Positions 1 to 64,000 of a stretch of DNA of 64,000 nucleotides are shown here, piece after piece (within the stretch, counting starts at the first letter, position 1; every line of letters starts with the position of its first letter). The notes under the pieces are model-generated. The model did not search any database, had not been told where the DNA came from, and saw only the letters and a list, made by a program, of their open reading frames with translations. The position numbers and the translations under genes are program-made. Source of the stretch: Deltaproteobacteria bacterium (lineage in GTDB: Bacteria; Desulfobacterota; Binatia; UBA9968); contig VGTH01000005.1 of assembly GCA_016874755.1 (NCBI GenBank), positions 51,547-115,546 of the forward strand, given 5' to 3'.

Positions 1-120
1 GCCTTGAGGGCGAATAGAAGAACCAGCAACGCTGTCACGATGGCGAAAAACGTGTGATCGCCGATTAAATGCTGCAAGCCTTCGGGCAGCAGCGAGTACC
101 AGGAAAAGCCGTGTTCCATT
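1..120 (-). CDS. atpB: ATP synthase F0 subunit a, N-terminal part (partial at window edge)
   Basis: Reverse-complement translation from the ATG at 120 gives MEHGFSWYSLLPEGLQHLIGDHTFFAIVTALLVLLFAL, a hydrophobic AtpB-type N-terminus. It lies downstream of atpZ and atpI on the same strand. Confidence 0.65.
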
Positions 121-124
121 TGAG

Positions 125-502
125 TTAAATTCCCGCTTTGATCTTGAGTCGCACGGTTTCGAAAAGAATCGCTAGCAACAAAGTCGAAAATCCTAACGAA
201 AAAGAAATCGCATCGAAGCTAAATTTAAAGAAGACCGTCGTCAGCAGCCCGATAAACAGCACGATCTTCAAGACCAAGAGCCCGATGCCCAACTTCACTC
301 GGCCATTATTGGCCAACGGTGTCAGCACCCAGGCGACACCGAAGCTGAGGAGGCCAAAATTGATCGCCATAAACAAGCCGCCGGCAAGCAGAGCGGTCGG
401 TTCGACCACTTTTCTCGGCCCCAAAGCCGCGAGCAGGGCGACCAACAGCAGACCGTGCCACAGCTCAATTCGGAGAATCGTCTTCTTCGCGGCTGCTTCC
501 AT
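125..502 (-). CDS. atpI: ATP synthase protein I-like small membrane protein (start may be the internal Met)
   Basis: About 125 aa, four hydrophobic segments, positioned between atpZ and atpB as in atpZ-atpI-atpB operons. Confidence 0.5.
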   Translation of the reverse strand: MEAAAKKTILRIELWHGLLLVALLAALGPRKVVEPTALLAGGLFMAINFGLLSFGVAWVLTPLANNGRVKLGIGLLVLKIVLFIGLLTTVFFKFSFDAISFSLGFSTLLLAILFETVRLKIKAGI

Positions 503-752
503 CCCGTTGGCGCTCAAAAAACTTTACCCACTGCACTAGCCGAAAAAACGCTCCGACGAAAGCGACCACGGTTAGCGCGATTAACAACCAGGGCGAGGTT
601 CCGAAATATTGATCCAGGAAGTAGCCCACCGCCAGGCCTCCAACGATGGTGCCCGGTAACTCGAAGGCGACTCCTAGATATAAACCCGCTCTGCGTAGGA
701 AGGGAGCTTGGCTGTTGTGCCGGTTATTGGGGCGGCCCCCAATCTTCTCCAC
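465..752 (-). CDS. AtpZ/AtpR-family putative F0F1-ATPase accessory membrane protein
   Basis: 95 aa with AGLYLGVAFELPGTIVGGLAVGYFLDQYFGTSPWLL, the characteristic core of the ATPase_gene1 family. Sits immediately upstream of atpI. Confidence 0.6.
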   Translation of the reverse strand: MEKIGGRPNNRHNSQAPFLRRAGLYLGVAFELPGTIVGGLAVGYFLDQYFGTSPWLLIALTVVAFVGAFFRLVQWVKFFERQRDGSSREEDDSPN

Positions 753-786
753 GTTCGCTAGCTTCTAACATGAAGGGCGGCGGGGT

Positions 787-2079
787 TCAACCTCGGGATT
801 GCGCCTTGGCCCAAGCGGAAAACGCCGTGATGGTTCTATCGATGTCGGCTTTGCGGTGCGCTAGTGAAACGAACGCGGCCTCAAACTGCGCCGGTGGTAA
901 ATAGATGCCGCGGCGCAGCATGCTATGGAAATAGGTAGCGAATTTCTCGCGATGGGCTTGCCGGGCCTGGTCGACATCGGTGACCGAGTCAACACCAAAG
1001 AAAATCGTCATCATGGAACCGACCCGATTGATGGCAGCGCGCAGTTTGTGAGAGGCGATCACTTGCCGATAGCCAAGTTCGAGCTGTTGTGCCGTGCGTT
1101 CGAGTTGTTCATAAACGCCGCGCTGCGACAGCAGTCGCAGAGTCTCGAGTCCGGCAGCCACGGCTACCGGATTCCCCGATAGCGTACCAGCTTGGTAAAC
1201 TGGCCCTTGTGGCGCCAAAAGATCCATCACTTCGCGTTGCCCGCCAAAGGCGGCAAGCGGCAGACCGCCGCCGAGAATTTTTCCCAAACAAGTCAGATCT
1301 GGCCTTACATTGTAGAGCTTTTGCGCGCCGCCCAGTGCAACCCGGAATCCGGTGATAACTTCATCAAATATTAGGAGTGCTTGGTGTCGGCGCGTTATAC
1401 CGCGCAAGTGGCCGAGAAATTTGGATTGCGGCAGTATCACACCCATATTGCCGCAGATTGGCTCCACGATCACAGCCGCAATATCATGACCCTGCTTTTG
1501 AAAGAGTGCTTCAACGGAAGAAATATCATTGAAACGTGCGACTAAAGTCTCGCGCGCGAAGCTTTCAGGAACTCCGGGACTATCAGGCAGGCCTAAAGTT
1601 GCAACGCCCGAACCACTTTTCACTAACAGTCCGTCAGAGTGGCCGTGGTAGCAACCGTCAAACTTGACGATCTTAGAACGCTTCGTGAAAGCCCGCGCTA
1701 GGCGCAACGCGCTCATAGTCGCTTCGGTACCCGAGCTGACCAAGCGTACTTTCTGAATCGAGGGCACGACCTGAGTGATGCGCTCCGCGAGCTCAACCTC
1801 GAGTCGCGTCGGTGCGCCGAATGTCGTGCCATTGTTCGCCGCTCGATGAATCGCAGCAAGAACCTCGCGACGAGCATGGCCAAGAATCAACGGCCCCCAA
1901 GAGCCGACGTAGTCGATATACTTTCTTCCATCGGCATCGAAGAGGTAGGCGCCCTCGCCGCGGGCAATGAACTTCGGCGTGTCGCCCACCGCTTTCCATG
2001 CGCGCACCGGACTGTTCACGCCGCCCGGAATTTTTTTTGCCGCGCGCGCAAATAATTTTTTTGCCGCTGATGTTGTCAT
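787..2079 (-). CDS. hemL: glutamate-1-semialdehyde 2,1-aminomutase
   Basis: MTTSAAKKLFARAAKKIPGGVNSPVRAWKAV...GSWGPLILGHA and the class-III aminotransferase fold across the full length. The start is taken at the MTT Met rather than the longer ORF start at 2097. Confidence 0.93.
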   Translation of the reverse strand: MTTSAAKKLFARAAKKIPGGVNSPVRAWKAVGDTPKFIARGEGAYLFDADGRKYIDYVGSWGPLILGHARREVLAAIHRAANNGTTFGAPTRLEVELAERITQVVPSIQKVRLVSSGTEATMSALRLARAFTKRSKIVKFDGCYHGHSDGLLVKSGSGVATLGLPDSPGVPESFARETLVARFNDISSVEALFQKQGHDIAAVIVEPICGNMGVILPQSKFLGHLRGITRRHQALLIFDEVITGFRVALGGAQKLYNVRPDLTCLGKILGGGLPLAAFGGQREVMDLLAPQGPVYQAGTLSGNPVAVAAGLETLRLLSQRGVYEQLERTAQQLELGYRQVIASHKLRAAINRVGSMMTIFFGVDSVTDVDQARQAHREKFATYFHSMLRRGIYLPPAQFEAAFVSLAHRKADIDRTITAFSAWAKAQSRG

Positions 2080-2104
2080 GCGTCGGTCTCGTAACATCGC
2101 GCTC

Positions 2105-2270
2105 TGTGTGTGTCAAGGTTGTTGAAACTACCCAGATTTTTTTTCTAAATTTTTTTCTTGCAAACAATTTTGAAAAGGTTTATTAAACGGTCTCCGAATC
2201 GCTCTGGAAAAAATATTTTTGCTCCAATGCGCGAGTACAATGAAAAATTTCCGGCGGTTTTTTTTTCAGT
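2105..2270. promoter_or_regulatory. AT-rich tract in the hemL-dnaA intergenic region (candidate DNA-unwinding element and dnaA promoter)
   Basis: Runs of A/T (ttttttttctaaatttttttcttg, aaaaaatattttt, tttttttttc) in an otherwise 60% GC genome, directly upstream of the DnaA-box cluster. Confidence 0.5.
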
Positions 2271-2375
2271 TCCTTGCCAGCACGGCGTCTCTCGCTGAAA
2301 GCCACGCCCCTAGGCCGTGCCTCTGGCATGTGATGACTCGCCCCAGGTTTCAGCAACAGGAAGTCCAATGAGTGG

Positions 2376-2407
2376 TTGTCCACAACTGTGGATAACGTTG
2401 TGGATAA
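2376..2407. promoter_or_regulatory. DnaA-box cluster upstream of dnaA (oriC or autoregulatory sites)
   Basis: ttgtccaca (2376-2384, 1 mismatch), tgtggataa (2387-2395) and tgtggataa (2399-2407). The latter two are perfect reverse complements of TTATCCACA. Confidence 0.8.
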
Positions 2408-2442
2408 CTTTTTACTTATTTTCACTCGATCGGTAAGAAGCT

Positions 2443-3783
2443 ATGGTTGAGTTGTGGCAACAAGCGCTGGCTAAGCTGAAAGAGAAACTTGGGAAGCAAA
2501 GCTTCGATACATGGATCAGACCTACCTCTTTCGTTTCACTCAATAAAACTGAATTACGAATTGCGGTTCCTAGCAAGCTCCATCGCGACTGGATCACCGA
2601 GCATTTCCTCGCACAGATCGAAGAAGTGATTGGCACTCTCTGCGGCCAAACTACTGCGGTCACTTTTGAAATTGATCCGGAGACCGTCGAGAAGCAAATC
2701 GCTAGTGAACGGACACTGCGCAAAGAGGATCGCGAAAAGCCACCTGTGCAAACGCCGCATCGAGTTAACAATCTTTCGGCCCGTTATACGTTCGATAGTT
2801 TCGTTGTCGGCGCAAGCAACCAGTTTGCCCATGCGGCTTCGCTTGCAGTAGCGAACAAGCCTGGGCTCCATTATAACCCGCTCTTTATCTATGGCGGCGT
2901 TGGCCTGGGCAAGACCCACCTCGTCAATGCCATTGGCAATCAAGCAGCCAATCACAATGGCCAACTGAAGGTTCTCTACCTGAGCTCAGAGTCGTTCATG
3001 AATGAGCTGATTGGCTCGCTCAGGCGCGACAAGATGGACGAATTCAAAACAAAGTTTCGTAATGTCGATGTTTTGATTCTCGACGACGTTCAGTTCATCG
3101 CCGGTAAGGAACGTACCCAAGAAGAGTTCTTTCACACCTTTAACTCTCTTTACGATGCCCATAAGCAAATCGTTTTGACGTCGGATAAATTTCCCAAGGA
3201 AATCCCCGGCCTGGAAGATCGGCTACGCAACCGCTTCGAGTGGGGTTTGATCGCTGACATTCAACCTCCTGACGTGGAGACCCGGATTGCGATCTTGCAA
3301 AAGAAAGCCGTCGAACTCAATGTCCAACTGCCACAGGAGATCGGCATTTTTCTCGCCAGCAACATCAGCTCAAATGTCCGCGAGCTCGAAGGCGGCCTCA
3401 CTCGGTTATCGGCTTTCTCATCGATGACGAAGGCCGCGCTCACCATTGACCTGGCCAAAGAGGTGCTGCGCAATATCTTGAGAGATGCACGGCCGGAAGT
3501 GACGGTCGAAGGGATTCAAAAGGCGATCTGCGATTATTACAACGTCAAAATCGGCGAATTGAAAGCTAAACGAAGAACGCAAAACATCGCGCTGCCACGG
3601 CAAGTTGCAATGTATCTCTGCCGCAAACACACCGATACCTCTTTTCCTGCCATCGGCGCCAAATTCGGCGGGCGCGACCACTCCACCGTGATCCACGCAT
3701 CCAAAACCATCGAGCAGCGCATCAAAGACGACCCGCAGATGCAGATCACCATCGAAAAGCTTGAGCGCACTCTAAAGAAATAG
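2443..3783 (+). CDS. dnaA: chromosomal replication initiator protein DnaA
   Basis: MVELWQQALAKLKEKLGKQSFDTWIRP N-terminus, Walker A GGVGLGKTHL, box VII and a C-terminal DnaA-box-binding domain. 446 aa. Confidence 0.97.
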   Translation: MVELWQQALAKLKEKLGKQSFDTWIRPTSFVSLNKTELRIAVPSKLHRDWITEHFLAQIEEVIGTLCGQTTAVTFEIDPETVEKQIASERTLRKEDREKPPVQTPHRVNNLSARYTFDSFVVGASNQFAHAASLAVANKPGLHYNPLFIYGGVGLGKTHLVNAIGNQAANHNGQLKVLYLSSESFMNELIGSLRRDKMDEFKTKFRNVDVLILDDVQFIAGKERTQEEFFHTFNSLYDAHKQIVLTSDKFPKEIPGLEDRLRNRFEWGLIADIQPPDVETRIAILQKKAVELNVQLPQEIGIFLASNISSNVRELEGGLTRLSAFSSMTKAALTIDLAKEVLRNILRDARPEVTVEGIQKAICDYYNVKIGELKAKRRTQNIALPRQVAMYLCRKHTDTSFPAIGAKFGGRDHSTVIHASKTIEQRIKDDPQMQITIEKLERTLKK

Positions 3784-3801
3784 ATTGTTAATAAGCTGTG
3801 A

Positions 3802-3836
3802 TTATCCACTGCATGACTGTGGATAGTTGTGGACAA
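3802..3836. promoter_or_regulatory. second DnaA-box cluster in the dnaA-dnaN spacer
   Basis: ttatccact (3802-3810), tgtggatag (3818-3826) and tgtggacaa (3828-3836), each one mismatch from the consensus. Followed by an AT-rich stretch at 3840-4000. Confidence 0.7.
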
Positions 3837-4010
3837 GAGTTTGGGTAATTTACATGGGCCGGTAAAACCGGTAATCAACCACTTAATTGATCACAAGCTA
3901 ACTCTTTTGAATGACTCAGTGTTTATTGGGTTCGTGCCTTATTAACAGCCCCTACTACAACTTCTTATTCAATTCTTATATAGAGAGGTAATAGGAGGGG
4001 AGTGAGCGAT

Positions 4011-5117
4011 ATGGAATTCAAGGCTAAGCGGGGCGATCTTCTTACCACACTTTATTGGACCCAGAGCATTGTCGAGCGACGCAACACAATGCCGATCTTA
4101 GCCAACGTGTTAATCGAGGCACATAAGGGTGAAGTGCGATTGACAGCCACTGATCTCGAAGTGGGTGTACGCGGCGGTGTTGAAGGCACGGTGAGCAAAG
4201 AAGGCACTGTCACGGTTAACGCTAAGAAACTCTACGAGATTATTCGCGAGGTACCCAACGACCAGGTGCAAATCAAGCGGTTGGAAAATGATTGGGTCGA
4301 AATTCGCAGCGGCAAATCGGTGTTCAAAATCGTCGGCATGGACGCGAAAGAGTTTCCGCAATTTCCTTCCTTCGATTCCAAAACGTTGGCAACAGTACCG
4401 GCGGCAACCCTGCGCGGCATGATCGAACGGACAATTTTTTCGGTTTCCACAGATGAAACGCGTTACAGTCTGAACGGCGTTTTCATTGAACAGGGGCAAG
4501 ACGGTAAGGCCAGAATGGTCGCCACCGACGGACATCGATTGGCTTACGAAGAGTGCGATATTGGCTCGTTGGGCATCACCAAAGGCCTCATACTACCGCG
4601 TAAGGGATTGGCGGAGCTGAAAAAGCTCATGGAAGACAGCGACGAAGGCGTTGTCTCCATCGGTTTTCAGGAGAATATGGCTCTGGTTGGCAAAGACCGC
4701 GTCGAGCTATTCATGCGGCTGATTGATGGCGACTTCCCCGACTACACCAAAGTCATTCCGCAGGGCAACCCCAACATCGCGAAAGTTGAGCACAGCGAGC
4801 TGCTGCAGGCGCTACGGCGGGTATCGATTCTTTCCAACGAGCGTTATAAGGGCATCAAGATGGAGTTTTCGGAGGACAAGGTTTCTTTGTCGGCGAGCAA
4901 CCCGGACTTGGGCGAAGCCGTGGAGGAAATAGAAGCCGATTATAAAGGGAAAGAGATCTCGATCGGCTTTAATGCGCGTTATTTACTCGATGTCTTGGCG
5001 GTTTTAGGCGGCGACGGCGATGTCGATATCGAGTTGAAAGACGAGCTTAGCCCTAGCGTGATCCGCAAAGCGATCCATCAAGGTTATCTTTACGTTTTGA
5101 TGCCGATGCGACTGTGA
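4011..5117 (+). CDS. dnaN: DNA polymerase III beta sliding clamp
   Basis: MEFKAKRGDLLTTLYWTQSIVERRNTMPILANVLIE and the three-domain beta-clamp architecture. ATG at 4011 follows the RBS aggagggg; the ORF track starts at GTG 4002. Confidence 0.95.
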   Translation: MEFKAKRGDLLTTLYWTQSIVERRNTMPILANVLIEAHKGEVRLTATDLEVGVRGGVEGTVSKEGTVTVNAKKLYEIIREVPNDQVQIKRLENDWVEIRSGKSVFKIVGMDAKEFPQFPSFDSKTLATVPAATLRGMIERTIFSVSTDETRYSLNGVFIEQGQDGKARMVATDGHRLAYEECDIGSLGITKGLILPRKGLAELKKLMEDSDEGVVSIGFQENMALVGKDRVELFMRLIDGDFPDYTKVIPQGNPNIAKVEHSELLQALRRVSILSNERYKGIKMEFSEDKVSLSASNPDLGEAVEEIEADYKGKEISIGFNARYLLDVLAVLGGDGDVDIELKDELSPSVIRKAIHQGYLYVLMPMRL

Positions 5118-5136
5118 TCCGCGCTTTGCGGTTCGG

Positions 5137-5168
5137 AATCTCAGATTTCAAATTTCAGATCTCAAAGA
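5137..5168. repeat. copy of the aatctcagatttcaaatttcagatctcaaa word repeat between dnaN and the ICL/PEPM gene
   Basis: Identical 28-nt core to 59880-59907. Confidence 0.6.
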
Positions 5169-5177
5169 AGACATCTG

Positions 5178-6041
5178 CTAGCTTTTATATTTCGCATCGA
5201 GAGCGTATTTTTCATTTAATCCGACGATCGCATTAAAATCGTCAAAGGCCATCAGGCGATCCAAGATCGCCAACGTCGAGCCGTCGCGCCGCAGGGTGGT
5301 GTAAACTTCGGTCAACGATTTCGCCACTGAATAGAGTGGCGCCAGCGGCCAGACGATTAGCTCAAAGCCCAAATCTTTCAGCTCATTGGGACCCATCAGC
5401 GGGGTTACGCCGCGTTCCAGCATGTTGGCCACCAGCGGGCCGGGCACCTGGCCTGCAATCTCGCGCATTTCTTCCTTCGATTCTGGCGCTTCGATGAAAA
5501 CTGCATCGGCACCAGCGCTTTTGAAAGCGATGCCACGATCGATCGTGTCTTTTAAGCCGAGCGCCTGGCGCGCGTCGGTGCGCGCAACGATGAAGAAATC
5601 GCTGTCGCCTTTGGCTTCGACGGCGGCTTTGAGCTTTTTCAACTGTTCGTCGATTGGAATAACCTGCTTGCCCTTCATGTGGCCGCAGCGTTTTGGCCAG
5701 ACCTGATCTTCAAGAAACATGCCGGCGGCACCGGCGCGGGTGAGATCTTGCACTGTGCGGATGACATTGATGGCGTTGCCGTAGCCGGTATCGGCGTCGA
5801 CAATGACCGGGGTTTCGACAACAGAACAAATCCGCTGTGCGGCTGCCACCACCTCGGTCTGGGTAAGGAGACCAAAGTCAGGTTCGCCGAGGAGCGTCGC
5901 CGATAGGCTGTAGCCGGTGATGAAGATGACTTCAAAACCGGCGCGGGCTGCGATCTTGGCGCTCAGGGCGTCATAGACGCCTGGCATGATGAGCTGGCCT
6001 TTAGTTTCTAAAGACTGGCGAATGAGGTTCCCTTTGCCCAT
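5178..6041 (-). CDS. isocitrate lyase/PEP mutase family protein (2-methylisocitrate lyase / carboxyvinyl-carboxyphosphonate phosphorylmutase-like)
   Basis: GVYDALSAKIAARAGFEVIFITGYSLSATLLGEPDFGLL...DADTGYG...KRCGH motifs of the ICL/PEPM superfamily. Confidence 0.8.
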   Translation of the reverse strand: MGKGNLIRQSLETKGQLIMPGVYDALSAKIAARAGFEVIFITGYSLSATLLGEPDFGLLTQTEVVAAAQRICSVVETPVIVDADTGYGNAINVIRTVQDLTRAGAAGMFLEDQVWPKRCGHMKGKQVIPIDEQLKKLKAAVEAKGDSDFFIVARTDARQALGLKDTIDRGIAFKSAGADAVFIEAPESKEEMREIAGQVPGPLVANMLERGVTPLMGPNELKDLGFELIVWPLAPLYSVAKSLTEVYTTLRRDGSTLAILDRLMAFDDFNAIVGLNEKYALDAKYKS

Positions 6042-6062
6042 AACCTCTCCAAGTTGGTTCGC

Positions 6063-6428
6063 CTAACGGCGCGGTCTGCCGCCGCGATTGGGCGAGCGGC
6101 TCGGCATGGGCTCAGGCTTTGGTGCAGAACGGAGCAGCTTTGCCGAACGCAAGCCCAAGACATCGGCGCCGTAGCGGGAAGAGTCTAGATGGTCATAGCG
6201 GGCTTTAATTTTTTGCCACACTTGATGTTTTTTGATCCGATCTTCTTTGGCTGCGCTGAGGTCCTCGAGATCGAGCACGACGTCGCCTTCATGGCCGCGC
6301 AGACTCATGTGCAAAGTAAATTGCGACCCCTCGCCCTCGCGCGCCGAATAGTCGATTTTCTTGTTGATGCTCCGAATAATGTCGCGCAACAAAAGTTCTT
6401 CTTCCTGATGGACGCCTTTTCCGAACAT
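6063..6428 (-). CDS. hypothetical protein, 121 aa, Arg/Pro-rich C-terminal tail
   Basis: ORF tightly packed between the PhtD-like gene and the ICL/PEPM gene on the same strand. No recognisable motif. Confidence 0.45.
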   Translation of the reverse strand: MFGKGVHQEEELLLRDIIRSINKKIDYSAREGEGSQFTLHMSLRGHEGDVVLDLEDLSAAKEDRIKKHQVWQKIKARYDHLDSSRYGADVLGLRSAKLLRSAPKPEPMPSRSPNRGGRPRR

Positions 6429-6511
6429 AGTCTCTTCCTCCTTGCGGCACGAGCACTAGGAATTGTCGATTAGAAATGTGGCAATCTACGCTAATAGGAG
6501 CGCAAGTTCAA

Positions 6512-7477
6512 TTACGAATGCGCTTCGGTCTGCACGAAAAGCTCTGCTAAGGCCATTTTTCGACCGATCAGACCCTGTTCCTGGGAGTATTGCATCAAAG
6601 TATCCAGCGCGCGCCGATTGACGTCGCCCAGGCCATAAACCCATGGATCCGGGCCGAGGATTTCCTCCTGCTCTTCAAGAAACGAGCGGAACCAGGCGAG
6701 CGGCACGATGCGCGGGTTTTCCATGCGCCTGTAGGCGGCTTTTTTTGACGCTTCGAAGGCTTGCATTAAGTTTACCGGTACCCAGGGATATTTGTCGACG
6801 ACTTCCTGACGGATCGCGGTGGTGTGCATGATCGGGAAAAAGCCGGTGCGCTTGTAATAGTCCATCTCCAGTTCACGATAATTGGGAAAAAGTCGGGTCA
6901 CCCGTTCGTCTTTGTCGAGAATGGGCTGGATCAATTCGGGATGAACCAGCGCGTCGATTTCGCCCTCGACGAGCATTTTTTCAATGCTCTTTCCCTTCGG
7001 GATACGCTGGATTTTTAAGTCCGCCGGCGGTGTCCAGTCGACCTCTTCGTCATCCTGTTTGTACCAGTCCAAGCTGCGGTGCGGCACGCCGTGCTCGTGT
7101 TCGAGGATGCCGCGAATCCACAGGTTGGCAGTGGCTTGAAAGTTTCGCAGGCCGACTTTTTTGCCGATGAGGTCCGTCGGTTTGGTGATGCCTTTGTTGG
7201 CGTTTAAGAATATGAAACCGTGGCGGAATCGGCGGTGGAGAAAAACCGGTATCGCCGTGTAGGGCTGGCCAGTGTATTTTGCCATCAAATAATTCGACAT
7301 CGATAGCTCGGCGACGTCAAACTCGTTGTTGCGCAGCATGCGCCAGTGGCGCACGTCGGAATTCATGTCCGTCAGGACCGTCAGCTCGATGCCGTCCGGT
7401 TGGACCGTACCTTCCTTCAAAGCACGGATGCTCTCATAGTCGCCGGTGGCCAGGGTGAGGTGGATTTTTTTGCTCAT
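6512..7477 (-). CDS. 4,5-dihydroxyphthalate decarboxylase (PhtD)-like protein, NMT1 fold, cytoplasmic
   Basis: 321 aa without a signal peptide. Paralog of the gene at 60473..61465, sharing FPIMHT, ILGPDPW.YGL and EQGLI blocks. Family assignment is from memory of PhtD-like proteins. Confidence 0.65.
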   Translation of the reverse strand: MSKKIHLTLATGDYESIRALKEGTVQPDGIELTVLTDMNSDVRHWRMLRNNEFDVAELSMSNYLMAKYTGQPYTAIPVFLHRRFRHGFIFLNANKGITKPTDLIGKKVGLRNFQATANLWIRGILEHEHGVPHRSLDWYKQDDEEVDWTPPADLKIQRIPKGKSIEKMLVEGEIDALVHPELIQPILDKDERVTRLFPNYRELEMDYYKRTGFFPIMHTTAIRQEVVDKYPWVPVNLMQAFEASKKAAYRRMENPRIVPLAWFRSFLEEQEEILGPDPWVYGLGDVNRRALDTLMQYSQEQGLIGRKMALAELFVQTEAHS

Positions 7478-7589
7478 GGGGCCTAATTAGCACGCCCGTC
7501 GAATGTTGCCAACCAGTTGATTTCACAGTTTGAATTGCTACCTTGCGACTTCGCGACTTCGTGCGTAGCGCACAACTGAAGGAGTCGGG

Positions 7590-7815
7590 ATGAACAAATC
7601 GTCGCTCAAGATCGCATTGCTGATAGCCCTCCTGCTAGGGGCTGGCCGAGCAAGCAGGGCTATTTAAGAAGCACGGCTTGGATGTAGAGCTGCTGCACAT
7701 CGCGTCGAGCTCGCGGGGTATCCAAGCGATCCTCGCTGGCGAGATCGCCTTTTCCTACATGGATGGCGCAAATCTTGCGGTTTGTCGCAGAGCTAGAGAA
7801 GCAGGGGTTTTTTAA
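7590..7815 (+). pseudogene. decayed NMT1/SsuA-like substrate-binding protein gene (signal peptide fragment plus frameshifted internal fragment)
   Basis: ATG 7590 gives MNKSSLKIALLIALLLGAGRASRAI then a stop. A +1-shifted frame from 7666 gives KKHGLDVELLHIASSSRGIQAILAGEIAFSYMDG..., which matches the LKKHNIDLEVILITGGPVAMQALLA block of the intact paralog at 53218..54165. Confidence 0.5.
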
Positions 7816-7906
7816 GGGCGCGAAATAAGAAAGGGCGACCAACCGGTCGCCCCTGCGAATCCCATATCGGCGTAGATGGGTTAGCGAAGCGTAACCCAAC
7901 GTTCTA

Positions 7907-8617
7907 CTAGCGAAGTTTTTTCGCGCGCCGTACGAAATAATCCCACATCGATCCTAGACGATGCGGTGTGTAGATCTGCTCGTACTTGAGCACCGCTTCT
8001 TCGTCGCTGCTCCAGGACGGCTCGCCGGAGGCGGTGGCGATAAGTTGGATGCGCGCCGCCTTCTCCAAGAAAATCGCGTAGAGCGTCGCGACCTCGATGG
8101 TCGGGCCCACGACGGTTGAGCCGTGGTTCTTCATCAGCACACCGCGACAGCTGCCGAGGCTTTTTGCCACTTCCACACCTAACTCCTTGGTGCGAATGAG
8201 TTGGGTTGTGAGATCGAACAACGGCAGGCCGTCGTGAAAGATGCTGCCCTCGTGACTGACGGGGCGCAACCGCTGGCGAAGCGAGCCGAACGCCGTCGCG
8301 TAGGGCGGATGCGAATGCACCACGCAGTTGACATCCGGCCGCGCCAGCATGATCTCGGTGTGAATGAAAACTTCCGAGTGGCGCTCGTATTTGCCTTCGA
8401 GTTTTTTGCCGTCTTCCATGTCGACGACGATGATATGCTGCGGGCGGATTTCTTCGAAGCCGAAGCTATGCGGCTTCATGAGAATCTTTTTCTCACCGGG
8501 TATGCGAACCGAGACGTGGCCGAGAATGTTGTCCCAGTGACCCTCGTTGGCGAGGATGTTGCACGAGTAAGCGAGTTTTTCTTTGAGTTCTTTGATTGTA
8601 TTGGCTTTGTTGGCCAT
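7907..8617 (-). CDS. class II aldolase/adducin family protein
   Basis: NCVVHSHPPYATAF and MKNHGSTVVGPTIEVA are typical of L-fuculose-phosphate aldolase-like class II aldolases. Confidence 0.85.
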   Translation of the reverse strand: MANKANTIKELKEKLAYSCNILANEGHWDNILGHVSVRIPGEKKILMKPHSFGFEEIRPQHIIVVDMEDGKKLEGKYERHSEVFIHTEIMLARPDVNCVVHSHPPYATAFGSLRQRLRPVSHEGSIFHDGLPLFDLTTQLIRTKELGVEVAKSLGSCRGVLMKNHGSTVVGPTIEVATLYAIFLEKAARIQLIATASGEPSWSSDEEAVLKYEQIYTPHRLGSMWDYFVRRAKKLR

Positions 8618-8633
8618 GGTTTCTCCCTAGTGC

Positions 8634-8703
8634 GAGTCGAGGATAGAAGATCGAGGATTGAGGATCGAATGCTATCCTCCATCTTCTATCCTCTATCCTG
8701 AGC
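8634..8703. repeat. large imperfect hairpin with reiterated GAGGAT words between the CoA-ligase and aldolase genes
   Basis: gaggatagaagatcgaggat ...15 nt... atcctccatcttctatcctc is a 19/20 inverted repeat; gaggat occurs four times. Confidence 0.6.
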
Positions 8704-10261
8704 TTTTGCTTCTTAAGCGGAATCTCTGAATCTTACCTGTAACCGTCTTCGGCAGGTCGTCGACGAACTCAACCCAACGCGGATACTTATAGGGCTGGAG
8801 TTTCGCTTTGACGTGGTTTTGCAATTCAATGCGCAACTGGTCGCTGGCTTTAAACTCGCTCTTGAGCAGCACGAAAGCTTTCGGCTTGAGCAGGCCGTCG
8901 GAGTCGGTGTCGCCGATGACGCCGGACTCCAAAACTGCCGGATGTTCCATCAAGATGTTTTCAATTTCAATCGGCGAGACCCACAGGCCGCCGACCTTCA
9001 TCATGTCGTCGGAGCGGCCGCAGTACCAATAGTAGCCCTCGGCATCTCGGTAGTAGGTGTCGCCGGTCTTGAGCCACTCGCCCTGCATCATGCGTTTGGT
9101 CTGCTCGTGTTTGTTCCAATAATAAACCGCGTTGGCGTCGCCTTTGACCAGCAAGTTGCCGGTTTCACCCACCGGGACTTCGCGACCGTCGTCGTCGACG
9201 ATCTTGGCTTCGAAGGCTGGCGTCACTTCGCCGCTGCTGCCGGCTTTGGCTCGGCCCGGTCGGTTGGCCAAGAAATCGTGGGTCGCTTCGGTGGAGCCGA
9301 CGACGTCGAGTAATTCCAAGCCGGTTTTTTCTTTCCATTGGTGGAATAGAGCCGGCGGCAGCGGTTCGCCGGAGGACAGGCAGATGCGCAGCGAGCTCAT
9401 GTCGTATTTTTTTTTGATGCGGAGAAACCTGGCAAACAGCGTTGGTACTGAAAAAAAGAAGGTCGGTTTATACTTGTCGATGACCTGAAGAATTTTTTCC
9501 GGATCGGGCTTTTCCGGCCAAAGTACTGTCGAAGCACCGAAGCGGAAGGGGAAGTACAAAGAATTCCCCAAGCCGTAGGAGAAAAACATCTTTGATGCCG
9601 AAAAGCACAGGTCGTTCTCGTTCATGCTCAACACTGGCTTCACAAACAGATCGCTGATGTTGATCATGTCGTGCTGCAGGTGCACGGCACCCTTCGGGCT
9701 GCCGGTGCTGCCGGACGTATAGCCCCAGAAGCAGACATCGTCTTTGGTGGTCTTCGCGGCTTCGAGCTTGTCCGAGCTTTGGGCGATCAGCTTCTCATAC
9801 GATAGCGCCTTACCCATGGGCGTGCCGACGACGACGATGTGTTTTAAGAATGGCGTGTTGTCCCAGATCTTCTCGATCTCAGGCAGCGTCGACTCGTGCA
9901 CGACAATGGCGCGAGCGCGGCTGTCGTTGATCAGATATTCGTAATCCTTGGCGAACATCCAAGGATTGGTCGGCACGGCGACGGCGCCGATCTTGATGGC
10001 GCCGAAGAAGGTGTAAGCAAATTCCGGCGAATCCGGCAGAATCACCAGCACGCGGTTTTCGATCTCGATGCCAAGATCTTTCAGCGCATTGCCGGTGCGG
10101 TTAACGTTGGCAAAAACTTGTTGATAGGTGATCTTCTGGTCTTGGTAGTAGATGGCGACTTTGCCGCCACGCCCCTGTTTGATGTTTTCATCAACAAAGG
10201 TCGTGGCGGCGTTGTAGATGTCGGGTAAATCGACGTTCATCCTAATGATTTCAGATTCCAA
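8693..10261 (-). CDS. benzoate-CoA ligase family AMP-forming acyl-CoA synthetase
   Basis: YTSGSTGSPKGAVH, GEWLKTGDTYYRD and the C-terminus PYKYPRWVEFVDDLPKTVTGKIQRFRLR closely resemble BadA/BclA-type ligases. True start could be the internal MNVDLPDIYN. Confidence 0.9.
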   Translation of the reverse strand: MESEIIRMNVDLPDIYNAATTFVDENIKQGRGGKVAIYYQDQKITYQQVFANVNRTGNALKDLGIEIENRVLVILPDSPEFAYTFFGAIKIGAVAVPTNPWMFAKDYEYLINDSRARAIVVHESTLPEIEKIWDNTPFLKHIVVVGTPMGKALSYEKLIAQSSDKLEAAKTTKDDVCFWGYTSGSTGSPKGAVHLQHDMINISDLFVKPVLSMNENDLCFSASKMFFSYGLGNSLYFPFRFGASTVLWPEKPDPEKILQVIDKYKPTFFFSVPTLFARFLRIKKKYDMSSLRICLSSGEPLPPALFHQWKEKTGLELLDVVGSTEATHDFLANRPGRAKAGSSGEVTPAFEAKIVDDDGREVPVGETGNLLVKGDANAVYYWNKHEQTKRMMQGEWLKTGDTYYRDAEGYYWYCGRSDDMMKVGGLWVSPIEIENILMEHPAVLESGVIGDTDSDGLLKPKAFVLLKSEFKASDQLRIELQNHVKAKLQPYKYPRWVEFVDDLPKTVTGKIQRFRLRSKSSG

Positions 10262-10295
10262 ATTATCTGGAATCTTGAATCTGTAATTTGGAATG
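10245..10295. repeat. related AT-rich palindromic word repeat between the ALDH and CoA-ligase genes
   Basis: gatttcagattccaaattatctggaatcttgaatctgtaatttggaat contains nested inverted repeats (ttccaaatta / taatttggaa; cagattc / gaatctg). Confidence 0.55.
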
Positions 10296-10308
10296 GCGCC
10301 GCAGGCGC

Positions 10309-11781
10309 CTATTCGCCGCCGATGATCTCGCCTTCGACGTCGGTGGCGATGACCACCGACTTGGAATCGGTGTAGTGCTCGATCGCTTCGTCGCCGTGTT
10401 CCTTGCCGAGACCGCTCTGTTTGACGCCGCCGAAGGGCAGCTCGTCGTAGATGATCTGGGCGGAGTTGACCCAGGTGTAGCCGGCTTCGATGTTCTCGGC
10501 GCCATACATCGCCCGATTGATGTCGCGGGTCCAGATCGAGGAGCCCAAACCGAAGATCGAGCCGTTGGCTTGCTCGATGGCCTGTTCCAGGTTTTTCACA
10601 CGCACGATCGGTAGTGCCGGGCCGAAGACCTCTTCTTGGATCATGCGCGAGGCCGGGTCGACATCGGCGACCAGGGTCGGCTGATAGTAGAAGCCTTTGT
10701 CGTACTCACCGCCCGTAGGCCGTTGGCCACCGGCGACGATCTTGCCGCCGCGCTTCACGGCGTCTTCGACTTGCTCTTCGACTTCTTGGCGCTGTTCTTT
10801 GGTATGCAGCGGGCCCATGAGGACGCCTTTACCCAAACCGTTGCCGACGCTGATCTTCTTGGCTTTCTCGGCGAGCTTGCCGATGAATTCGTCGGCGATG
10901 CTGTCGAACAAGTACAAACGTTTCACCGCCAAGCAGGCCTGGCCGCAGTTAAAGAAACGGCCGACCGAGGCGGCGCTGACGGCGCGATCGAGATCGGCAT
11001 CGTCGCACACGATCATCGGGTCGCTGCCGCCCAGTTCCAAGGTGACATGTTTGAAATCTTTCGCTGCCGACTGCATGACGCGGCGGCCGGTGTCGGTGGC
11101 GCCGGTGAAGCCGATTTTTCGGACGGTCGGATTCACGAGTAATTCTTCACCGACGACGCTGCCGGGGCCGGTGACGACGTTCAACACGCCTTTGGGACCG
11201 CCAGCGTCTTGGATGGCTTTGTCGATGATCAAGCAGGTCGCAAGATCGGTGAGCGGTGTAGTGCCGGCCGGTTTGACGACTACGCAGTTGCCGGCCAGCA
11301 GCGCTGGACCGAGCTTGTTGCCCATTAGAGACACGGGAAAATTCCACGGCACGATGGAACCGCAAACGCCGAGGGGCTTGCGCAGCACGAGGCCATGGCG
11401 GCCGGTGTCGAGCATCACCGCGCTGGTGCGCATGGTTTTAGCCATGCCGCCGTAATGATCCAAGGTGTGCACGAAGCGGCGGATTTCCAGGATCGACTCG
11501 CGCATCGGCTTGCCTTGCTCTTTGGTCAGCAAAGTCGCGAGCTCGCGCTCCTGTTGGAGGATCGTATGGCCGGCGGCCAACAAAACTGCGCCCCGTTTGG
11601 ACGGCGCCATGTGCGACCATTTTTTCAGGGCGCCCGCAGCGGCGTCGATGGCGCGTTGAATATCTTTAATGGTTCCTTTGGGAACGCTGTCGACGAGTTC
11701 TCCGGTGGCAGGGTTGTTGACCTTGGTGGTTTCTTTGCTTTCCGAATCGACCTGCTCGCCGGCAATTAACATTTGTGCCAT
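10309..11781 (-). CDS. NAD(P)-dependent aldehyde dehydrogenase
   Basis: ELGGSDPMIV and FFNCGQACLAVKR catalytic-Cys motifs. Start at MAQMLIAGEQV, which is preceded by ggaggaagcat. Confidence 0.92.
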   Translation of the reverse strand: MAQMLIAGEQVDSESKETTKVNNPATGELVDSVPKGTIKDIQRAIDAAAGALKKWSHMAPSKRGAVLLAAGHTILQQERELATLLTKEQGKPMRESILEIRRFVHTLDHYGGMAKTMRTSAVMLDTGRHGLVLRKPLGVCGSIVPWNFPVSLMGNKLGPALLAGNCVVVKPAGTTPLTDLATCLIIDKAIQDAGGPKGVLNVVTGPGSVVGEELLVNPTVRKIGFTGATDTGRRVMQSAAKDFKHVTLELGGSDPMIVCDDADLDRAVSAASVGRFFNCGQACLAVKRLYLFDSIADEFIGKLAEKAKKISVGNGLGKGVLMGPLHTKEQRQEVEEQVEDAVKRGGKIVAGGQRPTGGEYDKGFYYQPTLVADVDPASRMIQEEVFGPALPIVRVKNLEQAIEQANGSIFGLGSSIWTRDINRAMYGAENIEAGYTWVNSAQIIYDELPFGGVKQSGLGKEHGDEAIEHYTDSKSVVIATDVEGEIIGGE

Positions 11782-11917
11782 ATGCTTCCTCCGTTCGATT
11801 TCAGAACTCCAAGACAAATCATGTTCATAGGTGGAAGTCAAGAATTTGCGGCGGCGCGAAGCTTTGCGACGAAGCCTGGCTATGCTATGGGATTGCGGTA
11901 CTTTAAGGAGACTCCCA

Positions 11918-13066
11918 ATGGCGCGAAACGGCTACAAAATCTTTGATGCCGATACCCATGTCCGCCCCGATGCCGACTTGCTCGAGCCCCACATGGCGGC
12001 TGCAGAGCGCGCCAAGTTGGCCCAGTACGAAAAATTTCGCGCCAAAAACAAAGACGGCGCGGTCACTTATTTAATGGGCGAGCGCTCCTACAAGCGGCGG
12101 CTGGGCTTGGCCGCGGACGCGACGCCAGAGAAAAACGAATACATGAGCGGCTACAAACGGCACCAGCACGGCAAGCCCAACCCGCTATGTGAGCGCGACC
12201 CGGCCGTGCGCATCGAAGACATGGATCGCGAAGGCGTCGACGTCAATCTCATGCTGCCGTCGGGTTGGTTCGGCTGTTGGACGACGATTGACGACGTGAG
12301 TCTTGAGACCGCGGTCTACGAAGCCTATCACCGTTGGATGGCGGACTATTGCGCGCAATTTCCAAGCCGCTTAAAAGGCGTGATCCTGGTGGCGGCGCGC
12401 GATATCAAAACTTCCCTGGCGGAGTTGCATCGCGCTGCCAAAGAGTCCTGGCCTTTGGCTGTGTTTGTCTACGCACCCTATCAATTTCCGCTCGACCATC
12501 CCGACCTGGAACCAATCTGGCAAGCGGCGGCCGATTACGATCTGTCGATTGCGCTGCACACCTTCACTGTCATGCCACCCTACGCGCCGGGCGGGCTCGA
12601 TTCTTGGGACAACCTCTGGCTGCAGCGCTCGGCGGCGCACCCCTGGTGCGGTCAGCGCAACATGGCGTCGATCATCGGCGCTGGCATAATGGACCGCTAC
12701 CCGAACATCCGCGTCGGTACGTTGGAGGCAGGCCACGGTTGGCTACCGGCCTGGGTCAATCGCCTGGAAGAGCACACCAAGCTCTGTCCCGAGGCGTTGC
12801 CGCCGCTCAAGCAAACGATTCGCGACTATGTGACTGGCGGCCGCTATTTCCAGAGCATCGAGGTTTCTGAAGGCGCGGCGATCACCCAGGGCGTGATCGA
12901 TCTCCTCGGCCCCGATGTGCTCATGTTCGGCTCGGACTATCCACACGGTGAGAGCTGGTTTCCGGTGTCGGTGGAGAGCGTGCTCGGCTGGAAGCTAAAA
13001 GACAGCGATATGCGCAAACTGATGTGGGACAACGCGCTGCGCTATTACCGGCGCTACTCGGAATGA
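11918..13066 (+). CDS. amidohydrolase-2 (ACMSD/LigW-like metal-dependent hydrolase/decarboxylase) family protein
   Basis: MARNGYKIFDADTHV N-terminus and the TIM-barrel His/Asp pattern. RBS aaggag lies 7 nt upstream of the ATG. Confidence 0.85.
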   Translation: MARNGYKIFDADTHVRPDADLLEPHMAAAERAKLAQYEKFRAKNKDGAVTYLMGERSYKRRLGLAADATPEKNEYMSGYKRHQHGKPNPLCERDPAVRIEDMDREGVDVNLMLPSGWFGCWTTIDDVSLETAVYEAYHRWMADYCAQFPSRLKGVILVAARDIKTSLAELHRAAKESWPLAVFVYAPYQFPLDHPDLEPIWQAAADYDLSIALHTFTVMPPYAPGGLDSWDNLWLQRSAAHPWCGQRNMASIIGAGIMDRYPNIRVGTLEAGHGWLPAWVNRLEEHTKLCPEALPPLKQTIRDYVTGGRYFQSIEVSEGAAITQGVIDLLGPDVLMFGSDYPHGESWFPVSVESVLGWKLKDSDMRKLMWDNALRYYRRYSE

Positions 13067-13992
13067 ACATGCCAAGCCAGGGATTGAAGCTCAGAAAACT
13101 TCTCGCGCGCAGGGGCAAAGTGCTGGCGATCTTGGGTGCGCCCAATGCCTTTCATGGCAAGATCATGGAAGCCAACGGCGTCGAGGCCTGCTTCGTCGGC
13201 ACCAGCATCACGGGTGGCAACTATACCGGGCTCCCGGATCTCGGCATTCTCTCGCTGCCCGAGTGCGTCGGCTTTGCCAAATGGATCGCCCGCGCGGTGA
13301 AAATTCCCGTTATCCTCGACGGCGACACCGGCCACGGCGGCATCATGGCGGTACGCCGCCTGGTGCGCGAGTGCATCGAGGCGGGCCTTGGCGGACTGCG
13401 CTTGGACGATCAACCGCTCGATCAAAAACGGCGCACCGGCTCCGCGGGAATCTCGATCATCTCGCGCGAAGACGCGGTCACGCGCTATCGCGTCGCGGTG
13501 GATGCAAAAAATGAAATCGATCGCAATTTTGTCATCATGGCGCAGTGCTACGCGCGCAATGCCGTCAATGGCGGCATGGCGGAGCTGCTAAAGCGGCTGC
13601 GGCTCTACGAAACCGCCGGCGGCGCCGACTGGGTGCAATTCGAGTCGCCGCACTCCGTTGCCGAAATCAAACGGGCGCGGCGAGTGATTAAGGGCCCATT
13701 CTCGGCGATGAAAGGGCAACTGCCGCGCGCGTTGACTTTGGCAGAGCACAAAGAACTTGGATTGAACGCCGCGTGGTACACATTTTTACCTGACCAGGTG
13801 CTCAAAACCGCCGCATGGTCGTTCTTTCAAGAATTTAAGAAAAAAGACGTGCGCGCCTGGGACGAGCTGGCGCAGAAAAATGGCGCGACCCCTTTCACCG
13901 GCGGCGCGAAGCTGCCGTGGGATGCGACGGGTATGACGGAAATGAGTCAGCTTGAAGCGAAGTATGTAGCGAAGCGTGGCCGGAGATCATGA
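13063..13992 (+). CDS. isocitrate lyase/PEP mutase family protein, second copy
   Basis: KVLAILGAPNAFHGKIMEANGVEACFVGTSI...ILDGDTGHGG. Start overlaps the upstream stop (ATGA). Confidence 0.75.
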   Translation: MNMPSQGLKLRKLLARRGKVLAILGAPNAFHGKIMEANGVEACFVGTSITGGNYTGLPDLGILSLPECVGFAKWIARAVKIPVILDGDTGHGGIMAVRRLVRECIEAGLGGLRLDDQPLDQKRRTGSAGISIISREDAVTRYRVAVDAKNEIDRNFVIMAQCYARNAVNGGMAELLKRLRLYETAGGADWVQFESPHSVAEIKRARRVIKGPFSAMKGQLPRALTLAEHKELGLNAAWYTFLPDQVLKTAAWSFFQEFKKKDVRAWDELAQKNGATPFTGGAKLPWDATGMTEMSQLEAKYVAKRGRRS

Positions 13993-15035
13993 ATATGTAC
14001 TTGTTGTCGTTGGTGACTTCTTTCATTCTCTTAGGCGCGTCGCTTGCCAGCGCCCAGAGCGATTTCTATCGCGGCAAGCAAATGAAAATCGTCGTCGGCG
14101 CGTCGGCCGGAGCCGCGAGTGATCTCTACGCCCGGGCAGTGGCACAGCATCTGCCAAAGCAGATCCCGGGCAAGCCCGAAGTCATTGTGCAAAACATGCC
14201 GGGAGGTGGTTCGCTCACCGCGGCAAACTATGTATACAGCGTCGCCAAACCGGACGGACTTACCCTCGGCGCAGTGACCGCGCCGATCTACTTCGCGCAG
14301 CTCTTGGGCCGCAAGGAAGTGCAGTTCGATTGGGCCAAGTTCACGTGGATCGGCACGCCGGAAGAAAACGACGAGCTGTTTTTCCTGCGTGCCGATCAGC
14401 CGTACAAGACGTTGTTCGATTTGCGCAAGGCGAGCGAAGCGCCGCGCTGCGGCGCGTCGGGGGTTGGCAGCACCGGATTTTACATTCCAAAATTGCTCGA
14501 AGAGATATTCGGCGTGAAGATTAACATGGTCACCGGCTATCCGGGCGCGGCGGACATCGATATCGCCGTGGAGAAAAACGAAGTGCATTGCCGCGGCACG
14601 ACGATCAGTGCCTTTTTCGGCCGCGAGCCGGGAAAAACTTGGGCGAAGAACGGCTTTGTCCGGTTCCTGGTTCAGACCGGGGATAAACGCAGCCATCGCT
14701 TGCCCGACACACCGACGATCTGGGAACTGATGGATCAAGAGAAGAGCGACAAGAGTATCGATGCGAAAAAGCGCTTGGCGCGGGTCGTGTTAGGTCCCGG
14801 TGCCTTTGGCCGGCCGATCTTGGCGACGCCGGGGATTCCATCCGACCGCGTAAAGATTTTGCGCGACGCCTATGTGAACATGCTCAAAGACGCAGAGTTT
14901 GTCGCTGAAGCAAAAAAGCGCCAATGGGAAATCGCGCCGGTGAGCGGCGAGCGGCTCGAAGCCTTGGCAAGGGAAGTGATCAATCAGCCTGCGGATATCG
15001 TGGAGCGCATGAAAAAAGTCATGGGTGAGTCTTAA
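13989..15035 (+). CDS. tripartite tricarboxylate transporter substrate-binding protein (TctC/Bug family), orphan
   Basis: Signal peptide followed by KQMKIVVGASAGAASDLYARAVAQHLPKQIPGKPEVIVQNMPGGGS, aligning with the TctC core. No tctA or tctB nearby. Confidence 0.72.
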   Translation: MNMYLLSLVTSFILLGASLASAQSDFYRGKQMKIVVGASAGAASDLYARAVAQHLPKQIPGKPEVIVQNMPGGGSLTAANYVYSVAKPDGLTLGAVTAPIYFAQLLGRKEVQFDWAKFTWIGTPEENDELFFLRADQPYKTLFDLRKASEAPRCGASGVGSTGFYIPKLLEEIFGVKINMVTGYPGAADIDIAVEKNEVHCRGTTISAFFGREPGKTWAKNGFVRFLVQTGDKRSHRLPDTPTIWELMDQEKSDKSIDAKKRLARVVLGPGAFGRPILATPGIPSDRVKILRDAYVNMLKDAEFVAEAKKRQWEIAPVSGERLEALAREVINQPADIVERMKKVMGES

Positions 15036-15081
15036 GAAGGCAAGAGGCAGCAGGCAACAGACAATAGGTTAGGAGAGTTTC

Positions 15082-15954
15082 ATGGATTTTTCGAAATACA
15101 TAGTAAAGGCACGCCCCGGCGTGCTCGGCGGCAAGCATGAAGAGAAACGGCCGTTGAGGCAATTGGCCGCGATGCCAGTCAAGCGGCATATTTTTATCAA
15201 CCGCGATTCGTATCCCGACGCGGATATTTACGTGGCCATTCACGAGGCCAAGGATTTGCCATCGCCGGTTCCCGATTATCAGGTGCCGCACTGCCACAAC
15301 ACGGATGAATTTTATTACTTCATCGGCAACAATCCCGATCTCACTGGCCTGGAAGGACAAATCATTTTCGAAGGCAAGGTGCACAAGATCGTTTCGCCGG
15401 CGTGTGTTTATATTCCCACGGGCGCGGGACACGAATACAAAGTCACGAAGGGAGCCGGCACCGTGACCGTGTTGTTTCGTAACCGCGGCTATACCCACGA
15501 AGATAAACCGTTTGATCTCGCCAAGGGCGAGCGCGATTTCGCCAAATACGCCAGCTATATTTTTGCCCCCGAAGCGCGGGCGACCACAGAGATCAAATAT
15601 CACACCGACGCAGCGCCGGGGGTGCGCTACGTTTTTGTCGACGGCAAGTTAAAACCGGAAGCGGGATTTTACACCGTCGTGCGCAGTGTGCAGAACGTGC
15701 AACCGACGCAAGCGAACTATGTCGAGATGCACACGCACAACTGCGACACGCAGCATATCGCGATCGGCAACGGACCCGAGCTGACGGGATTAAAGATCGA
15801 ATTTCAAATCCGCGACGACAAAATCGTCGTTGAAAGCCCGATGGGCGTAAACATCCCGGCCGGGACGCCGCACTCGCAGCGCATCATCGAAGGCACGGGG
15901 CATTTTTTCAACTTTGTGCCGAAGAGTTTCTACAACGACGGTTTGGTGAGCTGA
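15082..15954 (+). CDS. bicupin protein (two tandem cupin domains)
   Basis: Internal duplication: PHCHNTDEFYYFIGNNPDLTGLEG...GAGHEY versus MHTHNCDTQHIAIGNGPELTGLK...AGTPHSQ. Confidence 0.7.
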   Translation: MDFSKYIVKARPGVLGGKHEEKRPLRQLAAMPVKRHIFINRDSYPDADIYVAIHEAKDLPSPVPDYQVPHCHNTDEFYYFIGNNPDLTGLEGQIIFEGKVHKIVSPACVYIPTGAGHEYKVTKGAGTVTVLFRNRGYTHEDKPFDLAKGERDFAKYASYIFAPEARATTEIKYHTDAAPGVRYVFVDGKLKPEAGFYTVVRSVQNVQPTQANYVEMHTHNCDTQHIAIGNGPELTGLKIEFQIRDDKIVVESPMGVNIPAGTPHSQRIIEGTGHFFNFVPKSFYNDGLVS

Positions 15955-16010
15955 GGGAAGTGTTGGGTTACGCTGCGCTAACCCAACCTACGCAGATGTG
16001 TCTCTCGGAA

Positions 16011-16037
16011 CTCCTTCCCCCGGGGCGGGGGAAGGAG
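16011..16037. terminator. GC-rich perfect hairpin after the bicupin gene
   Basis: ctccttcccccg gggc gggggaaggag. It is preceded by a second hairpin ggttgggttacgctgcgctaacccaacc at 15961-15990. Confidence 0.45.
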
Positions 16038-16083
16038 CTGTGACTCCGCGGAACCTAAGCAAGCTATTTTAGAAGGAGAAAAG

Positions 16084-17405
16084 ATGAAACCGCCGAAGGA
16101 TATTTTTCCTGTAGTTCTTACAACGTTTTTGTTTGCCATCGTAGCACAGGCCGCCTTCGCCCAAAGCAACCCACGCTACATCCGCTTTGCCGGCGTGCCG
16201 AGCGCGGTCAAGGGCGCGCTCTATGCGCCGGACGCGCCACAAAAGCCACCGCATGTGGCGATACTTGTCATTCACCGCGCGTCGAATTTTATGAACACGC
16301 TCGCCTGCACCGAGTTATCGCAGCGCGGTTTCCTCGTGCTGTGCATGAACCCGCGCTCGGACAACAACGAGGCGCTGGTGCGCTGGGAGAGACCATGCCT
16401 CTCGACGTCAAGGCCGGCATGGAGTTTCTCAAGAAACAGCCGGGTGTTACGAAAATACTTCTCTGGGGATTCAGCGGCGGCGGACCGACAACGACCTTTT
16501 ATCAGAACGTCGCTGAAAACGGCGTATCGGTCTGCCAAGGGCCGAAGAAGCTGGTCCAATGCGGTGATGACCTCGCCGGTCTGCCGAAAGCGGACGGTCT
16601 GATTCTTGTCGATGCTCATCCTGGCAACCCCGTGAACGGCATTCGCAGCTTGAATCCGGCGGTCACCGACGAGAGTCGGCCCGATCTGCTCAATCCCGAC
16701 CTCGATCTGTACAATCCCAAAAATGGTTACAACCCCAAAGGGCCGTCGACCTATTCTGAGGAATTCAAAAAGAAATACTTCCGCGCCCAGGCCGAGCGCA
16801 TGAACCGGTTGATCGAGAAAGCGCTGGCTATGCAGCGGCAGATGAAAGACGGCAAGTACATGTATCCCGACGATGACGCTTTTCTAATCGTGCGCGGCGA
16901 AAACGCGCGGCTGATGCAGCTCGATCCGGGCGTTCACGCGACGACAGCAAAGCCGCAAAAGCTGATCAAGAACGACGGCACAGTCATTACTGAAATCGTC
17001 AAGAGCGTGCGCGTGCCGAATTTACGATCGGCGCAGCAAAATGCGCAATTTGAAAACGGCACGCGGTTGTTAACCGTCAAGTCGTTCCTGAGCGCCAACG
17101 CGGTGCGGGGGACCGACTCCATGGACGGCATTGATCACTGTTCGAGCAACAATTCGCCGCCGTGCCACCTGCCGCAGATCACTGTGCCGACGCTAATCAC
17201 GGCGATGGGCGGGCACTATTTCATCCGCGACAATGAGATTCACTACGAGCTATCCGGCGCCAAGGACAAAGATTACGTGGTCATCGAAGGCGCCGAGCAC
17301 GGGCAGACGCCTTGCAGACCTTGTGAAACCACGCCGGGTCAGTATGGCAACAGCGTCAAGAACCACTACGACTACGTACGTGATTGGATCAACAAACGGT
17401 TTTGA
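16084..17405 (+). pseudogene. secreted alpha/beta hydrolase split by a frameshift near 16385
   Basis: ORF 16084..16602 carries the signal peptide and an HG-type motif (VAILVIH). ORF 16341..17405 in another frame carries the nucleophile elbow GFSGGG and the remainder of the fold. The join is around ...NEALVRWE | MPLDVKAGMEF. Confidence 0.6.
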
Positions 17406-17430
17406 GCAGCAGTCCAATGCGGCAGGGATG

Positions 17431-19353
17431 TCAGACTTTTTTGTTTCGCCGCTGTAGCAGGACTGCCGCGGCGAATAAGCAGAAGCCTATCAGGTCCGCA
17501 ATCCATTCGGGGTAAACCAGCACTAACCCGGCTGCGATGAGCATGACGCGCTCGATTCCTGTGGTTTTGTGCCGCAGCCAACCTGTCGCTCCCGCGGCCA
17601 ATGAGGCCAGGCCGACCAATGCCGTGGCGGTTGTCCATAGGATATTTGTCCAGGACCCTTTAAGGAGTAACGCAACGCCGTCCGGATGCAGCGTAAACAT
17701 GAAGGGCACCAAGAATGCTGGGATGGTGTATTTCCATGCCATCATCGTGGTTTTGTATGGATTCCCACCTGTGATCGCGGCGGCAGCGAACGGCGCTAGC
17801 GCCGTCGGCGGCGAGACTTCAGAGAGAACGGCATAGTAAAAAATAAACATATGCGCTGCGTATTCCGGTACGCCTAACTTGATCATCGCCGGCGCGGTGA
17901 TCACCGCAGCGATGATATACGAAGCGGTCACCGGCACGGCGAGGCCGAGAATCCACAAAGCAAGTGCAGTGTAGAGCACCGTGAGGAACAGGCTATTGCC
18001 GGCCAGCGTCAGAATGATCATCGAGAATTTGAGGCCCAATCCTGTCAGCGTCACCACACCAACGATGATCCCTGCCGTGGCGCAGGTGGCTGCCACTGAA
18101 AGCACGTCGGTGGCGCCTTTTTCGAACAGGTTCCATAAGCGCCTGGGCGTCAGTGCGGTGTCGCGGCGCAGATAGCTGAGAATAATTCCTAGCAGCGTGG
18201 CATAAGCGACGGAGAGTATCGCCGTGTATCCCCACATCATGAAGCCGATAATGGAGATGAGCGAAATGAAGTGGAAACCGTACTTGCGCGTCAGACTCCC
18301 CATGCTTTCGCCTTCGACTTGAATTGGCTGCGCGCCAAACTTGCGCGCATCGAGCTCGACCATGGTGAAGATCGACCAGTAGTAGAGCAGCGTCGGGATC
18401 ACGGCCATGGCAAGCACTTCGAGGTAAGAGATTTTCAGAAACTCAGCGATAAGAAACGCCGCCGCGCCGAGCACCGGCGGCGAGATGATCGCGCCGATGC
18501 CGCCGGCAGACAGCAAGCCGCCCGCGGACTCTTTGTCGTAGCCGGCTTTAGATAACAGCGGCCAGGAGACCGAACCGAGCGTTACGGTCGTCGCCACGCC
18601 GGAACCAGAAGGGCCGCCAAGTAAAAAGGATGCCAGCGTTACTGTTCGACCAGCCGCCGCTGGTTTGCCCCCGGTGGCGGCGAGGGAAAAGTTGACGTAG
18701 AACTCACCGGCTTTGGAAAATTCCAACACCGAACCGTAGATCGTAAAAAGAATGATAAACGTCGCCGCGACATCGAGCGGCACGCCAAAGATGCCTTCCA
18801 GCGTGACGTACATATGGCCGACGATGCGGTCGGCGGCATAGCCTTGATGCGTCCAGGGCGAAGGCAGGTAAGCGCCGAAGATGGCATAGGCCAAAAAGCC
18901 GATGGCGACAGCGGGTAGTACCCAACCTGTGGTGCGCCGCGTGGCTTCGAGAACGAGCAGAATTGTGATGATGCCGAAGATTTGATCGACGGTGTGTGGA
19001 ATCGCCGCGCGATAAATAAATTCCTCGAAATCCCAAAGGGGATAGCCGATGGCGGCAAGACTCAAGAGAATCAGCAGCCAATCGTGCCAAGGCACACCGC
19101 TACGCTTCTCGCCTCGGTAAGTGGGATAGATGATGAACGACAGCACCAAAGAGAAGCCAAGAAACACCAGTCGAAGAATCTGCGCGGTGACACTGGCCCA
19201 AGCCCAGTAAAGAAAAACCAGCGACATCGCCACGGCGGCGAAAGAAAACAGTCGCGCCGCAACGCCAGTTAATCGGCGCCTCGGCCCTTCTTCTTCCTGA
19301 ACGAATTGCTGTGCTGCTTCGAGACGGGAAGGATCGACGGTGTCTTCAGCCAT
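17431..19353 (-). CDS. TRAP transporter fused 4TM/12TM permease (TAXI-type)
   Basis: 640 aa polytopic membrane protein with the DctQ-like plus DctM-like fusion typical of TAXI-TRAP systems. Confidence 0.85.
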   Translation of the reverse strand: MAEDTVDPSRLEAAQQFVQEEEGPRRRLTGVAARLFSFAAVAMSLVFLYWAWASVTAQILRLVFLGFSLVLSFIIYPTYRGEKRSGVPWHDWLLILLSLAAIGYPLWDFEEFIYRAAIPHTVDQIFGIITILLVLEATRRTTGWVLPAVAIGFLAYAIFGAYLPSPWTHQGYAADRIVGHMYVTLEGIFGVPLDVAATFIILFTIYGSVLEFSKAGEFYVNFSLAATGGKPAAAGRTVTLASFLLGGPSGSGVATTVTLGSVSWPLLSKAGYDKESAGGLLSAGGIGAIISPPVLGAAAFLIAEFLKISYLEVLAMAVIPTLLYYWSIFTMVELDARKFGAQPIQVEGESMGSLTRKYGFHFISLISIIGFMMWGYTAILSVAYATLLGIILSYLRRDTALTPRRLWNLFEKGATDVLSVAATCATAGIIVGVVTLTGLGLKFSMIILTLAGNSLFLTVLYTALALWILGLAVPVTASYIIAAVITAPAMIKLGVPEYAAHMFIFYYAVLSEVSPPTALAPFAAAAITGGNPYKTTMMAWKYTIPAFLVPFMFTLHPDGVALLLKGSWTNILWTTATALVGLASLAAGATGWLRHKTTGIERVMLIAAGLVLVYPEWIADLIGFCLFAAAVLLQRRNKKV

Positions 19354-19948
19354 CAGATCCGGCCTCGCAAGCAGCGACGGCTACTCGCAAAGCACCGCCG
19401 GGTGGCAATAGAAATTCGTGGGATTTTGTCGCAGAGATCAGAGCAAGGGTCATCGCGGAGTCGTCGCTCACCCGCAAGTTTAGCACAGGGTAAAGCAGCG
19501 GCCCGGGCGTCACCACCCATGAGCCGTTTTCTTCGCGCGCACCTTCGTGGCCGTAGAATGCCACCAAGCGCGCCTCGCCGTAGCGCAGTTGTTGTAGCTC
19601 GAAGCCTTGTTCGCGCACAGTGAAAATTTCCTCGACGGTGCCGCCGTAGATAGAGTGGGTGAAGCGGATGCGGAGTTGGTTGCCGGGAGTAGTGGGAACT
19701 ATGTGACCTAGTTGGCGGTCTTTTTTAAAGGACAGACAGGCTTGTGCAAATACAGTGGTCGAGTCAAGCAAAAGTGTTAGCACGATGGAGAACCATAACA
19801 GTGTCGACGAGAAAAAATCCCCCCGGCCCGCCTTTTTCAAAGGGCGGTTCACACGCGGCCTTTCTAAGGTAGCGTCGCCGATCTGAGAATGAGATCCGAA
19901 ATCCTCCTTTGGCAAAGGGGGACACAGGGAGATTTTCTTCGACGTCAT
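19346..19948 (-). CDS. DUF1850-like protein of TAXI-TRAP operons
   Basis: About 200 aa ORF overlapping both the permease start and the receptor stop by a few nt, in the position where DUF1850 is usually found. Assignment is by context and length only. Confidence 0.4.
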   Translation of the reverse strand: MTSKKISLCPPLPKEDFGSHSQIGDATLERPRVNRPLKKAGRGDFFSSTLLWFSIVLTLLLDSTTVFAQACLSFKKDRQLGHIVPTTPGNQLRIRFTHSIYGGTVEEIFTVREQGFELQQLRYGEARLVAFYGHEGAREENGSWVVTPGPLLYPVLNLRVSDDSAMTLALISATKSHEFLLPPGGALRVAVAACEAGSDG

Positions 19949-20934
19949 TTTCCGCTCGTCGGCACTCTCACGCCTTTCTCTTTGTAGTAGCGCAGCGCGC
20001 CGGGATGAAATGGAATCGGCGAGCCGACGACGGCATTTTTCAAGCTAATATCCGTGGCCGCTTTGTGCACCGCAACCAGATCGGCGGTGTGTTCAAGGAG
20101 AAGCCTGGTAATCTGATAGGCGAGGTCATCGCTCATCTTTTCATTGACAATCAGCAAATTGGTCGCCGCCGCCACCGGCACGTCTTCATCGATGCCTTTG
20201 TACATTCCTTTGGCGATGGGGCTGACGAAGTAAAGTGGACCGTATTTGGCGACCATTTTAGGAATCGCGTCGGCATGGGGTACCATGTGGATTTTCATCC
20301 CCGGGGTTGCGGCGAGGTCGAGCACCGCCGCTGTCGGCAAACCGCCGTCCCAGAAAAAGGCGTCGATTTTGCGGTCCTTCATGGCGCCCGCCGATTCGGC
20401 TGCGCCGAGGCGCTCTTGGGCTTTCAGATCGGCGGGTGTGAGACCGTAGGCTTCCATTACCCGCAAGCCTTTAACTTCAACGCCGGAACCCGGTGCGCCG
20501 GTGGAGACTCTTTTGCCTCTCAAGTCCGTGACGGTCTTGATGCCGCTGCCGTCGGCGGCGACGATGTGCATGTAGTTGGAATAGAGCGCCATCAAGGACC
20601 GGATGTTGGCTTTGTCTTTCATGCCTTTGATCTGTCCGGAAAAACCGTCCCACGCGGTATCGGGCAGCGAGAAGGCCATGCCGACGCGGTTGCCGTGCAG
20701 CAGTTTGACGTTATCCACCGATGCCGTGGTGACTTCGGCCGTCGCGTCGGCATTGGGAACATGTTTGGAGATCAGGGAAGCCATGCCGCCGCCCAGCGGA
20801 TAATAGACACCGCCGGTACCGCCGGTGGCGATGGCGATGCGGGTTTTGGTTTGAGCATCGACTTTCGGCGATGCCAGCAACAACGCTAGTCCAATTAGAC
20901 CGGCAAATCGTGAGGTGCGGTTTTGTAGTAACAT
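19945..20934 (-). CDS. TRAP transporter solute receptor, TAXI family
   Basis: Signal peptide then TRIAIATGGTGGVYYPLGGGMASLI, the TAXI signature. Start at MLLQNRT is preceded by ggggggaaag. Confidence 0.85.
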   Translation of the reverse strand: MLLQNRTSRFAGLIGLALLLASPKVDAQTKTRIAIATGGTGGVYYPLGGGMASLISKHVPNADATAEVTTASVDNVKLLHGNRVGMAFSLPDTAWDGFSGQIKGMKDKANIRSLMALYSNYMHIVAADGSGIKTVTDLRGKRVSTGAPGSGVEVKGLRVMEAYGLTPADLKAQERLGAAESAGAMKDRKIDAFFWDGGLPTAAVLDLAATPGMKIHMVPHADAIPKMVAKYGPLYFVSPIAKGMYKGIDEDVPVAAATNLLIVNEKMSDDLAYQITRLLLEHTADLVAVHKAATDISLKNAVVGSPIPFHPGALRYYKEKGVRVPTSGK

Positions 20935-21122
20935 CTTTCCCCCCGTTTCGTGGTAATAAACTTGCACCTGTTAGACGAAAAGTGGCATCAAACCAAGCAA
21001 AAGCCAAACGAGGTCAGCAGGCACGAATTGAACTGGACTGATGCGGTTGATACAAAGCTAGCGATTCAATATCGCTCACGCAGGAATGTCAAGCGCGAGG
21101 TCAATCAGGAATTGGGGGCAAA

Positions 21123-21665
21123 ATGAGTAACCAAGTTGCAATCTTTGGCGGCGGCTGTTTCTGGTGCACCGAGGCGGTTTTCGACGAGCTGAAAGGCGTG
21201 CAATCGGTGGTGTCCGGCTACATTGGCGGCACGGTGAAAAATCCCAGCTACGAACAAGTCTGCATGGGCAACACCGGCCACGCCGAGGCGATCAAGATCG
21301 AATTCGACGATGCGCGGATTTCGTTTCGCGATTTGATGACGGTTTTTTTCGCCACCCACGATCCGACGACGCTCAATCGCCAGGGCAACGACGTCGGCAC
21401 CCAATATCGCTCGGCGATTTTCTACGCCGACGAAAAGCAAAAAGCAGAGGCCGCTGTGTATATGAAAGAACTGGACGAGGCGAAGACGTTTAAGAATTCG
21501 ATCGTGACGACGCTGGAGCCGTTGACCGAGTTCTGCGCCGCGGAAGATTATCACCAAAAATTTTATGCGAACAATCCGTTCCAGCCCTACTGCCAGTACA
21601 TGATCCCGCCCAAGCTGAGCAAGCTGCACAAGCAGTTCAAAGAGCTGCTGAAGTCACATAGTTGA
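21123..21665 (+). CDS. msrA: peptide methionine sulfoxide reductase MsrA
   Basis: AIFGGGCFWCTEAVF active-site motif; 180 aa. Confidence 0.95.
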   Translation: MSNQVAIFGGGCFWCTEAVFDELKGVQSVVSGYIGGTVKNPSYEQVCMGNTGHAEAIKIEFDDARISFRDLMTVFFATHDPTTLNRQGNDVGTQYRSAIFYADEKQKAEAAVYMKELDEAKTFKNSIVTTLEPLTEFCAAEDYHQKFYANNPFQPYCQYMIPPKLSKLHKQFKELLKSHS

Positions 21666-22016
21666 TTTAGGATCACCGCCCGAGAAAAATTTGCCCAAAC
21701 TCCTTGGCTGTTTGCTCCATGATGGGGCGGATGAAATCCACGTCGGCGTGGAAGCTCTCTTTTTCCATCAATTCTAGGAAACGCTGCTTGACCCCTTTGC
21801 GGGCGGAGACGCGGCCGAAAGTCGTGACGGGGACTTGGCCTTCGTCCGATAACGCCCAGTCGCTATGTGCCCTTTCCGCCACGACGATTTTCGCCGCGGC
21901 GGCAAGTGCGGATATCGCACTAGCACGGTGGTGTCAAATCCATTGGCTGCATAACTTCTTATATTGACTCCATTTTTAGGATTCGATAGCGTCCCCGACA
22001 TACTTCGGAGGCTCGC

Positions 22017-22868
22017 ATGGAGCAACTTAAGCCGGTGAAAAGCGGCAAGGTCAAAGTCGACGACGTTAACCTTTACTGCGAAATCTACGGCCAGGGCGAT
22101 CCGCTGGTGCTGGTGGCCGGCACAGGGATTAGCTGCGCGCCGTGGCGCGTCTCGCAGGTGCCGGAGTTCGCCAAGCATTATCAAGTCGTCATCTACGATC
22201 ACCGCGGCCTGGGGCGGAGCGACAAGCCGGACATGCCCTATTCCACAGAACTGTTTGCCCAGGATTGCGCCGGGCTCATGGACGCGCTCGGTATCAAGAA
22301 AGCCCATATGCTGGGCCATTCTATGGGTGCGCGGGTCTTGCAGTGGTTCGCGCTAAAGTATCCGGAAAAGGTGCGCAGCCTGGTGCTGTCCGGTCCCGGC
22401 TCGGGAAAATATGAGGAATCCCTCGATTATCCGCGCGGTGTGCCTATGGACGCGGCCTTGGAGATGATCGAAAAGGGCTACGAGAAATATCAGAGCGACC
22501 ACTGGGGGCCGGGCTTCATGTTCAGCGAGCAGTTCATGAAAGAGCACCCGGAAGTCGTCAAGCAGTATCAAGACCTGATCGTCGACGAAGTGCCGCCGCT
22601 CAAATGTTACCTGCGCCATGTGGTCGCGCGCCAGTGCCACGAAGCGACCCATCTCATTCATGATATCAAAGCGCCGACGCTGGTGATCGTCGGCAGCAAG
22701 GACACGCACGAAGGCGGCACCGGCAACCATGTGGAATCGGCGAAGGTTCTCGCCGCGAAGATTCCCGGTGCACAGTTGCATTTGGTCGAAGGCGGAAGAC
22801 ATGGCTACCTGCGCGAGATGCCCGAGAAAGGCCATCCGCCGATATTGGATTTTCTGCGGCGACACTGA
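22017..22868 (+). CDS. alpha/beta hydrolase fold protein
   Basis: LVLVAGTGIS...HMLGHSMGARV (GxSxG) and a C-terminal His. Resembles enol-lactonase or haloperoxidase-type hydrolases. Confidence 0.85.
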   Translation: MEQLKPVKSGKVKVDDVNLYCEIYGQGDPLVLVAGTGISCAPWRVSQVPEFAKHYQVVIYDHRGLGRSDKPDMPYSTELFAQDCAGLMDALGIKKAHMLGHSMGARVLQWFALKYPEKVRSLVLSGPGSGKYEESLDYPRGVPMDAALEMIEKGYEKYQSDHWGPGFMFSEQFMKEHPEVVKQYQDLIVDEVPPLKCYLRHVVARQCHEATHLIHDIKAPTLVIVGSKDTHEGGTGNHVESAKVLAAKIPGAQLHLVEGGRHGYLREMPEKGHPPILDFLRRH

Positions 22869-22964
22869 GAAAGGATAACTCACCAAGTAGATACGAAGAG
22901 CAAGAAGTTCGGATGTCCGTCGTGTCTTTGCCGCGAACAGTGCTTTCGGCCACTGGAGAAACCC

Positions 22965-24494
22965 GTGTTGATAAAACATGAATTTGCTGTGACGCGAAGA
23001 GATTTTCTGCGCGGTGTGCTCGCCACTGGCACCGGCTTGGCCGTCGGCCGCGATTTTTCCTGGGCGGGCAGCGCGCCGGAGCGTTTGGTCGTGGCGATGA
23101 GTGTGGGCGTCGATGCGATGAGCCCTTACGCGCAGACCGACGCACCGCTTTACGGCCTGTGGGGCCATGTGATGGAGTCGCTGGTAGACACCGAGTACGA
23201 TAAGAAGGGGATGGGGTTTCGCGGCGAGCTGGCCGAGTCGTGGAGTCCCAAAGGCAGCGAGTGGACCTTTAAACTACGCAAAGGAGTGGTCTTCCACGAC
23301 GGCTCGCCGTTGACGGCGAAGGATGTTGCCTATTCCTTCGATCGCATCCTCAACGACAAGGATAGCTTGCAGCGCCCCAATCTCTCCGACATCAAAGAGA
23401 TCAAAACAGCCGATGACAACACGCTCGTGCTCGTGACCAAAGGGCCCAAGGTGGCGCTGTTGTCGCTCCTGTACAATCGGATAATTTTAAGTCACAAAGC
23501 CGCCGAGCGCCTAGGCGACAAAGTCGACACGCAAGCCATCGGCACTGGACCGTACCGCTATGTCTCGTGGCAGCGCGGCGGCTACTTCACCATGCGGCGC
23601 AATGACAAATATTGGGGCAGAGCCGCGACCATCCGCGAAATCGTCTGGCGCCCGATCAAAGAGCCGGCGGCGCGCGTGGCGGCCATCGAATCGGGCCAAG
23701 CGGATATCATCAATCAGGTGCCGGTGCACGATATCGAGCGGCTCAAGCGGAACTCGCGGGTGCGCGTCGAGCTGGTGCGTGGCCTGCGCAATCTTTACAT
23801 CGGCTTGAATCCGGGTCATAAACCCTTCGATAATAAACTGGTGCGCCAGGCGTTTAATTACGCCGTCGATCAGGAATCGATCATCAAACATATTCACGAA
23901 GCCCAGGTTTACGCTCTCAAGGGACTGCTCGCGCCGCAGAATTACGGCTACGATCCCGACCTGGCCAACTATCCCTACGACCCAGAAAAGGCGAAAAAAC
24001 TTCTCACCGAAGCGGGCTACCCCAACGGTGTTACGGTGGATTTCTACACCCACACCGGCCGCTACTCGAAAGACAAAGAGACTGCGGAGGCGATCGTCAG
24101 CCAGCTCGCCAAAGCCGGCATCAAAGCGGATATTAAGACACCCGAGTACGCCATCTACGAGGCGGAGTTTAACGCCGGCAAGTACGGCATGTATATGTTC
24201 GGGCGCGGCTCGATTACCGATCCCGAACCGTTTTACATCCGCTATTTTCGCTCCGGGCGGGGCAAGCGCTTGCTCTACAAAAATGCCGAATTCGACCGCA
24301 TCTTCGATTTGCAGTCGGAAACCTTCGACGCCGCCAAGCGCGAAGAGATGCTGCGCCAGATGGGGCGCATCTTGCATGAGGACTGTCCGGTGATTCCTCT
24401 CTATAATACCGCCGACGTGTACGCCGTGCGGCGGGATCTCGCGTGGACGCCGCGGCCGGATGAGAAAATTCAACTGACGGCCGCCAAGTTCTAA
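22965..24494 (+). CDS. ABC transporter substrate-binding protein, family 5 (Dpp/Opp/Nik-like), Tat signal
   Basis: TRRDFLRGVLATGTGLAVG twin-arginine leader and a 509 aa SBP_bac_5 architecture. Confidence 0.85.
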   Translation: MLIKHEFAVTRRDFLRGVLATGTGLAVGRDFSWAGSAPERLVVAMSVGVDAMSPYAQTDAPLYGLWGHVMESLVDTEYDKKGMGFRGELAESWSPKGSEWTFKLRKGVVFHDGSPLTAKDVAYSFDRILNDKDSLQRPNLSDIKEIKTADDNTLVLVTKGPKVALLSLLYNRIILSHKAAERLGDKVDTQAIGTGPYRYVSWQRGGYFTMRRNDKYWGRAATIREIVWRPIKEPAARVAAIESGQADIINQVPVHDIERLKRNSRVRVELVRGLRNLYIGLNPGHKPFDNKLVRQAFNYAVDQESIIKHIHEAQVYALKGLLAPQNYGYDPDLANYPYDPEKAKKLLTEAGYPNGVTVDFYTHTGRYSKDKETAEAIVSQLAKAGIKADIKTPEYAIYEAEFNAGKYGMYMFGRGSITDPEPFYIRYFRSGRGKRLLYKNAEFDRIFDLQSETFDAAKREEMLRQMGRILHEDCPVIPLYNTADVYAVRRDLAWTPRPDEKIQLTAAKF

Positions 24495-24510
24495 AGGCCG
24501 AGGAGTCGCC

Positions 24511-25797
24511 GTGAACAAAAAAGAGGTCCTTGAGAAACAGAAAAAGTATTTGTTCTCCTGTGTGGCGACCTACTACGACGAGCCGTTGGTCGTCGATCAT
24601 GCCAAGGATCATTCGGTCTTCGATGCCGATGGTAAAGAGTATCTGGACTTCTTCGGCGGCATTCTCACCGTCAGCGTGGGCCACAACAATGACAAAGTCA
24701 GCAAAGCCATCGTCGATCAGACCCACAAGGTCCAGCATATGTCGACGCTCTACGCCAACGAGCCGCAGGTCAATCTCGCGGAAAAGCTGGCGCAGATCAC
24801 CCCGGGACGTTTAGAGAAATCGTTTTTCACCAACAGCGGCACCGAAGCCAACGAGACAGCGGTTCTTCTGGCGCAGATCTACACCAAGTGCCAGGACGTG
24901 ATCACGCTGCGGCACAGCTACAGCGGACGGTCTTACCTAGCGTTGAGTCTCTCGGCGCAATCGAGCTGGCGGCTGATGCCCAATGTCGTGCCGGGGGTGC
25001 ACCATATCGCCAACGCTTATTGTTACCGCTGCCCTTACGGGTTGACCTATCCGAGCTGCGATATCAAATGCGCCACGGATGCTGAAGAAGCGATTCAGAC
25101 TATGACCTCACAAGGGCGGGTCGCGGCGTTTCTCGCTGAGCCGATCCAGGGTGTCGGCGGTTTCATCGTGCCGCCCAAGGAATATTTCAAAATCATCGTC
25201 GATATAATTCGCAAACATGGCGGCCTTTTTATCGCCGATGAAGTGCAGACCGGCTGGGGTCGCACCGGCGGCAAGATGTTTGGCATCGAGCATTGGGGCG
25301 TCGACCCCGACATCATGACCTTCGCCAAGGGCATGGCCAACGGCGTGCCCATCGGCGCGACCATCGCGACGCCGGAGGTGGCCGACGCGATGCAGGGCAA
25401 CACCATATCGACTTTCGGCGGCAACCCGGTCACCTGCACGGCTGCGAATGCGACCATCAATGTCATAGAAGAAGAAAACTTAGTCGAGAACGCACGCGTG
25501 ATGGGCAACCGGTTGCGCGACGGGTTGAACGCGTTGCAGCAAAAGTATCCGATCATCGGCGATGTTCGCGGCATGGGCTTGATGCAGGGCATGGAGTTAG
25601 TCGGCGAAAAGAAAAAGCCCGACGCCGAAAGCACCAAGCGGTTGGTGGAGTTGACCAAAAACAATGGCCTGCTATTGGGTAAGGGCGGCACCTATGGCAA
25701 TGTGCTGCGCATCGCGCCGTCTTTGAATGTTAACAAGGATGAAGTGGACCACGCGCTGAAGGTCTTGGATCAGTCGTTTGCGCAGTTGGGGCAGTAA
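24511..25797 (+). CDS. class III pyridoxal-phosphate aminotransferase (omega-aminotransferase family)
   Basis: LFIADEVQTGWGRTGGKMFGIEHWGVDPDIMTFAKGMANGVPIGA contains the PLP-binding Lys. Confidence 0.9.
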   Translation: MNKKEVLEKQKKYLFSCVATYYDEPLVVDHAKDHSVFDADGKEYLDFFGGILTVSVGHNNDKVSKAIVDQTHKVQHMSTLYANEPQVNLAEKLAQITPGRLEKSFFTNSGTEANETAVLLAQIYTKCQDVITLRHSYSGRSYLALSLSAQSSWRLMPNVVPGVHHIANAYCYRCPYGLTYPSCDIKCATDAEEAIQTMTSQGRVAAFLAEPIQGVGGFIVPPKEYFKIIVDIIRKHGGLFIADEVQTGWGRTGGKMFGIEHWGVDPDIMTFAKGMANGVPIGATIATPEVADAMQGNTISTFGGNPVTCTAANATINVIEEENLVENARVMGNRLRDGLNALQQKYPIIGDVRGMGLMQGMELVGEKKKPDAESTKRLVELTKNNGLLLGKGGTYGNVLRIAPSLNVNKDEVDHALKVLDQSFAQLGQ

Positions 25798-25850
25798 AAG
25801 AAAAAGATACATAGTCACCACGAAGGACACGAAGATCACGAAGTTCGGAT

Positions 25851-25885
25851 GTAGGGGCGAAATATTTTTCGCCCTTCCTTCGTGC
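25851..25885 (+). terminator. intrinsic terminator carrying the conserved GTAGGGGCG hairpin
   Basis: gtaggggcgaaatatttttcgccc then ttccttcg, preceded by the shared word acgaagatcacgaagttcggatgt. Confidence 0.55.
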
Positions 25886-25921
25886 GCTGCGTGGTGAAAT
25901 GGGATTTATTAGTTCTCTCGC

Positions 25922-26920
25922 ATGAACACCCTCCTTCGCAGAAGCCTGGGCGCTATCCCGGTTATCATCGCCATCTCGTTTTTAATTTTTCTTTTGATGC
26001 ACATCGCGCCGGGTGACCCGGTGACATTGATGTTGGGCGACAACGCCACTCCTGAGGACGTCGAGAAGCTGCGCCGGGAGTTGGGTTTTGACAAACCCAT
26101 CCTGGCTCAATATTGGGATTTTCTCTCACAAGCGGTGCGCGGCGATTTCGGCCGGTCGCTCAAGTTCGGCGAGCCGGTGATGAAACTGGTTGCCGAGCGG
26201 TTGCCGGCGACCTTGGAGCTAGCGTTTGCGAGCCTTTTTGTTGCAATTTTGATCTCGGTGCCAGTTGGCGTCTACTCGGCTATCAAACACAATTCGCTGC
26301 TCGATCACGCCGGCATGAGCGTCGCCTTGGTGGGCGTTTCCCTGCCTAATTTTTGGCTTGGCATCATGCTGATCTACTTTCTCGGCGGGCAGTTGAATCT
26401 ATTGCCCGTGGCGGGGCGCATCGAATACGGCATCGAGATTAAATCGATCACCGGTCTCTATCTTTTTGACAGCCTCATAACCGGCAACTTCACTGCGTTT
26501 TGGAGCGTGGCCAAGCACCTTTTGATGCCGGCCGTTACCCTGGGCTCAGCCTTGGCAGCGATTGTGACGCGCATTTCTCGTTCCAGCGTGTTGGAGGTCA
26601 TGCGCCAGGACTATGTCACAACCGCGCGCGCCAAGGGGCTGAGTGAAAAGGCGGTCATCTGGCGCCATATCCTGCGCAACGCGCTGATTACCATCGTGAC
26701 GATTCTCGGCTTGCAGCTTGGCGCCTTGCTCAGTGGCTCGGTGGTCACCGAAACGGTTTTTTCCTATCCGGGCATCGGCGATCTTTTGATCCAGTCGATC
26801 TCGGCGCGCGACTATAAGCTTACGCAGATTCTGATACTGATGTTCGCGATTACTTACTTCGTGGTCAATTTACTGGTGGACTTTCTCTATAGCTGGATTG
26901 ATCCGAGGATCAAGTTTTAA
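25922..26920 (+). CDS. ABC transporter permease (DppB/OppB-like)
   Basis: 332 aa, six transmembrane segments, binding-protein-dependent transport signature region. Confidence 0.9.
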   Translation: MNTLLRRSLGAIPVIIAISFLIFLLMHIAPGDPVTLMLGDNATPEDVEKLRRELGFDKPILAQYWDFLSQAVRGDFGRSLKFGEPVMKLVAERLPATLELAFASLFVAILISVPVGVYSAIKHNSLLDHAGMSVALVGVSLPNFWLGIMLIYFLGGQLNLLPVAGRIEYGIEIKSITGLYLFDSLITGNFTAFWSVAKHLLMPAVTLGSALAAIVTRISRSSVLEVMRQDYVTTARAKGLSEKAVIWRHILRNALITIVTILGLQLGALLSGSVVTETVFSYPGIGDLLIQSISARDYKLTQILILMFAITYFVVNLLVDFLYSWIDPRIKF

Positions 26921-27759
26921 TGCTATCGTTTCGCCACTTAAAAATTTGGGTCGGCGGGGCTATCCTTGCGCTGTTGGTGGTTTGTGGCGTTGCCGCGCCG
27001 CTGTTGGCGCCGCGCGATCCGCAGATGCAGACCCTGGAAGACCGGTTGCGGCCGCCGCGCTGGACGAAAAATGGCTTGCCGGCGTACTTGCTTGGCACCG
27101 ATAACCTCGGCCGCGATATGTTGAGTCGGATTATTTACGGCTCGCGTATTTCGCTCATGGTCGGCGCCGCAACCGTGATCTTCGCCGGTGTTGTCGGCTG
27201 CACGCTGGGCGCCGTCGCTGGTTACTTTGGCAAGACGGCCGACGAAATCGTCAGCAAGGTATCCGAAATCTTTCTGGCTTTTCCATTCTTGTTGATTGCC
27301 ATCGCGATCATGGCCTTTCTCGGCCAAGGGGTGGGTAATCTCATCATGGCGTTGATGCTCAGCCGTTGGGTACAGTATTGCCGTGTGGTGCGCGGCGAGG
27401 TGCTGTCTTTGAAAGAGCGTGACTTTGTCACCGCTGCAAAAGCGCTGGGCGGCCAGGATTTCTATGTCCTGTTTCGTCACGTGGTGCCCAATACGCTGGC
27501 AAGCGTGACGGTCATTGCGACCTTCGGCATGGCGATCGTGATCATCACCGAAGCGAGCCTGAGCTTTTTGGGTCTGGGCGTGCCGGTGCATATTCCCACG
27601 TGGGGTTCGATGCTTGCCGAGGGCAGGAGCTACATCAACCGGGCCCCGTGGCTGACTATCTTCCCTGGGCTGGCAATTTTTATTACGGTATTTGGTATCA
27701 ATCTGCTGGGCGACGGGCTCAGGGATATTTTCGATCCGAAGCTGAGACGGCAACGTTAG
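26920..27759 (+). CDS. ABC transporter permease (DppC/OppC-like)
   Basis: 279 aa polytopic protein. Start overlaps the upstream stop (ATGCTA/TAATG). Confidence 0.9.
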   Translation: MLSFRHLKIWVGGAILALLVVCGVAAPLLAPRDPQMQTLEDRLRPPRWTKNGLPAYLLGTDNLGRDMLSRIIYGSRISLMVGAATVIFAGVVGCTLGAVAGYFGKTADEIVSKVSEIFLAFPFLLIAIAIMAFLGQGVGNLIMALMLSRWVQYCRVVRGEVLSLKERDFVTAAKALGGQDFYVLFRHVVPNTLASVTVIATFGMAIVIITEASLSFLGLGVPVHIPTWGSMLAEGRSYINRAPWLTIFPGLAIFITVFGINLLGDGLRDIFDPKLRRQR

Positions 27760-27789
27760 TGGAAAATGGAAATTATTCGGAGGGTGATC

Positions 27790-29322
27790 ATGAGTCGTGA
27801 TTTTAGCCGGCGATCATTTTTGAAAGCGGGCGCAACGGCGGCAGCCGCAATCGCGGCGTGGCCGCGCTATGTTTTGGATGCCAGCGCGGCGTCGCGCGAC
27901 CGGGTGACGATTTTTCACTCGAGCGTGGCCGACTCGATCCATCCCTACAATCATAGCTCCAGCCCGATCTACGGCAACTGGCAGCATGTCATCGAGCCGC
28001 TGCTTGAATACAGCGTTGACCGAAAGGACTTTGTCGGCGTGCTCGTCGAGTCTTGGCAGTTCCAGGGCAACAAGTGGGTCTTCAAGCTGCGCAAGGGTGT
28101 GAAGTTTCACAATGGCGCGACCTTCACAGCGAAGGACGTGGTCTTCTCCGTGGAAAAAATGCGCGATGAAAAGGGCGGCAGCCTGCAGGCGCCCAATTTC
28201 AAAGACGTCGCCGAGATTCAAACCCCGGACGATTACACCGTGGTTTTCGTTACCAAGCAGCCCATGGCGGTATTTTTAGACCGGCTCGATAACCGCTTCG
28301 TGTTGAGCAAAGAAGCCGGCGATAAATTTGGCGATAAGATTTATGAAAACCTTATCGGCACCGGCCCGTATAAATTTGTCAGCTACCAGCGCGGCGGCAA
28401 CCTGGTGTTCACCCGTAACGACGACTACTGGGGCGGACGAGCCAACATCAAAGAAGTCGTCTTCAAGAAAGTAACCGAAGACGCGGCGCGCTTGGCAGCG
28501 CTGGAGTCGGGCCAAGCGGACTTCATCAACAATGTGCCGGACCATGAAGTGGCGCGCTTGAAAAAACATCCGCGCGTGCGCATCGACCAGGTCGAAGGAC
28601 AGCGGATGTTTTTCTTTGCCTTCAACATGGCGTTTAAGCCATGGGACAACAAACTGGTGCGCCAGGCGGCCAACTATAGCGTCGATGCGCCGGCGATTAT
28701 TCGAAACATCTTCGACGGTATCGGCTATCCGTGCAACGGGCCGGTGGGCGCCAACGTTTTCGGTGCCGACCCGAAACATAAGCGCTATCCGTACGATCCC
28801 AAGAAGGCCAAAGAGTTGCTGGCTCAAGCGGGCTTTCCTAACGGCTGCGATATCCAACTTTACTACTCCGCGGGGCGCTATCCCAAAGACCGCGAAATCT
28901 GCCAAGTGGTGGCCGCGCAAATGGTCAAGAGCGGTTTTCGCGTCGAGCTGATCTCGCAGGAATGGGCGCTATTTTGGGACAAGCAGGGAGTCAACGGTGG
29001 CCGGCTGCCTTTTTACTACATTGGTCGCGGCGGCTTGACCGACGCCGATACGCTGTATGATCAATACTTCCGCACCGGGACAACCAAGAGGACCAACTAC
29101 AGCAACCCTGAGTACGACAAGCTCATCGAAGAGCAGCAGCGCACCTCCGATTCAAAAAAGCGCACGCAGATCCTGCAGCAGGCTGGCAAACATATCATGG
29201 ACGAAGCCTTGTTCATCCCGCTGTTTAACCTCGCGGACATCTACGGTGTCGCGAGGAATTTGGAGTGGAAGAAGCGCCCGGATGAAAAGATCAAGGCCTG
29301 GGACATGAAGATCAAGGCATAG
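27790..29322 (+). CDS. ABC transporter substrate-binding protein family 5, second paralog
   Basis: MSRDFSRRSFLKAGATAAAAIAAW Tat leader, preceded by ggaggg. Confidence 0.88.
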   Translation: MSRDFSRRSFLKAGATAAAAIAAWPRYVLDASAASRDRVTIFHSSVADSIHPYNHSSSPIYGNWQHVIEPLLEYSVDRKDFVGVLVESWQFQGNKWVFKLRKGVKFHNGATFTAKDVVFSVEKMRDEKGGSLQAPNFKDVAEIQTPDDYTVVFVTKQPMAVFLDRLDNRFVLSKEAGDKFGDKIYENLIGTGPYKFVSYQRGGNLVFTRNDDYWGGRANIKEVVFKKVTEDAARLAALESGQADFINNVPDHEVARLKKHPRVRIDQVEGQRMFFFAFNMAFKPWDNKLVRQAANYSVDAPAIIRNIFDGIGYPCNGPVGANVFGADPKHKRYPYDPKKAKELLAQAGFPNGCDIQLYYSAGRYPKDREICQVVAAQMVKSGFRVELISQEWALFWDKQGVNGGRLPFYYIGRGGLTDADTLYDQYFRTGTTKRTNYSNPEYDKLIEEQQRTSDSKKRTQILQQAGKHIMDEALFIPLFNLADIYGVARNLEWKKRPDEKIKAWDMKIKA

Positions 29323-29354
29323 AGAGTCCGAGCCCGCGTTGTTGACGGTATGAA

Positions 29355-29549
29355 GGCGATCGAGGTGGAACTCTGGAGGAGCGAAGGCAACAGGGCATCG
29401 CGTAAACGCCGCGATGTAGGGGCGACCGGCGGTCGCCCTCTTTTGCGACCTAGCGATGCAAGAATCGAAGATGAATTCCAAGCAGCGGCAAACGAAACGA
29501 AAGTTTCGCGCTGATGCCTTCGCTCCTCCAGAGTTCCACCTCGATCGCC
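29355..29549. repeat. MITE-like element: perfect 35-bp terminal inverted repeats around a 125-bp core
   Basis: ggcgatcgaggtggaactctggaggagcgaaggca (29355-29389) is the exact reverse complement of 29515-29549. The core contains a GTAGGGGCG terminator hairpin (29416-29448). Confidence 0.75.
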
Positions 29550-29647
29550 ACAGTATCGTTGGTTTCCCAAGAACCTGAATAGCCCGGGCTAAGTCTGGGG
29601 GCGGAGGGTGCGCAACGACAGCAGCAGATTTCCCAATAGGAGCATTG

Positions 29648-31177
29648 ATGAGTTCAAGAGGTAACGGAATCAATCGCAGAGATTTTCTCAAGAACAGCGC
29701 CATCGCGGGTCTTGGTGCACTCGCCAGTTCAGGATTGGCCAAGTTCAGCTATGCGGCCTCGAAGGACCGCCTCACGGCGCTGAGCAGCATCGGTCTCGAC
29801 ACCCTGCACCCCTATGCGCACAGCTCGAGCCCACAATACGGCATCTGGCACAACATGCTCGAGCCGTTGGTAGAAGTCGACTACGCCAAGAAAGATTACT
29901 TCGGCGTCCTCGCCGAGTCATGGCAATTTCAGGGCAAGAAGTGGGTGATCAAGCTGCGCAAGGGCGTCCGCTTTCACGATACCAGCCCGTTCACCGCTAA
30001 AGACGTCGTCTACTCGATCAACCGATTGAAAAACGACAAAGAGAGCATGCAAAAAGATAACTTTCGCGACTTTGTCGAGGTCCAGGCGGCGGATGATCAT
30101 ACCGTGATCATAACCACTGAGCAGCCGGTGGCGGTGATGATGGACCGCTTGCAGAACCGCTTCATCCTCTCGAAATCCGGCACCGAAGCGCAAGGTAGTC
30201 AGGGCGAGTTAAAGCCCGTCGGTACCGGCCCGTACAAGTTTCAAAGCTGGCAGCGCGACGGCAATCTCGTGATGGTGCGCAACGACAGCTACTGGGGAAC
30301 GAAGCCGTCGGTCCGAGAGATCGTCGTGCGCCGTGTGAAAGAGGACTCCGCTCGGGTCGCGGGCTTGCTCGCCGGGCAAGGCGATGTGACCAACAATGTG
30401 CCGGTGGAAGAGCTGTCGCGCTTCGATAACCATCCGCGCATTCGCGCGGAGAAAGTCGAAGGCGTGCGCATGTATTTTCTCGCCATGAACGTGACGCACA
30501 AGCCGTTTGATAACAAATTAGTCCGCCAGGCGATCAACTACGCGGTCGATCCGTCGGCGATCATCAAACATATTTACGAAGGCAACGGCTACGTGATGAA
30601 CGGCCCGCTCGGCTCCAACGTCATCGGCTTCGATCCCAAGATCAAGCGCTATCCAGTAGACATCAATAAAGGCAAGGAGCTGCTCACCAAAGCCGGCTAT
30701 CCCAACGGCTTGGACATAAAGCTTTATTTTTCACCCGATCGCTATCCCAAAGCCAAAGAGGTCTGCCAGGTGATCGCCGACCAATTAGCCAAGATCGGCA
30801 TCAAAACCGAATTGGTCTCGCAGGAGTTCGTCATCTTCTGGGGCAAAGAAGGCGTCAACGGCGGCAAGCTCGGCTTTTACTACGTCGGCCGCCCGGCGGC
30901 GGACGCCGATACGGTTTACGATCAGTACTATCGCTCCGGCGTCAGCCCGCGCATTCAATACAAGAATCCGGAGTTCGACAAGCTGATCGATGAAGAGCAA
31001 AGGATCGGCGACCCGAAAAAGCGCATCGCACTACTGCAACAGGCAGGGCGTATTCTCATGGAAGACGTGCCGTTCTGCCCGCTCTACACATTGGCAGAAA
31101 TCTACGGCGTCGCGCGCAACGTGAAATGGAAAGCGCGGCCGGATGAAAAGCTGCTTTACGCAGATATGAAGATTTGA
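29648..31177 (+). CDS. ABC transporter substrate-binding protein family 5, third paralog
   Basis: MSSRGNGINRRDFLKNSAIAGLGALASSG Tat leader, preceded by RBS aggag. Confidence 0.88.
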   Translation: MSSRGNGINRRDFLKNSAIAGLGALASSGLAKFSYAASKDRLTALSSIGLDTLHPYAHSSSPQYGIWHNMLEPLVEVDYAKKDYFGVLAESWQFQGKKWVIKLRKGVRFHDTSPFTAKDVVYSINRLKNDKESMQKDNFRDFVEVQAADDHTVIITTEQPVAVMMDRLQNRFILSKSGTEAQGSQGELKPVGTGPYKFQSWQRDGNLVMVRNDSYWGTKPSVREIVVRRVKEDSARVAGLLAGQGDVTNNVPVEELSRFDNHPRIRAEKVEGVRMYFLAMNVTHKPFDNKLVRQAINYAVDPSAIIKHIYEGNGYVMNGPLGSNVIGFDPKIKRYPVDINKGKELLTKAGYPNGLDIKLYFSPDRYPKAKEVCQVIADQLAKIGIKTELVSQEFVIFWGKEGVNGGKLGFYYVGRPAADADTVYDQYYRSGVSPRIQYKNPEFDKLIDEEQRIGDPKKRIALLQQAGRILMEDVPFCPLYTLAEIYGVARNVKWKARPDEKLLYADMKI

Positions 31178-31179
31178 TC

Positions 31180-31207
31180 GTAGTGACAGGTCGCGACCTG
31201 TCACTAC
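31180..31207. promoter_or_regulatory. perfect 28-nt palindrome immediately after the third SBP gene
   Basis: gtagtgacaggtc gc gacctgtcactac with no U-tract. Could be an operator or a bidirectional hairpin. Confidence 0.5.
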
Positions 31208-31326
31208 ACGCGCTCGTAGGATGGGTTGAGCGTCAGCGATACCCATCACCCAACCGCGTCTCGAAAGAGAAGCATGACATTGGGGTCAACACGGCGTAGG
31301 GGCGCAATTCATTGCGCCCGCCCGAC

Positions 31327-32211
31327 TCAGTTCGTCACCGCCGTGCCCGTCAGCATCTGAATAATTCGCTCCAAGTCGTCCGTCGAGTAGTATTCGATTT
31401 CAATCTTGCCTTTTTTCGATCTTGCCTTCGGCAGCAAGCGCACCTTGGTGCCGAGGCGGCGCTGAATATTTTCAACTAAAGATCGTAAATCCGGATCGAG
31501 CTGACCCGGTTCGCGCCGGCGCCGCCGGCCGGTTTTCAAGTGGCGCACGAGCTTTTCCGTTTCGCGCGTCGACAAGCCTTTACTGATAACTTCCCGCGCA
31601 GCGGAAACGATCAACAAGTCTGCCTGCAGGCCAAGTAGCGCCCGCGCTTGGCCGGCGGGAAGATTACCGGCGGCTACTTCATGTTGTACTTCGCTCGGCA
31701 GTGAGAGCAACCGAATCGAGTTGGCGATCGCCGGACGGCTCTTGCCAACTTTGTCGGCCATCTCTTCGTTGCTCCAGCTAAACTCTTGCTGCAGTCGTCG
31801 GTAGCCGTTGGCTTCCTCGATGGGGTTCAAGTCTTCGCGCTGAAGATTTTCGACTAGCGCCAGCTGCAGCGCCTCTTGATCGCTAGCTTCACGCACGACC
31901 ACCGGAACCTCGGTGAGGCCGGCCTTCATGGCGGCGCGCCAGCGGCGCTCACCGGCGATCAGCTCGTAGTCGCCGTCCTTGGGCCGGACGACAAGCGGCT
32001 GAATGATCCCCTGATTGCGGATCGAGGCCGCGAGCTCGTCGATTTTCGCCTCATCGAACGTGCGGCGTGGCTGAAACGGGCTCGGCGTGATGCGCTCAAC
32101 GCCGACTTCCGTGGTGGCGGATTCCCCGTGAGGTTCAACCAGCGGCTCACTAGCGCTCGGGATCAGCGCGCTCAGACCTCTACCAAGTCCCATTTTTTTC
32201 GGCACTGACAT
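31327..32211 (-). CDS. parB: chromosome partitioning protein ParB (Spo0J)
   Basis: [11 protein letters not shown] ParB box, [24 protein letters not shown]. Confidence 0.92.
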
Positions 32212-32983
32212 TTTCTTCTTCAGCTCCACGATTAATTAGTTCTCTGGCTAAATCTTGATAATCCTGCGCTCCGGTTGACGTGGGATCGTACAAGCAAATG
32301 GGTTTGCCGTAACTTGGACTTTCGCTCAGACGCACATTGCGGCGGATGATGGTTTGAAAAATCTTGTCGGGAAAATGGCTGCGAATCTCCTCGACGACTT
32401 GATGTGAGAGGCGGTTGCGGCTGTCGAACATAGTGATGACGATGCCCTCGAGCGTTAGAGCCGGATTCAAATTTTTCTGCACCAGGCTGACGGTTTCTAA
32501 AATCGCAGTGAGTCCCTCAAGGGCGTAGTATTCACTTTGGATCGGCACGATAAGAGAGTTGGCGGCTGTCAACGCATTGAGCGTAATCAGTCCAAGTGAC
32601 GGTGGACAATCAAGCAGCACGTAGTCATAGTGATCGCGCACAGTGGTCAGCGCGTCTTTGAGGCGAAACTCGCGCCGCTCAACGCTTACCAGTTCGATCT
32701 CAGCGCCGACGAGGTTTTTACTCGCTGGAATCATTAGTAGCTGAGGAATCTCGGTTTGGCAGAGGACTTCGCCGATGAAGCGCGTGCCCGAAAGCACTTC
32801 ATACAGGCTCCCTTGCAAGGCGGAACGGTCGATGCCGAGGCCCGTGGTGCTGTTGCCTTGGGGATCGATGTCGACCAATAGAGTTCGTTTGCCTTCAGTC
32901 GCCAGCGCCGCGGCGAGATTAATCGAAGTCGTGGTCTTGCCCACGCCCCCCTTCTGATTCGCGATCGCCAGAACGACACTCAT
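32180..32983 (-). CDS. parA: chromosome partitioning ATPase ParA (Soj)
   Basis: [28 protein letters not shown] deviant Walker A. Confidence 0.95.
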
Positions 32984-33073
32984 ATATTTCTCTTTAAAAT
33001 CAATATGTTATGATTTTATTGCCGACGTGACCAAAGTACCACGAAGAGTTAAGAAAGGAAAGAAAAATCTATC

Positions 33074-33089
33074 CGTTTCACGTGAAACA
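33074..33089. promoter_or_regulatory. parS centromere site
   Basis: cGTTTCACGTGAAACa matches the TGTTTCACGTGAAACA consensus across the full 14-bp palindromic core. Confidence 0.85.
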
Positions 33090-33107
33090 GATCAGAAAAG
33101 GCGAAGA

Positions 33108-34988
33108 TTAAGCGCTCTTGCGCCGGGTCAAATGCACTGATAGCAGCGATATCGCCGCGGGTGTAACGCCCGAAATACGTGAGGCTTGGCCCAGTGAGCG
33201 TGGCCGGATGCGGGTGAGTTTCTCGCACACCTCTCGCGATAGCCCGCTGATCTGCGAGTAGTCGAAATCTTCTGGAACTCGCACATGCTCCATTTTTTGG
33301 AATCGCTGCACGATTTCCACTTGGCGGTCGACGTAGCCTTCGTATTTTGTGCTGAGCTCGACCTGAGCATCGGCGTCAGCTGAGAAGCTCGGCATGTCCG
33401 GAGCCAGGCGGCGGAGCTGATTCAGGCTAACTTCGGGTCGGCGCAGTAGCTGCGCCAGTGAGCAATGGTTCTTCAGTGGCGCTGTGCCGAGCTCCGTAAG
33501 CAGCGCATTGACTTCGCTGGTCGGAGTCACCTGCCGACTTTGCAGGAATGCATTGAGCTGGTCGATCGCATTTTTCTTATCTACGACCCGGATATTTCGT
33601 TTGCTATTCGCAAGGCCGATCCGATGACCTATTTCAGTGAGTCGCAAGTCGGCATTGTCCTCGCGCAACAATAGGCGATACTCGGCTCGTGAAGTAAACA
33701 TTCTATAGGGTTCGCTATCCGTGCCCTTGGTCACCAAGTCGTCGACTAGCACGCCGAGGTAAGCTTGGTCGCGGGAGAAGACGATGGGCTCTTGGCCGCG
33801 CAGGCTCAAGACAGCGTTTATCGCTGCAATCAATCCCTGAGCCGCTGCTTCCTCGTAGCCGGTGGTTCCGTTGATCTGTCCCGCATGGTAAAGCCCGCGC
33901 ACCAGCTTGGTTTCGAGCGACGGATGGAGCTGGGTCGGCTCGACGTAGTCGTATTCGATGGCGTAGCCCGGACGCATGATCTCGGCGTTTTCGAGTCCTT
34001 CGATCGAATGAACCATCTCGAGTTGCACATCTAGGGGTAGACTTGTCGACAAACCATTGGGATATACCTCGACAGTGTCGAGTCCCTCCGGCTCTAAGAA
34101 TATCTGGTGGCGGCTCTTATCGGCGAAGCGATGGATCTTGTCTTCGATCGACGGGCAGTAGCGCGGCCCACGGCTCTTGATGATTCCGGAATACATGGGC
34201 GAGCGATGCAGTGCGGCCCGTATCACTTCGTGGGTGCGTTCATTGGTATAAGTTATGTGGCAAGGCACCTGGCGCTGGGTGACACCGTTGCTCAAGAAAG
34301 AAAATGGCATCGGCGGATCGTCGCCGGGTTGGACTTGGAGATTTGAATAATCGATAGTGCGCGCATCGAGGCGTGGGCAGGTGCCGGTCTTGAGACGACC
34401 TACTTTGAAGCCGAGCGCAACCAGTGACTCGCTCAAACCTTGCACAGCGAAGTCGCCGGCACGACCAGCGGAATAGTTAGTCTCCCCGATATGGATCAGC
34501 CCTTTAAGAAAAGTACCAGTGGTGAGGATGACGCGTCGGCCGTAGAACTTCTCACCGATCTGAGTTTCGACGCCCTTGACTTCGCCGTTCTCTACTAGCA
34601 GTTTCTCTGCACTACCTTGGCGCAGGGTTAGTCCAGGGCAGTTTTCCAAAACACGCTTCATGCGCAACCTGTAAAGAGCCTTATCAGCCTGCGCTCTTGA
34701 GGCACGGACCGCTGGGCCTTTGCGGGTATTGAGCATGCGAAACTGAATACCGGTTTCGTCAATTGCCAAACCCATCTCGCCGCCCAGGGCGTCAATCTCT
34801 TTCACCAGGTGGCCTTTTCCAATGCCACCGATGGCTGGGTTGCAGGACATCTGGCCAATGTGGTCCAGATTCAAAGTAAGCATCAGCGCGTCGCAGCCCA
34901 TGCGAGACACAGCCAAGCAGGCTTCGATGCCGGCATGGCCGGCGCCGACGACTATCACCTCGAAAATCTTGTTCTGTCTCGTGCTCAT
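33108..34988 (-). CDS. mnmG: tRNA uridine 5-carboxymethylaminomethyl modification enzyme MnmG (GidA)
   Basis: [21 protein letters not shown] motif, 626 aa, MnmG C-terminal domain. Confidence 0.96.
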
Positions 34989-35004
34989 TGTTTCACGTGA
35001 AACG
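34989..35004. promoter_or_regulatory. second parS site
   Basis: TGTTTCACGTGAAACg, 15 of 16 to consensus, overlapping the mnmG start codon region. Confidence 0.85.
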
Positions 35005-35064
35005 GGACCCGGTGTGGGTGCAATTAATGCATTTTCACCAGGAAAGTTTCTATATTTATTTTAG

Positions 35065-36441
35065 TTACTTACCTATACAAAAGCTGCTGAACACATGGTC
35101 CAAAACAGCCTCATTGTCGATCACGCCGACGATCTCTTCCAAGCCCTGGCGTGCTTCGTTGAGATCAACGGCAATGAATTCGGGCGCATGGCCGAGTGAC
35201 AATGTCGCTGCGGCCCGGAGCAACGCTTGCTCGCTGCGAACGAGTGCGGCCTTGTGGCGTAGATTGGTTACGATCACCGGCGGTTCGCCAGCCGTCGAAA
35301 AGATTAGATCATGGAGAGTAAGCTTTAGGTTGTCTAGTCCGTCACCCGTCTTTGCCGATACCACTGTGACCTGGTCGATGTCGAACTCATGCGCGAGACT
35401 TTCAGGACTTATGATCTGCGGCATGTCCGCTTTGTTGATGACCGCCAATATTTTTTTCCCATTGCAGGATTGGATCAGCCCGATGTCATCGCCGGTCAGC
35501 GTAGTCGACCCGTCCAGCACGAGCATCACGGCGTCAGCTTGCTGCATATGGCGGCGCGACAGGTTCACTCCGATCTGCTCGACTTGGTCATCGGTTTCGC
35601 GTATTCCCGCAGTATCCCAAAGGACCACGCGCACGCCGGCTAGATTTAGCGATTCCTCGACAACGTCGCGGGTGGTACCCGGCACCGGGGTTACGATAAC
35701 CCGCTCCTCACCGAGCAATGCGTTCAAGAGGCTTGACTTACCGACGTTGGGGCGGCCGCAAAGGCACACGCGCACGCCTTCGCGCAGCAGGCGTCCATAT
35801 TCATAACTATTTGATATTATTACTATTTTTTCAAGTATGCCGGATAGTTTCTGGGCCAATTCTGAGGCCTGCAAGAGCTCAATATCCTCGTCCGGAAAAT
35901 CGATGGCGGCTTCCACTTGAGCGAGAATGTCGAGCAGCTCCTCGCGCAGTTCGTTAACCCATTTCGACAAGCCGCCGCTCATCTGCTCAAGGGCGACCGC
36001 GGCGCTTTTGTCGGTGCGTGCTTGAATCAACTCCAGCACCGCTTCGGCCTGGGCCAAGTCCATTCGACCGTTGAGAAAGCCACGCTTGGTGAATTCGCCC
36101 GGCTCGGCTTGTCGCGCCCCATGAGCCAAGACTAGCTGTAAGACCTGGCGAACAACGAATGCGCCGCCGTGGCAATGAATTTCAACGACGTCTTCACCGG
36201 TGTAGCTGTGCGGCTTGCGCATCACCGTGAGCAGCACCTGGTCCAACACTTTTTCCGAACGTGGATCGCGGATCTTGCCATAATAAAGTTTGTGCGAGTC
36301 GAGCGCGGCACCGTTGCGTTCTTTGCGCACGAAGATATCGCGAGCGATGCGCTCGGCATCGGGCCCGCTGATACGCACGATCGCCACACCGCCCTCACCC
36401 GGCGGCGTCGCGATGGCGGCTATCGTGTCTTCCTTATACAT
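35065..36441 (-). CDS. mnmE: tRNA modification GTPase MnmE (TrmE)
   Basis: MYKEDTIAAIATPPGEGGVAIVRISG, G-domain GRPNVGKSSLLNAL, C-terminal CIGK. Confidence 0.96.
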   Translation of the reverse strand: MYKEDTIAAIATPPGEGGVAIVRISGPDAERIARDIFVRKERNGAALDSHKLYYGKIRDPRSEKVLDQVLLTVMRKPHSYTGEDVVEIHCHGGAFVVRQVLQLVLAHGARQAEPGEFTKRGFLNGRMDLAQAEAVLELIQARTDKSAAVALEQMSGGLSKWVNELREELLDILAQVEAAIDFPDEDIELLQASELAQKLSGILEKIVIISNSYEYGRLLREGVRVCLCGRPNVGKSSLLNALLGEERVIVTPVPGTTRDVVEESLNLAGVRVVLWDTAGIRETDDQVEQIGVNLSRRHMQQADAVMLVLDGSTTLTGDDIGLIQSCNGKKILAVINKADMPQIISPESLAHEFDIDQVTVVSAKTGDGLDNLKLTLHDLIFSTAGEPPVIVTNLRHKAALVRSEQALLRAAATLSLGHAPEFIAVDLNEARQGLEEIVGVIDNEAVLDHVFSSFCIGK

Positions 36442-36561
36442 CGAAAAGCGGAGAGTATCTTAGCAACTTCGGAGTCGGAGGGAAAACACCACGAAGTGAT
36501 TCATGGGTTCAGGCACGCCCGCCTTCATTTGAAAACGTCGAGCAGATTTAGTGAAGCGGGC

Positions 36562-36605
36562 GCAAAAAAGCGGTGCGCCTGCGGCTAAACCACCAGGCAC
36601 ACCGC
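36562..36605 (-). terminator. intrinsic terminator for the secreted-protein gene
   Basis: Minus-strand hairpin gcggtgtgcc...ggcgcaccgc followed by ttttttgc. Confidence 0.6.
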
Positions 36606-36618
36606 GCTGAGGAGGAAC

Positions 36619-38256
36619 TTATCGGACGGTTAGGCTCGCGCCTTTCGTCACGCCACCATAGGTAGCGCTGATCGTCGCCGAAATTCGTTTGCTACCTCGG
36701 GTTGTCGACACCGTGAAAGTCGCGGTTCGCGTTCCAGCCAGGACCGTAACAGTTGTCGGAACGCTGGCACGAGTCGGGCGGCTACTGGATAAATTGATGA
36801 CCGCTCCATCTGCTGGCGCGTTGCTGGTGAGCGTCACTGTGCCAATGGATGTCGCACCGCCACTCACACTAGTTGGATTCAAACTCAAAGATTGCAGTGC
36901 CACAGGATTCACGGTTAAGATCGTCGACTTCGTGACGCCCGCGTAAGTCGCCGTGATGTTGCCAATCGTCGTTGCGCTCACCGCGCTCGTGTTTACCGCG
37001 AAGTTTGCAGTCGTCGCGCTTGCTAATACTGTTACAGAAGCTGGCACAGTCACCGCTGGATTGGCGCTGCTCAAGCTTACGACAGCGCCGCCGTTTGGTG
37101 CTGCCGTCGTAAGCGAAACGGTACCGGTCGTTGATTGTCCTCCGGTGATGGTTCTTGGAGCAGCACTTACAGATGACAGCGAAGCCATTGTCGATGTCGT
37201 TGGATTGTAGCCGAGTTGAATGACTTCGAAATCGCTCGCCGTCAGACTGCGAAACGCTGGATTCAAAATGTTGTTGTTCCAGCGTGTGTCGTAGGTGCCG
37301 GTGACGAACATGTCCGAGCCGTTGTCGGCGACGATCGAGCCGTATTTCTGCATGGCGCGGAAGATTTTTTGGACGTTGGGATCGCTGGTGCGCTGCGCCA
37401 CATCGACGCTGGGTTTCAAGCGCAGCCGCGCACCCATCGGCAGCGCACCGGCGGTTGAACCGGCACGGTGTGACGCCGGGTAAACGTAGCCGTTGGTCGC
37501 GCGCACCGTAACCCGGAAGGCGTGCTTTATTCCAGCAACGTTGGGATCGTAGACTTCATCGTAGCGCACCAGACCTGGAAGAATCGCCAATCCTGCGGCA
37601 TCCGCTGACGTCCAGGTATCGGGGCGGCGATCGTTGGTGTTCATGTCGAAGAATGCGCCAGAGCCACCAAACCACTTCCCCTGCGCTGAATCGTAGTAAA
37701 CGTTGTAGAGCTCATAGAGATGGTTGCTATCTTTGTCGACGATCAGCAAGTGCCGGTCCTGCGAGTTGCGCCGATCAATGTTGCCCGGCTCGCCGCCTTC
37801 AATCCATTTCCCTTCGGTGATCGCCTGCGGCGGAATCGGATAAAAAGGCACGCCTTTGCCGGTGTTATAATCAACACCGTCGCTTTCATCCCAATATTGA
37901 AACTGCACCGGCTTACGGTCGGCATCGGTGAGGTTTGTCACGACGGCATAGGGGATACCGTAGATACCGTATTGTGTGCCATCGTTGCCGCCGAAGTCAG
38001 GATGAAGCCGGCGCGTGCCGCCATTGTTGATGAAAGAAATGTAGTTGGTGGAATTCTGATCGACGGGCCAGCTGCTGATATCGAGATTCCACCAATTGTC
38101 GGCGGGGAAAAGCGGCAACGGCTGCGGCAGCGCGCCACCGCGCACCGCGTCCATGGCCAACGCTGGTGCCGAAGCGACGAAGAACGCCATCAGTGTCACC
38201 ACGGCGATGACAGCGGTTAACCGTCTAGAGAAAAGACGAAGCCGAGTTCGCAGCAT
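36619..38256 (-). CDS. secreted protein with an uncharacterised N-terminal domain and 2-3 C-terminal Ig-like tandem repeats
   Basis: Signal peptide. C-terminal half contains reiterated modules of about 85 aa (L.SL.L.P.SV.GG.S.GTV.L...AP.GGAV..LSS..P....VP..VTV.AG...A.F.V.T...I.A.Y.GVTK..LTV). Confidence 0.6.
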   Translation of the reverse strand: MLRTRLRLFSRRLTAVIAVVTLMAFFVASAPALAMDAVRGGALPQPLPLFPADNWWNLDISSWPVDQNSTNYISFINNGGTRRLHPDFGGNDGTQYGIYGIPYAVVTNLTDADRKPVQFQYWDESDGVDYNTGKGVPFYPIPPQAITEGKWIEGGEPGNIDRRNSQDRHLLIVDKDSNHLYELYNVYYDSAQGKWFGGSGAFFDMNTNDRRPDTWTSADAAGLAILPGLVRYDEVYDPNVAGIKHAFRVTVRATNGYVYPASHRAGSTAGALPMGARLRLKPSVDVAQRTSDPNVQKIFRAMQKYGSIVADNGSDMFVTGTYDTRWNNNILNPAFRSLTASDFEVIQLGYNPTTSTMASLSSVSAAPRTITGGQSTTGTVSLTTAAPNGGAVVSLSSANPAVTVPASVTVLASATTANFAVNTSAVSATTIGNITATYAGVTKSTILTVNPVALQSLSLNPTSVSGGATSIGTVTLTSNAPADGAVINLSSSRPTRASVPTTVTVLAGTRTATFTVSTTRGSKRISATISATYGGVTKGASLTVR

Positions 38257-38480
38257 GCTTCGCTCCTTTTTTATGGAATTCCGCCGAAACAGCGCAAGTC
38301 ATGTGCCAGGAAGACGTGACTTTGCAATGCTTACGAAACGATGGACAGAAACCGCCGACGAGCGACAAGGTTTCTGCGCAGAACGATGCCACAACAGGTT
38401 TACGCAAACGGAAATGTGCACGAAGACCTGCAACAGCGTAGGAGAAAGCTAATTTGGGTGGAGAGATAAATAGACAGAAA

Positions 38481-38516
38481 CGAAAAAACCAAGGGCGTGA
38501 TGAATCACGCCCCTAC
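38481..38516 (-). terminator. intrinsic terminator with GTAGGGGCG hairpin after the MR/MLE-family gene
   Basis: Minus strand reads gtaggggcgtgattcatcacgccc ttggttttttcg. Confidence 0.7.
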
Positions 38517-38565
38517 AAAATCCGAACTTTGCCCTCTTGCGCCTCTGCGCGAGATAATCCGAAAA

Positions 38566-39726
38566 TCAGTTGTGGCTCGCCTGCAGCACCGGCTGCCGGA
38601 TCGTCAAGTCTTCGTTCCCAGCGAAAGCAAAACGCTTCAGCGCCACTGGATCGAGCTCTATACCCAAGCCGGGTTTATCCGGCGGAATCAGAGATCCCTT
38701 TTCGAATCGCACCGGCTCTTTCAACAGCTCTTCGCGTAGCGGGTTGTAGGTGTAATCGAGCTCCATGACGATGCACTCTTGCACAGCCGCGGACAGATGC
38801 ACGCTCGCTGCTAGCGCGACCGCATCGCCCCAGGTGTGAAAGGAAACTTGCACGTTGTTCTTTGCTGCCAGGGCGGCAACTTTGCGAATTTCAGTGACAC
38901 CGCCGACGCGCGCGACATCCGGCTGTAAGAAATCCACCGCGCCGCGGGCGATGAAATTTTCGAAGGCGTAGCGCATCTGCAAGTTCTCACCGACGGCGAT
39001 GGGCACTTTGCCTTCGCGACGCAAGAGCGCGTGCCCTTCGACGTCCTCAACAAACAGCGGTTCCTCTAACCAGAAGGCGCCGCTGTCGGCGAACGCCGCT
39101 GCCGCTTTGAGGCCGACGTCAATAGAATAGCCCTGGTTAGCGTCGGTCATGACGACAAAGTCTTTGCCTAGTTCCTGGCGCACGGCGCGGACGATGCGGA
39201 TGTCTTGATCGAGATCGAAGCCGACTTTGATTTTGACGCCGTGAAAGCCCTGCTCGGCGAAATCGTAGGCGCGCTTGACGACTTTGGAAACTTCTTCTGG
39301 ATAGAGCGCCGTCGCATACACCGGAACTTTGTCGCGGACTTTTCCGCCGAGGAGTTTGTAGAGCGGCTGGCCCTTCACTTTGCCGAGAATATCCCACAGC
39401 GCGATGTCGACACCGCTCAGCGCGATGACGCCCACACCGCGTGTGCCAAACTCTTTGTGCCCACCGCGATAGTAAGCTTTGTCCCAGACTGCATCGATAT
39501 TCGTCGGATCCATGCCGACCAGCATCGGTTTCAAAACCTTCGAAATGACCGCGTCGATCATCTCGCCGTTGCCAGAGGCGGAGCCGATGCCGCTGACGCC
39601 ATCGTCGGTGTCAACCTGAACGAGATTGGTCGCACGCATGGTGCGCACACCGGAACGGCTAAACACCTGGCCGGAGGCCGGCAGCTCAGTGCGCAAACGG
39701 ATGGTTTTGATGCCTGTGATCTGCAT
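38566..39726 (-). CDS. mandelate racemase/muconate lactonizing enzyme family protein (enolase superfamily)
   Basis: MQITGIKTIRLR N-terminal capping domain and the KxK / D / E / D metal-ligand pattern (KIKVGFDLDQD). Confidence 0.88.
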   Translation of the reverse strand: MQITGIKTIRLRTELPASGQVFSRSGVRTMRATNLVQVDTDDGVSGIGSASGNGEMIDAVISKVLKPMLVGMDPTNIDAVWDKAYYRGGHKEFGTRGVGVIALSGVDIALWDILGKVKGQPLYKLLGGKVRDKVPVYATALYPEEVSKVVKRAYDFAEQGFHGVKIKVGFDLDQDIRIVRAVRQELGKDFVVMTDANQGYSIDVGLKAAAAFADSGAFWLEEPLFVEDVEGHALLRREGKVPIAVGENLQMRYAFENFIARGAVDFLQPDVARVGGVTEIRKVAALAAKNNVQVSFHTWGDAVALAASVHLSAAVQECIVMELDYTYNPLREELLKEPVRFEKGSLIPPDKPGLGIELDPVALKRFAFAGNEDLTIRQPVLQASHN

Positions 39727-39758
39727 AGAGATTACTTTTTCGGATTCGGATTATGTAA

Positions 39759-39910
39759 CCGCAAAGAACGCAGAGAACGCAAAGAAATACAAAATTCGCG
39801 ATGACCATTACCGCTTGACCAGCTCTCAACGTATCTTATTGTGAGTGGTAAAATCCCCCAAGTCCGAGCGCGCGCAGCGCGCCTTTGTGTTCTTTGCGTT
39901 GCGGTTAAAT
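39759..39910. repeat. left repeat blocks flanking the cupin gene (3 x 9-bp CGCARAGAA iterons plus a second degenerate block)
   Basis: cgcaaagaa cgcagagaa cgcaaagaa at 39759-39790. Related block ...tgtgttctttgcgttgcggttaaat at 39869-39910. Confidence 0.65.
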
Positions 39911-39920
39911 TCTCCGGTTC

Positions 39921-40352
39921 TTATTTCATTTCCCAGAACTGCCCCGGGATCGCTTCGCCGTCCACCGTGATGTACGTATTCTCTACATCGGTCCGCTTGT
40001 TCCCTTCGGTGTCCATGCGGGTGAACTCCGGCGTGCCTTCGAGCGCGCTTACGCGCAGGAGTGCCAGTGGGATCGTGCCGGAGTTTTCAAAATAATAGTA
40101 AACCCCAGCGGGCAGCATGATCGCCTCGCCTTTGTTGAGAGTCTTCGGCTGATGTTCTTTATTGTAAAACGTCGCCTGACCGTCGAGCACGATGAATGTA
40201 TGGTCTTCGCCAAAGTGGGCGTGGAGTTTGTTTTTCCGCCCGGGCGCGTAGTAGTTGATACCCACCGACATCCGTTGGGTATCCGCCAGCGGAATGTGAC
40301 TGCGCCCGCCGGTGATCTTTGGGGTTTTGAGCTGATAGGTAAAAGCGTCCAT
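39921..40352 (-). CDS. cupin domain protein
   Basis: 143 aa with HAHFGEDHTFIVLDGQATF cupin motif 1 and LPAGVYYYFEN motif 2. Confidence 0.75.
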   Translation of the reverse strand: MDAFTYQLKTPKITGGRSHIPLADTQRMSVGINYYAPGRKNKLHAHFGEDHTFIVLDGQATFYNKEHQPKTLNKGEAIMLPAGVYYYFENSGTIPLALLRVSALEGTPEFTRMDTEGNKRTDVENTYITVDGEAIPGQFWEMK

Positions 40353-40387
40353 TAGTGTCCTCCAAACGATAAAAGGGTTTGTCTGCT

Positions 40388-40486
40388 TATCTTTGCGTTC
40401 TCTGCGTACTTTGCGGTTAAATGGTGCGTTTCACAATCTGGGCGCGCAGCGCCTTTTGTGCTTCCTTGTGCTCTTTGTGGTTTCCC
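40388..40486. repeat. right repeat blocks flanking the cupin gene
   Basis: tatctttgcgttctctgcgtactttgcgg (40388-40417) is the inverted copy of the left iteron block. 40441-40486 (gcgcgcagcgccttttgtgcttccttgtgctctttgtgg) is a direct copy of 39869-39910. Confidence 0.65.
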
Positions 40487-40583
40487 AATCCGTCTTCCCC
40501 TATACCCCAGCCGCTTCTCCTTGAAAAGAGTCGCATCCCTGGTCTATTTTGAGCGCGACTAAGGACCGGAAAGGAATTCGCAC

Positions 40584-41492
40584 ATGGCCAACATCGGACT
40601 CTGCTGGGTTAACCCCGCCCCACTCACCAAAGGTGAAAATCTCATCAACTTCGCCAAAAAGACCGAAGCGATGGGCGCGCACTCGATGTGGACCATCGAC
40701 CGCATCGCTTACGACAATTTGGAGCCACTAACCCTGCTGGCCGCTGCTGCAGGTGTGACGCAAAGAATTCGCCTTGGCACGTCCGTGTTGCTCGGCAACA
40801 CGCGCCACGCGGCGCACTTGGCCAAGATCGTCGCGACCATCGATTACATCTCCAATGGCCGCATCACCCTCGGCCTCGGCTTCGGCAGCCGCGAGCCGGA
40901 CTACAAAGCCATCGAAGTGCCCTGGGATCACCGCGGTACCCGAGCCGTCGAACAAGTTCAATTGATGAAACGGCTCTGGACCGAAGACAACGTTACTCAC
41001 AAAGGCAGATTCTACAACGTGGAAAACCTCACCCTTGGCCCAAAACCAATCCAAAAACCCCACCCACCGCTCTGGACGGGCGGCAGCGCCGAGACATCGC
41101 TGAAGCGCGCCGGCATGTGGGCTGACGGCTTCATCTCCGGCAGCTCCGCCATTGCCGACTTCCACGTCACCTGGGACAAAATCGCCAGCTACGCCGTCGC
41201 CGCCGGCCGGGACCCAAACAAGATTACCAAAGCCAGCCTGGCCTTCATGGCGATCAACGACGACAAAGCCAAAGCGATCAAAGCCGTCGAAGATTACACG
41301 ACACGCTACTACGGGCGCGTGAGAACGCCAGTTGAACCGGTGTCGATTGTTGGTGGAGCTGAGCAGTGCATCGACAAGATTCAATATTTTCTGAGTAAGG
41401 GACTCGACACATTGATCATCGGCGTGGCCGATCCGGATCCGCGGCAACTAGATTTGTTTGGGGAGAAGGTCTTGCCGAAGGTGAAGGCTTAG
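40584..41492 (+). CDS. luciferase-like monooxygenase (LLM, flavin or F420-dependent oxidoreductase)
   Basis: MANIGLCWVNP...HSMWTIDRIAYDNLEPLTLLAAAAGVTQRIRLGTSVLL TIM-barrel LLM signature. Confidence 0.88.
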   Translation: MANIGLCWVNPAPLTKGENLINFAKKTEAMGAHSMWTIDRIAYDNLEPLTLLAAAAGVTQRIRLGTSVLLGNTRHAAHLAKIVATIDYISNGRITLGLGFGSREPDYKAIEVPWDHRGTRAVEQVQLMKRLWTEDNVTHKGRFYNVENLTLGPKPIQKPHPPLWTGGSAETSLKRAGMWADGFISGSSAIADFHVTWDKIASYAVAAGRDPNKITKASLAFMAINDDKAKAIKAVEDYTTRYYGRVRTPVEPVSIVGGAEQCIDKIQYFLSKGLDTLIIGVADPDPRQLDLFGEKVLPKVKA

Positions 41493-41559
41493 CAAGATGA
41501 ATTAACGGATCTTTATTCGAGGCGATCACCAAATTCGATCACCTGCGAACTGCGACACA

Positions 41560-41932
41560 AGGATTATCCGCCGTTTCTTGCAGCGTTAAAAAACGTATCG
41601 TCAACGCACGTACCAAGGCAGCCCGTGCAATCAATCGCGAATTGGTTTTGCTGTATTAGGACATCGGTCGGGGGATCCTCGAAAAGCAACAGACCGCTGG
41701 ATGGGGCGATTCCGTGGTAGAGCGGCTTGCTGCAGACTTGCGCACCGCGTTCCCCGATATGAGCGGTTTCTCTGTGGCGAATCTGTGGCGGATGAAACAG
41801 CTTTTTCTCGAACACAACTCACCGGAATTTCTCTCACAAGCTGTGAGAGAATTGGTTGCGGCCGAGCAACGCTTCACAGGGTGCAACGTCAAGAAACTCT
41901 TGACTGCCGGCGATATCACTTCAGTTGCCTAG
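41560..41932 (+). pseudogene. YhcG/DUF1016-family PD-(D/E)XK nuclease gene remnant with an in-frame TAG and C-terminal truncation
   Basis: ...KKRIVNARTKAARAINRELVLLY*DIGRGILEKQQTAGWGDSVVERLAADLRTAFPDMSGFSVANLWRMKQLF matches the conserved DUF1016 N-terminus (aNsaLVlLYWeIGrrIledqq...GFSrrNLryMRqFy). The stop at 41657-41659 replaces the conserved Trp. The ORF ends after about 125 codons. Confidence 0.6.
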
Positions 41933-42029
41933 AGATCTAAAAGATGGTCTGAAAAATAGATATTTTATGCGTATGCTGAATCGTTACCCTGCCAACTAAC
42001 GCCGCTTTCTACTACTCGCAACTAGCCTC

Positions 42030-42497
42030 ATGGGACTTCAGTTGATTGGTGCGCCGCATTTCGCGCGGGCCCAAGAAACAATTCATCTCGCGCTGCCTTC
42101 TAAGGCTTTTCAATTTTCCATCGCCCGTGACCGCGGTTATATGAAGGAAGAAGCGCCTGGCGGCCCTAGCCAGCGCCTGCCTCGGCCTCGCCACCAATTG
42201 CAGTCCTACAAATCAACTAACGAGGCCTTTCCTGAAGACCTTACAGGCATCCCGGCAACGAATCTCACCGACCCTTGGGGCAATGCCTACGAATATCTCA
42301 AGATCGAAGGCGCGGATACAAAGTCCAAGGGCAACATGCGCAAGGATAAAAATCTGGTGCCAATCAACTCCGACTTCGACCTCTACAGCAAGGGCGCGGA
42401 CGGCAAATCCACCGCGCCGCTCACGGCGTCCGCAAGCCGAGACGATGTAGTGCGTGCCAACGATGGGCGCTATTTCGGGCTTGGAGAAAATTACTAG
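42030..42497 (+). pseudogene. chimeric ORF: NMT1-SBP N-terminal fragment fused to a fragment resembling a GspG pseudopilin C-terminus
   Basis: Residues 15-43 (IHLALPSKAFQFSIARDRGYMKEEA) parallel LQQIIFPLAVERGYMKEEDIDL of the intact NMT1 paralogs. The C-terminal part DPWGNAYEYL...FDLYSKGADGK resembles GspG pseudopilin C-termini. No prepilin leader is present. Confidence 0.35.
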
Positions 42498-42715
42498 CAG
42501 GTTCTGTCGTCGGTCGAAATGAAAAGCAGCGTTATCGACCTCTGAGACCTACCGTATCGCAGAGATTGCACGCCGAGGCACGAAAGCGCGATGCCACGAG
42601 ACGCGCTTCGCGAAATACGCTCCCGTCTCTCACCCCGGGAGTTTGAGAGTTTTTCACAGCCATGTACACTGGGCGCCGGATCGATTGTGCTTGATTCAAT
42701 CGTTCGAGGCACTGA

Positions 42716-44167
42716 ATGGCTGCACGCACTGGCGCTCAATATCTTGCCGGGCTCGCCGACCAACGTGAGATTTGGTTTGATGGTCGGCGTGTCGCAGGCG
42801 TTGTCCAACATCCCATCCTCGGCCGGATGGCGCGCACGCTTGCCGACTTATACGATCTTCAGTGCGATCCGGCGCTGCGCGAGCAACTGACCTATACTTC
42901 GCCGTCATCCGGCACATCTGTTGGGCTTTCATTTCTGCAGCCGCGCAGCGTCGATAATTTGATCCGCAAACGCGGTATGTATAAGCACTGGGCCAACTAT
43001 AGCGGCGGCATGCTCGGGCGCACACCGGATTATTTGAACGCGATTCTTGCCGGGTGTGCTTCGGCCAAGTCCTATTTTGCGAAGAATGGCGCGGAGTACG
43101 CCGAGCGAATCGTTGCCTATTACGAGCACTGCCGCGAACAGGATCTGTGCGCGACCCACACGTTTGTCGACCCGCAGATCAATCGCGCGCGCAGCCAGTC
43201 CGAACAGCGCGATCCGACCGTGCCGCTGCATATCGTCGGCGAGAATGCCCAGGGACTCATAGTAAGCGGCGCGCGCATGCTGGCGACGTTGGCGCCGTAT
43301 TCAGACGAGCTCTACGTTTTTCCTTCGCCGTCGCGCACGCAGCAGAGCGATGCGCCCAAGTTTGCGTTCGCGTTCGCAGTGCCGGTGGCCACGCCGGGGC
43401 TGAAATTCATCTGTCGCGAGAGCCTCGACAGCGGCGGTGCGCCGAGCGACTATCCGCTGACGGCGCGCTTCGAAGAAATGGACGCCGTGGCGGTGTTTCA
43501 TGAAGTGGTCGTGCCCTGGGAGCGGGTCTTTCTCAAAGGCGATATTTCGCTCTGTAATAGATTGTTTCGCGAGACGCCGGCGTTTCTCCACGGCATTCAT
43601 CAGTTCACGGTTAAGAACCTTGCCAAGGCGGAATTCATCCTCGGTGTGGCAACTCTGGTTGCGGAAGCGATCGGCCGCATCGAGATGGCGGAGTACCAAC
43701 GCATGCTCGGCGAGATCGTCGACGTCGTCGAAACGCTGCGCGCCTACATCCGTTCCGCGGAGGCCGACGCTATCACTGACGAGCACGGCTTTGTTCATCC
43801 CAATCCCAATATCATGTCGACGGCGCGCAATTATTTCCCGAAGGCTTATCCGAGAATCGTCGAAATTCTGCAGCTGATCGGTTCGAGCGGCTTGATGGCG
43901 ACGCCCAGCGAGAAAGATTTGACTGCGCCGGCGCTGTCGGAAGACATCGACCGCTACTATCAATCGGCGACGTTGATGGGCAAAGAGCGGGTGCAGCTAT
44001 TTCGCTTGGCTTGGGATCTTTCTTGCAGCGCCTTTGCCGGTCGTCAGGTTTTGTACGAGAGATTTTTCGCGGGCGATCCGTTCCTATTGATGGCGAGCCG
44101 GTTTACGAGCTATGACCGAAGCGAAGCCGTGGCCCGGGTCAAGAAAATGCTGGGGAGAAGCGCGTAG
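42716..44167 (+). CDS. HpaB/TftD-family two-component flavin-dependent aromatic monooxygenase, oxygenase component
   Basis: YSGGMLGRTPDYLNA, IVSGARMLATLAPYSDE and MDAVAVFHEVVVPWERVFL align with conserved HpaB blocks. 483 aa. Confidence 0.8.
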   Translation: MAARTGAQYLAGLADQREIWFDGRRVAGVVQHPILGRMARTLADLYDLQCDPALREQLTYTSPSSGTSVGLSFLQPRSVDNLIRKRGMYKHWANYSGGMLGRTPDYLNAILAGCASAKSYFAKNGAEYAERIVAYYEHCREQDLCATHTFVDPQINRARSQSEQRDPTVPLHIVGENAQGLIVSGARMLATLAPYSDELYVFPSPSRTQQSDAPKFAFAFAVPVATPGLKFICRESLDSGGAPSDYPLTARFEEMDAVAVFHEVVVPWERVFLKGDISLCNRLFRETPAFLHGIHQFTVKNLAKAEFILGVATLVAEAIGRIEMAEYQRMLGEIVDVVETLRAYIRSAEADAITDEHGFVHPNPNIMSTARNYFPKAYPRIVEILQLIGSSGLMATPSEKDLTAPALSEDIDRYYQSATLMGKERVQLFRLAWDLSCSAFAGRQVLYERFFAGDPFLLMASRFTSYDRSEAVARVKKMLGRSA

Positions 44168-44188
44168 CGAATCAACGCAGGAGCAAAC

Positions 44189-45172
44189 ATGAACATCGAT
44201 TTTCACGCCCATATTTATCCCGAAGATTATCTGAAGAAGCTCGAAGCCTCGACCGGCGACGTGCGCATCGAAACCGACGCCAAGGGGCAGAAGTGGATAT
44301 TGAGCATGGGCGCCAAGGCCGGGCCGATCACGCCCGACTTTTTCGACGGCGACACGCGAGTGGCGCGGATCACGGAGAACCGGGTCGACATGCAGATTTT
44401 GTCTTCGCCCCATCCCGGCGTCGACCGCTTCTCGCCCAGTGAAAGCGCTGAGATGAGCCGGATCATCAACGATGGCATCGCGACACTGGTGCGGAAATAT
44501 CCAAAACATTTTCAAGGCGTGTGCATGCTGCCGCTGATCGATACCAAGCTGGCGTTGAAGGAATTAGATCGCGCCGTGCTTGATTTGGGATTGAAGGGCA
44601 TGTGTATGCTGTCCAACGTCGCAGGAAAAACCTCCGATGCCGATTTCTTGCTGCCGGTCTACGAGCGCACCCAGGAGCTAGGTGTGCCGATTTTTATTCA
44701 CCCGACCACGCCGCTGGGCGCGGCGGTGATGCAGGAATGGCGGCTGGCGATCATTCTCGGCTTTGAGTTCGACATCGTTTTGTCGGCAACGCGGCTGGCC
44801 TATTCGGGTATTCTCGATCGTTTTCCCGAATTGAATTTTGTGATTTCCCATCTCGGCGCTGGCATTCCGTTCCTCGCCGGGCGCATCGACCGTGGCTACT
44901 TCGATCCGACCTGCGGTATCAAGACAAAGAAACCGACGTCGGAGTACCTGCGCGATCTCTATTGCGACACTGTGTCATTTTACCAACCGGCGCTGCAGAT
45001 GGCGTACGATTTCTACGGTGCGGAGCGAATGGTTCTAGGCAGCGACTTCCCGCTGATCATCGGCGATTTGCCCGGTGCCGTGCCGAGCATCGAGGCGATG
45101 AATATTCCGAACCGGGAGAAGGAAAAAATTCTCGGCGAGAACGTCAAACGGCTGCTCAAGTTGAGTATTTAG
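44189..45172 (+). CDS. amidohydrolase-2 family protein (ACMSD/decarboxylase-like)
   Basis: MNIDFHAHIYPEDYL and the TIM-barrel metal-ligand pattern. 22 nt downstream of the HpaB-like gene. Confidence 0.88.
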   Translation: MNIDFHAHIYPEDYLKKLEASTGDVRIETDAKGQKWILSMGAKAGPITPDFFDGDTRVARITENRVDMQILSSPHPGVDRFSPSESAEMSRIINDGIATLVRKYPKHFQGVCMLPLIDTKLALKELDRAVLDLGLKGMCMLSNVAGKTSDADFLLPVYERTQELGVPIFIHPTTPLGAAVMQEWRLAIILGFEFDIVLSATRLAYSGILDRFPELNFVISHLGAGIPFLAGRIDRGYFDPTCGIKTKKPTSEYLRDLYCDTVSFYQPALQMAYDFYGAERMVLGSDFPLIIGDLPGAVPSIEAMNIPNREKEKILGENVKRLLKLSI

Positions 45173-45212
45173 GTCGCAAGTTGAAAAGCCATCGAAGCCA
45201 AGCAGGGAAAGC

Positions 45213-45349
45213 ATGAGCTACAACGGATATACCGTCATCGACGCTCACCACATGCTAAACCGGTAGCCGCTATGGCCCGTCGCCCCCGCGTATTTGCTCC
45301 AGGATTGCTCTATCACGTCATCGTCCGCGGCAATCAGCGGGGAACATAG
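45213..45349 (+). mobile_element. remnants: amidohydrolase-2 N-terminal fragment followed by an IS200/RAYT-like transposase N-terminal fragment
   Basis: 45213-45263 MSYNGYTVIDAHHMLNR* (compare MARNGYKIFDADTHV). 45272-45349 MARRPRVFAPGLLYHVIVRGNQRGT*, the hallmark start of IS200-like/REP-associated tyrosine transposases. Confidence 0.45.
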
Positions 45350-45546
45350 GGAAAGCTCCTTTCGCTTTCAGCACGCCGATAATCAACAAAGGCCAATCAC
45401 GGGCTCACACGCCGTCAAGGAAAATCGGAAATCATAAACGAATGCAGCGGCTTACCATCCGTAGCGCAAGTGTGAGCATTTGTGCTATAAGGCAAGAGCT
45501 TGAATTGCATGTGTTTTCTAATGCTTGGGCGAAAGGAAGGTTACAC

Positions 45547-46560
45547 ATGACGTTTTTCAGAACGCCGTACCGACGAAAATCCTCAATTAAATATCAAACT
45601 ATTCTTTGCGCGGCGATCATACAGGCATTGATGGTTCACGGTGTAGTCAATATTTTCGCAGCCGAGGTGACACTGGCGCTACCGGCCAAGAGTCTTCAGC
45701 AGATCATCTTTCCGCTCGCGGTGGAGCGCGGCTACATGAAGGAAGAAGATATTGATCTCAAGATTACTTTCATGGAACCGGCGCCGAGTATGCAAGCGAT
45801 GCTCGCAGAGAGTGTGCAAATCACCGCGGCGGGCGGTAGCGCTTTGATCGCGATTGCGCGCAGCAACTATCCTGCGAAAGTCGTACTCGCGGTCAACGAT
45901 CGGGTGCACCAGTGGGTGATCAGTAGACCGACCGTTGGCAGTATCAAAGACCTCAAGGGCAAAGCGTTGGCCACTACCGGTGTGGCGTCGCTGGCGACTT
46001 TCATGTTCAAGAACATCATGCCCAAGTACGGCCTTGACCCGAGCAAAGATATCACCTTCACCGATCCGGGCGTGAACAACCAGGCGATGGCTGTCATGTC
46101 GGGAGCGGTGGAAGCGGCGATCGTCAGCGTCGAACAGCGTTACGCGGCGCTCGACAACGGCATGAAGGAACTCATGTATCTCGGCAACGAAGTCAAAAAC
46201 TCCTGGGGCACAACGGCCGCCTCGGAGAAATTCATGAAAGAGCAGCCTAGAGTCGTGGCGGGATTCATGCGCGCGACGTTGAAAGCCTTGCGCTTGATCA
46301 AGCGCGATCGCGCCGGCACCATCGCGGCGTTTGCCAAGTTCTCCGGCTTGCCGGTGGCGACCTCGACGCGGCTCTACGACGATTTGATCGGTTCGTTTAC
46401 GGCCAATGGCGCGGTGGATGAAGAAACCCAAAAGAATGATCTCGGGGTGATCCGCCAGGTGCTCGACGCCAAGGAAGCGCTGGCGCCGGCGCGCGCCTTC
46501 GACTTTAGCTTTGCCATCGAGGCCGACCGGCAGTTGACGAAGCTGGGGTGGAAACCATAA
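45547..46560 (+). CDS. NMT1/THI5-like periplasmic substrate-binding protein (NitT/TauT family), orphan
   Basis: Signal peptide then LALPAKSLQQIIFPLAVERGYMKEEDIDLKI. Start at ATG 45547 after aaggaagg. No cognate permease or ATPase adjacent. Confidence 0.8.
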   Translation: MTFFRTPYRRKSSIKYQTILCAAIIQALMVHGVVNIFAAEVTLALPAKSLQQIIFPLAVERGYMKEEDIDLKITFMEPAPSMQAMLAESVQITAAGGSALIAIARSNYPAKVVLAVNDRVHQWVISRPTVGSIKDLKGKALATTGVASLATFMFKNIMPKYGLDPSKDITFTDPGVNNQAMAVMSGAVEAAIVSVEQRYAALDNGMKELMYLGNEVKNSWGTTAASEKFMKEQPRVVAGFMRATLKALRLIKRDRAGTIAAFAKFSGLPVATSTRLYDDLIGSFTANGAVDEETQKNDLGVIRQVLDAKEALAPARAFDFSFAIEADRQLTKLGWKP

Positions 46561-46707
46561 AAGAAAGTATTAAACGCGGAAAATGGAAAGCGGAAATTCG
46601 CGGGTTCTGACGGGCGACTTTTCCGTTTTCCGGGTTTCTGCTTTCCGCTTTTTGTTTGGCCAGTGTTAACGATCATGGGTATCAACTTACTGATTGGGAG
46701 GTAATTC

Positions 46708-47802
46708 ATGCCTGGCATAATCGACGCTGACACCCATATTGCCGAGAGCGAAGCGATGTGGGCGATGATGGACAAGGACATGTACCCGCGGCGACCGGTT
46801 TTGATGAAGAGCCCGGAAGACACACTGTATGGGCCGCGCAATGCTTTCTGGCTGATCAACGGCAGCATTTTTCCCAAGCCCAATGGCAAAGGCAGCTTTC
46901 GTTTGATCACGCCATCGGCTTCCAAATTGGAATTATCGCGCGGCGATATTCATCTCGCTTACCGCGAGATGACCGACATTCCCGGTCGGTTGGGCGACAT
47001 GAACAAGCTGGGCATCGAAACCCAGGTTGTGTTTCCGACGCTGTTTCTAATCTACATCACCGACGACGTCGCTTTAGATGTGGCGATGGCGCGGGCTTAC
47101 AACCGCTTTATCGCGCAGGCCTGCGCCAAATCGGGCGGCAGGATGCGTTGGGTGGTGGTGCCGCCGCTGCACTCGGTGGAAGAGACGGTGAAGGAAATCA
47201 AATGGGGCAAAGACAACGGCGCGGTGGGCGTGTTCTTCCGCGGCATCGAGGGGCAGCGCACGCTCGACGATCCCTATTTCAATCCGGTTTACCAAGCGTG
47301 CAGCGACACTGGCATGCCGGTGTTGATTCACACCGGCGCCGGCTGCCCGCTGTTTATCAACTTGTTCGACGTCGAGCGCAACCATACCTTCGGCCACAGC
47401 CGCATCCAGCCGATCTTGGCGTTCCGCGATTTGATCCACAACAAGATTCCTGAACAGTTTCCCAAGCTGAAATTTGGTTTTCTCGAAGCGTCGGCGGGCT
47501 GGGTGCCGTTCATGATGCACATCCTGAAACGCTTGTTCAAAGAAAAGTGGAAATTTTCCAAAGACGCCGACATGTTCCGCGAATATCGCATCTTCATCGC
47601 CGCGGAAGCTGACGAAGACATCAACTACATCGCGCAGTTCACCGGTGCGGACCACCTGATGATCGGCTCAGACTACGGCCATCAAGATCCCTCGGAGGAA
47701 CGCCAATTGGTCGCCGCCATGCGAGCGCGCGAAGACATCCCGACGAGACTGACGGACAAGATGTTCTTCGACAATCCCAAACTGCTCTATCCTCTGAACT
47801 AG
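46708..47802 (+). CDS. amidohydrolase-2 family protein, third paralog
   Basis: MPGIIDADTHIAESEAMW and the TIM-barrel hydrolase pattern. 364 aa. Confidence 0.88.
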   Translation: MPGIIDADTHIAESEAMWAMMDKDMYPRRPVLMKSPEDTLYGPRNAFWLINGSIFPKPNGKGSFRLITPSASKLELSRGDIHLAYREMTDIPGRLGDMNKLGIETQVVFPTLFLIYITDDVALDVAMARAYNRFIAQACAKSGGRMRWVVVPPLHSVEETVKEIKWGKDNGAVGVFFRGIEGQRTLDDPYFNPVYQACSDTGMPVLIHTGAGCPLFINLFDVERNHTFGHSRIQPILAFRDLIHNKIPEQFPKLKFGFLEASAGWVPFMMHILKRLFKEKWKFSKDADMFREYRIFIAAEADEDINYIAQFTGADHLMIGSDYGHQDPSEERQLVAAMRAREDIPTRLTDKMFFDNPKLLYPLN

Positions 47803-48006
47803 GCGTGCACCATTTGATCGGAACCTGCTGATTAGGTCCTAATTGTCATTCTGAGCCGACGGCGAAGAATCTGCTGCATGCAATTGCACGAAAAGAAGAT
47901 CCTTCGCTGACGGTCAGGATGACAAAGAGGGAATTTCCGCATTGCAACACAATCATTTGGAGACAAGCACGGGCCTGAACCAAGTGCAATTCTTTAACGA
48001 ACACCC

Positions 48007-48978
48007 ATGAAGCTAAAACTCTCTCTCACGATCGCGCTGCAATTTGTCTTTTTGTCTGCGCTTGGCGCCCAGCAGCTCCAGACCGTCAACTTCGCCACGC
48101 CATCGCGAAGCTTTCAGTTGGCGATCTATCCGATCGCGCAGGAGCGCGGCTACATGAGGGAAGAAGGCATCGATCTGCGCGTTATCAACGTCGCGCCAAC
48201 CACGAGTGTGCAGGCGTTGCTCGGCGGCGACGTGCATTTCACCGGCGCCGGCACCAGCGCGGCGCTTGGAGTGGCGCGCTCGAACATTCCCGTGAAAGTT
48301 GTGATCGCGACCAACGACCGCGTGCTGCAGTGGCTGGTGGCTAATCCGAAGATCACCAGCGTGAGAGATCTCAAAGGAAAGAGGATAGCCACCACCGGCG
48401 TTGCGGCGATCGCTACGTTCATGCTCAAACAGATTCTCGCCAAGCATGGGCTTGACGCCAACAAAGACGTGATTTTTCTCGACCCGGGACAAGGCAACCA
48501 GTTAACCGCTTTGCTGTCGGGCGCCATGGATGCGGCGGTGTTAGGTATCGATCAGCGCTATCCGGCGATAGACAAGGGCATGAAGGAGCTGTTCTCGTTC
48601 GGTAACGAAGTGAAAAACTCCTGGGGCACGCTGGCGACCACCGATAGGCTCATCAAAGAAAATCCGAAGATGATCGCCGGCTATTTGCGCGCGAGTTTGA
48701 AAGCGCTGCGCTACATGCGCCAGGATCGCGACGGTACCATCGCGTCGGTGGCGAAGTTCTCAAACATTTCTCGGCAACTTGCCGCGCGCACTTACGATGA
48801 CCTGCTCGGCACCTTTACACCCAACCTGACCGTCGACGACGAGACTCAGAAGAACGATCTCAACATCATTCGCCAGGTCGTCAACGCCCCGGACGCGGTG
48901 CCGAACAATCGGGTCTACGATTTTAGTTTTGCCCTGGAAGCCGATCAGCAGCTAAGCAAGACGGGGTGGAGGCCCTAG
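48007..48978 (+). CDS. NMT1/THI5-like periplasmic substrate-binding protein, paralog of 45547..46560
   Basis: Collinear blocks with the 45547 gene (ERGYMREEGIDL, RDLKGKRIATTGVAAIATFMLK, NEVKNSWGT). Confidence 0.8.
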   Translation: MKLKLSLTIALQFVFLSALGAQQLQTVNFATPSRSFQLAIYPIAQERGYMREEGIDLRVINVAPTTSVQALLGGDVHFTGAGTSAALGVARSNIPVKVVIATNDRVLQWLVANPKITSVRDLKGKRIATTGVAAIATFMLKQILAKHGLDANKDVIFLDPGQGNQLTALLSGAMDAAVLGIDQRYPAIDKGMKELFSFGNEVKNSWGTLATTDRLIKENPKMIAGYLRASLKALRYMRQDRDGTIASVAKFSNISRQLAARTYDDLLGTFTPNLTVDDETQKNDLNIIRQVVNAPDAVPNNRVYDFSFALEADQQLSKTGWRP

Positions 48979-49132
48979 CCGTGGTGCACATGAATATTTT
49001 GTTGGCTGTCGCGTCTTTGTCTTAGGAGGACAAAACGGAGGTAGCTGTTGGTGGGGCTTCTGATGTTGCCATGAAATATGGCAAAGTGTGCTCTATCGAT
49101 AAAGGAATTTCATTATAGAAAGAAGTTAAGGG

Positions 49133-49342
49133 ATGACCTCGATAAAAGGTGTCGTTTTAGCGATCGCTTTATTACTTTTGGTTTCTGCCAACGGCCAAAC
49201 TGGGGAACCCGCGCCGTGGTACAAGTGGAAGAGCAGGGTCAATAACCAAATCGTCTGCTCGCAAACCGCCCCCGGCGACAACTGGGAGCGAGAAAGCGGT
49301 CCGTATACGGATTCGCATTGCGATACGCTGGTGAATAAATAG
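49133..49342 (+). CDS. small secreted two-cysteine protein (69 aa)
   Basis: Signal peptide MTSIKGVVLAIALLLLVSANG, a mature part rich in W/K/N with 2 Cys, and an AT-rich upstream region. Confidence 0.35.
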   Translation: MTSIKGVVLAIALLLLVSANGQTGEPAPWYKWKSRVNNQIVCSQTAPGDNWERESGPYTDSHCDTLVNK

Positions 49343-49371
49343 ACGTGTCGGTCTGCTTGCGGCTGTGAAAG

Positions 49372-50259
49372 CTAATCGAAGCGAACCGAAGCGTCGCTGC
49401 CTTTGATTGCGCCTTTAATGGACGGGTTGTTCAACGAGCCTTTGATCGTTAAATCTTTGGTGCTGTAAACGCCGTCAAACTGTAGCACTCTCGGTAAGCT
49501 CTTTTTCAGCGACGGTAGCGCATGATGGAGCTTACCCATATCCAACGATGCGACTTGCAGCGCCAGGTCAATCGGAATGTCACGGTAATCGCCCGCTCCG
49601 ATCCCGGGACCGACGCGGCCTTTGAGTTTTAGGTTGGGAGTTGCCGCTGTGACCGGAGCGTCAAGGTCAATGTCCATCGGCCCATCGGAACTCACTGCTG
49701 TCATGCGCAGCTGAATGTGGGACGCCAACACTTGCTTTTCGGATCGCTCATCGTGATAGCGTATCGTACCGTTGGAGATTTGCAGCGGCAAGGGAAGCAA
49801 CATCGGCGCAGTCGATGGTGTGACTGCGGACGCTGGGTTTTCGGCGATGGCCGTCCGCCGCTGGCGCCTTTTTGAGCGGCGTGGAGACGTTTCGCCTGCG
49901 CTTTCGCTGTCGTCACGCAGAATGGTTAATACGGGAGACTCCAACACGATATTGCTCGGGACAAACCGCCCCAGGAAAAGCGGCCAAAACTTAATCTCGA
50001 CCTTAACCGCTTTCGCCTGCAGAAGCTCGGCAGCCGCCGAGCTGAGATCAGCCGCGACAACGACGCTAGACAGCCGCGCGCTCACCGGCCAGAAAGCAAC
50101 GTCGACATGCGCCGCGGTAACCGTGCGGCCGAGCGACCGCGCCGCCCTTTCCAACATATATGCTTGGTTGTTCCGGATGAGATAGTTGCCACCGAGCAGC
50201 GCGAGAACTAGGAAAAAGCTAAAAGCGCCGAATAATCCGAGAACCACTTTTTGCCGCAT
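49372..50259 (-). CDS. AsmA-like N-terminally anchored protein (short)
   Basis: N-terminal TM anchor MRQKVVLGLFGAFSFFLVLALLG and C-terminal repetitive KG/S motifs resembling AsmA-family ends. Weak call. Confidence 0.4.
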   Translation of the reverse strand: MRQKVVLGLFGAFSFFLVLALLGGNYLIRNNQAYMLERAARSLGRTVTAAHVDVAFWPVSARLSSVVVAADLSSAAAELLQAKAVKVEIKFWPLFLGRFVPSNIVLESPVLTILRDDSESAGETSPRRSKRRQRRTAIAENPASAVTPSTAPMLLPLPLQISNGTIRYHDERSEKQVLASHIQLRMTAVSSDGPMDIDLDAPVTAATPNLKLKGRVGPGIGAGDYRDIPIDLALQVASLDMGKLHHALPSLKKSLPRVLQFDGVYSTKDLTIKGSLNNPSIKGAIKGSDASVRFD

Positions 50260-50367
50260 AGCTGCGGTAAAGAATGCGGCAAGGGGCGTGCATTAGCAAT
50301 GGGTTGATGTCCGAAAACGGCGAGTTTGCCCTTGCACAGGTGCGGCCAAAGTTGCTTTCATCATGCT

Positions 50368-52014
50368 ATGCGCGAATTCTACAAAGCGATGCTGGCGCGC
50401 GACGCGCGCTTCGACGGCAAGTTTTTCGTCGGCGTAAAAACCACCGGCATCTATTGCCGGCCGATCTGTCCGGCGCAGCCGAAACCTGAGAACGTCGAAT
50501 TTTTTCCCGACGCGGCCGCCGCGGAACGGGCCGGCTATCGCCCGTGCCTGCGCTGCCGGCCGGAAAGCGCGCCGCGCTCGGCGGCGTGGTTTGGCAAGAA
50601 GGCCGTCGTGCAACGCGCGCTCAAACTGATCGCCGTCAACCAGTTCCATGTAAGCAACGAAAGCGAGTTCGCTGCGCGCTTGGGACTGAGCGCCAGACAC
50701 CTGCGCCGGCTGTTCGATGACGAGATCGGTCAAACCCCGAAACAAATCTCTGACAACAACCGACTCAACTTCACGCGCAAACTGATCGTCGAAACCAATC
50801 TGCCACTTAGAGTTGTGGCGCAAGTTGCTGGCTTCGGCTCGCTGCGCCGCTTCAATGACGTCTTGCGCAGGCGGTTTTGTCGCGCGCCATCACAACTGCG
50901 GCGCGCGCCGTCAAGCGGCAGAGTAGCAGACGGTTTCGAATTGAGCCTTTCGTATCGACCGCCTTACGATTGGCAGGCGATCCTGGACTTTTACCGATCG
51001 CATTTGGTCGAAGGTGTCGAGCTGGTTAGCGATGGCTGCTTCGAGCGGGTTTTCCGGCTCGGTGAAACCGTTGGTGCGCTGCGCGTGCGACCCGTGCCCG
51101 ATCGCGCGCAACTCCAATTGACGGTGTTCACGGATAAGTCGCAAGTGCTTTTTGAGGTTGTTAGCCGGGTGCGCGGAATGTTTGACCTCGATGCCGATCC
51201 GATGCTGGTGGCACAGCGTTTCGCCGGAGTACCGCTGCTCGACGAACTGTGCCAGCGCAACCCCGGTCTGCGTATGCCTGGTAGTTGGGACGGTTTAGAG
51301 ACCGCGGTCTGTACTATTTTGGGCCAGCTAGTTAGCGCCGACCAGCGCAGCCAACTCATCGACCAATTGATTCGCCACTACGGCGAGCGAATTTCCCATC
51401 CCCTGACCGGCACCAAGACCCGCCTGTTTCCTCGCCCGGAAATCTTGGCGGCGAGCGATCTCTCTGCCGTGCGAACTACGGCGCAGCGAAGAGCGGCAAT
51501 CCGCGATTTCTCCCGACGGGTGCTAGACGGCGCAATCTCCTTGAGTGAAGCCCAAGATCCGCCCGCGTTCCGCAAATCGCTCAGGCAGATCAAGGGCCTC
51601 GGGCCTTGGTCGGCGGAGTTCATCAGCCTGCGCGCCATCGGCGACACCGACGCATTTCCCAGCAGCGACCTGATTCTTAAGCGAGTACTAAAGCAGCACC
51701 CGGCACTCGACCTACAAGCCGTCAAACCATGGCGAGCCTACGCGGCGATGCATCTCTGGAAGGCTTTCGCCGAGACTCTGTCCAAGCGTGTCAGGAGGAA
51801 CCCCAATGACTTTGTCGTACAAAGAGATGATATCACCGGTCGGCAGATTGAAATTGGTCGCCAGCGAGAACGCGCTGCTAGCGGTGCTGTGGGAGCGCGA
51901 AGCGCCGGATCGGGTCAAACTCGACGTTCTCACTGCCGCGCAGCATCATCCGATCCTGCAAAGCGCCAAGCGACAGTTGGCCGAGTACTTCGCCGGCCAG
52001 CGCACCCGGTTTGA
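50368..52014 (+). CDS. Ada regulatory domain (methylphosphotriester-DNA methyltransferase Zn domain + AraC HTH) fused to AlkA-type DNA-3-methyladenine glycosylase II
   Basis: FYKAMLARDARFDGKFFVGVKTTGIYCRPICP Ada Zn(Cys4) motif, an AraC-type HTH, then an HhH-GPD glycosylase domain. The last 70 or so codons run in an alternative frame of ogt. Confidence 0.85.
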   Translation: MREFYKAMLARDARFDGKFFVGVKTTGIYCRPICPAQPKPENVEFFPDAAAAERAGYRPCLRCRPESAPRSAAWFGKKAVVQRALKLIAVNQFHVSNESEFAARLGLSARHLRRLFDDEIGQTPKQISDNNRLNFTRKLIVETNLPLRVVAQVAGFGSLRRFNDVLRRRFCRAPSQLRRAPSSGRVADGFELSLSYRPPYDWQAILDFYRSHLVEGVELVSDGCFERVFRLGETVGALRVRPVPDRAQLQLTVFTDKSQVLFEVVSRVRGMFDLDADPMLVAQRFAGVPLLDELCQRNPGLRMPGSWDGLETAVCTILGQLVSADQRSQLIDQLIRHYGERISHPLTGTKTRLFPRPEILAASDLSAVRTTAQRRAAIRDFSRRVLDGAISLSEAQDPPAFRKSLRQIKGLGPWSAEFISLRAIGDTDAFPSSDLILKRVLKQHPALDLQAVKPWRAYAAMHLWKAFAETLSKRVRRNPNDFVVQRDDITGRQIEIGRQRERAASGAVGARSAGSGQTRRSHCRAASSDPAKRQATVGRVLRRPAHPV

Positions 52015-52351
52015 GCTGCCGTTGGCAGCGCGCGGCACTGAGTTTCAGCAGAAAGTCTGGCGCCGCTTGCGCGAGATCCCCTTCGGAAAGACCAAGAGCT
52101 ACTTGGAAATCGCCAAGGCAGTGGGCGCGCCGCAGGCGAGCCGCGCGGTGGGCGCGGCCTGTGGCAAGAATCCGATTTCGATCATCGTTCCCTGCCACCG
52201 TGTCGTCGCGTCCAACGGCAATCTCACTGGGTTTGCCGGCGGGCTGGATATCAAAGCCAGACTGCTCGCATTGGAGGGTGTTAGGGACAGCTTGCGAGTT
52301 GTCCCTACAAATTCACAAGATACTTCTTTGCGAGCCCCTCGACAAACTTGA
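51806..52351 (+). CDS. ogt: methylated-DNA--protein-cysteine methyltransferase
   Basis: IPFGKTKSYLEIA...IIVPCHRVV active-site PCHR motif. RBS aggagg 6 nt before ATG 51806. Confidence 0.9.
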   Translation: MTLSYKEMISPVGRLKLVASENALLAVLWEREAPDRVKLDVLTAAQHHPILQSAKRQLAEYFAGQRTRFELPLAARGTEFQQKVWRRLREIPFGKTKSYLEIAKAVGAPQASRAVGAACGKNPISIIVPCHRVVASNGNLTGFAGGLDIKARLLALEGVRDSLRVVPTNSQDTSLRAPRQT

Positions 52352-53201
52352 CCAGACCCGCGTGATCTAAATCGCCGTCACCCATGCCTTTCATGGCGGT
52401 CATCATTTGACCGACGACACCGGTAACCACGAGCGGCACGCCGTATTCACTGCCGGTGGCCAGGGCGATTTTCATGTCTTTTTCGTGCAGGCGAATCCTG
52501 AAGCCGGGCTTAAAATTTCGGTCGAGCATCTTCTGGCCGTGGGCTTCGAGGATTTTCGATTGGGCAAAGCCGCCGAGCAGAGCTTGGCGAACTTTCGCCG
52601 GATCGACGCCGGCTTTGGCGGCGAGCACAAGCGCCTCGCTGACGATCGCGATGGTCGTGCCGACGACCATCTGATTGGCTGCCTTCGTTACTTGTCCCGC
52701 GCCGGCGGCGCCGACGTGCACGATGTTTTTGCCGAATTTCTCGAAGATCGGCATGGCGCGCTCGACGGCGCTGGCACTGCCGCCGATCATGATCGACAGC
52801 GTCGCGGCAATCGCGCCGGCTTCGCCGCCGCTCACCGGCGCGTCGAGCATTTCGCAGCCTTTGCCTTCGGCCGCGGCGGCTAGTTTACGTGCCACCACCG
52901 GAGAGATGCTCGACATATCGATTAGCAGCGTGCCCGACCTTACACCTGCAAAAACTCCATCTTTGCCGGCGTACACCAGTTCGACATCGGGTGAGTCCGG
53001 CAGCATGGTGATAACCATGTCGCTGCGCGCGGCGACTTCTTGGGCATTCAAGACCGCCTGCGCGCCTTCTTTGGTTAGCTCCTCCACCGCGGCGCGGCTG
53101 CGGTTATGAATTACCAGCGGGTAGCCCGCCTTCAACAAATGGCGCGCCATGGGTTTGCCCATGATGCCGAGGCCGATGAAACCGATTGATAGATTGCTCA
53201 T
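52305..53201 (-). CDS. NAD(P)-dependent 3-hydroxyisobutyrate/2-hydroxy-3-oxopropionate reductase family dehydrogenase
   Basis: IGFIGLGIMGKPMARHLLKAGYPLVIHNRS Rossmann fold and the 6-PGDH-like C-terminal domain. Confidence 0.88.
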   Translation of the reverse strand: MSNLSIGFIGLGIMGKPMARHLLKAGYPLVIHNRSRAAVEELTKEGAQAVLNAQEVAARSDMVITMLPDSPDVELVYAGKDGVFAGVRSGTLLIDMSSISPVVARKLAAAAEGKGCEMLDAPVSGGEAGAIAATLSIMIGGSASAVERAMPIFEKFGKNIVHVGAAGAGQVTKAANQMVVGTTIAIVSEALVLAAKAGVDPAKVRQALLGGFAQSKILEAHGQKMLDRNFKPGFRIRLHEKDMKIALATGSEYGVPLVVTGVVGQMMTAMKGMGDGDLDHAGLVKFVEGLAKKYLVNL

Positions 53202-53217
53202 GATGGACTCCGCTGTG

Positions 53218-54165
53218 CTACGGCAAGAAAGTCAAATCGATCACTTGCTGCGGTGTAACGTTCTTGGCCTTGGGATTTTCTTTGGCTAACTCGTCTATCG
53301 CGAGCTGGATGCCTTTCAATGTAGGTTTGCCATCGTCGGGGAAAGCGCGCGCGCGGTAATTGTAATCGGCTTCCGCTAGGGCGCGATCGTCGGTGCGAAT
53401 CGCTTTCATGGTTTCCTTGATGGCGTCGTTGCGGTTGCTTTTGTAGAGGCGCACTGACTCCACATAGGCACGCAGGAAACGGCGCACCGCGTCGGGATGA
53501 CTCTTCAACAAATCACCGCGAGCGACGACGCCGGTCATTTGGTAGTCGATCTCTTTTTCGGCGAAGTCGAGCATGGGAAATAAACCGGATTTCTTGGCGA
53601 CATGGCTCACGCCCGAGATCAGCGATGTGCCGTCGATGCTGCCGGCTTGCAGTGCATTGATGCGGCCGGCCGAGCCGCCGCCTTGAATGAACTTAACGTC
53701 GCTCTTCGGATTTAAGCCGAACTGTTCCAACGCCATGCGCGTCGCTAGCTCGTCGGTGCTGCCGTAGCGGGTAATGCCCAAGGTCCGGCCTTTCAGTTGC
53801 GCCGGTGAGGTGATGTGCGGCCGGGTAAAAAACGTGTAAGGAAAACGATTGTTGACACCGCCGATGATTTTGACGTCGGCGCCTTCAACAAAGCCGTGGA
53901 GAAACACCGTGGCGCTGGTGGTGACGATGTCGAGGCTTTTCGCCAACAACGCCTGCATGGCGACCGGGCCGCCGGTGATCAAAATGACTTCCAAATCGAT
54001 GTTGTGTTTCTTGAGAACACCCGCTTCTTTGGCGAGGGCAAAGGCGACTTTCTCGGTGCTGGTGGCCGCGGTGGAGGCGAGACGAATCTTGATGGCTTGG
54101 GTCTGGGCCGCCACCGATTGCGGCAGCGAAAACGCGAGACAGGCAACGATAAGGGCAAAAAATTT
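53218..54165 (-). CDS. NMT1-like periplasmic substrate-binding protein (start at GTG giving MKFFALIVACLAF...)
   Basis: Signal peptide plus LKKHNIDLEVILITGGPVAMQALLA. gaaaggag RBS 9 nt before the GTG. Confidence 0.78.
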   Translation of the reverse strand, partial: KFFALIVACLAFSLPQSVAAQTQAIKIRLASTAATSTEKVAFALAKEAGVLKKHNIDLEVILITGGPVAMQALLAKSLDIVTTSATVFLHGFVEGADVKIIGGVNNRFPYTFFTRPHITSPAQLKGRTLGITRYGSTDELATRMALEQFGLNPKSDVKFIQGGGSAGRINALQAGSIDGTSLISGVSHVAKKSGLFPMLDFAEKEIDYQMTGVVARGDLLKSHPDAVRRFLRAYVESVRLYKSNRNDAIKETMKAIRTDDRALAEADYNYRARAFPDDGKPTLKGIQLAIDELAKENPKAKNVTPQQVIDLTFLP

Positions 54166-54275
54166 CACTTCGATGAAACTCCTTTCGATTGAGTCAGATA
54201 TGCCAAATGAACCGCCAAACGCAAGCAAGATCGACATTGCTTTGGACGCAGCAATTGCAGTATCGTGCGGCCACT

Positions 54276-54956
54276 ATGGAAACCAAAATCTTCACATGGC
54301 TAGGGCGCGAGTTTGTCGAAATCGTCGGCGAGGCAGGCTTAGGCGGGTCGACAGAGCAAGCGACCGCGGAGCTTTTCGCCAAGTTCGACAAATCTTTGCA
54401 AGGGCTCGGTCTGTCGCTCGACAACACTGTGCGCATCCGGGTCTTTGGCCGCGATCGCCAAGCGCGCACCGACGCGACGCTGGCGCGCTCGAAAGTGCTC
54501 AGCCGCCAACGGCGCGCCGCGAGCTCCAGTTTTATTTCTCAGCCATGGTTCGATTCCGCCGGTTCCGGCGGATTGGAGTTGCTCGCGCTGCGGCCATTGA
54601 ACGCCAGCTCGGGACGCAATCCGATCGACTTCGCGCTGGCGCGGAATTATTTGTGCTATCTGGAATACGACTCTGTGTTGTTTTTCTCCGGCTTTACGTC
54701 GGAGGCCGCAACGCTGGAGCGGCAGGTCAAAGACGTGCTCGGCACGTTGGACGACGCCTTCGCGCGCGCCAAGACCGATTGGAGTAAAGTCGCTAAGCTT
54801 TCAATGCTGGTCCAGCGCGGCCATTCCATCGACACGGTCAAAGCTGTGCTAGCCGGCGCCGGGCCATTGAGCGTGCCAGCGCTGGAATTCACTTTTGTCG
54901 ACGGCTTTGCCGGCGAGAAATATCTGATTGAAATCGAAGCGACGGCGTTGAAATGA
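54276..54956 (+). CDS. tandem RidA/YjgF-like (endoribonuclease L-PSP fold) protein
   Basis: Two halves each ending in RidA-like blocks (TVRIRVFGRD... and KYLIEIEATA). Confidence 0.55.
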   Translation: METKIFTWLGREFVEIVGEAGLGGSTEQATAELFAKFDKSLQGLGLSLDNTVRIRVFGRDRQARTDATLARSKVLSRQRRAASSSFISQPWFDSAGSGGLELLALRPLNASSGRNPIDFALARNYLCYLEYDSVLFFSGFTSEAATLERQVKDVLGTLDDAFARAKTDWSKVAKLSMLVQRGHSIDTVKAVLAGAGPLSVPALEFTFVDGFAGEKYLIEIEATALK

Positions 54957-54984
54957 AAAGGGGCGCGATAAATCGCGCCCCTAC
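54956..54984 (-). terminator. intrinsic terminator with GTAGGGGCG hairpin for the minus-strand amidohydrolase gene
   Basis: Minus strand gtaggggcgcgatttatcgcgcccctttt. Confidence 0.65.
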
Positions 54985-55110
54985 GCTGTCATGCTGAGCG
55001 ACGCGAAGCATCTGCTTTTCTGCACGGCGCGATCGGCAGATTCTTCACCTTTGGCTCAGAATGATAGTTGTGGGGGTGAGTAATAATTGGACGGCATTGA
55101 AGTCCAATCG

Positions 55111-56562
55111 CTACTTCATCCGAAAACTCGGCGGCACGACTTCGTCGATGGCTTTGCCGGTCCAGTGCCACTTCGCCACGCTGTCCCAGACCTGCTCGCC
55201 TTTGGCTTGCACTTTTTCTAGCAGCGCTTGTTCGTCGAGACGCACATACTTGCCGTTGTCGACCAAGGTGTCGCCGTCGACAATCACCGTGCGCACATCG
55301 CGGCTGACGGCGGTTTCCATCAGCGAGCGGATCGGATCGCGCACGGCGCCGAAGGCCATCGTGTTAAGATTCACAATCGCGATATCCGCCTTCGCGCCTT
55401 TGGACAGTCTGCCTAGGTCGTCGCGGCCCATCATCTTGGCGCCGCCCAAGGTGATTGAGTTGAAAACGTCGCGCGGGTGGCCGGCCATGAAACTCTTGTC
55501 GGCGACGCGCGAAGCGATGGCCGCGTAGCGCATGTCGGACAGAATATCTTTCGGAAACGTGTCGGTGCCGATGCCCATGTTGATGCCGGCCAGACGGTAG
55601 CGATCGAAGGATTCCATTAGGATGCCAAGTTTCAAATATTTTAGCGGGCTGTAAGCCACCGACGCGCCGGAGTCGGCGATGATCTTGATATCGTCGCCGT
55701 AGGGATACGAAAGCCAGCTGTGACCGCTGACAAAGATGCAATGCGACAGCGAGACGTCGGGCGAGAGAAAGCCGATCTTTTTTAAAAGCTCGATGGGTGT
55801 GCAGCGTTCGCGCTGCATGACCGTGTGAAATTCAAACAAGTTGATGGTCGCGTGAATCTGGATACCGACGCCGGCATCTTTGGCGGCCTTCTTGGTGTCT
55901 TTCAAAAGCTCCGGGGTGCAGGAGTCGACGTGGCCCGGAAACAACATCGCGCTCATGCGGCCGCTGCAGGCGCCGTGATATTTTTCTGCAAACTCGGTGG
56001 CGGTTTGCAGTCCTTTGCTGCCGCGCTCGTCGTTCCAGTCGTACTCCAAGCGGCCTTGCTTATCGTGGAAGAACGAAACGTTTTTGTAGCTCGGCCCGGC
56101 GACGCAACGGATGCCGACTTCGTCGATCATATCGACGTAGCGCGCCGGCTCGCCGCCGGCACCACCGATATCGAAGGTGGTCGTTACGCCGCTCTTGAGC
56201 ACATGAATAATCGAAAAGCGCTGACCGATATCGACGTCTTTTAAATGAGCCGAGTGCGCTCCTTCGCGAGTCGGCCCGCCGTGGGCCAGATAGTTGGATG
56301 CAAAAAAATCAGTCTTGGTGGAGTCGGCGAGAATATAGTCGCTGGCGTTGATGCCGGAGTGAAAATGGGTGTCGATGAAGCCCGGCGACACCAGACAGCC
56401 CTTGGCATCGATCTTCTTGTCGACCGGTTGCGAGTAATCCTTGCCGACAAACTCGATGCGGTTGCCGTCGTACACCACCACGCCGTTTTTGATCACTTCA
56501 TGTTCTTTGCCGTCGAAGCCGACGACCCAGCCGCCCTGGATGAGAGTCTTCATTGCGCGCAC
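55111..56562 (-). CDS. amidohydrolase family protein (cytosine/guanine deaminase / chlorohydrolase-like)
   Basis: LVSPGFIDTHFHSG metal-binding HxH and a 483 aa amidohydro_1 architecture. Confidence 0.88.
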   Translation of the reverse strand: MRAMKTLIQGGWVVGFDGKEHEVIKNGVVVYDGNRIEFVGKDYSQPVDKKIDAKGCLVSPGFIDTHFHSGINASDYILADSTKTDFFASNYLAHGGPTREGAHSAHLKDVDIGQRFSIIHVLKSGVTTTFDIGGAGGEPARYVDMIDEVGIRCVAGPSYKNVSFFHDKQGRLEYDWNDERGSKGLQTATEFAEKYHGACSGRMSAMLFPGHVDSCTPELLKDTKKAAKDAGVGIQIHATINLFEFHTVMQRERCTPIELLKKIGFLSPDVSLSHCIFVSGHSWLSYPYGDDIKIIADSGASVAYSPLKYLKLGILMESFDRYRLAGINMGIGTDTFPKDILSDMRYAAIASRVADKSFMAGHPRDVFNSITLGGAKMMGRDDLGRLSKGAKADIAIVNLNTMAFGAVRDPIRSLMETAVSRDVRTVIVDGDTLVDNGKYVRLDEQALLEKVQAKGEQVWDSVAKWHWTGKAIDEVVPPSFRMK

Positions 56563-56846
56563 CTTTCGAAGCTTGTTTTGAAACCAGCCGCAGGACTAAC
56601 AAAAGCTCAAAGGTAAGACAAGGACTTGGATGAAGCCCATCGGAGCTAGCGCAATTCGCTGCCTCAGAGATCTTTGAGAAAGGCTGCCACCTACAGGTCG
56701 ACTCGTCACTTCATTTTCGGGAATGTTGAATTTCTTCACCACGGCGCGCGATAGGCGCTCAAATCGCCGGCGCGGGTGACACCCAGGGCTTTGCCCTTGA
56801 GAGGCCGGCACGACATTCTATGGGGAATGGAACGGCGGCGATCTAA

Positions 56847-56886
56847 GGAAAGGAAAACTACCGGGGGCGGTGCGACCGGCCCCCGG
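56847..56886 (-). terminator. intrinsic terminator after the 144-aa hypothetical gene
   Basis: Minus strand ccgggggccggtcgcaccgcccccgg followed by tagttttcctttcc. Confidence 0.6.
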
Positions 56887-56910
56887 AGAGGTTGGAGTTG
56901 GAAAAACGGT

Positions 56911-57345
56911 TTAGCTCGCTATACGCTCTTCGAAAGCGGCTTCTTTCCAGCGCAGCAGGCCCTGGCGCAGGTAATCCGACTCAAAGCCCAACAGCTCGCA
57001 GACGTTTTCGAAAGCGTAGAGATAGGATTTGTCGTCGTTCGAAATCCACTCCTCAGCTTCGATGAAAAGGCTTTGCTTCTTCTTGCTGGTAGCAAAAAGA
57101 TTTTCTTGATAGCAGATCACCGCGTCTTGCAGCACGGCGAGCAGCAGAGTCCGCTCGGGGTCGAGGTGAAACTTCCGCTCGTAGGTGGAGAAAAATTGCG
57201 CCGCGCTCAAAATGTCCGGTTGAAACACCGACAAGGCCTTCTCTTCATGCACGCCATGGGAAGGGCTCAAACCTTTGACCCAGTAGGGCGACCGACCTTT
57301 GCTGTTATCCGGCTTGCGCGCCTCAACAGGTTTTTTGATGATCAT
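56911..57345 (-). CDS. hypothetical protein, 144 aa
   Basis: Clean ORF with its own terminator; the overlapping plus-strand ORF is Arg-rich shadow. No family recognised. Confidence 0.5.
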   Translation of the reverse strand: MIIKKPVEARKPDNSKGRSPYWVKGLSPSHGVHEEKALSVFQPDILSAAQFFSTYERKFHLDPERTLLLAVLQDAVICYQENLFATSKKKQSLFIEAEEWISNDDKSYLYAFENVCELLGFESDYLRQGLLRWKEAAFEERIAS

Positions 57346-57933
57346 GAAATACCTCCCTAACGTTAGACGCCGATGATCTCACATGGTTCCCCGGTACAAT
57401 GCTCCCAGGGAAATTTCTTTGGGGACAAGGTCGAGGTTTGCAGGGCCAACCCATTTTAGGGTCGCCGACTTTTCGACTAATACAACTTCGTGAATGACGA
57501 GAACGAAACCAAGGAGCTCAGAGCAAAAGGATCGACTGCAGCATGTGTAACGAAACCTTGGGTGCCCGGTTGTGACTTATAAGTGCCTGCGCCATCGGCA
57601 CTGGATATCGTTGACAATAAACCCAACCGCGATCCGCATCGTTGTGCCCTGAGCTAGGTAGATTTCCCGCCGGTAGCTGCCACAGCGAACCGTCCAACCG
57701 ATCGTGCACGCGCGCTGGTGCGTCGTAAAGCGCGAGACGCGCCATCACGCTCTGAGCGTCGCCCGACAAGGGCGACTCATGCGCGACACTTACAGCAACG
57801 GCCCCAAGGACGAAGAAAAACAGGATTATAAGGGCAGCCAGCGATTTATGGAGGCGGGTGATCTTCACCGAATCGTGGCGGCACCATATCACGGCTGGGG
57901 TGAATGTCAAGGAAAACCAAGCCTAAAATAGAG

Positions 57934-58236
57934 CTAGATCCAGCGCGAAAAAGCCGGGCCGAGGCGCACCGCCATGAGTCCGAGGACCACTTGCAGACCG
58001 ATGTTGGCCAAGGCGCCGACCAAGCGCGAGTCGCGCATTAGGGTCGTGGTCTCGAACGCGAACGCAGAGAACGTGGTGAAGCCACCGAGGACGCCAATGA
58101 AGAAAAACAGGCGCAGCTCCTGGACGAAAAACCGCCTGTGCTCGGCGATGCCGGCGAGCAAGCCGAAGCAGCCATCCAATAGCGCAGCACCGAACCGAGA
58201 AAACCCCCCGGCGCTAACGAGCAGTGCAGCCATCAT
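57934..58236 (-). CDS. crcB: fluoride ion channel CrcB/FluC (short form)
   Basis: GGFTTFSAFAFE... signature and four hydrophobic helices. 100 aa. Confidence 0.65.
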   Translation of the reverse strand: MMAALLVSAGGFSRFGAALLDGCFGLLAGIAEHRRFFVQELRLFFFIGVLGGFTTFSAFAFETTTLMRDSRLVGALANIGLQVVLGLMAVRLGPAFSRWI

Positions 58237-58239
58237 TCT

Positions 58240-58320
58240 TAGCTTGATTCTCCAATCGGGTAGATCGCACCGACGCTATTGGATTGGGCGGCTGATTTCA
58301 ATCCGCCGGATTTCCGTTTG
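58240..58320 (-). ncRNA. candidate fluoride (crcB-motif) riboswitch in the crcB leader
   Basis: Minus strand GGCGGAUUGAAAUCAGCCGCC CAAUCC...GCGAUCUACC loosely follows the GGCGAUGG..CGCC..AAAC..GAUG..CUAC architecture. Not a strict consensus match. Confidence 0.3.
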
Positions 58321-58352
58321 ACCGCCGCGGGTAAGATGGTAAAGTACGCCCC

Positions 58353-59525
58353 ATGCCGTTAGCTACGATTGAAGAAGCGATCGACGAGATCCGTCGCGGC
58401 CGCATGGTCATCTTAATGGATGACAAAGATCGCGAGAACGAGGGCGATCTGTGCCTGGCCGCTGAAGCAACCACGCCCGAAGCGATCAATTTCATGGCAA
58501 CCTACGGGCGCGGCTTGATCTGCTTGCCGCTCACCGAAGAGCGGGTGCGTTACCTCGGTATTTCGATGATGGTCTCGGAAAACACCTCGCCCTTCGGCAC
58601 GGCGTTTACGGTTTCCGTCGATTCATCATCCGGCATCACGACGGGCATCTCTGCCGCCGACCGGGCCAAGACGATTCTCGACGCCATTGCCGAAGACGCC
58701 AAACCGTCGGATCTCGTCACACCCGGCCATATCTTTCCGCTGCGCGCGCGCAACGGCGGCGTGCTGGTGCGCGCCGGGCAAACCGAAGGGTCGGTGGACT
58801 TGGCGCGCTTGGCCGGACTTAAGCCGGCGGGGGTGATTTGCGAGATCATGAAAGACGACGGCACGATGGCGCGCCAACCCGACCTGATGAAATTTGCCCG
58901 CAAGCATAAGCTCAAAGTCTGTACCATCGCCGACTTGATCCAATATCGTTTGCAGTACGACTCTCTGGTTTATCGCGCTGCCAGCGCGCCGCTGCCAACG
59001 CGGGTCGGCGGCCAATTTCAAGCGATCATCTACAACACTCATGTAGACAACAGCGAACATCTTGCCCTGGTGAAAGGTGAGATTTCGCCAAAGGAAGAGA
59101 CCATCGTCAGGGTCCACACCAAATATGTTCCCGGCGATGTCTTTGGCTTCGCGCTGCTCAACACCGGCCGAGTCATCGAGCGTTCGATGGAGATCATCGA
59201 GCGCGCCGGCAAAGGCGTGATTCTTTACTTGCAGCCCGAGCAGAAGGGTGTCCATCCGGCGATGGTGGCGTACCCACGGGTGGAAGCGAAACATCGCAAG
59301 GAGATGAATCGCTCGTTCGTCTATCAAGCCGACTTCAAAGAATACGGCATCGGCGCGCAGATCCTGCGCGACCTCGGCGTGCGCAAGATGCGCCTATTGA
59401 CCAACAACAAAAAACACTTGGTCGGCCTGCGCGGCTACGGTCTGGAAGTCACGGCACTGGAGCCGATTCCGCGCGAGCACCCGGTGCGCGATGAGGGTAA
59501 GAAAAGCAAAGCGAAAAGCGCTTAG
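58353..59525 (+). CDS. ribBA: 3,4-dihydroxy-2-butanone-4-phosphate synthase with degenerate C-terminal GTP cyclohydrolase II domain
   Basis: N-terminal RibB: [25 protein letters not shown]-terminal RibA-like domain reads [20 protein letters not shown] where RVHSECLTGD..SLRCDCG is expected, so the zinc-binding Cys are absent. Confidence 0.9.
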
Positions 59526-59540
59526 CCGAAACGGCATTGC

Positions 59541-59645
59541 AGATTACAAATTCCAAATTCCAGATTGTTCGCGACCGCGGGGCTTAATTTGAAATCTTGA
59601 ATTTGGAATTCGTAATTCCGAGCGAAGCGAGGACCAGCGAGGACA
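59541..59645. repeat. AT-rich palindromic word repeat (attacaaattccaaattccagatt / inverted copy) ending in attccgagcgaagcgagga
   Basis: 24-bp imperfect inverted repeat (59544-59567 versus 59593-59616). Related copy at 59866-59955. Both flank the FmdB-like gene. Confidence 0.65.
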
Positions 59646-59646
59646 A

Positions 59647-59862
59647 ATGCCGATCTTCGAATACAATTGCAGCGATTGCGAGCATCACTTCGAAACTATC
59701 GTGCTGTCGACGCGGGAAAAGATCAGTTGCCCCAAATGCGACAGCCGATCCGTGAGAAAGCAGCTGTTAGTTTTTAGCTCACCAGCCTCGGGCAAGGAAG
59801 CTAGCGCCGCGCCATCTGGCGGGGGCTGTGGCTGTACACCGTCCAGCTGCGGCTGCCACTAA
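59647..59862 (+). CDS. FmdB-family zinc-ribbon putative regulatory protein
   Basis: MPIFEYNCSDCEHHFE...CPKCDS CxxC..CxxC ribbon and a Cys/Gly/Ser-rich tail. Confidence 0.7.
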   Translation: MPIFEYNCSDCEHHFETIVLSTREKISCPKCDSRSVRKQLLVFSSPASGKEASAAPSGGGCGCTPSSCGCH

Positions 59863-59865
59863 TCG

Positions 59866-59955
59866 AAGCGAATTTCAAATCTCAGATTTCAGATCTCAAA
59901 CTCGGATTTTTGTCCGCATGTTTGAGATTCCGAGCTCAGCGAGGACTCTGCGGAT
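59866..59955. repeat. second copy of the AT-rich word repeat (aatttcaaatctcagatttcagatctcaaa) ending in attccgagctcagcgagga
   Basis: Shares the tctcagatttcaaatttcagatctcaaa word with 5137-5168 and shares related word motifs with 10245-10295. Confidence 0.65.
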
Positions 59956-60460
59956 TGATGAAATACGGCAGCTCCGGCCGGATGCGCTTGAGAGCTTCGC
60001 CGATGTTAGAGAAAACTCGCTCATCGACAAGCTGTCCGTTGATCCAGCAATCGAGCGACGGGTTTTCGGTGAAGTTAATGTCGACGTAGCGCTCGCCCAC
60101 CGGCTCGCCGGTTATCAAGATACGGACCGAATAGCCCGCGTCGATGACGATGCCGCGGGAGCGCAGCGGCAGCGGCAGGCCGGATTTGATGCGCGCCAGT
60201 TTGTCTTCCGGATACTTGCCGACGTCGAGGGAAAAATGGCCCCACTCGCCCGGTCCCACCGAGAGTTCCTTGAAAAGTTTGGAGTTAATGTCGACAAGGT
60301 TGCGCGCGGCTTTGTCTTGATTGTAATTTTTTAGGAGCTCGTAGGCCCATTTCTCAATGATGCCCTTGACCGGTTCGGCGGGCTTCTCACGCTCTTTCAC
60401 CGGACCGCGATCGATCCACCATTTGGTTTCTTCGAAGGCTTGCTCTTTTTCGTCGGCCAT
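59936..60460 (-). CDS. hypothetical protein, 174 aa, downstream of PhtD-like paralog
   Basis: Clean ORF 12 nt after the PhtD-like gene stop. No family recognised. Confidence 0.5.
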   Translation of the reverse strand: MADEKEQAFEETKWWIDRGPVKEREKPAEPVKGIIEKWAYELLKNYNQDKAARNLVDINSKLFKELSVGPGEWGHFSLDVGKYPEDKLARIKSGLPLPLRSRGIVIDAGYSVRILITGEPVGERYVDINFTENPSLDCWINGQLVDERVFSNIGEALKRIRPELPYFINPQSPR

Positions 60461-60472
60461 GGAATTCGCCGA

Positions 60473-61465
60473 TTAGATCTTGAACTCTTCCAACGTGCTC
60501 TTGGCAAACAGTGAATTGACGTCGAGCTTCTTACTGATCAAACCCTGCTCGTGGGTATACTGCACCAACGTTTCCAATATATGCCGATTGGCTTCCAAAC
60601 CATAGGCCCAAGGATCGGGGCCGAGGATTTCCCGCTCTTTTTCCATCTCGTCGATGGACCACGCCATCATGTATTTTAGCGCTGAGAACTCATACATCGC
60701 TTCCTGGCAAATGCGCTTGGATTCATTGAACGCTTTGAACAAGCTTTGCGCGATCCACGGCTCCTTCTCGTAGACTTCCTCGCGGATCACAATGGTATGC
60801 ATGATCGGAAAAATTTTGGTGCGCTTGAAATAGTCGGCTTCGACTTCGCGGAAGTTGGGGATCAAGCGCTGCACTTTCGGATGGCGCCGGACAAAGGGCG
60901 AGGGCATGTGGGCGGAAATCATCGCGTCGATCTCACCGGTTTCAAGCATGCCGGATAAGGTCTTGTCGCCCGCGATGGCTTGAATCTTGATGTTCGGTGG
61001 CAATTTATGCTGCACCTTGTCTTGTCTTCCCGGGTGCTCCTCGCCGCCGGTAAACCAGATCATGGTTTCGGGCAAGACGCCGTACTCGTGCTGCAAAATG
61101 CCGCGCGCCCAAGTGGCCATGGTGATCTGATACTCTGGGACGCCAACCCGTTTGCCCGCCATTTCCGCCGGTTCCTTAATGCCCGAGTCGGTGTTGATGT
61201 AAATGCAGGAGTGGCGAAAAGTCTTCGAGGGAAAAACCGGAATGCCGATTAAGCGCGGCGCGCCCTTGTCGCGCGACATCAGAAACGACCCCGTTGACAT
61301 TTCGGCAACGTCAAACTCGCCATAACGCAGCATCCGCCAAAAAGTTTCTTCGACGCGGAGCGGCAAGTAAGTTAAGTCCACACCCTCTACTTCAACGCGG
61401 CCATCTTGCAATGCGCGCGTGCGGTCGTAATCCCAACAAGCTAACGTCAGACGAGTTTTTCCCAT
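60473..61465 (-). CDS. 4,5-dihydroxyphthalate decarboxylase (PhtD)-like protein, second paralog
   Basis: 330 aa, collinear with 6512..7477 (GVPEYQITMATWARGILQHEYG versus GLRNFQATANLWIRGILEHEHG; ILGPDPWAYGL). Confidence 0.65.
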   Translation of the reverse strand: MGKTRLTLACWDYDRTRALQDGRVEVEGVDLTYLPLRVEETFWRMLRYGEFDVAEMSTGSFLMSRDKGAPRLIGIPVFPSKTFRHSCIYINTDSGIKEPAEMAGKRVGVPEYQITMATWARGILQHEYGVLPETMIWFTGGEEHPGRQDKVQHKLPPNIKIQAIAGDKTLSGMLETGEIDAMISAHMPSPFVRRHPKVQRLIPNFREVEADYFKRTKIFPIMHTIVIREEVYEKEPWIAQSLFKAFNESKRICQEAMYEFSALKYMMAWSIDEMEKEREILGPDPWAYGLEANRHILETLVQYTHEQGLISKKLDVNSLFAKSTLEEFKI

Positions 61466-61501
61466 GCAGTTCTCCTTAAGATCAATTGCCGAAATCGAAA
61501 A

Positions 61502-61705
61502 TTAATTGGCTCTGATACCGGCGAGAAACTGCGCGGCGCTGATCATGAACTGATCCTTTTCACCCTGCAGAACCACCGCTGCTTCACCGGAAGCCAGGGT
61601 TGTGCGCCGTTGAATCACGTAGGGCTGGCCGCGAAACGTGACTGTTTGCCCAGGCCGGTAACCGGCGAGCTTCTCGTGATCCGCCTGCGGGTCGATCTTT
61701 TCCAT
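61502..61705 (-). CDS. small hypothetical protein (about 68 aa from MEKIDPQ)
   Basis: The longer ORF to 61825 would overlap the panE start, so the internal Met is used. No RBS evident. Confidence 0.25.
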   Translation of the reverse strand: MEKIDPQADHEKLAGYRPGQTVTFRGQPYVIQRRTTLASGEAAVVLQGEKDQFMISAAQFLAGIRAN

Positions 61706-61802
61706 AGGGTCATTTTCATAGCATATCGCCGGGCAAAGCTTAAATCGGGATTTGTCAAAGGCGGAATTGACAAGGTCACGGTTGGCCCCGTAAGTTCGCC
61801 GC

Positions 61803-62738
61803 ATGCGCATTGCTGTCATGGGCACCGGTGCGGTGGGCGCCTATTTCGGCGCCCGGCTGGCCGCCATCGCCGCTAACGATTTAGCCTTTGTTGCCCGCGG
61901 GGCTCACCTCGAAGCGATGCGAAAGCAGGGTCTCGTCGTCAAAAGCTACGAAGGCGATAGGGTGGTGGCCAACGCGCTTTACACGGACACTCCCGCCCAA
62001 GTGGGACCAGTGGACCTGGTGCTTTTTTGCGTAAAATCCTACGACACCGAAGCGGCGGCGCAAGCTATCGCACCCATGATGCGGCCCAACACGATCTTGC
62101 TTTCGCTGCAAAACGGCGTTGACAACGGCGACAGGCTGGCACGCTTCTACGGTCATGAGAGGATTTTACCTGCCGTGGTGTACGTCGGTTCGGCATTGGC
62201 CGGCCCGGGGGTGGTCGAACACACCAGCGGCGGGCGGGTTATTTTCGGCAGCCGCGATGGCAAGGAAAACACAGCCACTCGCATGGTCGCCCAAGCGTTG
62301 GCAGCGGCGCAGATTCCCCACGAAGTCACTCCGCATATCGCCCAAGTGCAATGGCGCAAGCTTTTGTGGAACGCGGCCTTTTGCGCCATTAGCGTGCTGG
62401 CCCACGCCGACACCCGTGAAATCGTCGAATCGGCTACGCTTAACCAGTTGGCGGTCGATTGCATGCACGAAGTGCGCGACGCCGCGGCGGCAGTGGGCAT
62501 CGCGCTGGCTCCAGCGGCGATTGACGAAACGATGGCGTTCTCACGCACGGTGGGCCACTTCAAGCCGTCGATGCTGCAAGATCTCGCGGCTGGTAAGCGG
62601 CTTGAATACCAAGCATTCAATGGCATAGTGGTCGAAACGTTAACCCAGGTTGGCAAAACAGCACCGATCAATCAGGTTTTCTGCCAGACGCTGGCGTTTC
62701 TCGACCAGCGCATGCGCGAGCGGCGGAAAGGCGGGTAG
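61803..62738 (+). CDS. panE: 2-dehydropantoate 2-reductase (ketopantoate reductase, ApbA/PanE family)
   Basis: MRIAVMGTGAVGAYFGARLA N-terminal Rossmann motif and ApbA C-terminal domain. Confidence 0.85.
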   Translation: MRIAVMGTGAVGAYFGARLAAIAANDLAFVARGAHLEAMRKQGLVVKSYEGDRVVANALYTDTPAQVGPVDLVLFCVKSYDTEAAAQAIAPMMRPNTILLSLQNGVDNGDRLARFYGHERILPAVVYVGSALAGPGVVEHTSGGRVIFGSRDGKENTATRMVAQALAAAQIPHEVTPHIAQVQWRKLLWNAAFCAISVLAHADTREIVESATLNQLAVDCMHEVRDAAAAVGIALAPAAIDETMAFSRTVGHFKPSMLQDLAAGKRLEYQAFNGIVVETLTQVGKTAPINQVFCQTLAFLDQRMRERRKGG

Positions 62739-62744
62739 AAAGTC

Positions 62745-63638
62745 ATGCAGATAATAACACTATACGAGATAGTCTTAGCTGTCGGCGCCTTGCTGTTGCC
62801 CGCAATAGCCACGGCGCAGGCTCAAGCACCAAAGGAACAGATCGCTCGCGGCCAATATATTTTCGCCATCTCCGGCGGCTGCGCGTGCCACACCGAGCCG
62901 AAGGGCGTGCACAACGTCGGCGCGCGCGCCTTCCCGATTCCTCTGGGCACGGTCTATAGCACCAACATTACGCCCGACAAAGAAACCGGCTTGGGAGACT
63001 GGACGGACCAACAGTTCATGGATGCGATGACCAAGGGGCTGCGCAAAGACGGCAGCCGGCTTTTGCCGGTGATGCCGTATACGCTTTACTCCGGTATGGC
63101 GCAGGAAGACCTGCGCGCGCTGCTGTCTTACTTGCGCTCGCTGAAACCGGTGAGGAAACCGACACCGGAGCTTAAAACCTCCACGCCGTTTGCGCGCAGC
63201 GTTGCCACCGCTGCCTGGCTCAAAGCCTTCGGGACGTTTTATGAATCGCCGGCGCAGGCGCCCAAAGCCGGCATCGCCCGGGGGAAATATTTGACCGACC
63301 ATGTGGCGATCTGCGGCGACTGCCACACGCCGCGCAACTCGCTGGGCGTGCCGAGCCGCACGCTCTACATGGCGGGCTCGCCGAAAGACGGCCCCATCGG
63401 CGAACTGGTGCCCAACATCACGCCGGACAAGGAGACCGGCATCGGCGACTGGAAACGGGAAGATATCGCGGAGCTGTTAATCAAAGGCATCAAGCCCGAC
63501 TTCGACAACGTTCAGGGGCTGATGCTGGAAGTGATCCAAGGCGCACCCCATGGCTACAAAGACATGACCAGGGAAGACGCGCTGGCGATCGCCGATTACT
63601 TGAAATCAATCCCGGCGATCAAGAACAAACCTAAGTGA
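62745..63638 (+). CDS. diheme c-type cytochrome
   Basis: Signal peptide and two CxxCH motifs (CACHT, CGDCHT). Confidence 0.85.
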   Translation: MQIITLYEIVLAVGALLLPAIATAQAQAPKEQIARGQYIFAISGGCACHTEPKGVHNVGARAFPIPLGTVYSTNITPDKETGLGDWTDQQFMDAMTKGLRKDGSRLLPVMPYTLYSGMAQEDLRALLSYLRSLKPVRKPTPELKTSTPFARSVATAAWLKAFGTFYESPAQAPKAGIARGKYLTDHVAICGDCHTPRNSLGVPSRTLYMAGSPKDGPIGELVPNITPDKETGIGDWKREDIAELLIKGIKPDFDNVQGLMLEVIQGAPHGYKDMTREDALAIADYLKSIPAIKNKPK

Positions 63639-63644
63639 TTAGAT

Positions 63645-64000
63645 TCAGGTGCGCGCCACTTGCTTGACAACTTCGGTTAGCACCTGGTCGGCGCTGACGT
63701 TTTCCGCTTCGGCTTGGAAGTTGAGAATGATGCGGTGGCGCAGCGCCGGGTAAAGCACCTTCTCGACGTCCTCATAGCTCACGTGCACCCGTCCCTCGGC
63801 CAAGGCATTGCCCTTGGCGCCGAGAATCACCGCCTGGGCGCCGCGCGGGCTCGAACCAAAACGTAGATACTGCTTGATGGACGGCGCCGCCTTGCCGCCG
63901 TTGCTGCTCGGACCCGGCTGGGTCGCGTGGACGGCGCGCACCACGTAGTCCTCGATCGGCGGGGCGATCAAGACTTGGCGCAGGAGCTGCTTCATTTCGT
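63645..64000 (-). CDS. MoxR-family AAA+ ATPase, C-terminal part (partial, continues beyond the window)
   Basis: ...SPRGAQAVILGAKGNALAEGRVHVSYEDVEKVLYPALRHRI is the conserved MoxR C-terminal lid region. The ORF remains open at 64000. Confidence 0.6.
   Translation of the reverse strand, partial: EMKQLLRQVLIAPPIEDYVVRAVHATQPGPSSNGGKAAPSIKQYLRFGSSPRGAQAVILGAKGNALAEGRVHVSYEDVEKVLYPALRHRIILNFQAEAENVSADQVLTEVVKQVART

Follow-up and report, generated by a model that had tools for sequence, protein, structure and literature searches.

The window analysed here is a 64,000-nt stretch of a Candidatus Binatia-type metagenome-assembled genome (MAG), in which two intact forward-strand genes enclose a gap filled with gene fragments. 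The left-hand gene encodes a luciferase-like monooxygenase (LLM, 40584..41492, + strand; Pfam Bac_luciferase, 183 bits) and is the final gene of a conserved left synteny block. The right-hand gene encodes an HpaB-like flavin monooxygenase (42716..44167, + strand; Pfam HpaB_N, 316 bits, and HpaB, 198 bits) and opens the right block; an NCBI MAG protein encoded on a 176.9-kb contig matches its product at 100% identity. The LLM stop lies at 41492 and the HpaB start at 42716, and the ORF listing and the Pfam scan confirmed the first-pass annotation that about 1.2 kb here holds no intact gene, the exact length being 1223 nt (41493-42715). The gap contains pieces of three unrelated genes, namely a DUF1016/YhcG gene, an NMT1-type binding-protein gene (SBP_X) and a GspG-like prepilin gene. 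With remnants of three genes and multiple lesions mapped, the earlier description of the region as a gene-decay hotspot held.

The first remnant, a DUF1016/YhcG (PDC-S02) pseudogene at 41520..41866 (+ strand), was delimited by Pfam DUF1016_N, PADLOC and alignment with the positional orthologue in locus L008. The frame at 41501-41932 reads ...NRELVLLY*DIGRG..., and the previously noticed replacement of the conserved Trp codon of the LVLLYW motif is present in the sequence (TGG to TAG at 41657-41659). With W restored at the stop, the translation matched Pfam DUF1016_N (PF17761) with 90.5 bits over profile positions 2-92 of 137, well above the cut-off of 32.8 bits, and the PADLOC PDC-S02 profile with 119 bits, and the proposed family assignment thus passed its HMM check. 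Base-by-base alignment with L008 revealed four point lesions: the start ATG is AGG at 41520-41522, a second ATG is ATC at 41538-41540, a 1-nt deletion after 41587 shifts the frame, and the TAG interrupts it. Homology to L008 stops at 41860-41866, which marks a 3' truncation; the 3' two-thirds are gone, and of ~400 codons the remnant keeps the N-terminal ~117. The first reading of this frame, about 125 codons with a single TAG, was correct in the TAG but not in its being the only lesion, and the last ~23 codons are unrelated sequence. The YhcG_C nuclease domain (PF06250) is absent, since tblastn with the full-length L017 protein detected nothing past residue 106 in the whole window. No uninterrupted frame with a start codon was found in the remnant. 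Its dN/dS against L008 was 0.047, and the synonymous divergence of the DUF1016 segment was significantly below that of the flanking genes.

The DUF1016 remnant is followed by an orphan spacer of ~91 nt (41867..41957), in which the DUF1016 frame runs on as unrelated sequence until the TAG at 41930-41932 and the GC profile reaches its local minimum (0.47). Comparison of this spacer with L012, the window and 153 loci gave no significant match. A tblastx match of L031 to an orphan stretch (E = 0.001) was dismissed, as it lies in a short open frame and in no gene.

The 5' remnant of SBP_X (41958..42152, + strand) was recognized by alignment with L012 and runs from the start region through the signal peptide into the first ~30 mature codons. 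Its first ATG is lost while an ATG at 41967 is kept, a nonsense codon (TAA, 41997-41999) lies inside the signal peptide, and a 9-nt in-frame deletion is located at 42113/42114. The 3' end of the gene is preserved as the last five codons and the stop at 42152..42169 (+ strand; AGC GCC TGG CGG CCC TAG, that is SAWRP*), and SBP_X's own stop thus survives at 42167-42169. This end was identified by a 21-nt BLAST match (90% identity) to positions 941-961, the SBP_X 3' end, of L069, the sole match that the search of the orphan stretches produced; the ...GW(R/K)P* ending is shared by L071 and the two SBPs of the window. Because the 3' end stands in another frame than the 5' remnant, an out-of-frame internal deletion, estimated at ~0.7-0.8 kb with its junction at ~42150-42153, is indicated, and the first ~66 and the last 5 codons are left. 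The remnant therefore no longer encodes a signal peptide followed by an intact mature protein, being broken by the TAA, the 9-nt deletion and the out-of-frame internal deletion. SBP_X dN/dS against intact relatives was 0.012.

A 155-codon ORF begins within this remnant, and its start had been taken as paralogous to the NMT1 proteins of the window. Residues 1-41 did match the N-termini of the NMT1 proteins at 48007 (E = 2e-6) and 45442 (E = 5e-5) by tblastn, and the similarity as such stands; it is not a copy of them, as the amino acid identity to these paralogues is only 35-41% and the SBP_X genes of L012 and L069 are much closer (78% nt identity; in L012 the segment 1396-1488, in an alignment running from the SBP start codon). 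The profile check gave no NMT1 match (PF09084) for the 155-codon ORF, in which ~30 mature residues remain, while full-length SBP_X orthologues scored 73-84 bits.

A spacer of 28 nt (42170..42197) separates the SBP_X stop from the 3' remnant of the GspG-like prepilin gene (42198..42497, + strand), which consists of the last 100 codons and the stop at 42495-42497. The spacer may be decayed pilin sequence from ~42186 on, where the BLAST alignment with L002 begins; a candidate extension of pilin homology upstream of 42198 was rejected as not significant by a shuffle test of 42170-42200 (196-589 of 2000 shuffles). Downstream, 218 nt upstream of HpaB (42498..42715) form the right edge of the breakpoint without a detectable homologue, and neither this stretch nor 42170-42197 had a match in the window or the 153 loci. 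No Rfam match to a structured RNA was obtained in the gap, and promoters or terminators there were either not found or in no excess over chance; the one sigma-70-like match, at 42643-42670, is no more than expected by chance.

Residues ~57-155 of the ORF match more than 2,800 GspG-like prepilins (2821 hits, best 88% identity), the best relative being the intact 154-aa P0002 in L012 (80% nt and 88% aa identity). The ~54 lost codons carried the leader, the N-methylation motif and the hydrophobic helix, and a six-frame search of 41400-42720 for a prepilin leader with the G/FxxxE motif and hydrophobic helix found none, in agreement with the first-pass annotation. The fragment alone scored a marginal 19.9 bits with Pfam T2SSG (PF08334; cut-off 21) and 12.6 bits with TIGR01710, while it is directly homologous to members that pass PF08334 (E down to 1e-52). 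The proposed resemblance to a GspG C-terminus is thus sound as direct homology, but it did not reach the T2SSG profile threshold. Intact relatives scored 54.8-58.7 bits with TIGR01710, below the NCBIfam equivalog cut-off of 88.85, and intact homologues carry N_methyl (PF07963, 34-36 bits) and T2SSG. The pilin dN/dS against L012 was 0.052, with a saturated dS of 1.56. The remnant lies outside any pilus or secretion cluster, its window neighbours being LLM and HpaB, and the intact homologues P0005 and P0007 adjoin PilY1, PilX and GspH-like genes.

The 155-codon ORF (42030..42497, + strand; ORF listing) is a single frame across the SBP_X pieces, the spacer and the pilin remnant. It starts within what was the signal peptide, at an ATG (42030) that no Shine-Dalgarno motif precedes, and its 15-residue linker is out-of-frame SBP_X sequence plus spacer. 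The ORF exists because the internal deletion of SBP_X shifts the frame and bypasses the retained stop at 42167-42169; translation from ATG 42030 would miss this stop, cross the 28-nt spacer and enter the pilin frame. Lacking a ribosome-binding site, the front of its signal peptide, and the leader and assembly helix of a pilin, the ORF appears from these sequence features to be an accidental read-through by-product that is probably not expressed as a useful protein. The claim of a chimera of an NMT1-SBP and a GspG fragment is accordingly right about the two pieces, but their membership of one accessory element with DUF1016 did not survive the comparison with relatives.

A set of ~25 Binatia-type MAGs shares the synteny of the left block (31-41.49 kb), which in every one of them breaks off at the LLM stop; LLM itself gave a dN/dS of 0.026 against L008. 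Comparison of the orthologous loci, as originally proposed, showed that L017 has an intact gene here, encoding 402 aa with DUF1016_N+YhcG_C, and L008 a truncated DUF1016 adjoining an AbiEii-like ORF, with no DUF1016 match at the site in the 22 other syntenic MAG loci examined. This presence/absence polymorphism together with the PDC-S02 match upheld the view of the DUF1016/YhcG piece as an accessory, defence-type remnant, and we infer that the gene came in by horizontal transfer. The L017 left junction is unlike the one common to the window and L008, and no direct repeats were seen at the L017 DUF1016 insertion relative to the empty sites of L018 and L021. An amidohydrolase gene follows the LLM block in six close relatives (L017-L021, L039). 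In L069, SBP_X stands directly upstream of orthologues of the window's SBP45442 and Amido2, which assigns SBP_X to the neighbouring catabolic cluster. In L012, pilin and SBP_X are adjacent in this order, opposite to that of the window (SBP_X, then pilin), and the pair adjoins an accessory RlaP nucleotidyltransferase gene. L149-L153 have the order bicupin-HpaB(-Amidohydro_2); the bicupin is absent from the window without a remnant upstream of HpaB, and homology begins at the HpaB ATG.

Taken together, 41493-42715 is very probably non-functional DNA, a small pseudogene graveyard at the place where the conserved gene block ends. The DUF1016/YhcG gene just 3' of LLM lost its starts, suffered a frameshift and a nonsense mutation, and is now without its 3' two-thirds, the PD-(D/E)XK domain among them; SBP_X gained a nonsense codon, a 9-nt deletion and the out-of-frame internal deletion; and the GspG-like prepilin gene lost its first ~54 codons. 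From dN/dS values of about 0.01-0.05 between the fragments and intact relatives we infer that the decay is probably recent; it seems to proceed by small and large deletions, with the usual bacterial deletional bias. Functional controls gave dN/dS of 0.026 and 0.009. The low fragment dN/dS also fits continued selection, and with dS saturated (0.6-1.6) a branch-specific test is powerless. Erosion is ongoing: a JGI contig from another sample (L007) is otherwise identical and differs only by a further 39-nt deletion (42114-42152).

The reversed order of SBP_X and pilin could have arisen in two ways, either by a tandem duplication whose junction joins the sequence right behind the SBP_X stop to about codon 55 of the pilin gene, or from a different ancestral gene order followed by deletion. 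A simple tandem duplication predicts a decayed pilin 3' end upstream of SBP_X, and the candidate region 41860-41960 aligned with L012 no better than shuffles did. Beyond plain decay, we put forward, as an unlikely suggestion, that the site 3' of LLM is a recurrent landing and turnover spot for small defence cargo in Binatia, or that the reversed SBP_X/pilin junction is a tandem duplication that shuffled the catabolic cluster. The recurrent landing spot is suggested by DUF1016 being intact in L017, truncated in L008 and decayed here, by the differing L017 left junction and by the lower synonymous divergence of DUF1016. If either were true, the locus would be a small record of the gain, rearrangement and erosion of defence genes or operons in an uncultured phylum.

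The whole gap had also been regarded as what is left of a single mobile or defence island, which would have brought DUF1016, SBP and pilin together and then been excised or degraded. The PDC-S02 match of DUF1016 agrees with this, as do the variability of the site among relatives, with an AbiEii-like ORF there in L008, and the RlaP gene beside the pilin-SBP_X pair of L012. We nevertheless consider it improbable, as SBP_X is contiguous in L069 with orthologues of the window's right-hand cluster, the intact pilins reside in chromosomal pilus clusters, the pilin occurs in 0 of the other ~80 SBP_X-related loci, and SBP_X or pilin in 0 of ~25 LLM loci. The hallmarks of a mobile element were likewise missing: no flanking or att-like repeats beyond chance were present in 40500-43500, no tRNA in the window, and no integrase or transposase by Pfam match among the window ORFs scanned or by inspection of 39000-45000. 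The accessory-element reading therefore keeps its decay and its accessory DUF1016 gene and loses the membership of the chimeric ORF and the excision; what the data favour is a series of deletions where synteny breaks.

Whether the 155-codon ORF is a real new chimeric gene under selection, encoding a soluble or weakly exported protein with a globular C-terminal pilin domain, was weighed against the decay of its parts. The frame is open over 155 codons, the pilin core is identical in amino acids to P0002 at a dN/dS of 0.052, gene calls in at least three contigs include this ORF, and the 39-nt deletion of L007 keeps the frame, as expected of a selected ORF. But a deletion has a one-in-three chance of keeping the frame anyway, low dN/dS is expected of any recently inactivated gene, and the contigs bearing the ORF are all 100% identical and represent one population, with no conservation across divergence. 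Moreover, ATG 42030 has no ribosome-binding site and lies within an ex-signal peptide stripped of its charged N-region, the linker is out-of-frame SBP_X sequence and spacer, and the pilin part has neither the family-defining leader nor the assembly helix, which together make a selected gene very improbable.

An assembly artefact, either a chimeric contig join or sequencing errors producing the TAG and the frameshift, might be suspected from the metagenomic origin of the genome and from the left and right blocks never being adjacent in ~25 related MAGs. This is scarcely credible, since L001, a Logan assembly made independently (15.8 kb), matches 39800-45200 at 100% identity, L007 from the other sample spans 41769-42868 including the DUF1016/orphan, SBP_X/pilin and pilin/HpaB joins, the LLM/DUF1016 join is common to L008-L011, and base-calling errors cannot account for four separate lesions and a truncation together. 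It is just as hard to credit that the DUF1016 N-terminal fragment still functions alone, for example re-initiated at GTG 41714: short DUF1016_N-only ORFs are common among database relatives, and the window fragment keeps family-consensus residues and a low dN/dS (0.047) against L008, but its copy has lost both starts, is frameshifted and carries a stop, its longest post-stop piece covers less than half of the domain, full-length relatives (389-415 aa) were found in the same clade by exhaustive search, and the short ORFs inspected are truncated pseudogenes themselves. One of those two adjoins an IS200-type (Y1_Tnp) transposase gene and the other is the product of a frameshift and a deletion, and a genuine 'DUF1016_N-only' family was rejected.

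Compared with known systems, the N-terminal domain of the first remnant is clearly homologous to YhcG/DUF1016, a family of predicted endonucleases (PMC1189080) enriched beside restriction-modification and inversion loci (PMC9881135), and like them it is a patchy accessory gene at one site. Unlike a working member, it retains ~117 of ~400 codons, without nuclease domain or start and with a frameshift and a stop. In the pilin fragment the GspG-type globular domain shows its DPWGNxYxY and FDLYSxGADGK motifs, but the fragment has no leader, N-methylation site or hydrophobic helix, and its intact relatives sit, in other lineages, in type IV pilus-like clusters (PilY1/PilX) and not in T2SS clusters. 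The SBP_X remnant resembles NMT1/SsuA (PF09084) in its signal peptide and first mature residues (QETIHLALPSKAFQ...ARDRGYMKEE) and in the C-terminal WRP* ending, but with about 66 + 5 codons left, a stop and an out-of-frame deletion it differs from such proteins, of which the window has two intact paralogues. Multiple deletions, point lesions, a polymorphic deletion and a spurious ORF taken up by gene callers are all familiar from bacterial pseudogene erosion, and the only oddity is the fusion of fragments from genes that neighbour each other in the opposite order in L012.

In conclusion, the locus is ordinary bacterial gene decay and reveals no new biological principle. Public collections list the 155-aa ORF as a protein; it ought to be marked there as a fusion of pseudogenes and given neither a hypothetical-protein nor a pilin label, and the DUF1016 piece calls for a pseudogene annotation. 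The locus illustrates that a long spurious ORF can arise from an out-of-frame internal deletion, and it provides a dated multi-lineage snapshot of a PDC-S02 candidate defence gene decaying at one chromosomal site.

Between the stop codon of the luciferase-like monooxygenase (LLM) gene at 41492 and the start of the HpaB-like flavin monooxygenase gene at 42716, ORF and Pfam searches found no intact gene in the 1223 nt at 41493-42715, as the first-pass annotation had held, and both elements it had described there, a DUF1016 frame with a TAG at 41657-59 and a 155-residue ORF, were present. The block from position ~31 kb to the LLM stop is syntenic in ~25 Candidatus Binatia-type MAGs, and in every one of these the similarity to the window ended at that stop codon. 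On the other side, a bicupin gene lies upstream of the HpaB orthologues (83-84% identity) but was absent from the window. Since left-hand synteny ends at the LLM stop and right-hand homology begins only at the HpaB ATG, the gap is the junction of two blocks that are adjacent in no relative examined. An independent Logan assembly (L001) was 100% identical over 39800-45200, the right-hand joins were spanned by L007, a JGI contig from another sample, and the LLM/DUF1016 join was common to the Logan assemblies L008-L011. Searches of the gap gave no Rfam family and no excess of promoters or terminators.

A single cupin gene lies upstream of LLM in the window (39921-40352) and in L008, while the closest GTDB relatives (L017-L021, L039) carry two in tandem, with 83% and ~57% identity to the window cupin. 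In three more distant Binatia-type loci (L029 9151-10146, L139 4721-5293, L144 6001-6573), the gene directly after LLM codes for an NMT1-type binding protein with 53-55% identity to that of SBP_X, the binding-protein gene discussed below, so LLM and such a gene may long have been neighbours in some of the clade. The tblastn segments of the LLM orthologue in L039 (8001-8907) and of the MR_MLE orthologue in L028 (6268-7422) were split and overlapping, which suggests frameshifts, due perhaps to genuine gene decay or else to indel errors in those assemblies.

The DUF1016 frame at 41501-41932 reads ...KKRIVNARTKAARAINRELVLLY*DIGRGILEKQQTAGWGDSVVERLAADL... When the stop was read as W, it matched Pfam DUF1016_N with 90.5 bits (cut-off 32.8; the match spans only profile positions 2-92 of 137) and PDC-S02, a candidate single-gene phage-defence family of PADLOC, with 119 bits (430 bits for a full-length relative), supporting the proposed similarity. 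A single nonsense mutation had been reported; the TAG is in the sequence, but the count was too low, and base-by-base alignment with the L008-L011 relative revealed four point lesions plus a truncation. The first start codon is lost at 41520-22 (ATG to AGG) and the second in-frame ATG at 41538-40 (to ATC), one nucleotide is deleted after 41587 (TTGAAGAAA to TT-AAAAAA), and TGG is changed to the TAG. Homology stops at 41860-66, past ...VRELVA, the remainder of the frame is unrelated, and no trace of the PD-(D/E)XK nuclease domain YhcG_C was found anywhere in the window. Given the additional lesions and the truncation, the remnant is a deeply disabled pseudogene, and a sequencing error at the TAG, if any, would still not rescue the gene.

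In L008-L011 (~82% nt identity), the order MR_MLE, cupin, LLM and DUF1016 ORF is as in the window, and the last begins ~10-30 nt past the LLM stop, depending on the ATG chosen. The L008 ORF ends at residue 201, just short of the nuclease domain, and no nuclease remnant follows; unrelated small ORFs come next, then an ORF, cut off by the contig end, with a match to the AbiEii toxin profile over the N-terminal portion of that profile. An amidohydrolase-like gene (381-389 aa) follows LLM in six close relatives, directly and within ~60-190 nt in L018-L021 and L039, and with an intact 402-aa DUF1016_N+YhcG_C gene in between in L017. With an intact copy in L017, a truncated one in L008 and none detected in the 22 other syntenic loci examined, DUF1016 is an accessory gene at one fixed site, and the comparison supported the view of a degraded accessory gene. 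This pattern agrees in kind with the literature, in which the YhcG/DUF1016 family is a predicted PD-(D/E)XK endonuclease (PMC1189080) and 'DUF1016 family protein' is strongly enriched beside restriction-modification and inversion-target genes (PMC9881135).

The 201-aa ORF of L008 (7983-8588; also P0121/P0122) has radical substitutions where the family is otherwise invariant (AGWG to AGRG, GRGI to GRRI, FPDM to FPHM), which argues that this copy is probably decaying too despite its open frame; the disabled window copy has kept the consensus residues there. The closest 120 word-indexed relatives of the DUF1016 fragment (P0121-P0240) are all ≤242 aa and nearly all consist of DUF1016_N only, some on contigs of 50-800 kb; an exhaustive search found full-length relatives of 389-415 aa. 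Two short ORFs inspected (among L154-L157) were truncated pseudogenes, one beside an IS200-type (Y1_Tnp) transposase gene and the other combining a frameshift and a deletion. Among environmental genomes, truncated copies of DUF1016 seem to be frequent.

The second ORF (42030-42497, 155 residues) ends in a pilin remnant of the last 100 codons only (42198-42497). Its pilin part gave 2821 matches among 5.8 billion proteins searched, and the best full-length ones (P0002, P0004, P0006-P0008; 153-155 aa) were ≤88% identical to residues ~57-155. These homologues carry a prepilin leader and helix (GFTLIELLVA...), contain N_methyl, pass the Pfam T2SSG cut-off and stay below the NCBIfam GspG equivalog cut-off (54.8-58.7 bits vs 88.85); their N-terminal helices are like the Geobacter PilA-N and GspG structures. 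Homologues at 76-78% identity adjoin PilY1, PilX and GspH-like genes. No leader was found in any of the six reading frames of 41400-42720, as the first-pass annotation had stated. The closest intact pilin, in L012 (807-1271, + strand), lies outside any pilus cluster, between an RlaP-type nucleotidyltransferase gene (3-587, - strand) and SBP_X (1289-1957, + strand). The seven contigs that carry this pilin gene are all <2 kb, perhaps a hint of a repeat or of low coverage.

Residues 1-41 resemble the window's two NMT1 proteins (E = 2e-6 and 5e-5), as had been noted, but these are not the closest source, the segment being much nearer SBP_X, an NMT1-type gene found 17 nt past the intact pilin P0002 in L012-L015. 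The 5' end of SBP_X has 78% nt identity to 42068-42151, and the alignment can be followed upstream as far as the start region of the gene, at ~41958. Relative to L012, the window copy has lost the first ATG, has a nonsense TAA within the signal peptide (41997-99) and lacks 9 nt at 42113/14. Directly past ...YMKEE, the window has AGC GCC TGG CGG CCC TAG, the last five SBP_X codons and stop (SAWRP*), in a 21-nt BLAST match (90% identical) to the 3' end of SBP_X in L069; the ...GW(R/K)P* ending also occurs in L071 and both window paralogues. Because the 5' remnant abuts SAWRP* out of frame, SBP_X has undergone an internal deletion, of ~0.7-0.8 kb as estimated from 315-369-aa orthologues. This deletion shifts the frame so that the retained stop at 42167-69 is missed, the 28-nt spacer is crossed and the pilin frame is entered by chance, which fully accounts for the chimeric ORF. 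The ORF was judged probably non-functional because its ATG (42030) sits within the former signal peptide and lacks the Shine-Dalgarno motif present at the HpaB and Amido1 starts. On this reading, the chimeric ORF is an accidental read-through across two pseudogenes, one of a binding protein with an internal deletion and one of a pilin that has lost its 5' part.

In L069, SBP_X (85% aa identity) stands immediately before orthologues of the window genes SBP45442 (83%) and Amido2 (88%), an order that places SBP_X in the neighbouring catabolic cluster and not in a foreign island. The fragment order is SBP_X-pilin in the window and the opposite in L012. The window junction could have come from a different ancestral gene order followed by deletion, or in a single step from a tandem duplication bounded by a point just past the stop of SBP_X and another near pilin codon 55, although no further decayed pilin end was found when the sequence upstream of the SBP_X remnant was searched. 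Elsewhere, SBP_X also occurs in mobile, rearranged surroundings: at L071 146-1409 and 3279-3695, a 78%-identical homologue is flanked by a transposase-like ORF, whose frame looks disrupted, and a PIN/VapC-like gene, both called by eye only. In the window, the first NMT1 gene (45442-46560) encodes 372 aa from 45442 (longest ORF) or 337 aa from 45547 (public gene call), and 270 nt past Amido1 have no assigned function.

The dN/dS was 0.052 (dS 1.56) for the pilin fragment and 0.012 (dS 1.33) for the mature SBP_X fragment against L012, and 0.047 (dS 0.63) for the DUF1016 fragment against L008; the functional controls against L008 gave 0.026 (dS 1.40, LLM) and 0.009 (dS 1.03, cupin). These values indicate purifying selection on all three genes for nearly the whole time since the lineages split, and hence inactivation that is recent on the same scale, but because dS is saturated they are also compatible with ongoing selection. 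The DUF1016 dS (27 differences/63.5 synonymous sites; window 41588-41860 vs L008 8052-8324) was lower than that of adjacent LLM (Fisher p = 0.004) and not significantly so against the cupin alone; the defence gene could have a later shared origin or have recombined, or the two genes could simply differ in codon bias. L007 was identical to the window over 41769-42868 save an extra 39-nt deletion (42114-42152), which abuts the first junction and has the look of continuing deletional erosion.

Excision of a mobile element is without evidence, with no repeats beyond chance around the gap and no tRNA in the window. In conclusion, the observation of gene decay was confirmed, with more numerous lesions than reported. 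Its reading as the scar of an accessory element holds for the DUF1016 piece, the decayed remains of an accessory or defence-type gene at a site that varies among relatives, and fails for the chimeric ORF, which did not belong to such an element. The locus shows pseudogene erosion of an ordinary kind, at a point where synteny breaks in an uncultured bacterium of Binatia type, and the main use of the result is annotation correction.

Follow-up and report, generated by a model that had tools for sequence, protein, structure and literature searches.

Gene content and synteny of the locus

The DNA covered by this study is a 64,000-nt stretch of an uncultured Binatia genome, and "the window" refers here to the whole of that stretch. 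Within it, a 374-nt spacer (45173-45546) lies between the stop codon of AH1, which ends at 45172, and the start codon of SBP1 at 45547. The surrounding plus-strand genes are HpaB (42716-44167; TIGR02309 HpaB-1, 527 bits), AH1 (44189-45172; Amidohydro_2, Pfam E 9e-31), SBP1 (45547-46560; NMT1 binding protein by Pfam), AH2 (46708-47802; Amidohydro_2 by Pfam), and SBP2 (48007-48978; NMT1 binding protein by Pfam), the last three being 85.6%, 87.1%, and 75% identical in nucleotide sequence, respectively, to their counterparts in locus L033. The alternating order of two amidohydrolase and two binding protein genes had been recognized in the first-pass annotation, and the Pfam assignments agree with it, as the Amidohydro_2 and NMT1 domains fall in the places claimed. 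The spacer is identical in all three of the independently assembled contigs that span it fully (two Logan and one JGI) and is therefore not an assembly artefact or chimera; a fourth contig breaks off within it, at 45213. It has no repeat in common with the remainder of the window. Rfam and tRNA scans of the region returned no family and no tRNA, while a promoter and terminator scan of the region yielded neither a full sigma-70 match nor a convincing terminator.

Orthologues of AH1 (79-91% identical) are present at 27 genome loci labelled either Binatia or "uncultured delta proteobacterium". In 12 of these, the gene next to AH1 on the upstream side is HpaB, and the two-gene block, both members of which are intact in the window, recurs in Binatia genomes. 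The genes downstream of AH1 are variable and unrelated, and an SBP1 orthologue occurs there in none of 23 loci. DNA homology between the window and the 27 AH1 loci opens at 42708-42716 when HpaB is present, or else at 44178-44189, and it ends at 45144-45172, at the AH1 stop codon. The orthologues of SBP1 (83-89% amino acid identity) are followed by AH2, SBP2, DUF748, and Ada/AlkA, which is the same order as found in the window. SBP1-AH2-SBP2 occurs in 10 loci, where other genes, in no case AH1, come before it. The upstream neighbor of SBP1 is another SBP gene in L033-36 and the P0056 contigs, a gene referred to here as geneX in L039-41, a divergent amidohydrolase-like gene in L042, and, as judged by eye only, an aminotransferase-like gene in L038. 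A Cupin gene located upstream in the window, in L037, and in the P0056 contigs was considered as a potential sign of common descent, which the lack of a match between the proteins did not bear out. The genes had previously been divided into two consecutive modules, each with one amidohydrolase and one binding protein. This arrangement does not hold, since AH1 pairs with HpaB, and SBP1-AH2-SBP2 is a separate conserved block. Given the separate histories of the AH1 and SBP1 blocks, the spacer can be identified as a synteny breakpoint. Rearrangement has recurred upstream of SBP1, a hot spot in Binatia at which relatives carry at least four different upstream neighbors.

An amidohydrolase-like fragment in the spacer

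The first 40 nt after the AH1 stop codon (45173-45212) have no detectable relatives. They are followed by two short ORFs, both of which had been noted previously as N-terminal gene fragments; both exist, with coordinates slightly corrected to 45213-45266 and 45272-45349. Neither the 17-codon nor the 25-codon ORF is present at the 10 loci with an SBP1 orthologue or at the 27 with an AH1 orthologue, and no homologue of either fragment was found near the AH1 or SBP1 orthologues. The first ORF runs on the plus strand from an ATG at 45213 to a TAG at 45264-45266 and encodes MSYNGYTVIDAHHMLNR*, a total of 17 codons. As a profile-free test, this peptide was compared with the N-termini of 80 Amidohydro_2 representatives, all relatives of the window gene at 11918-13066 and including such examples as MSYQGKLVIDADTHV and MAYHGHVVIDADSHM. 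It obtained a mean local score of 23.9, compared to 14.8 +/- 1.6 for 300 shuffled versions, none of which reached this mean, and a maximum local score of 41, compared to 24.4 +/- 3.4 for the shuffles. An N-terminal motif pattern, drawn up with the matching sequences already known, was also searched against 545 kb in six frames, where it matched only the ORF at 45213 and two amidohydrolase-type N-termini, namely the window gene at 11918 (Pfam Amidohydro_2) and a 27-residue start at a contig end in L042. By these comparisons, 45213-45266 resembles amidohydrolase N-termini, with the assignment based on 13-17 residues. The amidohydrolase-derived part probably comprises codons 1-13 only, ending near codon 13.

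The fragment reads V-I-D-A-H-H-M at the position of the D-x-H-x-H motif, such that Met replaces the second metal-binding His. The TIM-barrel body of Amidohydro_2 (PF04909) is absent, as the ORF ends after 17 codons and its read-through translation has no Pfam match. A database search with a padded version of the peptide found no protein with three 5-residue words in common and no close full-length relative. We also considered whether the ORF might be a diverged leader of the neighboring transposase gene, which was rejected because an nhmmer leader profile returned nothing, pairwise z values were below 2, and the ORF is amidohydrolase-like. A few bases (TGCTAA and CGGTAG) bear a possible resemblance to leader motifs in L048, L061, and L072. 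On the minus strand of the close relative L042 (3-83), the gene divergent from SBP1 begins with MPFKGHTIIDGDGHV before being cut by the contig end. This start is of the amidohydrolase N-terminal type also seen in the window fragment, and it lies on the opposite strand.

A transposase gene fragment of the TIRYT type

The second ORF, also on the plus strand, extends from an ATG at 45272 to a TAG at 45347-45349 and encodes MARRPRVFAPGLLYHVIVRGNQRGT* (25 codons), with its stop codon in foreign sequence. Its first 23 codons (45272-45340) correspond to the start of a TIRYT-type Y1 transposase gene and are identical to many family members at 23 of 23 residues. When seven full-length relatives were used as tblastn queries, residues 1-23 alone were aligned to 45272-45340 (E 6e-10 to 3e-9), and there was no other match in the 64 kb. 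A search with the read-through-padded peptide retrieved 49 proteins having first 23 residues 87-100% identical to the fragment; these residues of MARRPRVFAPGLLYHVIVRGNQRGT occur at 100% identity in many database proteins, and several of the relatives are labelled RayT by JGI. The fragment thus contains the conserved N-terminal strand (..YHV..RGN..) of TIRYT / TnpA-Y1 subclass 2.1. The HUH motif and catalytic Tyr (Y---NP) are both absent, as homology stops at codon 23 and no frame of the window matches them, and the window likewise has no C-terminal DnaA_C/HTH-like extension. No leader homology was detected in the 100 nt 5' of the fragment using either the nhmmer leader profile or pairwise scores, no GGGGTCAG / GGGGWSAS inverted repeat was found in the 64-kb window with 2 mismatches allowed, and no convincing Shine-Dalgarno sequence precedes 45272. 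TIRYT sequence is also absent from 38 related loci by tblastn. All 23 of the retained codons match the family consensus, which suggests a recent event, and such an intact stretch could hint at something besides neutral decay. Moreover, the relic starts within about 20 nt of its own ATG, an unlikely endpoint for a random deletion. Both observations weigh against the origin by decay proposed below.

Family members were retrieved from 29 metagenome loci using a degenerate DNA pattern, and the intact genes among them encode proteins of 292-309 aa. A full-length relative matched Pfam Y1_Tnp (E 4.8e-18), and its C-terminus weakly matched Bac_DnaA_C (E 3.8e-5). It scored 78.9 bits against NCBIfam REP_Tyr_transpos (cut-off 80) and only 20.8 bits against transpos_IS200 (cut-off 55). 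The relatives share a conserved leader consisting of GGGGTCAGAC(T/A)T about 65 nt before the ATG, followed by TTGACA and a -10 box, and they carry the inverted sequence GTCTGACCCC just past the stop codon. TIRtrons and their TIRYT genes have been described with the inverted-repeat motif GGGGWSAS (Di Nocera et al. 2013, PMC3733652), while TnpA-Y1 subclass 2.1.2 is characterized by a DnaA_C-like tail and the absence of REPs (Quentin et al. 2018, PMC6006769). TIRYT/TIRtron is this same subclass 2.1.2 (PMC6006769) and is also RAYT group 1 of Bertels et al. 2017. From the features of its relatives, which include a length of about 300 aa, a DnaA_C-like tail, and GGGGTCAG inverted repeats, we assign the family of the fragment to the TIRYT/"TIRtron" type. 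The 23 residues are the family N-terminus, and the GGGGTCAG repeats of the relatives fit GGGGWSAS. However, the window copy has no HUH motif, catalytic Tyr, HTH tail, leader, or inverted repeats and is not a working member.

The fragment had been described in the first-pass annotation as the start of an IS200-like or REP-associated transposase. This was accurate insofar as it derives from a Y1 (HUH) tyrosine-transposase relative of RAYTs, but it is neither IS200 nor a classic REP-associated RAYT, and the stub is better placed in the TIRYT/TIRtron class. Classic RAYTs are about 150-190 aa, are usually single-copy, and have on either side GTAG-type REP hairpins, which also occur scattered across the genome (Nunvar et al. 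2010, PMC2817692; Bertels and Rainey 2011, PMC3116915). The family of the fragment belongs to the same Y1/HUH superfamily, except that it bears terminal inverted repeats rather than REPs. Similarly, it shares the Pfam Y1_Tnp fold family with IS200/IS605 TnpA, whereas the relatives have double the length and carry inverted repeats in place of subterminal hairpins.

A link had also been proposed between the fragment and REP-like hairpins elsewhere in the window. Long intergenic hairpins are indeed present at 5136-5180, 8639-8699, 10247-10281, 46575-46650, 59543-59616, and 59870-59900, but no TIRYT-type repeat exists in the window, and these hairpins are unrelated stems with a heptamer periodicity. 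They are composed of 7-nt periodic repeats, such as CAGATTT/CAAATTT, GAGGATA/GAAGATC, and GGAAAGC/GGAAAAT, and most are located at the 3' ends of genes. They have no common core, differ from one another, and are unlike GGGGWSAS. At the same spacers, relatives have other periodic hairpins or none, and the SBP1-AH2 gap is 41 nt in L033 versus 147 nt in the window. GTAG-type REP hairpin flanks, the classic RAYT trait, were not found, and nothing links the window hairpins to the transposase fragment.

The region upstream of SBP1

Alignment to L039 identified the start of the lost divergent geneX on the minus strand at 45339-45361. The remnant comprises AAGGAG (45361-45356), an ATG (45347-45345), and then Phe-Pro, such that three codons are kept of a gene that begins MFPNI when complete. 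It abuts codon 23 of the transposase fragment with a 2-nt overlap. By itself, the local geneX block has a p of about 0.02. The adjoining plus-strand sequence at 45362-45546 aligns as the ancestral SBP1 upstream region. Taken together, 45339-45546 is collinear with the L039 geneX/SBP1 intergenic region, having 149 of 231 columns identical and a global alignment score of 44, as compared to -5.7 +/- 5.7 for shuffles; a local core at 45395-45489 has a z of about 6.6. As judged from this alignment, 45339-45546 is the old divergent promoter region of SBP1. Within it are a conserved extended -10-like sequence, TGCTATAAG (45483-45491), and, ahead of the SBP1 ATG at 45547, a Shine-Dalgarno sequence. 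The TGCTATAAG region is probably the SBP1 promoter. The conserved part of the spacer starts only downstream of both short ORFs. In the comparison with L038, the SBP1 ATG is the exact point at which DNA homology sets in.

Relics at the left edge of the HpaB-AH1 block

Three further plus-strand relics are located between a luciferase-like gene and HpaB. The first (41585-41929) is a dead DUF1016/YhcG-like fragment detected by six-frame translation, which is limited to the N-terminal domain and is interrupted by an in-frame TAG at 41657; with Trp restored at this stop, it matches DUF1016_N (Pfam E 1.2e-25). The second (41958-42152) consists of the first 67 codons of an NMT1 binding protein gene, SBP_b, with an in-frame stop. 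It was detected by tblastn using residues 2-67 of SBP_b from L033 (E 1.8e-15) and is 82% identical in nucleotide sequence to L033 5048-5141. In the closest relatives, SBP_b is the gene immediately preceding SBP1, and the left synteny break falls at about 42152/42153. The third (42222-42494) is a GspG/pseudopilin-like C-terminal piece with a weak Pfam T2SSG match (E 6e-4 to 8e-4) that is below the curated cut-off. The SBP_b relic and the GspG-like piece are fused in frame within a 155-codon ORF (42030-42497), which is called a hypothetical protein. The rest of neither geneX nor SBP_b was found elsewhere in the 64-kb window. Overall, six relics lie within about 4 kb.

A possible inverted SBP relic after AH1 was considered as well, as 45178-45200 matches 42094-42116 in inverted orientation at 19 of 23 positions. 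The match was reached by none of 200 shuffled 23-mers, but a comparison of all pairs across 12 kb would be expected to yield about one of this kind. It is not robust to multiple testing, the relatives do not support it, and it was rejected. The two positions are the two edges of the HpaB-AH1 block.

Origin of the junction

The comparisons described above show the identity of each piece, the position of the breakpoints, and that the two blocks have separate ancestries. The spacer is most likely a non-coding mosaic scar at a synteny breakpoint. The blocks that meet there, HpaB-AH1 to the left and SBP1-AH2-SBP2 to the right, are each conserved on their own and would have been brought together in one Binatia lineage, with the intervening DNA formerly holding an amidohydrolase gene, a TIRtron, and geneX. 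Illegitimate, microhomology-type deletions would then have whittled this DNA down to short pieces, and the survivors would be codons 1 to 13-17 of the amidohydrolase gene, codons 1-23 of the transposase gene, and the ribosome-binding site plus three codons of geneX. The transposase piece would have been stripped of its own promoter and inverted repeat in the process. Erosion presumably halted at selected sequence, at the AH1 stop codon to the left and the SBP1 promoter to the right, and the old region upstream of SBP1 survives intact. We infer the order of these events, their deletional nature, and the inertness of the pieces. As no parent copy of either the amidohydrolase or the transposase fragment was found, the microhomology at the junctions and the age of the events are likewise deduced. 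The SBP1 promoter and ribosome-binding site would be the sole remaining function within the spacer.

Synteny breakpoints in bacteria are generally known to retain pseudogene remnants, which are short 5' or 3' pieces of several unrelated genes between intact, selected genes. Such remnants show in-frame stops, and their neighboring genes vary between relatives. The spacer matches this description in substance and is unusual only in its relic density. The layout of alternating amidohydrolase and binding protein genes with a transposase stub can be read as the decayed join of two unrelated operons, an ordinary rearrangement scar. For annotation purposes, the spacer should be treated neither as coding sequence nor as a mobile element. 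Its significance by itself is small, and a probable SBP1 promoter can be marked within it.

An unlikely explanation is that a TIRYT/RAYT element, or recombination between copies of it, moved or fused HpaB-AH1 next to the SBP array, leaving the 23-codon piece as the remains of the agent. The fragment is located exactly at the right-hand breakpoint, and in other metagenomes the family behaves as repeated or mobile DNA, with conserved GGGGTCAGAC...GTCTGACCCC ends and many truncated copies, including a partial 5' copy directly before a full copy in both L067 and L055. However, the window relic has neither the inverted repeat nor the leader, no GGGGTCAG occurs in the 64 kb, and there is no second relic at the left breakpoint. 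The truncation points in the family are also scattered, with none clustered at codon 23, and the transposase/geneX junction resembles a 2-nt microhomology join rather than an element end. In addition, class 2 Y1 genes have no reported evidence of autonomous mobility (PMC6006769). The first-pass annotation had suggested a duplication or recombination mediated by a RAYT-associated element. Of this, the recombination junction stands, whereas the duplication does not, and a causal role for the element is not supported, as the fragment has none of its own end sequences. There is an even slimmer chance that the 23-codon piece was left by TIRYT activity and is not simply a passive remnant, which would mean that TIRtrons are active in these uncultured lineages. 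If this were true, the short 5' stubs seen in L067, L055, and L072 would be products of abortive or self-targeted events, the same kind of event would have joined the unrelated catabolic gene blocks of the window, and the locus would provide the first sequence-level evidence of a "domesticated-looking" Y1 class reshaping genomes.

Tandem duplication of an amidohydrolase-NMT1 binding protein module, with the fragments being leftovers of the join, is highly improbable. The alternating gene order is real, and SBP1 and SBP2 are paralogues with 55% amino acid identity, but AH1 and AH2 are just 24% identical over 245 aa. A DNA-level comparison of the two proposed modules detected no similarity between AH1 and AH2 and only patches of 73-85% between SBP1 and SBP2, whereas the genes are far closer to their orthologues elsewhere (75-87% in nucleotide sequence) than to their supposed twins. 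AH1 also travels with HpaB rather than with an SBP gene, and the relatives have SBP-SBP1-AH2-SBP2 without AH1. Since SBP1, AH2, and SBP2 are each closer to their L033 orthologue, any SBP duplication would have to be old and would not have included the amidohydrolases. It is just as hard to credit that the short ORFs are functional, for instance as leader peptides or upstream ORFs regulating SBP1, because even though both are ATG-initiated and uninterrupted and the 23 transposase codons have no non-consensus change, there is no convincing Shine-Dalgarno sequence before 45272, the ORFs are missing from the 10 SBP1-orthologue and 27 AH1-orthologue loci, no Rfam family was found in the region, and the conserved part of the spacer begins after them.

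Truncated TIRYT genes in other metagenomes

A truncation hot spot at codon 23 of the TIRYT genes was considered and rejected, as the break points are scattered in 49 short family proteins. The only cluster among these is at codons 60-61 and results from a foreign insertion. The TIRYT genes in P0004, P0010, P0029, P0030, L055, and L070 are all broken at one HUH-motif codon (..CLMPNH|), about 180 nt into the gene, and the interrupting sequences have a common foreign end that is rich in TTATGTG repeats and has the shared tail LCGAPHKTCYVKLRIM. Rfam had no match for the interrupting sequence, and the shared break looks like site-specific insertion by another element.

At about 10570-10976 of L067 and 1-330 of L055, a partial 5' TIRtron copy lies directly in front of a complete left end and gene. 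Each partial copy comprises the inverted repeat and leader, to which 21 codons are added in L067, and L055 has an array of AAAAGGGGTCA cores upstream. This layout suggests local multiplication or self-targeting of the TIRtron left end. Lastly, a Deltaproteobacteria MAG (L072, 2935-3150) contains a TIRYT relic that ends after codon 24, which is nearly the same point as in the window, and, unlike the window copy, it keeps the GGGGTCAGAC repeat and leader.
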